A stretch of DNA of 20,886 bases, taken from NCBI GenBank assembly GCA_964553705.1, contig CAZKKV010000016.1, positions 1-20,886 on the forward strand. Direction: 5' to 3'. The notes under the pieces are model-generated. The model had not been told where the DNA came from. It searched no databases and saw nothing but the letters and a program-made list of their open reading frames with translations. Both the position numbers and the translations under genes were made by a program. Positions 1 to 20,886 of the stretch are shown here, one piece after another; the first letter of the stretch is position 1, and the number at the start of each line of letters is the position of its first letter. This DNA comes from an uncultured Gammaproteobacteria bacterium. GTDB taxonomy: Bacteria > Patescibacteriota > Patescibacteriia > Patescibacteriales > GWC2-42-12.

Positions 1-26
1 CTCGTTCAAGCTAAACATAAACCAAT

Positions 27-254
27 TTATTTTTTATTATTAGTAAAAGGCAAGAGTGCCATAATTCTAGAGCGTTTTATAGCAGTGGCTAATTTTCGCT
101 GATGCTTGGAACAAGTGCCGGTTCTTTTTTTCGGCAAAATCTTGAAATAAGAGTTGATAAAACGACGCAAAGTCTGCGTGTCTTTATAATCAATCTCTTT
201 AACGTTATTAACGCAAAAATAGCATTGCTTTTCTTTTTTAAGACTATTGTCCAT
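27..254 (-). CDS. rpsR: 30S ribosomal protein S18
   Basis: 75 aa; CYFC...IDYKD...LRRF...TG.C.KHQRKL..AIKRSR..ALLP motifs typical of S18; last gene of minus-strand rpsF-ssb-rpsR cluster; TAA stop. Confidence 0.9.
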   Translation of the reverse strand: MDNSLKKEKQCYFCVNNVKEIDYKDTQTLRRFINSYFKILPKKRTGTCSKHQRKLATAIKRSRIMALLPFTNNKK

Positions 255-327
255 ACTAAAAAATTTAATTATTCAGCACAATAAAAAATTGCAGATAATC
301 AATTGCGCAAATTATTTATAAATATTA

Positions 328-807
328 TTAGAAAGGTATATTTTCAACTTTTATTTCATCTTCCTCGGGATTTATCTCGCCAGTGCTTGCACCAACCGGA
401 TCTTCAACACCGATAACTGGTTCACTTGGTACAGATGGTTGTTCGGTCGGCATACTCGGAGCCGATGACGGCGCTGAACCTGCTCGATCAAGCATAATCA
501 TGTTGTCAGCCACAATTTCAGTACGATAACGTCTCACTCCGTCTTGTCCAGTCCAATCTCTTGTTTGTAAACGCCCTTCAATGTAAACTTTGGAACCTTT
601 TCTAAGATACTGCCCACAAATGTCAGCTAATCTTCTCCAAGCAACAACATTGTGAAACTCAACTTTTTCTTGCCTCTGACCACTTTGATCTGTCCAGATT
701 AAATTCGTGGCCACTGAGAAAGAAGCGACCGATTGTCCAGAAGGAGTACTTTTTACCTCTGGATCCCTGGTCAAATTACCGATAATCATCGCTTTGTTTA
801 AATTCAT
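328..807 (-). CDS. ssb: single-stranded DNA-binding protein
   Basis: 159 aa; N-terminal OB fold ([11 protein letters not shown]...[11 protein letters not shown]...[11 protein letters not shown]), Gly/Pro/Ser-rich linker, acidic C-terminal tail ending ...[12 protein letters not shown] (DDDIPF-like); between rpsF and rpsR. Confidence 0.9.
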
Positions 808-865
808 AATTTTTCTTATTCGCCGAAGTTAAAAAACAAAACGACGAATATGTTATGGTTTAAAT

Positions 866-1351
866 TTATAATAAATCATCAGTATCTAAAATCTTATCTA
901 GTTTTTCATCTAAATCTTTCAAATCCACCTTCTCTTTGTCTTCTGTTTTGGCTTTTTCTTCTTCTTTTTCCGTTTTGATTTTTGTTTTGGCGACAATTTT
1001 AGCGGTAAACTCTTTTTCTTTGGCTATTTCTTCTTCAGAAAAAACCCGCTTTCTAACAATTTGTTGCCTTAAAATCTCGTTCATCATTCTGAATAAGCGA
1101 TCAATTTTTTTTACTTTATCTTTATCTATATCAAATTCAATCAAACTATAATAGCCATGGCGAAATTTTTTTACCAAATAAGCTAACTTCTTTTTACCCC
1201 AATCTTCTTCATGGGTTATTTTTCCACCCTCATCTGTTATGACTTTATTAATCTGCTCTTTAATTGGCGCCAATTCGTCTTCACTGTATTTATTGGAAAT
1301 CAAATAAAGCATTTCATAATGAGCCACATCTGATATTTTCTCTTCGTTCAT
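866..1351 (-). CDS. rpsF: 30S ribosomal protein S6 with extended acidic/lysine-rich C-terminal tail
   Basis: 161 aa; S6-like N-terminal ~100 aa (YEMLYLISNKYSEDEL...GGKITHEEDWGKKKLAYLV...YYSLIEFDID); first gene of classic rpsF-ssb-rpsR order. Confidence 0.85.
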   Translation of the reverse strand: MNEEKISDVAHYEMLYLISNKYSEDELAPIKEQINKVITDEGGKITHEEDWGKKKLAYLVKKFRHGYYSLIEFDIDKDKVKKIDRLFRMMNEILRQQIVRKRVFSEEEIAKEKEFTAKIVAKTKIKTEKEEEKAKTEDKEKVDLKDLDEKLDKILDTDDLL

Positions 1352-1384
1352 AAATTTTTTGATATTTTATTGATTATTTAACAA

Positions 1385-1425
1385 AAAACCCAGATATTCT
1401 CAACTGCTATGAACAGTTTACTGGG
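1385..1425 (-). promoter_or_regulatory. structured leader immediately upstream of rpsF: hairpin CCCAG...CUGGG (inner AACUG/CAGUU) followed on the minus strand by UUUUUUGUU; possible attenuator or S6:S18 autoregulatory leader
   Basis: inverted repeat cccag(1388-1392)/ctggg(1421-1425) with an A-run on the plus strand upstream (U-run in minus-strand RNA); a second CCCC..GGGG hairpin at about 1436-1455; no upstream minus-strand gene for it to terminate. Confidence 0.3.
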
Positions 1426-1528
1426 TGAGAATACCTTCCCCACTGTTGGCGGGGTAGTTCCGAAAATTCGAAACATTGGAAAGGTTGATATTTAATTTCA
1501 ATAACACATTATCACGAATCATCAGAAA

Positions 1529-2770
1529 TTGCAAGCACCCATATGTTGTGCTAAAGTTAAAGCAAATATATTAAAATCCTATATGAACAAACTATTTTTT
1601 AACCTTGGTAATCACCCGTCCCTGTCAGTCGCCGAATTATTAAGTGTTTTTCCAGAAAATAAAACTGGTAGCATTTTATCTCGTGAAATTTTTTTGATTG
1701 ATTTACCAAAAGAAATTAATGCTGAAGAATTAATTAAAAAACTGGGCGGGACTATCAAAATTGGCCTAATAAAAGAAAAATTGACTGATTTGAGTTTTGC
1801 TAAAATCTTGGCAGAGTCAATAAAAATCATTGATGATAAAAAAGTTGATACCAAATATCATTTTGGCATCTCTGTTTATGGCCACTTAAAAATCAATACA
1901 AAAAAACTTGGCATGGAAATAAAAAGACATCTGAAGGAAAAAAAGAAAAGCTGCCGCTGGGTGAGTGGGAAAGAAGATGTCTTGTCTAGTGTGATTGTTG
2001 AGCAAAATAAATTAATCCGAAGCGGAGTAGAAATAGTTTTTTTCAAAGATAGTCAAACAAATGAATTCTATATCGGACAGACTCTGGCTGTTCAACCATT
2101 CAAAGAATTATCTTATCGCGACTATGGTAGACCGACTCGTGATGACTATTCTGGTATGTTGCCGCCCAAACTAGCACAAATCATAATCAATTTAGCACAA
2201 GCCGACAAAAACGAAACTCTGCTTGACCCATTCTGCGGATCAGGCACTGTACTGGCCGAAGCCGCGTTGATGGGCTATAAAAATTTAATCGGCTCCGACA
2301 TTTCAAAAAAGGCTACAAACGATACTCAAGTAAATTTGAACTGGTTACAAAAAAAATTTAAATTAAGTAATTTTAATTTACAATTATATACTCTTGATGC
2401 TGTCAATCTTTTGGCAAAAATAAAAACCAATTCAATAGGCGCTATTATTACTGAAACATATTTAGGACCATAACGAGGAAAAATTGATGTCAAAAAAACT
2501 GTTCTTGAATTGGAACAGCTCTATACGAAAAGTTTTGCTGAATTTAAAAAAGTTTTAAAACCAAATAAACGCGTTGTGATTATTTTACCGATTTTTTACA
2601 TCAACAAAAAGCTAAATTTTCTCAAACCAAATTTCAGCAACTTTAAAATAGTAAATCCTCTACCAGAATACCTACAAAAAAACAACCTCTTACAGCTCGC
2701 TCCTAGACAAACAATGATTTACAAAAGAGAGGGACAAAAAGTCTGGCGAGAGATTGTGATTTTGAAATAA
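1529..2770 (+). pseudogene. SAM-dependent methyltransferase (UPF0020/THUMP-associated-like, motif I LLDPFCGSGT) split by a single in-frame TAA at 2471-2473; the 314-aa and 86-aa ORFs are in the same frame 12 codons apart
   Basis: ORF 1529-2473 and ORF 2510-2770 share a frame (36 nt between them); the sequence reads ...ETYLGP*RGKIDVKKTVLELEQLYTKSF...; DPFCGSGT is the Gly-rich SAM motif of the N6-adenine/RNA methylase family; the annotated start is probably the internal Met (MNKLFFNLG...). Confidence 0.6.
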
Positions 2771-2790
2771 CTTCCTTACAAAAAAAATGT

Positions 2791-2816
2791 CCCTCGGAGA
2801 ACTTCTTCTCCGAGGG
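2791..2816 (-). terminator. perfect hairpin CCCTCGGAGAA-CTTC-TTCTCCGAGGG; the T-run lies on the minus-strand side (plus 2781-2790 A-run), so it is an intrinsic terminator for a minus-strand transcript (the GC-rich RNA upstream)
   Basis: 11-bp perfect stem read directly; in the minus orientation it is followed by ACAUUUUUUUU. Confidence 0.5.
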
Positions 2817-2881
2817 ATTAAAGAAATAAATTTGTCGGATTTATCTATGATTTTTAAAAAGTAATTTTTGACTAAACGAAT

Positions 2882-2910
2882 CCGGTGGGGTACCACCGGT
2901 TATTTTTTTT
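2882..2910 (+). terminator. rho-independent terminator CCGGTGG-GGTA-CCACCGG followed by TTATTTTTTTT; ends the methyltransferase transcript
   Basis: 7-bp GC stem plus 8 T residues on the plus strand. Confidence 0.6.
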
Positions 2911-2938
2911 CATCATCCCCTCCTTTTTTGGGATGAAT

Positions 2939-3395
2939 GGTAGCGAAAGAGAGAAAAATGTATTATAATCGCTCTCTTTCGCCGCCGGCGCCGGATCAGT
3001 CCCTGGACATATTATTCTTCGTAAAGAAACTAATTGTTGCACTTTTCGTCATCACAAGCATAGACCGTTCTCCTTTCGCTTATTTTTTGTGCCTTGCTCC
3101 GCGGATTTTCCCTCCACGCGGAACAAAAACAATGAAAGAATAATTGTGTGGTGGGCGGGGGAAAGAATGACGTCATCCTTTCCCCCGCCTTGCTGTCCCC
3201 CCCCTAAGTTTCCGCAGTAATCACCGGAACGACCGAGGCAGGAAACCAACCCAGAGGATGGAGCGGGGATTCGAAGTGAGCCAGCACTCCGAACCAAGAG
3301 GGAAGCTCAGAAACCGCTTGGAATCCCGGCTTCCTCCTCGGGAACACCTCAGCAACCGAATTATATACTTCTTTTTTGAAAAATGAGGCTACCGA
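2939..3395 (-). ncRNA. rnpB: probable RNase P RNA (bacterial type A-like) in a sharply GC-rich ~450-nt island; ends approximate
   Basis: minus-strand RNA contains GAGGAGGAAGCCGGGAUUCC (compare CR-I GAGGAAAGUCCGGGCUCC), an exact CGGAGCAAGGC 11-mer followed by A-rich AAUAAG (compare E. coli M1 CGGAGCAAGGCCAAAUAGGGG), AGGGAAAAUCCGCGG (compare AGGGUGAAAGGGUGCGG) and GUCCAGGGACUGAUCCGGCG near the 3' end (compare GUCCACGACAGAACCCGGCU); the order and spacing of these blocks matches RNase P; candidate P1 is GGUAGC(3393-3388)/GCUACC(2944-2939); two stems have a G·U wobble on the minus strand but A·C on the plus strand. Confidence 0.5.
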
Positions 3396-3429
3396 GCACA
3401 ATCAAAAATTAAAATAAAAAGAACATTTT

Positions 3430-3458
3430 AATTTAACAAATTATCAGGATATTGTCAA
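3430..3458 (-). promoter_or_regulatory. sigma70-like promoter TTGACA-17-TAAATT on the minus strand, predicted start about 3422, driving the GC-rich RNA
   Basis: revcomp of 3453-3458 = TTGACA; 17-nt spacer; revcomp of 3430-3435 = TAAATT. Confidence 0.45.
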
Positions 3459-3509
3459 GAGTTTCTCTGTTATCTTTCTTTTTTTCTACTAATATTAAAC
3501 AAAATTTTT

Positions 3510-3800
3510 TCACAATGTTCTGATATTTACGCCAAATCCTCTGTGCTTTGTAAAACACCTGCTAGCTTTGGATGTTCTTGCAATTCTTTCTTCCATTCTT
3601 TTTCTTTTGTTATTGCCTTTTCTCTCTCTTACCTTCTCTCTTCGTTGTTGCTGTTCTATTTCTAAAATTCTTGCTAGTTTTTTCCACTCATCATCTTCAC
3701 TAATCTTGGTTAACACCGCGACAGCTGTTTCGTTAAAAAAATTCAACAACACTCTCCCAGTATCTCCCAAAATCACAATAACTTTTTTCCCAGATAGCAT
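3510..3800 (-). CDS. hypothetical small basic protein (96 aa)
   Basis: ORF with AAGGAGGGGG RBS 4-5 nt upstream of ATG; N-terminus MLSGKKVIVILGDTG, very basic C-terminus (RREKVRERKGNNKRKRMEER); TGA stop; follows ychF on the same strand. Confidence 0.5.
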   Translation of the reverse strand: MLSGKKVIVILGDTGRVLLNFFNETAVAVLTKISEDDEWKKLARILEIEQQQRREKVRERKGNNKRKRMEERIARTSKASRCFTKHRGFGVNIRTL

Positions 3801-3896
3801 AGCCCCCTCCTTGACTTGGTAATGTGCTAAGTATTTATAATTAAAATTTAATAGATACTATCGCTTCTTTCAGCCACTCCAGAATGACAATAGTTT

Positions 3897-4979
3897 TTAA
3901 TTAAAAAGAAAATTACATATATCTCCGTCTTGCATAATATAGTCTTTACCTTCAGTGCGGATAAAACCTTTTTCTCTGGCTTGTGTCTCACCGCCAGCTT
4001 CAATAAATTTTTGCCAATTTATAACTTCTGCCCGAATAAAACCTTTTTCAAAATCAGTATGTATCACACCAGCTGCTTGCGGTGCCTTACTATCCCTTTT
4101 GACTGTCCAAGCTTTTGTCTCGTCGGGTCCGGTAGTAAAAAAAGTTAGCAAACCCAAAGTTTCATAAGCCAGATTGATTAGTTTGTCCAAACCGCTCTCT
4201 GGCAAACCCAACTCTTTTATATATTCTGCCTGCTCTTCGTCTGGCAAGGAAGCAATGTCAGCTTCTTGCTGGGCATTTAATTTTAAAACTCGTCCATTCC
4301 ACTTCACTTCAGCTGATTCAGACCCGCCTAGACTCGACAAGGCTGGTTTGTCATTAATATTTAAAATATAAATAATTGGTTTAGCTGTCAACAAACTCAA
4401 ATCCTTGATAATAAATTTTTCATCCTCGCTTAACCCCATGTTACGAACTGCCTGACCTTTTTCCAGATTAATTTTTATCCGCTGTAAAACGTCTTGTAAT
4501 TTTATCGCTTCTTTACTGCCTCCTTTGGCTTCTTTTACTACTTTTGCCAGTCGCTTTTCCGCAGTCGCCAAATCAGCAAAGATTAATTCCAAATTTATAG
4601 TCTCCTTATCACCCTCGGCATCAATTTTTCCATTAACATGGATGATGTTAGTATCCTCAAAATCTCTAACCACTTCACATATAGCGTCGCACTCGCGGAT
4701 ATGTGCCAAAAACTGATTACCCAAGCCCTCGCCCTTGTGCGCACCAGCTACCAAACCAGCAATATCAACAAACTCAATTACTGTCGGGATAATCTGTTTT
4801 GGTTTGGAAATTTCAGCCAATTTTTGTAATCGCTCGTCAGGTACCTTAACCACGCCAACATTTGGATCAATGGTGCAAAAAGGATAATTCGACGCTTCGG
4901 CGCCTTTTTTGGTTAAAGCATTAAAAAGTGTTGATTTGCCGACATTTGGCAAACCGACTATGCCAATAGATAAAGCCAT
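3897..4979 (-). CDS. ychF: ribosome-binding ATPase YchF (Obg-family GTPase/ATPase with C-terminal TGS domain)
   Basis: 360 aa; G1 motif [18 protein letters not shown], NxxD-type G4, C-terminal TGS-like GFIRAEVI...[14 protein letters not shown]. Confidence 0.95.
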
Positions 4980-5312
4980 GAGGACAAGTTAAAAGTTTAT
5001 AAAGTCAGAAAGTCGAAAGTCATTGAGCTAAGTATAGTTTGAATTTAGCAGATTATCATAATAATTTCAAACATTGCCCATATCCCAATTCTATTGTTAT
5101 AATAGAAATATAAGCATTTTAGCTAAAATCATTGATTTTATCTCCACAATACAAAGCTTTCTGACTAGAAATAATCAATATTATTTAAGCTAATTTTAAA
5201 TAAAAAAACAACAAGTTCCCTTCCAAGGCGGGCAGGCGCATATAACTTGTTGTACGAAATAAATTTAATTTACTTTCCTTATCAGGGTTTTTTAAAATTT
5301 TTTTATAAAGAA

Positions 5313-5345
5313 AAAGGGTAGTAGCAAAATTTACCACTACCTTTA
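5313..5345 (-). terminator. imperfect hairpin AAAGGUAGUGG...CUACUACCCUUU followed by U-rich tract on the minus strand; terminator of the small 5371-5592 gene
   Basis: inverted repeat aaagggtagtag / ccactaccttt; minus-strand downstream sequence UUCUUUAUAAAAAAAUUUU. Confidence 0.4.
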
Positions 5346-5370
5346 AGTACACTCCGCACTGCTTCGTAAT

Positions 5371-5592
5371 TCAAGCAAAATCCTCAATAAATTTTTTCAT
5401 CTGATCTTTAGTAGTCAGACTGTGATTCATCATCAAGATTATTCCCAGCGCGATTGCTGGATGACAGCAGGCTTCAGGATGCTTTTTTAAATCTGAATTC
5501 ATTGACATAAATGCATTTTTGAGGTCTCCACTTTCTAAATACTCAAGTGCTCTCTTCTTACACTATTCTAAATGTTCATCACGTGACACCAT
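5371..5592 (-). pseudogene. small protein gene (about 72 codons) with strong RBS, interrupted by an in-frame TAG after codon 9 (MVSRDEHLE*CKKRALEYLESGDLKNAFMSMNSDLKKHPEACCHPAIALGIILMMNHSLTTKDQMKKFIEDFA*)
   Basis: AAGGAGGA 4 nt upstream of ATG(5592-5590); TAG is revcomp of 5563-5565; the frame stays open to TGA (revcomp of 5371-5373); not in the ORF track because the break leaves pieces under 60 aa. Confidence 0.4.
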
Positions 5593-5670
5593 GTTGTCCT
5601 CCTTGTTTAATAAATGATTTAAAAACAAACTTTTATTGACTTTGTATTATACATTTTTTAGCATAAATGT

Positions 5671-5708
5671 CAATAAAATAAAACCCCCTAAGTTATATAC
5701 TTAGGGGG
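5671..5708 (-). terminator. intrinsic terminator CCCCCUAAGU-AUAU-AACUUAGGGGG followed by UUUUAUUUUAUUG (minus strand), located between a structured leader and the small gene start
   Basis: perfect 10-bp stem at 5684-5708; U-run in the minus orientation (plus 5671-5683 A-rich). Confidence 0.55.
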
Positions 5709-5709
5709 A

Positions 5710-5890
5710 TGTTTTGAGGTTACGTTAGATACTGGCCAGTGGAGCCATGGATGCTGTGGAAACATCTAAGGATCGTAACGCAACCCCTTTGGTTGTTTTT
5801 TGACTAGCGATCCCTTATCATAAAACAGGCTTAAGTAAACGCTGAAATCAGCGCGGCGTTATTGCCAGGAATCGCTAGCCGAATTTTTAC
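5710..5890 (-). promoter_or_regulatory. structured RNA leader (riboswitch/attenuator-like, class unknown): 13-bp long-range stem GGCUAGCGAUUCC/GGGAUCGCUAGUC enclosing small hairpins, then a second domain closed by GGUU..UUACG..UUAGAU/AUCUAA-CGUAA-CC containing palindromes ACUGGCCAGU and CCAUGG, then the 5684-5708 terminator
   Basis: inverted repeats read directly; the 13-bp stem has two G·U pairs on the minus strand that are A·C mismatches on the plus strand; the arrangement leader-terminator-RBS-gene is typical of cis-regulatory RNAs. Confidence 0.35.
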
Positions 5891-6061
5891 AAAGAACTAT
5901 TGCGTCGACGAAACTGGACAGGACGGAAAGGACGGAGATTCTATCAGAATAAAACCTATCCAGTTTCGCCACCAACGCATCAAAGAATATTATGAAGACA
6001 TCTTATCATTTATTTTATTTTTGTCAATAGACAATAAACAGACCTAAAAAATCTGTTTTTT

Positions 6062-6856
6062 TTATTCTGCTAAACAATCACTAATCATCTCTTTTGGAAA
6101 ATCGTAAGATTCAACCGAAGCACAGGTATAACTGCCGTTGCCATCATAGGCTAATTCATATTGACCATCAACCATAACCGCTAAAAAGACAGCGCTATTA
6201 CCAGTACCTTCTGGAAAAAACCAAGCTTCGCCCTTGAGATGCTTTGCCTGATCATTTGTTATTTTAATTCTGATATCTTCTTCCATTAAATCATATTTGG
6301 CAACAAACAATTTTTTCAATTCAATCATTGCTGGGTTATCATTGCCGACCGCTGGCGGATTCTCAGCTATTAAAGTGAATTTTTTTACATCAATTATTTC
6401 ATTCACATAGGTAAACAGTACGCTAGCGCGATAGGCATTGTGTCCGTCTTCATAATTTACAATCGCCCGTGTCGGTTCTTCTAATTTTAAATCAACCACG
6501 TAAAACTTTCCGCCCAAAACTTCTGGCCTGGGTGATAATTCAGACAAATGATCTTTCAGATAATTTTTTAAAGCATCTTCAGCAGTACAGGCCTCTTCCC
6601 ATGTGCGCAGACATTTTTGCTTGGCTTCACACCAGCTATAGCCAGCTGGTCCAAGACAGCCATGTTCGTCTTTTTGCCCGCCGATTAGCATATCGTCATC
6701 CGACTTTTCAGTCGCCTGCTCTTTGGTTGAATCTAAACCGATTATTTTTTCACCCCAATGCTTATAATCAACAATACCGCGTAAAACAAAGGCTACTCCA
6801 GCCACCAAAACTAAGGCTAAAATGATTGACAAGACAACTGAACTTGTTTTATTCAT
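6062..6856 (-). CDS. hypothetical membrane-anchored (N-terminal TM/signal anchor) exported protein with Cys-rich segment
   Basis: 264 aa; N-terminal hydrophobic helix SSVVLSIILALVLVAGVAFVL; HGCLGPAGYSWCEAKQKCLRTWEEAC; no family recognised; TAA stop. Confidence 0.7.
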   Translation of the reverse strand: MNKTSSVVLSIILALVLVAGVAFVLRGIVDYKHWGEKIIGLDSTKEQATEKSDDDMLIGGQKDEHGCLGPAGYSWCEAKQKCLRTWEEACTAEDALKNYLKDHLSELSPRPEVLGGKFYVVDLKLEEPTRAIVNYEDGHNAYRASVLFTYVNEIIDVKKFTLIAENPPAVGNDNPAMIELKKLFVAKYDLMEEDIRIKITNDQAKHLKGEAWFFPEGTGNSAVFLAVMVDGQYELAYDGNGSYTCASVESYDFPKEMISDCLAE

Positions 6857-6971
6857 ATATTTTGTTTAGTTATTAGTCTCTCTTAATTATAGCTGAAAAT
6901 AATAAATAGTAAAGAAACAAAAACAAGCGCTTCAAAACGCCTGTTTTTTTAAAAAAAGTTAAAATACTGCC

Positions 6972-8300
6972 TTAAACTCTCAGCAATCTCATCTCTTTTC
7001 TCAACATAAAATATGTAATAATCGCGGCTGAAAAATCAGCTATCGGGAAAGCCAACCAAACTCCGTTTAATTTAAAAAATAACGGCAAAACCAAGACCAA
7101 AGGCACAAGCAAAATAATTGGTCTTAAAATAGATATAAAAAGAGCTGGTCGGGCCTTGCCTATGGATTGATACAGCCCACCGGCAATAACCTGAAAACCA
7201 ATCAAGGGCAACATCAAAACTACCAATCTGGTTGCTTTGACAGCTAGAGGAATCAATTCTCCATCATTAGTAAATATTTTGATAATCCAGCTTGAGCCAA
7301 ACATCAAAATCAAAAAAGAAGTTGAAGCGATAATCGTTGCTACTTTTATAGAAAGAAAAGTTGCTTGCCTTACTCTCTCATATTTTTTAGCGCCATAATT
7401 AAAACCGATTATCGGCTGAGCACCCTGGATTATGCCGAATAGAGGCATAATAGTAAACATCAAAGCTCGATTGACTATACCAAAAGCAGCAATCGCCAAA
7501 CTACCGCCATAAAAAGCCAGAGAATTATTGACCACCATGGCAAAAACAGAACCAGACGCCTGCCGAGCAAAAGAAGATGAACCAATCTTGAATATCTCTT
7601 TGGTTATCGGCAAATCAAATTTTATATTTTTTAATCTAACTTTGAGCGAACTTCGTCCACAGAAAAAATAAAAAAATACTATACAGACAGAAACCATATA
7701 GGAGAATACCGTTGCCAAGGCTGCTCCTTTGACACCCCAGTGAAAAACAAAAATAAAAATTGGATCCAAAATTAAATTGAGTATAATGCCGCTCACCATC
7801 ACTATCATAGCGGTTTTAGCCTTGCCTTCTGCTCTAATAACATTATTACTAGCCATCGCCATGGCTGAAAAAAAAGACCCCCCAAACATAATCTTCATAT
7901 AATCAGAAGCAAAGGGAATAATTTCGTTGGTAGCGCCAAAAATTTTTAAAAGTGGGTTAAGAAAAATAACACCAAGAGAGGTCAAAAATGCGCTAGACAA
8001 AAACACCAAAAAAAACATACTACCCAAAGTTTTTTCAGCTTTTTGGGTATCACCCGCCCCTAGACTTCGAGATATTATTGACGATGCGCCAACACCCATA
8101 ACCATACCGGCAGCGGCAATCAGCATTTGAATCGGCAAGGCGACAGAAACGCCCGCCAATGCCCAAGTACCGACACCCCGTGCGACAAAAATCGTATCAG
8201 CCAAATTATAAACACTTATCGCCAACATACCAATAATCGCTGGTGCTGACAGATTTAACAATAATTTTCCAATTTTTTCGTGGCCTAATTTTTCAGTCAT
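6972..8300 (-). CDS. MATE family multidrug/efflux transporter
   Basis: 442 aa; 12 predicted TM helices; MATE-like loop motif GIIQGAQPIIGFNYGAKKYERV. Confidence 0.9.
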   Translation of the reverse strand: MTEKLGHEKIGKLLLNLSAPAIIGMLAISVYNLADTIFVARGVGTWALAGVSVALPIQMLIAAAGMVMGVGASSIISRSLGAGDTQKAEKTLGSMFFLVFLSSAFLTSLGVIFLNPLLKIFGATNEIIPFASDYMKIMFGGSFFSAMAMASNNVIRAEGKAKTAMIVMVSGIILNLILDPIFIFVFHWGVKGAALATVFSYMVSVCIVFFYFFCGRSSLKVRLKNIKFDLPITKEIFKIGSSSFARQASGSVFAMVVNNSLAFYGGSLAIAAFGIVNRALMFTIMPLFGIIQGAQPIIGFNYGAKKYERVRQATFLSIKVATIIASTSFLILMFGSSWIIKIFTNDGELIPLAVKATRLVVLMLPLIGFQVIAGGLYQSIGKARPALFISILRPIILLVPLVLVLPLFFKLNGVWLAFPIADFSAAIITYFMLRKEMRLLRV

Positions 8301-8310
8301 AAAAAATATC

Positions 8311-8328
8311 GGGTAAACCCGAATAAAA
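8311..8328 (-). terminator. short hairpin TCGGGT-AA-ACCCGA flanked by an A-run (plus) and U-run (minus); terminator after the XRE gene
   Basis: inverted repeat read directly; revcomp is followed by UAUUUUUU. Confidence 0.4.
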
Positions 8329-8374
8329 ATATTTATTTGTTTAGTATATATTAATAATGATAAAATGTAAAAGT

Positions 8375-8566
8375 TTATTTAAGCTCAAATAACTTTTCTA
8401 TTGAAATATCTAAAATTTTAGCCACCTCAGTAGCCAACTTCAATGACGGTACATATTTACCCTGCTCCAAAAAAACAATCGTCTCCCGTCTAACGCCGAC
8501 TTTTTGCGCCAAGTCTTCTTGCGTTAAGTTATTTTTTGTTCTTAATTCTTTAATTCTATTTTTCAT
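8375..8566 (-). CDS. XRE-family helix-turn-helix transcriptional regulator (Cro/CI-type, 63 aa)
   Basis: [39 protein letters not shown] is a canonical HTH_XRE. Confidence 0.9.
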
Positions 8567-8568
8567 AT

Positions 8569-8940
8569 CTATTTTCGTTTATTTAATATTTTGAAAATCA
8601 AAACATTAAGAATCATCAAAAAACAAATAGAATAAGCAATGGCATTAATCCAGTTTTGATAATCAAGATTGTCCAGAGAAGCCAAAAATATAACTATAAT
8701 TGCTCCAATGAACGAATAGACATAAATAGTATAGCGAGAAGCATCGCCAGTAATTTTGTAATCACGCTCATCAGTCAAAACTTCTTTGACGTTTTTCTTT
8801 ATTATCAATAAAAATGCCAAAGTAGCCAGCAGAGAGATAATCGGCAAAACCCAAAAACCATTAACTACAGAAGTTGATACAACAATTGTCAAAACAATCA
8901 TCGTTAATAATTTGATTGCTAAAAATTGTTTTTTACTCAT
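8569..8940 (-). CDS. small 3-4 TM membrane protein; resembles the DUF2178-type partner commonly paired with short XRE regulators
   Basis: 123 aa; hydrophobic helices; the stop lies 2 nt from the XRE start (operon); assignment by gene context, not strong sequence signature. Confidence 0.7.
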
Positions 8941-8966
8941 ATTTTCGATTTAATTACTTATATCTT

Positions 8967-8988
8967 TATGTTAGATTATTCTAACATA
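8967..8988. promoter_or_regulatory. perfect palindrome TATGTTAGA-ttat-TCTAACATA, overlapping the -10 region of a minus-strand promoter (TTGACA revcomp of 8991-8996, 17-nt spacer, -10 TAACAT revcomp of 8968-8973) for the membrane-protein/XRE operon; candidate XRE operator
   Basis: 9-bp perfect inverted arms; adjacent second imperfect repeat TTGTCAA-N8-TTGACAG (8990-9011), which also supplies a plus-strand TTGACA(9005-9010)-17-TATTTT promoter. Confidence 0.45.
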
Positions 8989-9186
8989 ATTGTCAAGGTC
9001 CTATTTGACAGATTTAAAAATGTTTGATATTTTAAACAGTTCATTAAAAACAAAATCCAAAGAGGGGGATGAAGAAATGAAACAACATGAAATAATAGAG
9101 AAGATGTTAACAAACAAAACTCCTGCTTTATGTCAAACCTATTTACCGTTTTACACTGAAACGGTAAATATGCTAAGATATAAGAT

Positions 9187-9849
9187 ATGTCAGATGAAAC
9201 AACCCAAAACAATCAAATTTCCGACGACAGTAACTCTGAATCTGTGCAACCAAGCCCTGCTTCGCCCGAACCAACACCAGAAGTAATTCCGACTGACAAT
9301 GTTTTAATCCAGGAAAATCCAGTACCAACGGTTTCTCCTCCCCTAATTGACAAGCAATCACTTGAAATCGACGACCCTTCTCCATCGCCTTCCCTACCTA
9401 TTAAAGACGAAGAATCACTTAATAACGTTATTGATGACATTAAAACTGAAACAATAAATCATGCCCAAAATACGCCTACTGTCCAAGAAACTGAAAATAC
9501 ACCAACAGAAGAAAAAACTGAACCTCAACCCGTTCAAGACGAAACAAAAGTAATCTCCACAACAAAAATCACTAGTCAGTTAATTGATCAACAAAAAATT
9601 TTTAAGAATATTCTATTAGAAAAGTTAATTATAGCCAGACAAGAGAAAAAGAGACGAGCCGAAGACAAAAAAAATAAAATTCTAGAATACGCTCGCTCGC
9701 ATAATCGCATAGATAGCCAGACTGTCAAAAAACTAACTGGCCTAAAGCGAGAACGCATCAGGTATTATCTTAATCAACTGGAAAAAGAAAATAAACTACT
9801 TCAAATAGGTCGATCAGGCCCAAAAGTTTTTTACATGCCGAAAAACTAA
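9187..9849 (+). CDS. hypothetical protein: long acidic Pro/Thr/Ser/Glu-rich low-complexity N-terminus and C-terminal winged-helix-like DNA-binding domain
   Basis: 220 aa open frame in an AT-rich genome; C-terminus KILEYARSHNRIDSQTVKKLTGLKRERIRYYLNQLEKENKLLQIGRSGPKVFY resembles wHTH; no SD at the annotated ATG; overlapped out of frame by a 98-codon ORF that has a strong RBS. Confidence 0.55.
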   Translation: MSDETTQNNQISDDSNSESVQPSPASPEPTPEVIPTDNVLIQENPVPTVSPPLIDKQSLEIDDPSPSPSLPIKDEESLNNVIDDIKTETINHAQNTPTVQETENTPTEEKTEPQPVQDETKVISTTKITSQLIDQQKIFKNILLEKLIIARQEKKRRAEDKKNKILEYARSHNRIDSQTVKKLTGLKRERIRYYLNQLEKENKLLQIGRSGPKVFYMPKN

Positions 9850-9879
9850 AATATAAATTCATGAAATTACAAAAAAATT

Positions 9880-10311
9880 ATGCCACCAACTTATCTATTT
9901 ATATTAATGATATTGTCAGCTTGACTACACTATCTTTTTCCTCTAGCTAAAATTATAAATTATCCAGTCAGTTTCTTCGGTATTATTTTAATCATTGCCA
10001 GGGCCTTTTTGTCTCTTTGGATGAACACAATATTTAAAAAAGAAAAAACGGCCATCAAACCGTTTCAAAAATCTCAAGCGCTAATAACCTACGGACCATT
10101 CAGAATCTCTCGCCACCCAAATTATCTCGGCATGTTAACAATTCTTATTGGAGAATTATTTATTTTAGGCTCGTTAACATATCTGATAGCACCTGCTGTC
10201 TTTTTTATTCTAATGGAAACTCTATCTATTCCGCAGGAAGAAAAAATGATAGCAGAAACTTTTGGCAAAGAATACTTAGACTACAAAAAGAAAACTAGAA
10301 AATGGTTCTAA
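9880..10311 (+). pseudogene. isoprenylcysteine carboxyl methyltransferase (ICMT)/phospholipid methyltransferase family membrane enzyme, about 143 codons, interrupted by an in-frame TGA at 9922-9924
   Basis: ATG 9880 MPPTYLFILMILSA*LHYLFPLAKIINYPVSFFGIILIIARAFLSLWMNTIF... is in frame with ORF 10009-10311; hallmark GPFRISRHPNYLG and C-terminal EE..L...FG..Y..Y motif; the ORF track only recovers the C-terminal 100 aa from a TTG. Confidence 0.6.
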
Positions 10312-10329
10312 AATTGTAATAAAGTTTGT

Positions 10330-11430
10330 CTATTTTTTAGCGTACCACCACGAAGCAATAAAAGTAGAGATTGGCACCGCCAAAATTAAACCAATACTAC
10401 CGACCAATGCTCTGACAATTTCTGTAGCAATAATTTCATTATTCGCAATTTGGCTCCAACTGGAAAAAGCACTTTGCCCAGAGATAAACAAAATTAACAA
10501 AGGCAAAGATACTCCGGCATAAGCTAAAAATAAAGTATTGGACATTGAAGAAATATGAGAAATGCCAATTTGATAAGCTCTTTTAAAGAGTTCTTTTTTA
10601 TTTAAAAAAGTATCGGTTTTTGCTAGCTGTTCAACTGACGCCACTTGCGATATCACTACGTCATCAAGTGCGCCAAGGAAACCAATAATAATACCTGCCA
10701 GAAGTAGACCTTGAAAATTTATACTTTGTCCGCCAAAACTAATAAGAAACATTGCTTCATCACTGATTATGCCAGTTAATTTTGTTAGACTGACAAACAA
10801 CTGTGACAAAAACAAAGTTAAAGCCAAACCAATAAAAACACTAACCACTGCTACATGTGAACGGATGCAAAATCCTTCAGTTAAATAAATAATTATCAAG
10901 AGTATTACCAAAGAACCAAATAAAGTTATAATCACTGGATTAGCGCCAGTAAGTATTTGCGGCAAAATAAATTTAACAATAATTAAAAATGACAACGCCA
11001 ATGATAAAAGTGACCGAAAACCTTTCCAACGCCCAACAATCAAAAGTGTTAAAATAAAAAATCCCGCTAGCCCTAACAAACTATTATTTCTGACATAATC
11101 AGTAATATAGAAAAAAACATTTTCTTGATCATCATAACTGGCAACTACCAATACTTTATCTCCTGAATGATAAATATTGTTTTTCAAGACTTCAAGTTCA
11201 TTTATATTATTTATTACAAATTCCTTATCGGTAAATTCTCCATCAAGTCCTTTTAACAATAAGTCTTGTTGAATAATTTTTTGTCCATTATCTGTCTCTA
11301 TTTCTTGTTGTTCAACCACTTCTAAGACTTTAGCATTGAAGAAACTGTCATCAATTGCTATAACTGGACAAATAGGCGCTGATATAAAAATAATTGAAAG
11401 CAAAAATAAAAGATAATTTATTTTTTTCAT
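10330..11430 (-). CDS. YibE/F-like polytopic membrane protein (signal peptide, about 110-aa extracytoplasmic domain, 6-7 TM helices)
   Basis: 366 aa; architecture and GALDDVVISQVASV-type segment recall the YibE/F family; TAG stop. Confidence 0.6.
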   Translation of the reverse strand: MKKINYLLFLLSIIFISAPICPVIAIDDSFFNAKVLEVVEQQEIETDNGQKIIQQDLLLKGLDGEFTDKEFVINNINELEVLKNNIYHSGDKVLVVASYDDQENVFFYITDYVRNNSLLGLAGFFILTLLIVGRWKGFRSLLSLALSFLIIVKFILPQILTGANPVIITLFGSLVILLIIIYLTEGFCIRSHVAVVSVFIGLALTLFLSQLFVSLTKLTGIISDEAMFLISFGGQSINFQGLLLAGIIIGFLGALDDVVISQVASVEQLAKTDTFLNKKELFKRAYQIGISHISSMSNTLFLAYAGVSLPLLILFISGQSAFSSWSQIANNEIIATEIVRALVGSIGLILAVPISTFIASWWYAKK

Positions 11431-11501
11431 GATTTTATTTTATCTATAATTAATTATAATTTTAGCACGATATTTTGAATCATCCCAGTCAGCCTTCAAT
11501 C

Positions 11502-11530
11502 TTGACAAAAAAGCCAATTACCGCTATACT
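11502..11530 (+). promoter_or_regulatory. near-consensus sigma70 promoter TTGACA-17-TATACT
   Basis: TTGACA 11502-11507, 17-nt spacer, TATACT 11525-11530; about 60 nt upstream of the zinc-ribbon ORF. Confidence 0.6.
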
Positions 11531-11595
11531 GATTTCATAATTAAATAATATTTGCGTTCTTTTCCAAAATAAATTAACGCAAACAAAAAATCTAA

Positions 11596-11766
11596 ATGTC
11601 AGATTACAACAACGGCGGCGACCGCCAGATGTACCAAGGCGATTGGACTTGCTCCGAATGTGGGGCCAAGATCACTGAATTGCCTTTTCAACCGGATGGA
11701 GACAGGCCGCTTTTCTGCCGAGATTGCCACAGGCAAAAAAGGCAGGACAGACCAAGACGATTCTAA
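11596..11766 (+). CDS. small zinc-ribbon protein (56 aa; CxxC-x17-CxxC, zf-trcl-like)
   Basis: MSDYNNGGDRQMYQGDWTCSECGAKITELPFQPDGDRPLFCRDCHRQKRQDRPRRF; not in the ORF track (under 60 aa); the overlapping 90-aa minus-strand ORF is low complexity and rejected; upstream of cspA on the same strand. Confidence 0.6.
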   Translation: MSDYNNGGDRQMYQGDWTCSECGAKITELPFQPDGDRPLFCRDCHRQKRQDRPRRF

Positions 11767-11825
11767 GACAGAATCTCTTGCCAGAAACATATTATAGACC
11801 ACAAATCGATTAATATATTTCTCGT

Positions 11826-11866
11826 CCAAACAAAAACCGTTCCAATTTATTGGGGCGGTTTTTGCG
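11826..11866 (+). terminator. rho-independent terminator AAAACCGUUCCAA-UUUA-UUGGGGCGGUUUUUG (two G·U pairs on the plus strand)
   Basis: stem plus T-run read directly after the zinc-ribbon stop. Confidence 0.55.
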
Positions 11867-12030
11867 TACAAGAAAGCATTGTCAAAAATAATTTTTTATG
11901 CTAATTTTACAATATTGAATTTTTTCTTTAAAAAATCTCAACAACAGCCCGTGAGGCTATTAATAGTAAATGTAGAAATCAAGTCGAATTTCTACTAGCT
12001 ATTTTATAATTAATTTGATTTTCTACATTC

Positions 12031-12228
12031 ATGCAAGGAACTATTAAAAAATTGACTGATAAGCATTTTGGCTTTATCAGTCAGGAAGGCGTTGAAAAAG
12101 ATTTATTCTTTCACGCCAATGAATTGGTTGATGTGGAATTCGACCAACTCAGAGAAGGCGATGCCGTCACCTTTGAGATAAGCGATACTCCAAAAGGCCA
12201 AGCTGCCGTGCAAGTAAAAAAAGCTTAA
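12031..12228 (+). CDS. cspA: cold-shock protein (CspA family)
   Basis: 65 aa; GTIKKLTDKHFGFISQEG...DLFFHANEL... is canonical CSD with RNP1/RNP2; structured 5' UTR with nested inverted repeats (AAATGTAGAAAT...ATTTCTAC...TTTTCTACATT, 11967-12029). Confidence 0.95.
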   Translation: MQGTIKKLTDKHFGFISQEGVEKDLFFHANELVDVEFDQLREGDAVTFEISDTPKGQAAVQVKKA

Positions 12229-12254
12229 GACTTTTTTAGATAGCGCAAAACAAA

Positions 12255-12290
12255 AACCGCCCCAAATACTCGGGGTGGTTTTTGCGTATT
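12255..12290 (+). terminator. rho-independent terminator AACCGCCCC-AAAUACU-CGGGGUGGUUUUUG after cspA
   Basis: GC stem plus T-run; flanks shared with the terminators at 11826 and 15575 (acaaaaaccg...ggtttttgcgta). Confidence 0.6.
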
Positions 12291-12321
12291 TAAAAATTGG
12301 GGGGTAAAAATTATTTCATAT

Positions 12322-12855
12322 TCAATCGAGATGAAGTTTATATAAACAAATAAAATCTTTTTCCCATTCCCAAGCTAAGCCAGGGTATTTTTTGATTAAA
12401 TTTCTTAATTCATTTATCATTTTTTTACTTTTTAAATATTCCATATAATTTAAAAATTTTTTATTACTTATTTTTTTCAAGCTTGGGCATAATTTTTTTC
12501 TCATTCGAGATAAAAAAATTTCTCTATTTTTTTTAACCAAAATAAATGGCCACAATGCGCAATCTAAAGGACGACAATCGTAAACTTGGCATTCATTAGT
12601 TTCTTCGTTTAAAAATGGGCACAAATAAATATTTGTTTTTTTTGATTTTTTTAAACGTACTTGAAAAATATTTTTATTTTTTTTAAACTGCTTAAAATTA
12701 ATTCTTGTCCCCGTTTTTTTATAAATATTATTTGTTTCAATGTCAGTAGCAATTGGTGCAAAATACTTATCTTTTAATAGAAAACGACAACAAGGCGTGT
12801 GGCAAGAGAAACAATCCTGTGAATTTATTATTTTATTTATTTTTATTTCTAACAT
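12322..12855 (-). CDS. YkgJ/UPF0153-family CxxCxxCC putative zinc/iron-chelating protein
   Basis: 177 aa; CFSCHTPCC plus CPFLNEETNECQVYDCRPLDCALWPF matches the C..C...CC ... C..Y..RP..C..YP signature (PF03692-like); 14 nt downstream of the ATP-grasp gene (operon). Confidence 0.75.
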   Translation of the reverse strand: MLEIKINKIINSQDCFSCHTPCCRFLLKDKYFAPIATDIETNNIYKKTGTRINFKQFKKNKNIFQVRLKKSKKTNIYLCPFLNEETNECQVYDCRPLDCALWPFILVKKNREIFLSRMRKKLCPSLKKISNKKFLNYMEYLKSKKMINELRNLIKKYPGLAWEWEKDFICLYKLHLD

Positions 12856-12869
12856 TTTGATTTTAAAGA

Positions 12870-15353
12870 TTAAATAATATTTGTCTGCAAATGATAATAA
12901 CTAGGCTTATTTTTGTAGCGTTTGATTGTCATTCTGATTATTTCTTCCAAAAAATCTCCATAATCCATGCCAACAAATTTTGAAGTGCGTGACAAACAAT
13001 CTTTTACATTAATAGATGGATTAGGGTTTAATTCCAAAACATAAGGGTTATTATTCTTGTCAACTTTTACTTCTACTCGACCGTAATCATGACAGTCTAA
13101 AATATTATAAGTATCAAGAGCAATTTCGGTAATCAAAGATTCTAGTTTTTTATTACTATTTTTGGACGGCTCTTCCACTATGACAGTTTTATAAACCGGA
13201 TCGTTTGCCCATTTGGAATCATAAGCATAAATATGCCAATAACCCTTAGGCATTTTATCAAAAATTGAGCGCGATAAAGGCAGAACGCGTAAGTCGTCCT
13301 CCTCACTACCAATAATAGGCACGTCATATTCATCACCTTCAATATATTCTTCAATCAATGCTGGGCTACCCAACTCAACAATTACTTTTTTCAATTGTTT
13401 TTTTAATTCTCGTTTATTTATCACCACTGATTCATTGGTAATGCCTATTGAATTGTCAGTATTGGCTGGCTTAACTATCAGGGGGTATTTTAATTCGTCG
13501 TCAATTTCATCATCAATGTTGTAAGCATAATCCCATTTGGCTGTCGGAATACCATGATAGGTTAATAATTTTTTTACTCTGATTTTATCAATACATAAAC
13601 CAAGCGTAAATGGATTGGAACCGGTATAAGGAATTTGCAATATGTCAAAAATCGAAGCAGCATGCGGTTCTAATAAACTGGAATTATTTATTCTTTCGCA
13701 GACATTAAAAACCAAATCAACGTTGCTGTCTTTTAACTCGTTAAACGCTTTTGGTAAATCGTTAAAATCAAAAAAAGTTGCTTGGTAGCCTCTTTCACCT
13801 AAAGTTTTTTCAATATTTTTACCTACAGAAAAAAGTTCAGTGTCAATAACTTCATTTTCATCTAGCGGTAAGTTGCAAGCGATACCGATATGCAAATTAC
13901 GTTGATTAGCAATTAATAATCGTCTGATTTTTTCCAATTTAGCAGCGCCTTTCAAAATTTCTTTATTAGCCGAAGCCATAGAGAATCTGTTTCTTCTTAA
14001 TGTCTTGCCGATTGAAGATGCCGGATCAAATTTGGCAGTTTCATAACGAACACTTTTTAAAATTTCATCAAGATTGTCTTCAGCGTCAATTGGATTATCG
14101 CCAGAGGCAACCATCCAACCCAAATATTCATAACCTTCTGGCGGGACTAGGACGGTGTCGCCGATTTTTTTAAACAAATACAACTCTTCAAGATTTTTAT
14201 TTTTTTTAATTTTTTCATCAACATCCAATTTAACTAGTAATCCTGAATCATCGGGCGTAAAAGTATTACTAATTAAATATTTATACGGTTCAATCGGTTT
14301 TTTTAACTTCTCAACATAAATTCCCAGAGCGATTTTCACAGCATTTTCAATCAAATCAACTCTCCAAGCTTCTTTGGTAAAGGCGTATGTTTCATCACCA
14401 CCCATTCTTAAATTTATTTCAATCGGCACTGGACCGTTTTTTGTTGCTTTGGCTTCAAAATGAATACAGCCGTTTTGTATTTCTAATTTTTCTAAAACTC
14501 TTTCTGCCATTTCGAATAAAGCTGTTTGATCCTTTTCTGGCAAGTCAGACGGAATAGCTTGTTGATGTTCAATAAAAAAAGGTTCTTCAGTTTTGTAATT
14601 ATCAACGATTGAATAAAATTTTATTTTGCCATTTTGTAATAAAATATCAATATCAACTTCATCGCCGTCAATATATTCTTCAATTAAAATTTCCACACCT
14701 TCACTCAATGACGATTCAACGGCTGGTGAAATATTTTTTTTGACGTAATTATATGTGTCAAAAAAATCGTCCTGATTTTCAGCTTTGACAACAAAAGCGC
14801 TTGAAGAGCCAAAAATCGGTTTGAAGACAACTGGAAATTTCAAACCATTTGTTGCACGACCAATGTCTTTGTCGGATTTAATCAGCAAATGTCTTGGAAA
14901 AGCAATACTATTTTCTTCACAAAATTGTCTGAACAAAAATTTATTACGTGCTTTTTTGGCAGTTTCTAATGGAATGCCAACCAAATTAAGTTGCTCAACT
15001 ATTTTGGAAATCAATAGCACGTCATCTTCCCAAAAAGTAATTACACCGTCAATATTTATCTCAGAATGAGAAGCCAAGAATTGCTCTAAATCTTCCAAAG
15101 CTTTGGCGTGATTGCGGTTATCAGTAATCACCCAATCGTCAACATAAGGACTAGCCCAATTTTTTTCCGGATTTATGACAATTATTTTTAAACCGAGTCT
15201 TTTAAGTTTTTGAACGATAAACTTTTTTTTGAGTGAACCAGTATTGACCAACAACAAGGTTTTACCTGCAAACAAACCATTATTCTGATGATTATTATTA
15301 TTGTTTTTTCTGCTATGATTCATAAAATTTTTTAGATAAACAAAAAAAGACAA
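12870..15353 (-). CDS. large tandem ATP-grasp ligase (two ATP-grasp modules; the C-terminal one is D-Ala-D-Ala-ligase-like)
   Basis: 827 aa; module 1 FPVVFKPIFGSSSAFVVKA...EINLRMGGDE; module 2 YPLIVKPANTDNSIGI...VLELNPNPS; TTG start called by the ORF track (an internal ATG at codon 11, MNHSRK, is an alternative). Confidence 0.85.
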   Translation of the reverse strand: MSFFVYLKNFMNHSRKNNNNNHQNNGLFAGKTLLLVNTGSLKKKFIVQKLKRLGLKIIVINPEKNWASPYVDDWVITDNRNHAKALEDLEQFLASHSEINIDGVITFWEDDVLLISKIVEQLNLVGIPLETAKKARNKFLFRQFCEENSIAFPRHLLIKSDKDIGRATNGLKFPVVFKPIFGSSSAFVVKAENQDDFFDTYNYVKKNISPAVESSLSEGVEILIEEYIDGDEVDIDILLQNGKIKFYSIVDNYKTEEPFFIEHQQAIPSDLPEKDQTALFEMAERVLEKLEIQNGCIHFEAKATKNGPVPIEINLRMGGDETYAFTKEAWRVDLIENAVKIALGIYVEKLKKPIEPYKYLISNTFTPDDSGLLVKLDVDEKIKKNKNLEELYLFKKIGDTVLVPPEGYEYLGWMVASGDNPIDAEDNLDEILKSVRYETAKFDPASSIGKTLRRNRFSMASANKEILKGAAKLEKIRRLLIANQRNLHIGIACNLPLDENEVIDTELFSVGKNIEKTLGERGYQATFFDFNDLPKAFNELKDSNVDLVFNVCERINNSSLLEPHAASIFDILQIPYTGSNPFTLGLCIDKIRVKKLLTYHGIPTAKWDYAYNIDDEIDDELKYPLIVKPANTDNSIGITNESVVINKRELKKQLKKVIVELGSPALIEEYIEGDEYDVPIIGSEEDDLRVLPLSRSIFDKMPKGYWHIYAYDSKWANDPVYKTVIVEEPSKNSNKKLESLITEIALDTYNILDCHDYGRVEVKVDKNNNPYVLELNPNPSINVKDCLSRTSKFVGMDYGDFLEEIIRMTIKRYKNKPSYYHLQTNII

Positions 15354-15395
15354 TTCGAAAAATGCCTTCTGTTCAAAAGTAATAATATTAAATTT

Positions 15396-15533
15396 TTAAT
15401 TTGTTCTGAACAAAAATTGTTCAGGGGGTCTGGTTCTGTATCCGAAAACGGATTCATATTTTAATTGTCGGCTAGCGCTTTGAGTTAAACGCAGTTGACG
15501 CGCCGGACGATTGTATTTACTAGATAGAATCAT
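15396..15533 (-). CDS. speculative 45-aa basic peptide ORF directly upstream of the ATP-grasp gene (MILSSKYNRPARQLRLTQSASRQLKYESVFGYRTRPPEQFLFRTN)
   Basis: open frame found by manual translation; no clear SD; locally GC-rich; position fits a candidate substrate/precursor peptide but this is inference only. Confidence 0.15.
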   Translation of the reverse strand: MILSSKYNRPARQLRLTQSASRQLKYESVFGYRTRPPEQFLFRTN

Positions 15534-15574
15534 TTTAGAACAACTGTAGAAAAAAGCAAGAGAGTAGACATAAA

Positions 15575-15606
15575 AACCGCTTCGATTACTCGGGGTGATT
15601 TTTATT
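15575..15606. terminator. hairpin AACCGCUUCG-AUUA-CUCGGGGUGAUUUUUAUUUU immediately 5' (plus orientation) of repeat copy A
   Basis: stem ccgcttcg/ctcggggtg with a wobble, T-run follows. Confidence 0.45.
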
Positions 15607-15612
15607 TTAGCT

Positions 15613-15672
15613 GGGTCACGTCGTGAAGGAGATTGGAACTGTATTTAAAAATATTGATAAATTTATTTATAT
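15613..15672. repeat. copy A of a ~60-nt direct repeat (core gggtcacgtcgtgaaggagattggaactgtatttaaa identical for 37 nt; 55/60 overall with copy B)
   Basis: direct comparison with 16948-17007; on the minus strand the repeat lies about 260 nt upstream of the ATP-grasp gene start and is preceded by a TATAAAT box. Confidence 0.75.
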
Positions 15673-15746
15673 TCCTTGTCTAATAAATAAAAACGACGGT
15701 TAACCAAACGAATGATTAACCGCCTTCAAGTTGAGAGGTGAACGGA

Positions 15747-16721
15747 TTATTTTTTCTCCTCTTTTTCCGCAGGAGGGGTCGGTGAAACAGTTTTTGTTCT
15801 ATTTACTTCATAATCACCGGGGGTAGCGGCGACCGGTGTTCCGTAGGGCATAAAAATAACTTTACTGATTGATTTTGCCTCTTCGCCAGTGACCAGATTG
15901 TTAAACGCATCAACGTATTTTTCCTTAATAGCCAGGTCTTTCCACTGAAGAAGTTCGGGGGCGATAGATAAAGCATTCGCCAAATTTTTAGCTTCTTGAG
16001 CTAAAACGTCCTTTTTGGCAACCTGCAAGGCTTTTTCTTTTACCTGACGCTTCTCGGAAATTTCGGTAGATTTTAAGAGTTCCTGCTCGGCAAGCATACG
16101 CGGGGGCGGATTGATGTTTGAAATATTCACACTCAATACCCCGATGGGAGTGCCCTTGAATTGCGTTCTCAACCAATTGGTAGCTTTTTCGTTCAATTCC
16201 GCTCGTTTTTCCTTGGCGGTTCCGTATTCTTCTTTACCGAGCATATTTCTGATTTCTGTGCGGAATGGCTCCCGATATCGGTCATTCCAAAAATTCATAT
16301 AGTTTTCAAAATAGTCTTTGGCATTTATTTTGAATTTCTCAATGTTTGCGTCGGGCGTGGCTGGAGAATTTATGATGTAAAGGATTACCGAGGCAGATAA
16401 TTCCATATTAATTCGGTCAACAGACATAATTCTGGCATCGGTTTCCTTGTTCTCGCCGGCTCCACCGATTGGACTAAAATATTCTTTGACCGTCCAGGGC
16501 TTATAGGTTTGATGGTATCGGATTCCATTGCACCAACCAAATCCATAAGATGACGGACCGATAATGATGCCCAGAAATTCACCTTTTTCCCCAATAATAA
16601 ATGGTTGGTTGGTGACATACCCCACTTCACCTGCTGGGACACTGGGGTTCGAGCAACCGATAGTGCTCACCAGAACAAAACATACAAGCAATACAAGCAA
16701 AAATCTGGAAAATCTTTTCAT
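15747..16721 (-). CDS. SPFH/band-7 (prohibitin-like) domain lipoprotein
   Basis: 324 aa; lipoprotein signal MKRFSRFLLVLLVCFVLVSTIGC (lipobox); central SPFH-like region and C-terminal coiled coil (AEQELLKSTEISEKRQVKEKALQVAKKDVLAQEAKNLANALS); AGGAGG RBS. Confidence 0.65.
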   Translation of the reverse strand: MKRFSRFLLVLLVCFVLVSTIGCSNPSVPAGEVGYVTNQPFIIGEKGEFLGIIIGPSSYGFGWCNGIRYHQTYKPWTVKEYFSPIGGAGENKETDARIMSVDRINMELSASVILYIINSPATPDANIEKFKINAKDYFENYMNFWNDRYREPFRTEIRNMLGKEEYGTAKEKRAELNEKATNWLRTQFKGTPIGVLSVNISNINPPPRMLAEQELLKSTEISEKRQVKEKALQVAKKDVLAQEAKNLANALSIAPELLQWKDLAIKEKYVDAFNNLVTGEEAKSISKVIFMPYGTPVAATPGDYEVNRTKTVSPTPPAEKEEKK

Positions 16722-16914
16722 TTTGTTTCCTCCTGTTTCAATTATTTTTTATATTGCCGAAAAACATTTGCCTTATTAAGGTATTTTTGATTTTTTATCC
16801 TCCTTAAATTTTGTATTTTAAAGAAACGAAAAATAATTACACAATTCAACATATTTATATAACATATATTTTAAATTTAGTCAATCGTAAAATTTATTTA
16901 TTCTATTTAAATTA

Positions 16915-16946
16915 TAAAAAACTGCTAGTTTTAGCAGTTTTTTTCG
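16915..16946. terminator. perfect hairpin AAACUGCUAG-UUU-UAGCAGUUU flanked by an A-run and T-run (bidirectional intrinsic terminator) immediately 5' of repeat copy B
   Basis: 8-9 bp perfect stem, TTTTTTT follows on the plus strand, A-run precedes. Confidence 0.55.
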
Positions 16947-16947
16947 T

Positions 16948-17007
16948 GGGTCACGTCGTGAAGGAGATTGGAACTGTATTTAAAGATATTGATGAACATA
17001 TTTATAT
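16948..17007. repeat. copy B of the ~60-nt direct repeat
   Basis: see copy A; lies about 225 nt upstream (minus strand) of the SPFH lipoprotein gene start; falls inside six-frame ORF 16811-17035, which is judged spurious. Confidence 0.75.
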
Positions 17008-17026
17008 ACCGAATCTAATGCAATAT

Positions 17027-17797
17027 TTAATTTAAAGTGGCTATCCATTTTTTAAATATTTTTTTAACTTCATTTAAATGCTGTTTACCTCTAAAGGTGT
17101 GGGGGGCTCCTTTTATAATATAAAATTCTTTTTTACTCGACAATTTATCATATAACAATTGCTGATGATTAGGTGGTATTGAATCGTCTAATTCTCCCAC
17201 AATAATCAATACGGGCATAGTTAACATATCAGCTTTTCTCAATAAATCATATTTCATCCGATCCTCCATGTGCGACCATTTTAATTTTTTGATTAAACCA
17301 GGTTTTGATTTACTCTCTTGAATTTTCCAACCAGTTCTTTTCCAATTATCTATTTCTTCTTTGGAATGAGCCTTAAGACTTAGTTTCCCGGAAATGAGAG
17401 CGGAAATCGGAGCAATAGCTTTTATTTTTTGAGGATAATTTTCTGCATAATAAGCTATACAAAAACCACCTAGACTGTGACCAGTCAGACAAAATGGCTC
17501 CTTATACCAACTCTGTGTTTCCGCCCAATTAATTACATCTTCTAAATCTTCGTAGTAATTTGTCACCGTAGCATTTTCATATTGACCGTCGCTTTCACCA
17601 ATCGTATTGGTAGTATCAAACATAACAACGGTATAACTGTTTTCCTTAAAAGCGTTTGCGAATGTTCTAATATGATCCTGTTCCTTAAATCCTCCCAATC
17701 CGTGCATTACAAACACTAATCCTTTTTGATTTTGTATCTCTTCAATAGTTACCACTATCTTTTGGTTTTTTCTATTTTTAATAATTTTTTTATCCAT
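17027..17797 (-). CDS. alpha/beta-fold serine hydrolase (esterase/lipase-like)
   Basis: 256 aa; nucleophile elbow LTGHSLGG; HGLGG oxyanion region; C-terminal His-containing motif GAPHTF. Confidence 0.85.
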   Translation of the reverse strand: MDKKIIKNRKNQKIVVTIEEIQNQKGLVFVMHGLGGFKEQDHIRTFANAFKENSYTVVMFDTTNTIGESDGQYENATVTNYYEDLEDVINWAETQSWYKEPFCLTGHSLGGFCIAYYAENYPQKIKAIAPISALISGKLSLKAHSKEEIDNWKRTGWKIQESKSKPGLIKKLKWSHMEDRMKYDLLRKADMLTMPVLIIVGELDDSIPPNHQQLLYDKLSSKKEFYIIKGAPHTFRGKQHLNEVKKIFKKWIATLN

Positions 17798-17840
17798 ATG
17801 ATTTTATTTTAGTTCAATTCCCTAAGTTGGTCAAACAAAA

Positions 17841-17868
17841 AATACCGCTATAATTAGCGGTATTTTTA
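17841..17868. terminator. hairpin ACCGCUA-UAAU-UAGCGGU flanked by AAAAAAU and UUUUU; terminates the tRNA-His transcript (minus strand)
   Basis: perfect 7-bp stem with A/T runs on both sides. Confidence 0.55.
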
Positions 17869-17871
17869 CCT

Positions 17872-17944
17872 GGGTGGCTAGAGGGAATTGAACCCTCGCC
17901 AGCGGCGCCACAAGCCGCTGTTCTACCATTAAACTATAGCCACC
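17872..17944 (-). tRNA. tRNA-His (anticodon GTG) with encoded G-1; CCA not encoded
   Basis: minus-strand sequence G-GTGGCTA TA GTTT AATGGTAGAAC A GCGGC TTGTGGC GCCGC ... GAGGG TTCAATT CCCTC TAGCCAC C; manual cloverleaf; GC-rich relative to flanks. Confidence 0.85.
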
Positions 17945-17998
17945 ATGGACCGCCTTCGGCGGTAAATCTCAAAATACAAAAATCAAATTACAAATAAA

Positions 17999-18532
17999 CT
18001 ATGCTTTGTAAAAATAAATTTTTTCACCATTAGCTTCCAAAATTTTCTCTGCTGTCCAATTTGGTAAAGAAAATTTATAGCTAACAATCGTTGCACCAGC
18101 CCGACATTCAGCTCTAAACTTTTTAGCCAATTTATTCATCATTTTCTGATTTAAATAACAGTATATCAAATCCGCTTCGCCGACGTCAATCTTGAATAAA
18201 TTTTTCTTTTTGAATTCTATCCTTAATCCTTGGCAAGCTGACTGAATGCAAGATATAAAATACGGCCAAAAAGAATTTTCTATACCAATCAAGTTGACAT
18301 TTGAAAATTTCGTACGAGCCGCTTTCAAAAAACCAGCTCTACCACTTCCTAATTCGTAAATTTTATTTATTTGGACTAAATCAACGCTGTCTAAAACTTT
18401 TTTTACCACTTCTGATTTACTAGAAATAAACGGCGCAAATCCACGAAAAATAATATTAAAAAACATTTCACCCAACAAAATCATCACCATCAAAATTATT
18501 ACGCCTGAAATAATAAAAAATGATTCCGTCAT
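17999..18532 (-). CDS. membrane-anchored class I SAM-dependent methyltransferase
   Basis: 177 aa; N-terminal TM helix; motif I ELGSGRAGF; lies between two tRNA genes. Confidence 0.65.
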   Translation of the reverse strand: MTESFFIISGVIILMVMILLGEMFFNIIFRGFAPFISSKSEVVKKVLDSVDLVQINKIYELGSGRAGFLKAARTKFSNVNLIGIENSFWPYFISCIQSACQGLRIEFKKKNLFKIDVGEADLIYCYLNQKMMNKLAKKFRAECRAGATIVSYKFSLPNWTAEKILEANGEKIYFYKA

Positions 18533-18568
18533 ATGTTTAAATTAATTTTAAATTCTTAATTCACCTAG

Positions 18569-18640
18569 TACGCCCAGAGGGAATCGAACCCCCATAGCCA
18601 GCTTAGAAGGCTGGTGTTCTATCCGTTGAACTATAGGCGC
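18569..18640 (-). tRNA. tRNA-Arg (anticodon TCT); acceptor stem has G·U pairs; CCA not encoded
   Basis: minus-strand sequence GCGCCTA TA GTTC AACGGATA GAAC A CCAGC CTTCTAA GCTGG CTAT GGGGG TTCGATT CCCTC TGGGCGT A; manual cloverleaf. Confidence 0.75.
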
Positions 18641-18802
18641 ATACTATTTTGTTAAATTCTAAATTCAGTTCTTGATTATTTTAATTTCCAAATACTTAAA
18701 ATTTAAAAATTAACTTTCATTCAAAATTCTTAATTCAAAATTCACAATTCTTTTTACTATGGGCGCATACACAAAATAAAAATTGCCCTATGGCAATACA
18801 CT

Positions 18803-18831
18803 AAATTTACCAAAAATATCGTTTTTTGTCA
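18803..18831 (-). promoter_or_regulatory. sigma70-like promoter TTGACA-17-TAAATT (minus strand) about 155 nt upstream of tRNA-Arg; its -35 lies inside the duplicated terminator-promoter cassette
   Basis: revcomp 18826-18831 TTGACA; 17-nt spacer; revcomp 18803-18808 TAAATT; palindrome ATTGCC-ctat-GGCAAT at 18781-18796 near the predicted start. Confidence 0.45.
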
Positions 18832-18847
18832 ATTTTCATATGAAAAA

Positions 18848-18873
18848 AGCACGTTAATTAAAATCAACGTGCT
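18848..18873 (-). terminator. intrinsic terminator AGCACGUU-N10-AACGUGCU followed (minus strand) by UUUUUUCAUAUG; ends the P3-P2-P1 operon
   Basis: 8-bp perfect stem; A-run 18842-18847 on the plus strand; homologous copy at 19993-20018. Confidence 0.6.
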
Positions 18874-18886
18874 TCTGTTTCTTGTG

Positions 18887-19216
18887 TTAGTCATTCTCTT
18901 CTACCCAGTCCTTTTCGTGTTTACAAACTACTACGACAATAGGCTTTTTTCGAGAAATTTCAAGTACGAAATACAATATCCAGCTGACGACTACCCCTCC
19001 AATAAATGCCCCCAAATCAATTTTGTCATTGACAGGAATACGTATTGGCAACAAATCATTCATTGCCGCAAAAAATAACCCAAAAATAAAGAAAAAAATC
19101 TTTTCTACCGTCGGTGAATCTTTTATTAAACTTCTGATAAAAAGACACAAAAACAACCCCATTAAAAAACTAAAGCCATATACCACGTATTGCATTACTT
19201 CTAATGATGATTCCAT
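18887..19216 (-). CDS. small 3-TM membrane protein, paralogue B1 (109 aa), homologous to 20033-20323
   Basis: MESSLEVMQYVVYGFSFLMG... versus MEIIPEIMKYMAYVFSLLAG...; shared IFF.IFG.FF.A...PVN...FGG.V..W..Y; homologous RBS regions; overlaps the upstream gene by 16 nt. Confidence 0.6.
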   Translation of the reverse strand: MESSLEVMQYVVYGFSFLMGLFLCLFIRSLIKDSPTVEKIFFFIFGLFFAAMNDLLPIRIPVNDKIDLGAFIGGVVVSWILYFVLEISRKKPIVVVVCKHEKDWVEEND

Positions 19217-19557
19217 TTTCTTTCACCTTTCTTTTTCACAAAAATTTCTTTTAAGCAAGCAAGAATTGTAAAAAATATGATGGCACATCCTGTCCCAAAA
19301 AGAAAACCATTAACAACAAACTGATTCCAAAATTTTAGCCCCGTCAAAGTGGCGAAAAAAAACATCAAAAACAAAATAACTGAGAAAAAAATTAAATTAA
19401 AAGTAAAATGATATATTTCTATCTTTCCCCATAGTTTCCCTGGCGGTAATTTTTGTATTACAGGAATCATAACAATCGCAACGGCAACAGCATAATATCC
19501 TGCTCCGAGAGCTACAATCCATGCAATCATATTGTAACGAACTATAAAAGATTCCAT
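19201..19557 (-). CDS. small 3-4 TM membrane protein, paralogue A1 (118 aa), homologous to 20314-20649
   Basis: AWIVALGAGYYAV versus AGWFVALATGFLAG; GFLFGTGCAIIFFTIL versus GLFTGAGFFLTLFLI; GGGGAGG RBS. Confidence 0.6.
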   Translation of the reverse strand: MESFIVRYNMIAWIVALGAGYYAVAVAIVMIPVIQKLPPGKLWGKIEIYHFTFNLIFFSVILFLMFFFATLTGLKFWNQFVVNGFLFGTGCAIIFFTILACLKEIFVKKKGERKWNHH

Positions 19558-19578
19558 CTTCTACCTCCCCGATTGATT

Positions 19579-19896
19579 CTAAAAAGGATCATCCTTTTCT
19601 ATTTCGGAATAAACGCCGATGAAAATTAACAAAAAAGTTACTACGCCACAATTAAAAATTTCCACGACAAATTTCATATCAAAAAAATTCATCGAAATAC
19701 TTTCTTGAAAAATGCCATTCATAATCCCGAAAATTATCATACCCATCATAAAAGAAATACCCCAATAACCACTGTCTAAATACTGTTCCATTTCTCTCCT
19801 AAGCATTATCTCTGCTATGGCAGGGAGAAACGTAAACCCCGACAGAAAAATAGAAACAAAACCTAAAGTTAAAATCAAAAATTTAATAAAAATCAT
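19579..19896 (-). CDS. small 3-TM membrane protein (105 aa), first gene of the P3-P2-P1 operon; its RBS/start region is homologous to that of 20314-20649
   Basis: RBS AGAAGGGAGGGAGAGTGAAAAATGATTTTT versus AAAAGGGGAGGGAATGAAAAATGAATTTT; weak protein similarity to the A-type paralogues. Confidence 0.55.
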   Translation of the reverse strand: MIFIKFLILTLGFVSIFLSGFTFLPAIAEIMLRREMEQYLDSGYWGISFMMGMIIFGIMNGIFQESISMNFFDMKFVVEIFNCGVVTFLLIFIGVYSEIEKDDPF

Positions 19897-19992
19897 TTTT
19901 CACTCTCCCTCCCTTCTTTTTTTTCTTTTTTTCAATGAACCTATTTTCTTTTTACTAAAATTACCATCTTTTGTCAATTTTCATATGAAAAA

Positions 19993-20018
19993 AGCACGTT
20001 GGTTGAAATCAACGTGCT
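19993..20018 (-). terminator. intrinsic terminator, second copy of AGCACGUU-N10-AACGUGCU plus U-run, ending the P5-P4 operon; the embedded TTGACA(-35)-17-TAAAAA promoter for P3-P2-P1 follows
   Basis: the ~70-nt segment 19969-20043 is about 90% identical to 18824-18897. Confidence 0.6.
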
Positions 20019-20032
20019 TCTGTTTTTTTGTG

Positions 20033-20323
20033 TTAATCATCCCTTCCCACCAAACCCTCATCACTTTTATAACTTAGATAGGATAGCCAAAAGATAACTA
20101 TTCCACCAAAAAATATCGAATAACAAGTTACCGTATTAACAGGGGCAGATACTACAAGATGACCGGCTTCGCTTGCCGAAAATAACGCACCAAACAAAAA
20201 AATTATCGTTTTCTTTATTGACCAGCCTATTGCTAAGCTAGCGAAAAAAAGGGCAAAAAGCCACCCAGCAAGGAGGCTAAATACATATGCCATATATTTC
20301 ATTATTTCTGGAATTATCTCCAT
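20033..20323 (-). CDS. small 3-TM membrane protein, paralogue B2 (96 aa)
   Basis: see 18887-19216; even its 3' end and terminator are homologous. Confidence 0.6.
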   Translation of the reverse strand: MEIIPEIMKYMAYVFSLLAGWLFALFFASLAIGWSIKKTIIFLFGALFSASEAGHLVVSAPVNTVTCYSIFFGGIVIFWLSYLSYKSDEGLVGRDD

Positions 20324-20649
20324 TCTTCCTCACCTCTCTTTCCAACATCTTTACAAGAAACTTTCCTACAATATTTTTTAAAATGATAAATAAGAAAAAG
20401 AGTAAGAAAAAACCCCGCACCAGTAAAAAGACCTATGGCGACATACAAGAGGTCAATTACTCTTGGTCCAACCAAGATGTCAAGAAAAATCATTATGGTT
20501 AAAATCGCCAGTAGAGAGAAAAAACAACGAAAAATAAAACGATCTTTTTGTCTGTCTATCAATAATTCTATCATGAATCCAGCAAGAAAACCTGTTGCAA
20601 GAGCCACAAACCATCCTGCTATGTTGCAAAATAATCCAGCAAAATTCAT
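20314..20649 (-). CDS. small 3-4 TM membrane protein, paralogue A2 (111 aa)
   Basis: see 19201-19557; overlaps the downstream gene by 10 nt; GGGGAGGG RBS. Confidence 0.6.
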   Translation of the reverse strand: MNFAGLFCNIAGWFVALATGFLAGFMIELLIDRQKDRFIFRCFFSLLAILTIMIFLDILVGPRVIDLLYVAIGLFTGAGFFLTLFLIYHFKKYCRKVSCKDVGKRGEEEWR

Positions 20650-20748
20650 TTTTCATTCCCTCCCCTTTTATAATTTTTTAATTTTTAATGTTCATTTTAA
20701 AATTATTAAATATTAACAAGACAACGACTTTTTGTCAATATAGATGAT

Positions 20749-20886
20749 TATTTTCTTTTCTTACCGTGAAATGCTTTGTGGACATCACGCAACTGTTGAT
20801 CAGTAATATGAGTATAGACTTGTGTGGTGGTAATTGATGAATGACCAAGCATCGCTTGCACGCTCCTGATATCCGCCCCGCCCATC
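20749..20886 (-). CDS. tyrosine-type site-specific recombinase/integrase (XerC/XerD-like), C-terminal fragment; gene continues beyond the window end
   Basis: minus-strand translation ...[43 protein letters not shown] carries the catalytic-Tyr box LGHSSIxTTQVYTH; TAA stop is revcomp of 20749-20751. Confidence 0.8.

Follow-up and report, generated by a model that had tools for sequence, protein, structure and literature searches.

On the minus strand of the window, by which we mean the whole 20,886-nt stretch of DNA analysed, a long ORF (12870–15353) is followed after 14 nt by an ORF for 177 aa (12322–12855). The original prediction had read the pair as an operon in which an 827-aa tandem ATP-grasp ligase is paired with a YkgJ/UPF0153-type protein, with a possible small peptide gene just upstream. 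The genes and boundaries of the unit are as follows.

15695–15724, minus strand: terminator-like hairpin of the upstream SPFH gene (12-pair stem and T-run), the upstream boundary of the ligase unit
15532–15559, minus strand: promoter-like site TTGCTT-N16-TAAAAT, proposed from the sequence as the start of the ligase unit
12870–15323, minus strand: tandem ATP-grasp ligase, 817 aa, ATG start
12322–12855, minus strand: CxxCxxCC (YkgJ/UPF0153-type) protein, 177 aa, PF03692 at 27.1 bits against a cut-off of 23
12260–12275, minus strand: intrinsic-terminator-like hairpin that closes the ligase/CxxCxxCC unit, back to back with a convergent cold-shock gene

The probable transcription unit and its second gene

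The long ORF is present as predicted, but the protein is shorter than 827 aa, for translation most likely begins at the ATG at 15323 (817 aa) and not at the TTG at 15353; in the related locus L001 (85% identical) the stretch behind the TTG lies in another frame and is interrupted by a stop, and gene callers choose the ATG. No recognisable Shine-Dalgarno sequence was seen upstream of the ligase. In the alignment both hexamers of the promoter-like site are conserved (TTGCTT-N16-TAGAAT in L001, TTGCAT-N16-TATAAT in L025), and they are retained in L057 too, while the nucleotide homology between the window and L001 starts at 15562 and stops exactly at the ligase stop codon. Further upstream, the "repeat copy A" noted earlier is indeed there, as an 80-nt direct repeat (15605–15684 and 16940–17019, 86% identical). 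Because only 14 nt separate the two genes and the sole terminator lies 3' of the second, they are probably co-transcribed, in agreement with the predicted operon. An independently assembled sequence, L057, which matches the window at 99.4% identity, shows the order ligase–CxxCxxCC–CSD as well, and the order is therefore not chimeric.

The assignment of the second gene likewise held, as the 177-aa protein clears the Pfam cut-off for PF03692 and possesses an N-terminal Cys cluster, CFSCHTPCC (CxxCx3CC), together with a downstream C..C..C segment in its translation, although it is very divergent from typical YkgJ/UPF0153 proteins. Among 5.8e9 proteins it had no homologue but itself, and phage and plasmid collections gave no match. 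The gene has a GC content of 28%, its product is identical in L057, and it adjoins the ligase only in this species, being missing at 56 other loci; in the nearest relative its position is taken by a different, third ATP-grasp gene. The supposed functional pairing of ligase and YkgJ-like protein was thus not sustained by the neighbourhood comparison, and the CxxCxxCC gene is best read as a recently acquired, species-specific passenger and not as a conserved functional partner. Within this species a local functional link may nevertheless exist, the gene being stably linked and probably co-transcribed. On the passenger reading, the striking pairing is a species-specific accident of gene order, which calls for caution in drawing inferences from gene neighbourhoods.

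The leader ORF and its hairpins

Between the promoter-like site and the ligase lie the following features.

15332–15457, minus strand: leader ORF (uORF) from the ORF list, 41 codons, MNPFSDTEPDPLNN... (MNPFSDTEPDP...), stop codon counted in the span
15406–15424, minus strand: hairpin CTGAACA-atttt-TGTTCAG within the leader ORF, beginning directly after the EPDP codons
15336–15370, minus strand: terminator-like hairpin AGAAGGCA-N10-TGTCTTTT with T-run, ending 12 nt 5' of the ligase ATG

The small gene first proposed beside the ligase was a 45-codon basic ORF (15396–15533), and this one has to be given up: in L001 two stop codons interrupt its frame, L057 has ATA in place of its ATG, and in the window that start codon shares bases with the -10 box of the conserved, promoter-like TTGCTT-N16-TAAAAT. 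The idea of a small ORF beside the ligase survives in another frame, in the leader ORF at 15332–15457, which is conserved in several lineages, and the inverted repeat CTGAACA/TGTTCAG that had been pointed out is present inside it. A second promoter-like match, TTCAGA-N17-TATTAT at 15382–15410, also falls within this ORF; if it were the true promoter, the uORF start would be absent from the transcript.

The leader ORF remains open over 41 codons in L001, and in the window its codons 6–11 (15425–15442) encode the D/E/P-rich stretch DTEPDP. As a criterion we used at least four D, E or P among six residues within the first 15, a rule that, together with the EPDP motif, was taken from the MgtL paper (bioRxiv 10.1101/2021.02.02.429294) and was fixed after the peptides had been seen. 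Such uORFs, of 22–41 codons, occur in the window, L001, L025, L026, L020, L014, L016 and L012. Five of six residues are D, E or P in the window (DTEPDP), L025 (ESEPPD), L026 (SDEPPP), L014 (REEPPD), L016 (EDPLPD) and L012 (EPEPPS), and four of six in L020 (NSDEPD). By this rule 22 of the 2756 small ORFs in all loci (0.8%) qualify, half of which (11 of 22) are the ligase uORF, and ORFs of this kind have a background rate of 0.4–0.8%. The conserved part comprises the first 6–15 residues; no conservation is seen in the C-terminal part, whose codons overlap the terminator.

The terminator-like hairpin of the window, at -5.3 kcal/mol, is the weakest of the set; stronger hairpins with T-runs (-6.9 to -16.5 kcal/mol) occupy the same position in L001, L025, L026, L027, L020, L014, L016 and L012, and their stems are unrelated in sequence between lineages, yet all pair. 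A hairpin with T-run stands directly 5' of the operon's first gene in nine of 37 distinct upstream regions, eight of these nine having the uORF as well, and neither element is found in the other 28, so that about three quarters of the family's lineages are leaderless. The fold z-scores of the leaders are modest (-1.1 to -2.2). Furthermore, in the minimum-free-energy fold, the 3' arm of the hairpin at 15406–15424 may pair instead with TTTTGAACAGAAG, a segment that shares nucleotides with the terminator's 5' arm.

All this might reflect a leader conserved as RNA only, i.e., a riboswitch or a protein- or tRNA-binding attenuator, in which the small ORF is accidental. The window and L001 are identical over 51 nt that take in the uORF start, and beyond these most changes are non-synonymous; the L001 counterpart of the inner hairpin, CAAGCAA-tat-TTGTTTG, retains its pairing despite changes in both arms; no recognisable Shine-Dalgarno sequence precedes the uORF; and no other feature of the leader is as regular as the terminator, all of which would fit an RNA element. 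However, the leader matches no Rfam family, either at the gathering score or at E <= 1 (homology to the mgtA leader was likewise not detected by Rfam), and leaders from distant lineages are dissimilar in nucleotide sequence, yet arrive at a D/E/P-rich N-terminus through different codons (GAT/GAC, GAA/GAG and CCC/CCT/CCA/CCG), of which CCN is unexpected in non-coding DNA of 33% GC, the more so against the low background rate. The position of the uORF stop codon relative to the hairpin is fixed too, always just before, within or after it. We therefore regard an RNA-only leader as rather unlikely.

Two ATP-grasp modules in one polypeptide

12873–13895, minus strand: C-terminal module (about aa 477–817), Ddl-like, Pfam Dala_Dala_lig_C
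14022–15275, minus strand: N-terminal module (about aa 17–434), LAL-like, Pfam ATPgrasp_N, ATP-grasp_4 and LAL_C2

The predicted tandem ligase with a Ddl-like second module was borne out by Pfam and by structure matches. Pfam recovers two complete ATP-grasp modules (ATPgrasp_N, ATP-grasp_4 and LAL_C2 at aa 51–439, Dala_Dala_lig_C at aa 603–806), and the AF2 model (pLDDT 83) retrieves L-amino acid ligase (LAL) and Ddl structures with Foldseek. Each half displays the fold, the ATP-site Lys and the Glu/Asn Mg2+ ligands that define the superfamily, with K168/E302/N304 in the N-half and K618/E764/N766 in the C-half invariant across 39 family sequences.

The family belongs to the Patescibacteria (CPR bacteria), and its members are about 810 aa long; the best 120 matches share 60–86% identity, all with the fused architecture, the named ones coming from several Patescibacteria lineages, and about 15 full-length clusters are obtained at the 50% identity level. 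The organisms concerned are uncultivated. In relatives the gene is usually encoded alone, among neighbours that are mostly housekeeping and differ between lineages; in another clade, genes for an MgtE_N-CBS and an Nramp protein adjoin it. Literature searches found no paper on this family, and the ligase reaches no curated family cut-off. The case in which it would simply be a known single-function enzyme, such as a cyanophycin synthetase or a glutathione-type ligase, does not apply, with cya_phycin_syn at 20.7 bits against a cut-off of 850 and no glutathione synthetase model among the matches listed.

The N-half has the domain architecture and fold of the L-amino acid ligases, e.g., BL00235 of B. 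licheniformis (PDB 3vot; sequence E 1e-26, TM 0.87), BacD/YwfE, RizA and DdaF, and shares their ATP/Mg residues; LAL_C2 scores 47.6 bits (cut-off 29.4), and K168, E215, E302, N304 and R306 are invariant in the 39 family members. It differs from these enzymes in its identity of just 23–24%, in scoring 46–48 bits with the BacD and DdaF equivalog models, whose cut-offs are 840–850, and in being fused to a second ligase module. The C-half, in turn, resembles E. coli DdlB (PDB 2dln), with a TM of about 0.85 to Ddl structures and, by BLASTP, counterparts of K144, E180, K215, R255, E270 and N272.

Could the enzyme, then, be a housekeeping one for peptidoglycan precursors, with a true D-Ala-D-Ala ligase in its C-half and an N-half that makes another cell-wall dipeptide? 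The top matches of the C-half are all Ddl, conservation across the Patescibacteria is very strong and the contexts are housekeeping; moreover, a homologue of L-Ala-D/L-Glu epimerase adjoins the ligase in L027 and L043, and a weak match to the peptidyl-Glu epimerase MurL does so in L021, L043 and L056. Against this, the Ddl models reject the C-half: PRK01372 (NCBIfam) gives 150.9 bits for the C-half alone and 187.6 for the whole protein, far under the cut-off of 243, and TIGR01205 gives 118.6 and 149.7 (cut-off 245.65). Of the residues that we take to bind D-Ala in DdlB (Glu15, Ser150, Tyr216, Ser281 and Leu282), four are altered (S150 to N, Y216 to W, S281 to D and L282 to C), and the Glu15 region does not align with the C-half, which, unlike DdlB, is located behind a fused LAL-like module. 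Since, in addition, no mur, ddl or division genes adjoin the ligase in any locus examined, we think this role improbable.

Least credible of all, and in our view very improbable, is a graspetide-like RiPP or peptide-modification system in which the ligase and the YkgJ-like protein act on the small upstream peptide: a small ORF is indeed conserved beside the ligase in eight lineages, its conserved part is Asp/Glu-rich with some Ser/Thr, the residues cross-linked by graspetide ligases, and ligase and CxxCxxCC gene probably share a transcript, but HMM searches place the halves with LAL and Ddl (no graspetide maturase model appears among the best 25 NCBIfam matches of either half, and the RimK Pfam match is partial and weak), the YkgJ-like gene is confined to this species, and the 45-codon ORF is broken in relatives. 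A precursor with a leader segment and a Thr/Ser/Lys–Asp/Glu core ought, besides, to occur wherever the ligase does, whereas the uORF is found in about 8–9 of 37 lineages and is lacking in about 28, and its conserved motif sits at the extreme N-terminus, without a leader segment, ahead of an unconserved C-terminal part that overlaps the terminator. By its features the uORF looks more like a regulatory leader peptide than like a substrate.

A possible attenuator and the product of the ligase

Taken together, the locus may hold a self-contained two-step peptide ligase controlled by leader-peptide attenuation, accompanied by a passenger CxxCxxCC gene, a joint reading from sequence comparison towards which we lean by a modest margin. 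The ligase gene would have its own promoter-like site, followed by a leader whose 41-codon DTEPDP ORF passes through a terminator-like hairpin and T-run. A ribosome finishing the leader ORF would occlude or melt the terminator, and one stalling or dropping off at the D/E/P motif would leave an altered set of hairpins, so that transcription into the ligase could be attenuated by the leader peptide. In pyrBI attenuation of E. coli, similarly, the leader ORF crosses the terminator and a close-following ribosome blocks the hairpin; there, however, RNA polymerase gives the signal by pausing when UTP is low, and the nascent peptide sequence does not serve as one.

A nearer parallel is MgtL of the mgtA leader in E. 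coli and Salmonella. MgtL works via Rho-dependent termination and not an intrinsic terminator, and limitation of proline or EF-P acts on it in enterobacteria much as low Mg2+ does. The MgtL-type pattern, a short 5'-leader uORF with at least four D/E/P in a six-residue N-terminal window, is found here, and the window even shares EPDP. In MgtL, EPDP right after the start leads to ribosome destabilisation, enhanced at low Mg2+, which regulates mgtA (bioRxiv 10.1101/2021.02.02.429294). In both, uORF translation would be coupled to a decision on transcription termination, as we propose for the ligase. The differences are nonetheless plain: the uORFs here have 22–41 codons and MgtL is shorter, an intrinsic hairpin with T-run takes the place of Rho, and the controlled gene encodes a ligase instead of a Mg2+ transporter. 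The parallel would accordingly be one of logic, not of homology.

As for the product, the 817-aa ligase would by itself form two amide bonds, each module probably activating a carboxylate as acyl-phosphate and then coupling an amine, as the chemistry of the superfamily would suggest. Two ATP-dependent steps would in this way yield a small peptide, probably of three residues and, to judge from partner genes in some relatives, one with Glu or a D-amino acid. The bifunctional glutathione synthetase GshF also joins two ligase modules, making a tripeptide in two ATP-dependent steps, and its second module is a Ddl-like ATP-grasp; its first is a gamma-glutamylcysteine ligase of the glutamine-synthetase-type fold, unlike the LAL-like ATP-grasp module found here, and the likeness would lie in the one-polypeptide logic. 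The genomes of Patescibacteria are very small and poor in biosynthetic genes. Because a two-ATP enzyme of 810 aa is kept at 60% identity or more across several classes with such tiny genomes, its function is likely to be central, e.g., in supplying a counter-ion or a peptide for the cell envelope or for a cofactor-like role.

More speculatively, and we consider it unlikely, the D/E/P leader might sense ribosome stability (Mg2+, proline or EF-P) and be wired to the intrinsic terminator. If so, nascent-peptide sensing of ribosome stability, with attenuation by destabilisation, would reach beyond the Proteobacteria to a distant bacterial group and to another termination mechanism. The ligase would then make a small peptide or peptide-derived organic cation that is needed, or shut off, when ribosomes are destabilised, and that is elaborated in some lineages by peptide epimerases, the third ATP-grasp protein and a LysA-like decarboxylase, and the adjacency to MgtE_N-CBS and Nramp genes would be more than shared gene order. 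Whatever the signal, the leader ORF and terminator offer an experimental handle on when the cell wants the product of its ligase.

The tandem ATP-grasp ligase and its transcription unit

Both the long minus-strand ORF and the 177-codon ORF 14 nt away, as originally predicted, are present in the ORF list, and the surrounding region is organised as follows.

Ligase gene, downstream gene and flanking signals
12870-15353, minus strand: long ORF including a TTG start (ORF list)
12870-15323, minus strand: ligase, 817 aa, ATG start (relative L001 and gene callers)
12322-12855, minus strand: 177-codon ORF, 14 nt downstream of the ligase ORF (ORF list)
12260-12275: terminator after the 177-codon gene, the sole one downstream of the ligase
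15695-15724: strong terminator belonging to the upstream SPFH gene
15532-15559: promoter-like site TTGCTT-N16-TAAAAT, kept in L001, L025 and L057

The ORF behind the 827-aa ligase of the original prediction exists, but that length was rejected. A start at TTG 15353 is unlikely: in L001, the nearest relative (85% identical), the TTG-to-ATG stretch lies in another frame and is closed by a stop, and gene callers place the start at the ATG, so that the ligase was taken as 12870-15323 with 817 aa. The ligase and the 177-codon gene probably form a single transcript, since the only downstream terminator sits beyond the second gene and the SPFH gene is terminated separately. Moreover, the order of ligase, CxxCxxCC protein gene and cold-shock gene is unchanged in L057, an independent assembly of the same species that is 99.4% identical to the window, and the arrangement is therefore real.

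Two ATP-grasp modules in one polypeptide, the second of them resembling D-Ala-D-Ala ligase (Ddl), were borne out by Pfam and by structure matches. The N-half carries ATPgrasp_N, ATP-grasp_4 and LAL_C2 at aa 51-439, and among solved structures it comes nearest to BL00235, an L-amino acid ligase (LAL) (3vot; E 1e-26 by sequence, TM 0.87 by fold), followed by RizA and BacD; the C-half carries Dala_Dala_lig_C and matches Ddl structures at a TM of about 0.85. The AlphaFold model (pLDDT 83) likewise consists of two modules, with a disordered linker at aa 435-457. When aligned to E. coli DdlB (reference sequence identical to PDB 2dln), the C-half retains K144, E180, K215, R255, E270 and N272, which are ATP/Mg residues, and is changed at S150 (to N), Y216 (to W), S281 (to D) and L282 (to C); no counterpart of the DdlB Glu15 motif was aligned. 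The description that fits the C-half is Ddl-like, not Ddl. Across 39 family members, neither module shows any change at its catalytic residues.

With the halves searched separately, no model among the matches listed reached its NCBIfam cut-off: the Ddl model PRK01372 gave 150.9 bits against the C-half (cut-off 243), and scores with the BacD and DdaF models were 46-48 bits (cut-offs 840-850). Since the NCBIfam and Pfam matches listed were to LAL, Ddl and carbamoyl-phosphate-synthase-like models only, the earlier suggestion of a graspetide/RiPP ligase was rejected. At equivalog level the ligase falls into no characterised enzyme family, and it represents an uncharacterised fusion architecture, like a LAL and then a Ddl-like ligase joined in one chain. 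Its logic would be that of GshF, one polypeptide that performs two ligations and yields a tripeptide.

A protein search with the ligase returned 861 matches. The best 120 of these are approximately 800-840 aa long with the same two-module architecture (a few are truncated) and 60-86% identical to the ligase, and the named members among them are Patescibacteria, including Komeili-, Roizman-, Peregrini-, Gracili- and Buchananbacteria. Full-length ligases form about 15 clusters at the 50% identity level, and single-module relatives of each half are many. One distant cluster, at 29% identity, includes a full-length tandem homologue (P0146 / P0275) from outside Patescibacteria, in a Bdellovibrionales MAG. 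In the literature on ATP-grasp enzymes in Patescibacteria/CPR and on LAL-Ddl fusions we found no paper on this tandem family, nor was it mentioned in the literature found on CPR peptidoglycan with glutamate racemase.

A leader ORF rich in Asp, Glu and Pro

The 45-codon basic peptide ORF (15396-15533) once proposed upstream of the ligase lacks conservation: two stops interrupt its frame in L001, L057 (99.4% identical) has ATA in place of its ATG, and that ATG overlaps the -10 box of the promoter-like TTGCTT-N16-TAAAAT. The predicted inverted repeat in the 5' leader, on the other hand, is present, and lies within a different ORF.

Leader of the ligase gene
15332-15457, minus strand: leader uORF of 41 codons, in another frame than the 45-codon ORF, encoding MNPFSDTEPDPLNN...; same length open in L001
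15406-15424: inverted repeat inside the uORF, immediately 3' of the EPDP codons
15336-15370: terminator-like hairpin with T-run

In L001 both arms of the inverted repeat are changed and the pairing is retained. The 3' arm of the repeat has an alternative pairing partner in the 5' side of the terminator, and the leader can thus take at least two mutually exclusive folds.

In relatives with protein identities as low as 44%, equivalent short ORFs with an N-terminus rich in Asp, Glu and Pro (D/E/P) immediately precede the ligase gene or the operon that contains it.

N-termini of the uORF in related ligase loci
L025: MKFFADLESEPPDD
L026: ..SSDEPPPS
L020: MRNSDEPDH
L014: ..INREEPPDT
L016: MDSEDPLPD
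L012: MEPEPPS

These distant leaders were recognised by peptide and structure; a nucleotide search with the window's leader matched L001, of the same clade, alone, and the distant leaders have no nucleotide similarity in common. The codons used for the D, E and P residues differ between lineages. Across the loci, 22 of the 2756 ATG ORFs of 20-60 codons (0.8%) contain at least two Pro and at least three Asp/Glu in the first 15 residues, a criterion chosen after seeing the data; 11 of the 22 are the leader uORF, with the L014/L041 uORF accounting for another two. No D/E/P uORF was found before the extended operons of L010, L013, L021, L042, L043 and L056.

Each D/E/P uORF runs through, or precedes, a hairpin with a T-run (-5.3 to -16.5 kcal/mol), the 3' end of which lies 10-45 nt ahead of the next start codon. 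The terminator stems are unrelated in sequence between lineages and pair in all of them. Of the 37 distinct upstream regions, 9 have such a hairpin; 8 of these 9 also have the uORF, and the other 28 have neither; in L027 the hairpin accompanies a uORF lacking the D/E/P motif. This layout can be read directly from the sequences, and constitutes an undescribed leader.

It has been reported that D/E/P-rich sequence near the N-terminus destabilises the translating ribosome, and that the EPDP motif of MgtL, which does so more strongly at low Mg2+, controls the mgtA transporter gene (bioRxiv 10.1101/2021.02.02.429294). The same tetrapeptide occupies residues 8-11 of the window's uORF, and on this ground we propose that leader-peptide attenuation may govern transcription into the ligase. 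A ribosome finishing the uORF would cover the terminator, or it would alternatively stall or abort at the D/E/P motif, and the outcome would decide read-through to the ligase. What is inferred here is the mechanism, together with its signal and the direction in which it switches. The leader would work like MgtL, and like pyrBI its ORF traverses the terminator, though it is homologous to neither. The proline codons of the MgtL leader also confer sensitivity to proline and EF-P.

That the leader acts as RNA only is weakened by conservation at the peptide level with none at the nucleotide level, and by the lack of Rfam matches to it; Rfam on the window returned two tRNAs only at gathering score, and noise only at E <= 1. 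The idea that the uORF product is a RiPP substrate of the ligase is likewise weakened, the uORF being absent from most family members and conserved only in its N-terminal residues.

Neighbours of the ligase in relatives

The YkgJ pairing, the original reason for flagging the locus, is its least meaningful part. Across 57 related loci, tblastn of the 177-aa protein placed the YkgJ-like gene beside the ligase in L057 alone, of the same species; a search of 5.8 billion proteins retrieved no homologue but the protein itself, and nothing in phage or plasmid collections matched it. A conserved partnership was accordingly rejected. The GC of the gene region is 28%, and the window and L001 are homologous at the DNA level exactly as far as the ligase stop codon, after which L001 has a 430-aa ATP-grasp_3 gene that is absent from the window. 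Given this linkage, the missing homologues, the GC, the break in homology and the L001 gene, the pairing is, on these comparisons, a lineage-specific replacement and no conserved system. A remnant of ATP-grasp_3 beneath the YkgJ-like gene was looked for against L001, and none was found.

In most of the 57 loci the ligase stands alone amid housekeeping genes (ClpC-like ATPase, thymidylate kinase, tRNA synthetases). Optional partners that recur include an ATP-grasp_3 protein weakly matching the tyramine-glutamate ligase MfnD (6 lineages), a LysA-like PLP decarboxylase below the LysA cut-off (6 lineages), extra LAL-like genes (L010, L013, L042), a 461-468-aa protein (L021, L043, L056) whose sole family match, a weak one, is MurL, a peptidyl-Glu epimerase (32.7 bits, E 3e-8), and an enolase-superfamily protein (L027, L043) best matching L-Ala-D/L-Glu epimerase (167.7 bits, under the cut-off of 500). 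Taken together, the partner genes suggest a pathway that would build a small peptide, with Glu epimerised and an amine derived from decarboxylation, reminiscent of a murein stem peptide.

The extended operons (L010/L051, L013, L042, L043, L056, L020, L021) add one or two LAL-like genes, ATP-grasp_3, LysA-like decarboxylase (two copies in L013), MurL-like and/or MR/MLE epimerase-like genes, with up to five ligase modules consecutively. In two close relatives, a glutamine-synthetase-family gene adjoins the ligase (L026, 3434-4873), where it also matches the gamma-glutamylputrescine synthetase model under cut-off, or lies about 2.4 kb upstream (L025, 2559-3626).

At L006, L009/L040, L015, L017, L022, L023, L036 and L046, of the clade where the ligase is divergent from a ClpC-like gene, a 404-aa MgtE_N-CBS protein is encoded no more than about 2.5 kb from the ligase, in most cases 0.2-2.5 kb downstream, and is often trailed by an Nramp transporter gene. 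This may be plain shared gene order, but the MgtL-like leader found in other clades makes it notable.

Further features of the window

An 80-nt direct repeat (15605-15684 and 16940-17019, 86% identical), absent from all related loci, flanks the SPFH gene, each copy adjoining a terminator-like hairpin. By eye, the plus strand of the copies carries AAGGAG, 4 nt and a TTG-started hydrophobic ORF of 16 codons (MELYLKILINLFIFLV / MELYLKILMNIFIYRI), and the repeat might be a cassette for a small peptide or a small RNA. The block 15563-17800 (SPFH/Band7 and alpha/beta-hydrolase genes) has no counterpart in L001, where the cold-shock and YibE/F genes stand, in this order, between tRNA-His and the ligase; the two genomes differ by several rearrangements.

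Similar GC-rich hairpins, AAAAACCGCCCC...GGGGCGGTTTTT, occur at 11828-11868, 12248-12288 and 15568-15608, serving as terminators placed back to back around the cold-shock and zinc-finger genes, with a degenerate copy upstream of the ligase promoter. The 56-aa treble-clef zinc-finger protein (PF23477) and the cold-shock protein, encoded at 11596-11766 and 12031-12228, share 94% identity with the corresponding proteins of L001, their neighbours being far less conserved. Finally, ribosomal protein S6 (866-1351) has 161 aa against a Pfam domain of 90 residues, and the part coding for its C-terminal extension holds short direct repeats at 939-964 and 1011-1036.

Follow-up and report, generated by a model that had tools for sequence, protein, structure and literature searches.

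How the tiny-genome Patescibacteria gain single genes is, to our knowledge, little understood. A locus from one Patescibacteria population bears on this question: in the 20,886-nt stretch of DNA that was analysed (hereafter the window), a gene for an SPFH/Band_7 lipoprotein stands alone between two direct copies of a short intergenic sequence, which we term R. An earlier note on this DNA had offered two accounts of the copies, one as a pair of small RNA genes or terminated leaders and the other as att-like repeats around a single-gene cassette. What are these copies, and did the enclosed gene arrive through them? The literature searched contained nothing relevant, and we approached both questions by sequence comparison, structure prediction and comparative genomics.

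Repeat finding and blastn delimit the two copies, R_A and R_B, as an 83-nt repeat that is 86.7% identical, with a start-to-start spacing of 1335 nt (Table 1). Both contain the same exact 37-nt core, GGGTCACGTCGTGAAGGAGATTGGAACTGTATTTAAA, in the places where it had first been reported; with up to 3 mismatches allowed the core has no further occurrence in the window, and none of 100 shuffles yielded any match. The repeat pair is real and non-random. The description of the repeat as about 60 nt long and 92% identical was right as to its place and core, but its similarity reaches 83 nt, and the 60-nt stretch itself matches at 56/60 positions (93%), the 23 positions past the core contributing 19 matches and not the 18 once counted. 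Beyond that stretch the similarity runs about 12 nt further right, up to 15684/17019. Identity is thus uneven (37/37, then 19/23, then decay) and shifts abruptly at the core edge, a mismatch-free run of this length having P ~0.01 given 11 mismatches in 83 nt. R_B starts 8 nt past the stop codon of the hydrolase gene, and the reported distance of 225-260 nt from the copies to the gene starts is borne out (260 nt to TTG 15353 and 227 nt to ATG 16721). Other intergenic repeat pairs, D2 and D3, lie nearby.

Table 1. Coordinates of R, its conserved parts and the neighbouring features, as positions in the window
Feature	Coordinates	Strand	Remarks
Hairpin A and T-run	15575..15609	+	intrinsic terminator; hairpin at 15578-15597, three G-U pairs
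Repeat copy R_A	15602..15684	none	flanked by hairpin A (plus strand) and the T-run that belongs to the SPFH minus-strand terminator
Exact 37-nt core, copy A	15613..15649	none	block 1 occupies the leading 22 nt, 15613-15634
Conserved block 2, copy A	15665..15675	none	ATTTATATTCC; minus strand GGAATATAAAT, -10-like
SPFH gene's intrinsic terminator	15685..15724	-	12-bp stem; minus-strand energy at 15724-15695 of -17.2 kcal/mol; GTTTTTATTT follows
SPFH/Band_7 lipoprotein gene	15747..16721	-	enclosed cargo; strong Shine-Dalgarno (SD) sequence CAGGAGGAA upstream
SPFH sigma-70-type promoter	16848..16884	-	TTGACT 16884-16879, 17-nt spacer, TATATA 16861-16856
Hairpin B	16915..16946	bidirectional	perfect 12-bp stem, A-run and T-run
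Repeat copy R_B	16938..17019	none	flanked by hairpin B (bidirectional) and the stop codon of the hydrolase gene, 17027-17029
Exact 37-nt core, copy B	16948..16984	none	block 1 at 16948-16969
Conserved block 2, copy B	17000..17010	none	ATTTATATACC

A third, diverged allele, R_C, occupies the same locus in a co-occurring strain represented by contig L009. From 14796 to 15490 this contig matches the window with 100% identity; rightward of about 15550, through hairpin A and R, the identity falls to 60-70%, which places R at the edge of a strain-variable segment. R_C keeps only two blocks, GGGTCACGTCGTG[A/G]AGGAGATT (block 1, 21/22 positions) and ATTTATAT[T/A]CC (block 2, 11/11), exactly 30 nt apart; this spacing is the same in R_A, R_B and R_C, without indels, although the intervening 30 nt vary and the remainder of the allele is only 57-60% identical. 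The joint probability of both blocks surviving is ~0.004, and the retention of just these two spaced blocks argues that part of R is under nucleotide-level constraint. Block 1, GGGTCACGTCGTGAAGGAGATT, holds the palindrome TCACG-T-CGTGA and the SD-like GAAGGAGA, which on the minus strand is the anti-SD motif that had been noticed in the core. Block 2 contains the minus-strand TATAAAT box, conserved in all three versions; at 15672-15666 and 17007-17001, it precedes the core by about 17 nt and AUCUCCUUCAC by 30 nt, a position that corrects the earlier figure of about 40 nt from the core. As 15/37 core nucleotides are not conserved in allele C, constraint alone is insufficient to explain the exact run shared by R_A and R_B.

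These blocks bear on the idea that R is a neutral leftover, either a local duplication scar or the decayed 3' end of a gene, with no present function. In its favour, only two copies occur in 24.7 kb and none elsewhere, the repeat pairs D2 and D3 are close by, and a minus-strand frame through R, which would read ...NIFKYSSNLLHDVT and then a stop, is the frame richest in third-position and synonymous changes. Yet in this frame allele C is interrupted by a stop and copy A lacks a start codon, the peptides of neither the plus nor the minus frame match any Pfam family, and the two blocks are near-invariant in an otherwise strongly diverged allele. We consider a functionless remnant quite improbable.

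The small RNA layout rests in part on the terminator hairpins that the earlier note placed before each copy. Both hairpins are present, but only hairpin B is symmetric, folding at -12.6 kcal/mol on the plus and -13.1 kcal/mol on the minus strand, on which it is followed by a U-run. Hairpin A is specific to the plus strand (-11.9 versus -8.4 kcal/mol on the minus strand), as is its counterpart in the L009 allele (-18.0 versus -9.5 kcal/mol), both having C-A mismatches on the minus strand. By these folding predictions hairpin A is probably a poor terminator for minus-strand RNA from copy A, and it most likely ends a separate structured plus-strand transcript at 15400-15606, a region with a folding z of -3.05 on the plus strand versus -1.07 on the minus strand. 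Hairpin B is the sole terminator downstream of the hydrolase gene, and the SPFH gene has a minus-strand terminator of its own between its stop codon and copy A, which had previously been missed. A hairpin with a T-run that is functional on the plus strand directly precedes R_A, R_B and R_C alike, while a good minus-strand terminator with a U-run is found at copy B only.

If R were a paralogous pair of minus-strand small RNAs, block 2 (TATAAAT) would serve as promoter and block 1 (AAUCUCCUUCAC...) as a single-stranded anti-SD seed in a transcript of about 80-90 nt ending at the hairpin. The conserved blocks are indeed placed like a -10 box and a seed, with 30 variable nucleotides between them, and block 1 is predicted to be unpaired. 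A 14-mer of copy B that overlaps block 2 (16995-17008) recurs unchanged in the -10 region of the SPFH promoter (16861-16848, TATATAAATATGTT), a promoter that has a proper TTGACT -35 box. The start of copy A directly past the SPFH terminator is what one would expect of an independent transcription unit, and a strong terminator able to function on the minus strand comes after copy B. The layout fits copy B, with its perfect 12-bp hairpin and U-run, but not at copy A or in the L009 allele. It is further weakened by the lack of a canonical -35 box before TATAAAT at either A or B, in a genome that uses TTGACA-type promoters for other genes of the window; by a promoter scan that returned no minus-strand promoter in R and only plus-strand candidates; and by RNAalifold, which detected no conserved structure or covariation in R on either strand. 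Rfam searches of the whole window at E<=1 returned two tRNAs and weak chance hits, with nothing in R, and those of 15330-17060 at E<=10 gave sub-threshold noise, such as a match of terminator B to STnc370 with 26.8 bits against a 54-bit cut-off. The target prediction proposed for the anti-SD seed was carried out against 23 translation-initiation regions of the window: the best predicted duplex partners of R were SD-bearing genes, but the pairing was no better than that of shuffled sequences (-21.9 versus a shuffled mean of -20.9). The absence of R from 185,579 species genomes, from JGI contigs and from IMG/VR likewise sits poorly with a pair of small RNA genes. On balance we regard this as a serious but unlikely explanation of the locus as a whole.

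The same elements can be read on the opposite strand, where R would be a terminator-insulated regulatory module with the palindrome of block 1 as operator, followed by a promoter firing rightwards, antisense into the convergent SPFH and hydrolase genes. Its -35-like element would be TTAAAA or TTGTAA and its -10 TATATT, in block 2; the reading appears to us rather improbable. The plus-strand hairpin and T-run directly before all three versions would provide the insulation, the constant 30-nt block spacing without indels suits a spacing-dependent DNA element, and GC skew is locally positive over 15350-15800. Plus-strand promoter candidates at 15644-15673 score 9/12, and R_C reads TTGTAA-17-TATATT; copy B has a poorer -10 (TATATA), and the promoter-like matches in the region number 9, against 12.2 expected from shuffles. 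Neither copy is followed by a plus-strand gene or terminator, and no cognate regulator was identified.

Coding potential was dismissed in the earlier note, which described a plus-strand frame open through both copies but lacking a credible start. The frame is open, and it has possible GTG starts at 15623 and 16958, from which a protein of 22-26 residues (MKEIGTVFKNIDKFIYIP...) could be read. It stays open in all three versions, keeps a ...(I/L)D.(F/H)IYIP.L motif, and has synonymous differences in its Pro (CCT/CCG/CCA) and Leu (CTA/CTA/TTA) codons. The substitution pattern points the other way: the diverged alleles differ mostly at codon position 1 (14-15/30) and least at position 3, which is anti-coding, and the C-termini of the versions are unrelated. 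Block 1 is kept as nucleotides and not as codons, the gap between the upstream terminator and the GTG is too short for a promoter, and, once all six frames are corrected for, the occurrence of three open frames of about 22 codons in AT-rich DNA is not significant. With no coding signal in the six-frame substitution analysis and no Pfam match, the judgement that R holds no credible ORF was sound, and a small protein is extremely unlikely.

The gene between the copies differs from its surroundings. The SPFH gene has a GC content of 0.43 and a GC3 of 0.434, against GC3 values of 0.23-0.35 in the neighbouring genes, and it is compositionally foreign. Many of the native genes examined look leaderless or have AT-rich leaders, and 16 of the 23 starts examined have no SD; the SPFH start carries a strong one, and the six other SD-bearing starts belong to five ORFs of an island and to the ORF at 3510-3800. 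It is the only gene between the repeats and, with both a promoter and a terminator of its own, makes up a complete expression unit. The homologues found number only 17, with a GC content of about 0.39-0.42 inside host contigs of 0.34-0.48 (the window included). The SPFH relatives (75-83% identity) lie in unrelated gene contexts with no R alongside; R is therefore not a general travelling companion of the gene. In these relatives, as in those of the ATP-grasp (78% protein identity) and hydrolase (71%) genes, synteny is absent, all being found in different contexts. There is no relative of the SPFH gene in IMG/VR that would indicate phage carriage, and no PADLOC match that would suggest a role in defence.

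The search for further copies of the core that had been recommended covered the GTDB species genomes (185,579), JGI metagenome contigs and IMG/VR. The queries were exact core 24-28-mers and a degenerate block 1 21-mer, and they returned just four chance hits, all in high-GC coding sequences. JGI contig L008 carries copy A and was itself not returned by the metagenome scan; that collection is hence incomplete for short contigs, and absence from it is weak evidence. An nhmmer profile of the three versions of R found no further copy in about 150 kb of relatives' loci, and blastn searches of phage and plasmid collections produced nothing but AT-rich noise, with block 1 left uncovered. Among the collections searched R is restricted to one population or lineage. 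Within that population four contigs from two samples end inside R or at its edge (L001 at 16984, L002 at 16965, L015 at 17000, and L009 at about 15694, 19 nt beyond R_C). These breaks speak for an insertion at R, but a repeat of this kind, assembled with a small k at low coverage, would also account for them. The contigs of the same population stop at or before R, and neither they nor the relatives yielded an empty site or a circular junction.

Taken together, the best explanation is that R_A and R_B mark the junctions of a 1.3-kb SPFH cassette that was inserted when two copies of a constrained intergenic module recombined, a reading that we favour tentatively and give somewhat less than an even chance. 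The att-like alternative of the earlier note anticipated part of it: the foreign composition of the SPFH gene, its lack of synteny and the abrupt change of identity agree with an insertion, but the empty site was not retrieved. R would be a short non-coding intergenic module of one Patescibacteria population, and its resident copy would first have separated hairpin A, on the plus strand, from the hydrolase 3' end. Incoming DNA, with the SPFH gene beside a related copy of R, may then have recombined with the resident one, the exchange taking place inside the 37-nt identical stretch by a single Campbell-type crossover or by homologous recombination. One hybrid R would thereby have come to flank the insert on either side, the horizontally acquired cassette comprising terminator B, a promoter, and the SPFH gene along with the terminator that belongs to it. 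We infer both this order of events and the production of the exact core by recombination at R rather than by later gene conversion; gene conversion between two older copies of R could equally have produced the core. For the activity of R itself, our best guess is a minus-strand promoter in block 2 that would drive a short CU-rich transcript from block 1, a predicted arrangement that only copy B has in good form. A recombinase-type core site, with inverted arms and a 6-8 bp overlap, is not visible in the 37-nt core, and the nearby tyrosine recombinase is Xer-like and lies about 3.5 kb away in a separate island.

Should the insertion reading hold, an 80-nt conserved intergenic module would act as a landing pad for a self-expressed foreign gene without any mobility gene. 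R also presents a nucleotide-constrained motif without a database counterpart, in which a palindrome is followed by an SD or anti-SD sequence. Its practical significance is limited, the element being confined to one population and its activity putative. A more speculative reading, which we hold to be a very remote prospect, is that an anti-SD RNA from R could selectively damp SD-led acquired genes in a genome where most native genes examined lack an SD and where, within the window, strong SDs are confined to the SPFH gene, the five island ORFs and the ORF at 3510-3800. This would be a kind of translational xenogeneic silencing, with R travelling with or capturing cassettes.

Several known systems resemble the locus in part. 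As in integron attC sites and chromosomal cassette arrays, single-gene units are separated here by conserved repeats about 80 nt long, and a tyrosine recombinase gene lies within a few kb, but R is not a long imperfect palindrome, and the cassette has its own promoter. The attC reading was rejected, as neither an RYYYAAC nor a GTTRRRY core occurs in or beside R, and the recombinase scores 129.6 bits against the 265-bit integron-integrase cut-off and 255 bits with the XerD model, being Xer-like. A dif/IMEX site was likewise discarded: the only dif-like stretch, GATAA-ATTTAT-TTATA, falls outside the exact core and its central hexamer differs between the two copies (ATTTAT against ACATAT), there is no lasting cumulative GC-skew reversal over 11000-20886, and gene orientation does not switch at R. 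Against a MITE or IS remnant, none of the inverted-repeat pairs listed connects the two ends of R, or those of the 1335-nt unit, and there is no transposase fragment. The plus-frame peptide is too little hydrophobic for the membrane helix of a type I toxin and has anti-coding substitutions, and the hydrophobic alternative frame, LYLKILINLFIFLV, stops in allele C. Trans-acting small RNAs with C/U-rich anti-SD seeds, including 3'UTR-adjacent ones with their own promoter, share with R a conserved CU-rich block complementary to GAAGGAGA, a -10-like box about 30 nt upstream, the terminator (after copy B) and the place just downstream of a coding gene. In contrast to these RNAs, R has no good minus-strand terminator at copy A or R_C, lacks a -35 box, conserved structure and significant targets, and is limited to one population.

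Closer parallels exist among systems of recombination. Like att sites and Campbell insertions, the locus has direct repeats around compositionally foreign DNA, an exact core with diverging arms and a strain-variable position, and an identical direct core is present at both ends of a foreign insert. It differs in that this insert is a single gene of 1.3 kb without a cognate integrase, and in that the core has no inverted-arm recombinase architecture, only a 5-1-5 palindrome. Moreover, R stays similar for about 35 nt past the core, a pattern that points to two related copies already in existence and to a homologous rather than a site-specific exchange. The Neisserial minimal mobile elements and other cassettes are likewise swapped by homologous recombination, with conserved flanks or intergenic repeats supplying the homology, which is usually that of flanking conserved genes. 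Here the homology would instead be that of an 80-nt intergenic module, and no alternative occupants of the site were observed; like those elements, however, the locus presents a cassette of one or few genes, free of mobility genes, set between conserved sequences and differing in content by strain. R is a lineage-restricted element of a known general kind.

Both a repeat search and blastn recover R, an intergenic direct repeat whose copies A and B align over 83 nt at 86.7% identity. The earlier note's observation of this repeat is confirmed with minor corrections: the 60-nt stretch that it put at about 92% identity matches at 56 of 60 positions, with 19, rather than 18, of 23 identical in its tail. 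The exact 37-nt core (15613-15649 in A, 16948-16984 in B) occurs exactly twice in the window, and shuffles gave 0 matches at up to three mismatches. A and B do not match evenly: they agree at 37/37 positions across the core and at 19/23 after it, with similarity decaying to noise within a further ~12 nt; a mismatch-free run of such length has a probability of ~0.01.

This chromosomal window, from a member of the Patescibacteria (candidate phyla radiation), encodes SSB, ribosomal protein S6, YchF, a MatE transporter, YibE/F, a cold-shock protein, two tRNAs and a double ATP-grasp ligase, homologues of which are named as Patescibacteria in public records. In the local gene order the copies of R enclose exactly one self-sufficient expression unit, that of the SPFH lipoprotein.

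Features around the two copies of R, listed in minus-strand order
Feature	Position	Strand	Remarks
Alpha/beta hydrolase gene	17797-17027	minus	
Copy B of R	16938-17019		begins 8 nt past the hydrolase stop codon
Hairpin B	16946-16915		
SPFH promoter, sigma-70-type	TTGACT at 16884-16879	minus	17-nt spacer, then TATATA
SPFH lipoprotein gene	16721-15747	minus	
SPFH gene's own terminator	15724-15695	minus	strong, -17.2 kcal/mol
Copy A of R	15602-15684		beyond the SPFH terminator
Hairpin A	15575-15609		
G+C-richer sequence			~220 nt, between hairpin A and the ATP-grasp gene

Exact look-ups of the window proteins led to short same-population contigs, drawn from four ENA samples and one from JGI. One of these, the strain contig L009, matches the window at 100% over 14796-15490 and at 60-70% right of ~15550; this divergent patch includes a third version of R, R_C, which likewise comes immediately after a terminator of the plus strand. 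The ungapped alignment of the three versions defines two blocks, namely block 1, GGGTCACGTCGTG[A/G]AGGAGATT, of which 21/22 positions are kept between A and C, and block 2, ATTTATAT[T/A]CC, kept at 11/11. They are spaced by exactly 30 nt that are only 57% identical, and with 19 mismatches placed randomly in 72 nt both blocks would arise jointly with P ~0.004. On this basis part of R is under constraint at the nucleotide level, and we consider a functionless remnant quite unlikely. Constraint fails to explain all 37 identical core bases, since 15 of them are not conserved in R_C; the identity is explained by a putative endpoint of recombination at the core's right edge.

As to origin, we tentatively favor, at a little under even confidence, the reading of the two copies as cassette junctions of a constrained module. 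This rests on three observations: the cargo is foreign, strain identity collapses at this point, and contigs break at R in two samples, though the repeat itself could cause such breaks at small assembly k. The SPFH gene has a GC of 0.43 and a GC3 of 0.434, against GC3 values of 0.23-0.35 in nearby genes, and a strong Shine-Dalgarno (SD) sequence, whereas 16 of the 23 window starts examined lack an SD altogether; apart from the SPFH gene, strong SDs are confined to the ORF at 3510-3800 and to five small ORFs (18887-20649) in an island next to a recombinase. Its family is rare (17 homologues), and members of 75-83% identity occur in unrelated contexts without R, their GC staying at ~0.39-0.42 in host contigs of 0.34 or 0.48. 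Its profile is thus that of a gene moving between lineages. On this reading a resident R would have adjoined the 3' end of the hydrolase gene and recombined with a related R that arrived next to the SPFH gene; one crossover of Campbell type inside the core would account exactly for the order seen today. Alternatively, gene conversion may have acted between two older R copies; no empty site was recovered. Of what the earlier note proposed, its att-like cassette alternative gains most support, and its interpretation as a whole stands in part.

Several further features of the SPFH gene and of window starts were observed. Some starts look leaderless, such as that of the hydrolase, with TTGACC-17-TAAAAT right before the ATG. 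The SPFH leader carries a second strong SD-like motif, AAGGAGGA (16798-16803, minus strand), ~70 nt farther upstream than the actual ribosome-binding site, with no start codon found at a usable distance. Downstream of the 83%-identical SPFH homologue in contig L007 lie ~750 nt (2294-3050) of G+C-rich sequence (~0.5) with no called gene.

The hairpins adjoining the two copies differ. Hairpin B, a perfect palindrome, is predicted by folding to function on both strands (-12.6 and -13.1 kcal/mol), whereas hairpin A includes three G-U pairs when read on plus and folds at -11.9 on plus versus -8.4 on minus; its allele in a related strain differs in sequence and keeps the strand bias (-18.0 versus -9.5). 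For the 213 nt left of hairpin A, folding is significantly better than that of shuffles on plus (z = -3.05) but not on minus (z = -1.07). Given this bias, hairpin A most likely terminates a structured plus-strand transcript, not an RNA made from R. A candidate structured RNA of ~200 nt, without an Rfam match, occupies 15400-15606 (plus) between the ATP-grasp gene and copy A, hairpin A forming its 3' end; in its strain allele (L002) a G-U pair of the stem GUCGGCU/AGUUGAC becomes A-U and the hairpin tip is replaced.

The cassette-junction reading concerns origin and is compatible with either of two regulatory roles for R, whose function we infer. The first, minus-strand small-RNA paralogues, is rather doubtful. 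A conserved TATAAAT box, a 14-nt identity of block 2 of copy B with the -10 region of the SPFH promoter, a CU-rich unpaired block complementary to GAAGGAGA and a good terminator after copy B argue for it, but the -35 box is absent, though the genome elsewhere shows TTGACA promoters, and the hairpins at A and C are plus-strand-specific. The small-RNA layout drawn in the earlier note holds for copy B and fails for copy A, and its suggested anti-SD pairing at ribosome-binding sites is predicted no better than for shuffles (-21.9 versus a mean of -20.9 kcal/mol). A reading in which R yields an anti-SD RNA directed at foreign genes that are SD-led, most native genes having no SD, is very unlikely. 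The second role, a plus-strand regulatory module of terminator, palindromic operator and promoter, is unlikely: all three versions of R follow a plus-strand terminator, but there is no downstream gene to serve. Finally, the plus-strand frame noted earlier indeed stays open in A, B and R_C alike (26, 25 and 21 codons from GTG), but changes between diverged alleles fall mostly at codon position 1 and least at position 3; in the minus frame the substitution pattern looks best, but R_C carries a stop there and copy A offers no start. Peptides from neither frame match Pfam. R does not look coding, and a small ORF is highly improbable. We rank cassette junctions first, followed by small-RNA paralogues, the plus-strand module, a functionless remnant and a small ORF.

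Known element types were also considered and rejected. Rfam gave nothing for R even at permissive thresholds, and conserved structure or covariation was found on neither strand save for a 4-bp mini-hairpin and the neighbouring terminators. Against an integron attC site, R has no RYYYAAC/GTTRRRY motifs, and the nearby recombinase, seen only in contig L003, scores as Xer-like and stays well under the integron-integrase cut-off. Against a dif site, the sole dif-like stretch has differing central hexamers in A and B, genes do not switch strand at R, and the skew, profiled over 11000-20886, shows no lasting reversal there. Against a MITE, no terminal inverted repeats occur among the pairs listed, and against a type I toxin locus, R has no conserved hydrophobic ORF.

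Other repeats and islands occur in the window. The pair D2 (18806-18894 and 19951-20040; 88% over 90 nt) comprises a terminator hairpin and a TTGACA promoter downstream of the paralogous small membrane-protein genes o109 and o96, whose proteins are only 35-37% identical, so that the intergenic module is far better conserved than the genes before it. The pair D3 (11828-11868 and 12248-12288), 83%-identical bidirectional terminator hairpins flanking the cold-shock gene (12031-12228), gives the window's third example of similar intergenic sequences on either side of a small gene unit; hairpin A (15568-15608) is a 66% member of this hairpin family. The island (window 18887-20649 and, past the window end at 20886, L003 1-3832) lies between the S15 gene and tRNA-Arg, with a four-helix-bundle (23S rRNA IVP-type) gene, an Xer-like tyrosine recombinase and five small membrane-protein ORFs; in the 78% relative L010 it is absent, S15 being followed by tRNAs and a 177-residue gene. 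A further non-coding RNA may lie in a G+C-rich patch at 11450-11900 (0.40-0.44 versus ~0.30 nearby), where the matching ENA contig has no gene called and Rfam gives no match.

No further copy of R was found in the rest of the window, the 3.8 kb beyond (L003) or ~150 kb of relatives' loci, nor in 185,579 species genomes, JGI contigs, IMG/VR, or phage and plasmid collections; the JGI negative is weak because that scan overlooked a contig known to carry R. Four matches in the species-genome, JGI and IMG/VR collections are chance hits within high-GC coding sequence. R itself has no database counterpart, but short repeats that lie between genes and flank an acquired one are a familiar kind of element.

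Follow-up and report, generated by a model that had tools for sequence, protein, structure and literature searches.

Accessory genes with a tRNA gene and a gene for a tyrosine recombinase as neighbors, and with no counterpart in related genomes, are familiar from tRNA-linked islands with P4- or phage-type integrases. Integrons combine an IntI-type integrase, which carries an extra IntI-specific domain, with promoterless cassettes and with attC sites that have RYYYAAC...GTTRRRY cores. Acinetobacter pdif modules and IMEX elements consist of a small gene module that is delimited by short imperfect palindromes and has an Xer gene in its vicinity. Tandem duplication and amplification through unequal recombination between flanking direct repeats is a general mechanism in bacteria. 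Among small membrane proteins, SMR proteins are characterized by a Multi_Drug_Res domain, four transmembrane (TM) helices, and a conserved glutamate in TM1.

In the window (the whole 20,886-nt stretch of DNA that was analyzed), a minus-strand run of five small genes, with products of 96–118 aa, lies between the tyrosine recombinase gene xer and tRNA-Arg(TCT) (Table 1). We consider it probable that this array is a lineage-specific operon encoding an orphan A-B pair of membrane proteins, situated in the spacer between xer and tRNA-Arg(TCT) of a Patescibacteria genome and duplicated in tandem along with its terminator and promoter. As in other cases of repeat-mediated amplification, the units of the array are arranged head-to-tail and are bounded by near-identical short repeats, and a putative variant is one unit short with its junction inside the identical core of the repeat. 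The array differs from such cases in that a functional terminator-promoter element takes the place of an IS or rRNA copy as the repeat, and in that the genes appear ancient and are strongly diverged whereas the repeats are not.

Table 1. Positions of the features between the recombinase gene and tRNA-Arg(TCT), in order of transcription.
Feature	Position	Strand	Remarks
xer 3' end (XerC/D-type tyrosine recombinase)	20748-20886	minus	cut by window end
A2 promoter-like site	20710-20738	minus	TTGACA-N17-TAATAT, TG-extended, 10/12 (scan)
A2	20314-20649	minus	111 aa, 3 TM, basic C-terminal tail, G-x-x-x-G-x-G in TM3
B2	20033-20323	minus	96 aa, 3 TM; B2 start overlaps A2 end by 10 nt
Cassette 2	19951-20028	minus	terminator hairpin 19992-20019, palindrome 19978-19991
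P3	19579-19896	minus	105 aa, 3 TM; similarity to A or B undetectable
A1	19201-19557	minus	118 aa, 3 TM, probable A2 paralog
B1	18887-19216	minus	109 aa, 3 TM, B2 paralog; start overlaps A1 end by 16 nt
Cassette 1	18804-18883	minus	terminator hairpin 18847-18874, palindrome 18833-18846
Small leader hairpin ATTGCCATAGGGCAAT + T run	18782-18797	minus	also in close relatives, in the promoter-to-tRNA interval
Relic tRNA-Arg 5' end + 4 nt of flank	18757-18770	minus	where the tRNA starts in L010
AT-rich insert	18645-18756	minus	between relic 5' end and working tRNA
tRNA-Arg(TCT)	18568-18640	minus	

The sequence-only reading had described five small multi-TM proteins with three to four TM helices each. 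Their small size and multi-TM character are borne out, but a simple hydropathy profile gives three helices per protein, a number that an AlphaFold model supports for B2. The hydropathy and charge profiles further indicate that loop 1 is positive in the array proteins, as is the tail of A, and A2, A1, and the B proteins are each predicted to adopt an N-out/C-in arrangement of three helices. The same reading had grouped four of the genes into two paralogous pairs. This grouping is solid for B2 and B1 (35% identity, E 8e-10, shuffle z 18.4). For A2 and A1 it is weak if judged on sequence alone (25% identity, E 0.002, z 4.4, 2/500 shuffles), and phmmer did not recover the similarity at E ≤ 1. A2 and A1 are nonetheless probably paralogs, a conclusion drawn in part from their common position, the K-x-G-E-x-x-W motif that they have at the C-terminus, and the overlap of each gene with its B neighbor. 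The profile of A is unrelated to that of B (hhalign probability 1%), and by sequence comparison P3 is related to neither pair. The 5' region of P3 had been likened to that of the A genes, which holds for A2 (40/59 nt, with 68% identity over the 5' UTR and start region) but not for A1 (24/59 nt, the background level).

A T-rich strand in AT-rich DNA favors hydrophobic frames, and homologs of the array proteins were found nowhere among the sequences searched, as might be expected if the genes were spurious ORFs that opened by chance. However, five consecutive ORFs of 96–118 codons occur on the same strand, each preceded by a GGAGG-type ribosome-binding site, and each unit is framed by a promoter and a terminator. 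Moreover, B1 and B2 retain common motifs along with their protein identity, although their DNA is only about 50% identical. We therefore regard a chance origin of the ORFs as extremely improbable.

No family could be assigned to the membrane proteins in the earlier reading, and this outcome did not change when Pfam, PHROGs, NCBIfam, PADLOC, PDB, and BFVD were consulted. Searches of all five proteins against Pfam, PHROGs, NCBIfam, PADLOC, and PDB sequences yielded only sub-threshold noise, for example DUF6962 (E 0.034) and Rhomboid (E 0.042). The A profile, the B profile, and P3 recovered only themselves from among 5.8e9 proteins, as did the B profile in an exhaustive search of 1.84e9 representatives, and a scan of IMG/VR for A and B returned zero matches. 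Likewise, no homolog of A, B, or P3 was identified in 80 related loci, and the coding DNA of the array resembled neither these loci nor any other part of the window. Structure prediction yielded a three-helix bundle for B2 (pLDDT 86, confident in one of five models) and a poor model for A2 (pLDDT 60). The best match of the B2 model in PDB and BFVD was no better than E 0.9 in a search that was non-specific. The five array proteins are orphans within the databases searched.

Together, A and B may assemble into a hetero-complex in the membrane, to which each contributes a three-helix subunit with a predicted N-out/C-in topology and which would have an accessory, strain-level role in the envelope, possibly as a small pore or channel or in protection. 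If the A/B pairs turn out to have envelope, pore, or protective roles, they would extend what little is known of the cell surface in Patescibacteria, which are episymbiotic. The immunity, holin, and toxin-antitoxin functions suggested in the sequence-only reading are conjectural. A more specific possibility is that A is a holin-like pore former and B its inhibitor or partner, the two constituting a membrane toxin/antidote or exclusion pair that was duplicated for diversification. Like class I holins, A is about 100 aa in length with three TM helices, a predicted N-out/C-in topology, and a charged C-terminal tail, and the hydropathy and charge profiles of A2 and A1 are compatible with this class, in which the C-terminal tail is highly charged. 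In addition, the G-x-x-x-G-x-G motif in TM3, a glycine zipper, is kept in both A2 and A1, the overlap of the genes presumably couples expression of A and B, and the distribution of the pair is accessory and strain-level. However, the topology argument suits many small membrane proteins, the structure search was non-specific, and no match to any holin, immunity, or defense model was obtained. Nor were endolysin or phage genes found in the 20.9-kb window or in the 9 kb upstream. This holin-like function is thus unlikely, if conceivable, and membership in a holin family was rejected given that Pfam and PHROGs gave no match and that lysis genes were detected neither in the window nor in the upstream contig. 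A paired SMR transporter was rejected as well. The array proteins resemble two-gene SMR transporters in being multi-TM proteins of about 100 aa encoded by adjacent, overlapping genes, but they have three TM helices rather than four, do not match Pfam Multi_Drug_Res, and feature a TM1 glutamate in A2 that is without counterpart in A1. They have no sequence or profile similarity to either class I holins or SMR transporters, and an endolysin partner is lacking.

The claim that a terminator-promoter cassette is duplicated within the array was upheld. The cassette occurs twice in the same orientation, at 18806-18883 and at 19951-20028; its 78-nt copies lie 1145 nt apart and are 88% identical, as compared with 45–65% identity for coding DNA between the units. 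Its exact core, TTGTCAATTTTCATATGAAAAAAGCACGTT, comprises 32 identical nucleotides for which 0 matches are expected by chance. Folded as RNA, the two cassette hairpins have energies of -17.4 and -16.3 kcal/mol (z -5.8 and -5.3), and UUUUUUC lies directly 3' of both. Together, hairpin and U run constitute a standard terminator. Cassette 2 includes a perfect 14-nt palindrome, TTTTCATATGAAAA, at 19978-19991, and its promoter comprises a -35 box (TTGACA, 19977-19972) and a weak -10 box (TAAAAA, about 19954-19949) in which the final T is absent and which was missed by the promoter scan. The same scan identified TTGACA(18832)-N17-TAAATT(18804) in cassette 1, a 10/12 match with a TG extension. The promoter-like site of A2 is positioned 10 nt past the xer stop, where the tRNA-Arg promoter of relatives is found, and sequence alignment identifies the cassette-1 promoter as the ortholog of the tRNA-Arg promoter that lies close to xer in those relatives. 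The cassette was not detected in any of the 80 related loci. Generic terminators with hairpin arms of the cassette type are common in metagenomes. A scan with the pattern AAAAGCACGTT-N8-12-AACGTGCTT, which is too loose for the cassette, returned more than 119 generic bidirectional terminators among the matches listed, and the extended cassette was present in none of those.

The full recombinase gene, of which the window holds the 3' end, was recovered beyond the window as anticipated, and encodes 307 aa (L001:8238-9161). Its full-length model scores were 255 bits for XerD, 249 bits for XerC, and 232 bits for XerA, of which the last passes its cut-off of 220 while the XerD and XerC scores fall under their equivalog cut-offs. 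The integron-integrase model TIGR02249 scored 130 bits, in two stretches, against a cut-off of 265. In the 80 best-matching Patescibacteria genome loci, all of which are array-free, the recombinase is 58–90% identical. It belongs to a conserved block in which pnp-NYN-rpsO is followed by xer and then by tRNA-Arg(TCT). The upstream pnp-NYN-rpsO synteny is kept in 55 of 64 loci, and tRNA-Arg(TCT) occurs at most 500 nt downstream of xer in 47 relatives, with a spacer that is normally 45–430 nt. These comparisons identify the recombinase as a core chromosomal Xer whose adjacency to tRNA-Arg is ancestral. The array block itself is missing from all relatives with readable downstream sequence, in keeping with the earlier reading, and in these xer runs almost straight to tRNA-Arg.

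That reading had interpreted the locus as a genomic island integrated at a tRNA-Arg hot spot by the adjacent tyrosine recombinase, with a fragment of the tRNA 5' end as the att repeat. The array does share with tRNA-linked islands a set of accessory genes, not found in relatives, that have a tyrosine recombinase gene on one side and a tRNA gene on the other, and a 14/15-nt duplicate of the tRNA exists. However, the recombinase is conserved with the same neighbors in genomes that are array-free, and its position beside tRNA-Arg is ancestral. The copies of the tRNA 5' end do not bracket the array, and the flanking duplication of a tRNA 3' end that typifies att sites is not seen. The array (GC 0.335, GC3 0.290) is likewise unremarkable next to the remaining window (0.354 and 0.298), such that its composition is native-like rather than foreign, and neither genes of phages or plasmids nor relatives among viruses were found. 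The island interpretation was therefore rejected and retains almost no probability. The main value of the locus in this respect is corrective: a tyrosine recombinase gene beside tRNA-Arg(TCT) in Patescibacteria is a conserved core arrangement and should not be taken for the signature of an island.

Possible evidence on how units are gained or lost comes from contig L003, from which exactly 1145 nt are missing and which carries a hybrid cassette between flanks that are 100% identical to the window. The junction of B2, the hybrid cassette, and the tRNA leader lies at L003:2925-3045. The hairpin arms and spacer of L003 are entirely those of cassette 2, the change to cassette 1 falls at least 32 nt further on, and the crossover maps within the identical 32-nt core. 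Because the switch lies outside the hairpin, it is as expected for homologous recombination or for a mis-join. The variant is represented by a single MEGAHIT contig, and since the sample that yielded it also carries the missing module separately, on a 985-nt contig (L211), a mis-join is possible. L003 could equally reflect a mixed population or a mis-join at the repeat.

A site-specific origin of the array was also considered, in which the 28-bp imperfect palindrome of the hairpin (11-6-11) or the 14-bp palindrome of the cassette serves as a recombination site for the adjacent single Xer, and modules insert and excise in the manner of pdif modules, IMEX elements, or integron cassettes. L003 would then be an excision product, with exactly one unit missing. 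The hairpin can be parsed into arms of 11 bp separated by 6 bp, the two sites lie beside xer in direct orientation, and the genes are far less conserved than the cassette. If this reading is true, the locus would be a Patescibacteria gene-cassette array, linked to Xer, in which modules of small membrane proteins are acquired and lost. We nevertheless judge it very unlikely. The L003 switch falls outside the hairpin rather than at the center of a site, the hairpin agrees with E. coli dif at only about 10/28 positions (by eye), and no match to the dif consensus, allowing up to three mismatches, is present in the window. In addition, the hairpin and U run are what a standard terminator would show, the same arms being common in generic metagenome terminators, and the cassette was not found in the 80 related loci. 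An Xer/dif module was accordingly rejected: small modules bracketed by short imperfect palindromes near an Xer gene recall pdif modules and IMEX, but the sites in the array are direct and not inverted, dif-like sequence is lacking, and the variant crossover is outside the palindrome. An integron was rejected too. The array resembles integron cassettes in that small genes are each followed by an imperfect inverted repeat and adjoin a tyrosine recombinase gene. In contrast to those cassettes, each unit has its own TTGACA promoter, and the recombinase is core, is co-directional with the array, scores well below the TIGR02249 cut-off, and is without integron-integrase features. The hairpin arms read GTTAATT, GTTGGTT, or GTTGATT, and there is therefore, as judged from the sequence by eye, no exact R'/R'' (GTTRRRY) core of an attC site.

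Under the tandem-duplication model that we favor, an operon would have inserted at the tRNA-Arg promoter. Its basic unit would run from a promoter through A and an overlapping B, presumably translationally coupled, to an intrinsic terminator, and this whole unit, with the terminator and adjoining promoter, may then have been copied in tandem. The coding parts would subsequently have diverged to near saturation, while the cassettes could have stayed 88% identical via functional constraint, gene conversion, or both. P3 would occupy the first-gene slot of the second unit, and the last cassette would retain the ancestral tRNA-Arg promoter, such that tRNA-Arg is still expressed. The 32-nt identical core could act as a substrate for unequal homologous recombination that adds or removes whole 1145-nt units. 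So understood, the array offers a clean example of a reduced genome adding lineage-specific small membrane proteins. Its units are self-contained from promoter to terminator and lie in an intergenic spacer that tolerates insertion, and the conservation of their boundaries permits the gain or loss of entire units.

The leader of tRNA-Arg is consistent with this model. The duplicate of the tRNA 5' end noted in the earlier reading is real (18757-18770 versus 18631-18644, copies 126 nt apart), but it is confined to the tRNA leader and, being a 5' end that leaves the array unbracketed, is not tenable as an att repeat. A degenerate third copy proposed at 18790-18801 proved to be part of the leader hairpin, which is present in relatives too. 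A literature check on tRNA 5' pseudo-copies found only a report of group I introns in Patescibacteria tRNA genes (PMC13011429), in which pseudo-copies are not described. The cassette-1 promoter, the leader hairpin, and the relic tRNA start align with the leader next to xer in L010, L008, and L018, which places the duplicate at the ancestral start of the tRNA.

In other lineages, the spacer between xer and tRNA-Arg is occupied by unrelated inserts with a promoter on either side, as in L016, L054, and L057. If the array were a site-specific cassette array, these inserts and that of L048 would represent the same process. L048 likewise carries an unrelated insert in the spacer between xer and tRNA-Arg.

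Comparison of the locus with related contigs and loci (denoted by L-numbers), as the sequence-only reading had suggested, revealed that the recombinase is widely conserved and that the array beside it is not. Extension beyond the window via contigs with identical copies of A2 recovered the full-length recombinase of 307 aa, which was matched along its entire length by models of XerD (255 bits), XerC (249 bits), and XerA (232 bits, above the cut-off); an integron-integrase model reached only 130 bits, in two pieces. A genome scan detected copies that were 58–90% identical in at least 80 loci, and the informative titles among the 80 listed loci were those of Patescibacteria (Falkow-, Buchanan-, Uhr-, Magasanik-, and Parcubacteria). 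The pnp-NYN-rpsO genes upstream of xer were kept in 55 of 64 loci, and in 47 loci a same-strand tRNA-Arg(TCT) lay no more than 500 nt downstream of xer, frequently followed by tRNA-His. None of the 80 related loci listed encoded relatives of A, B, or P3, and array DNA matched these loci only in the tRNA leader. Collectively, the matches to Xer models, the conserved copies and synteny, and the array-free relatives show that the recombinase is a core Xer and that its adjacency to tRNA-Arg is ancestral. The title ‘uncultured Gammaproteobacteria bacterium (binchicken...)’ on many of the listed metagenome-assembled records (L007, L010-L012, and others) looks like a placeholder and not a true taxonomic label, as these records have an xer and synteny block of the Patescibacteria type.

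The sequence-only reading had attributed the array to an island brought in by the adjacent integrase at tRNA-Arg, with a duplicate of the tRNA 5' end as att repeat. The recombinase could be completed as that reading proposed, but it is of the Xer type and not an island integrase. The duplicate exists, but it does not flank the array; it occupies the exact position of the tRNA start in L010, a related locus. Further, the array does not differ in GC or GC3 from the rest of the window, which is otherwise ordinary chromosome (SSB, S6, YchF, MATE, YibE/F, and ATP-grasp genes). The reading as an island with integrase and att repeat is not supported; the array is a lineage-specific insertion into the xer-tRNA-Arg spacer.

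Features of the array, its surroundings, and the compared loci
Feature	Coordinates	Strand	Remarks
Five consecutive ORFs	20649-18887	minus	array
A2		minus	ORF, 111 aa
B2		minus	ORF, 96 aa
P3		minus	ORF, 105 aa
A1		minus	ORF, 118 aa
B1		minus	ORF, 109 aa
Tyrosine recombinase (xer)	end at 20748		last 45 codons in window
tRNA-Arg(TCT)	18568-18640	minus
tRNA-His	17872-17943	minus
78-nt repeat, cassette 1	18806-18883		after B1
78-nt repeat, cassette 2	19951-20028		after B2
Palindrome TTTTCATATGAAAA	18833-18846; 19978-19991		both cassettes
ATTGCC-loop-GGCAAT hairpin and T run	18782-18797	minus	between tRNA-Arg promoter and tRNA start
16-nt AT-rich repeat TTAAATTCTTAATTCA	18548-18563; 18652-18667; 18722-18737		both sides of tRNA-Arg
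tRNA 5' duplicate	18757-18770
Pseudo-copies at tRNA-Arg(TCT)	window 18645-18770		also L008, L009, L012, L013, L018, L036, L039, L053, L055, L057
Pseudo-copies upstream of tRNA-His			L067, L076
Pseudo-copy upstream of tRNA-Ile	L012:~1565-1700
Methyltransferase-like protein	17999-18532	minus	177 aa
Double ATP-grasp ligase	12870-15353	minus	827 aa
PF05635 / TIGR02436 gene	L001:7808-8182		between rpsO and xer, just past window end

The ORFs, repeat cassettes, hairpins, and TTGACA boxes described from sequence were borne out by ORF calls, the 78-nt repeat, folding, and promoters. A GGAGG-type ribosome-binding site precedes all five ORFs, and each B gene starts before its A gene stops (by 10 nt for B2 and 16 nt for B1). 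B2 and B1 are clearly paralogous by sequence (35% identity, E 8e-10, shuffle z 18.4). A2 and A1 showed only weak similarity (25% identity, E 0.002, z 4.4) and were not linked by phmmer at E ≤ 1. The two share position, length, overlap with a B gene, and motifs (an N-x-x-x-W-x-V-A-L-x-x-G start, G-x-x-x-G-x-G in the third helix, and a K-x-G-E-x-x-W tail), and are probably paralogous. Profiles of A and B were unrelated to each other, and P3 resembled neither in sequence comparison. The 5'UTR and start region of P3, said to match those of the A genes, did so for A2 (40/59 nt) but not for A1 (21-24/59).

The proteins are predicted to span the membrane several times; a simple hydropathy profile gave three helices in every one rather than three to four. 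The positively charged first loop and the positive tail of A suggest a predicted N-out/C-in topology. AlphaFold modeled B2 as a three-helix bundle, with one of the five models reaching pLDDT 86 and the other four about 60; the A2 model was poor (pLDDT 60). The profile searches that the sequence-only reading had recommended matched no family, defence, phage, or PDB model, and a structure search returned no fold match under E 0.9. The A profile, B profile, and P3 retrieved only the queries themselves from 5.8 billion proteins, as did an exhaustive HMMER pass with the B profile over 1.84 billion representatives, and nothing was found in IMG/VR. A, B, and P3 are true orphans. The A and B membrane proteins probably form hetero-complexes; a role as pore plus partner, or in protection, is conjecture that we consider unlikely.

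Each unit ends in a cassette that comprises, on the minus strand, a hairpin, the perfect 14-nt palindrome TTTTCATATGAAAA, and a TTGACA box. The two copies are 88% identical at a spacing of 1145 nt and share a 32-nt core, identical in both, that is not expected by chance. Their hairpins (-17.4 and -16.3 kcal/mol; z -5.8 and -5.3) are followed by UUUUUUC. The -10 box of cassette 1, beside the tRNA, is good and TG-extended (TAAATT), and that of cassette 2, before P3, is weaker (TAAAAA); 10 nt past the recombinase stop there is a third promoter (TTGACA-N17-TAATAT). Identity between the two units is 45-65% in coding DNA but 87-88% in the cassettes, which points to constraint on the terminator-promoter, gene conversion, or both. 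The palindrome, located between terminator hairpin and -35 box, was absent from the 80 related loci listed; it could be an operator for a dimeric regulator or simply a U tract plus an A tract.

In the closest relatives, the spacer reads xer stop, TTGACAAAT promoter, small hairpin (ATTGCC...GGCAAT), T run, and tRNA. The window has this promoter-hairpin-T-run series after cassette 1 and a TTGACAAAAA promoter directly after xer, and ATTGACAAAA is common to all three unit boundaries. The shared series and this 10-mer indicate that the array lies within or beside the old tRNA promoter, with a promoter copy at the downstream end of each unit, though the 10-mer may be no more than the effect of a -35 consensus and an AT-rich genome. 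Unrelated inserts with a promoter on each side occupy this spacer in other lineages (L016, L054, L057). The ATTGCC hairpin, conserved at the same position in L008, L009, L010, L012, L013, L015, L016, and L018, resembles a terminator placed where the tRNA transcript starts; it may serve as terminator of xer, as attenuator, or as a signal for processing. In L012 and L013, the spacer between xer and the tRNA is full of AATTTTCAAT-type repeats similar to TTAAATTCTTAATTCA.

A candidate one-unit variant was identified in contig L003 (ENA sample ERZ27248954), which is identical to the window on both flanks and lacks exactly 1145 nt. Its single cassette combines the hairpin of cassette 2 with the promoter tail of cassette 1, which would place the crossover within the shared 32-nt core, past the hairpin, and fits unequal homologous recombination. 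This position does not fit strand exchange at the palindrome centre. An Xer-dependent cassette mechanism is unlikely. The missing module is present on a separate 985-nt contig (L211) from the same sample, and L003 could thus reflect either a mixed population or an assembler mis-join at the repeat; four other samples have the two-unit form. The most probable explanation for the array is a self-contained operon that encodes orphan three-helix membrane proteins, was duplicated in tandem, and is inserted next to core xer at the promoter of tRNA-Arg; entire units may be gained and lost through its conserved terminator-promoter boundaries.

At tRNA-Arg itself, ~126 nt with a copy of gtatGCGCCyATAGT are inserted after about nt 11; of the two copies, the one downstream is the functional gene. 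Among related loci, upstream pseudo-copies of the first 11 nt were detected for 9 of 59 tRNA-Arg(TCT), 2 of 43 tRNA-His, and 1 of 2 tRNA-Ile genes. They span 11 to about 38 nt of the tRNA 5' end, lie 58-226 nt before the intact gene, and are tandemly repeated in some loci (L009, L013). Many contain a GC-rich palindrome inserted into the D loop; the Arg and Ile pseudo-copies of L012 share one 32-nt palindrome. These look like a small element or repair scar targeting tRNA 5' halves in Patescibacteria, and a literature check found no description of them.

A gene for a four-helix-bundle protein of the 23S rRNA IVS family (PF05635 / TIGR02436), which separates rpsO from xer in this organism, had a counterpart close to xer in just 1 of 64 relatives and is a second lineage-specific insertion beside core xer. 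The tRNA-Arg to tRNA-His interval is highly variable among relatives (L008, L012 vs. L010, L027), with extremes of about 20 nt and about 4 kb; the interval in the window encodes a methyltransferase-like protein for which a single N-terminal membrane helix is predicted and which is common to L039, L042, L056, and L062 only. Elsewhere in the window, an unusual fused double ligase adjoins a CxxCxxCC protein; its two ATP-grasp modules consist of ATP-grasp_4 with LAL_C2 and, after these, a D-Ala-D-Ala-ligase C-terminal domain.
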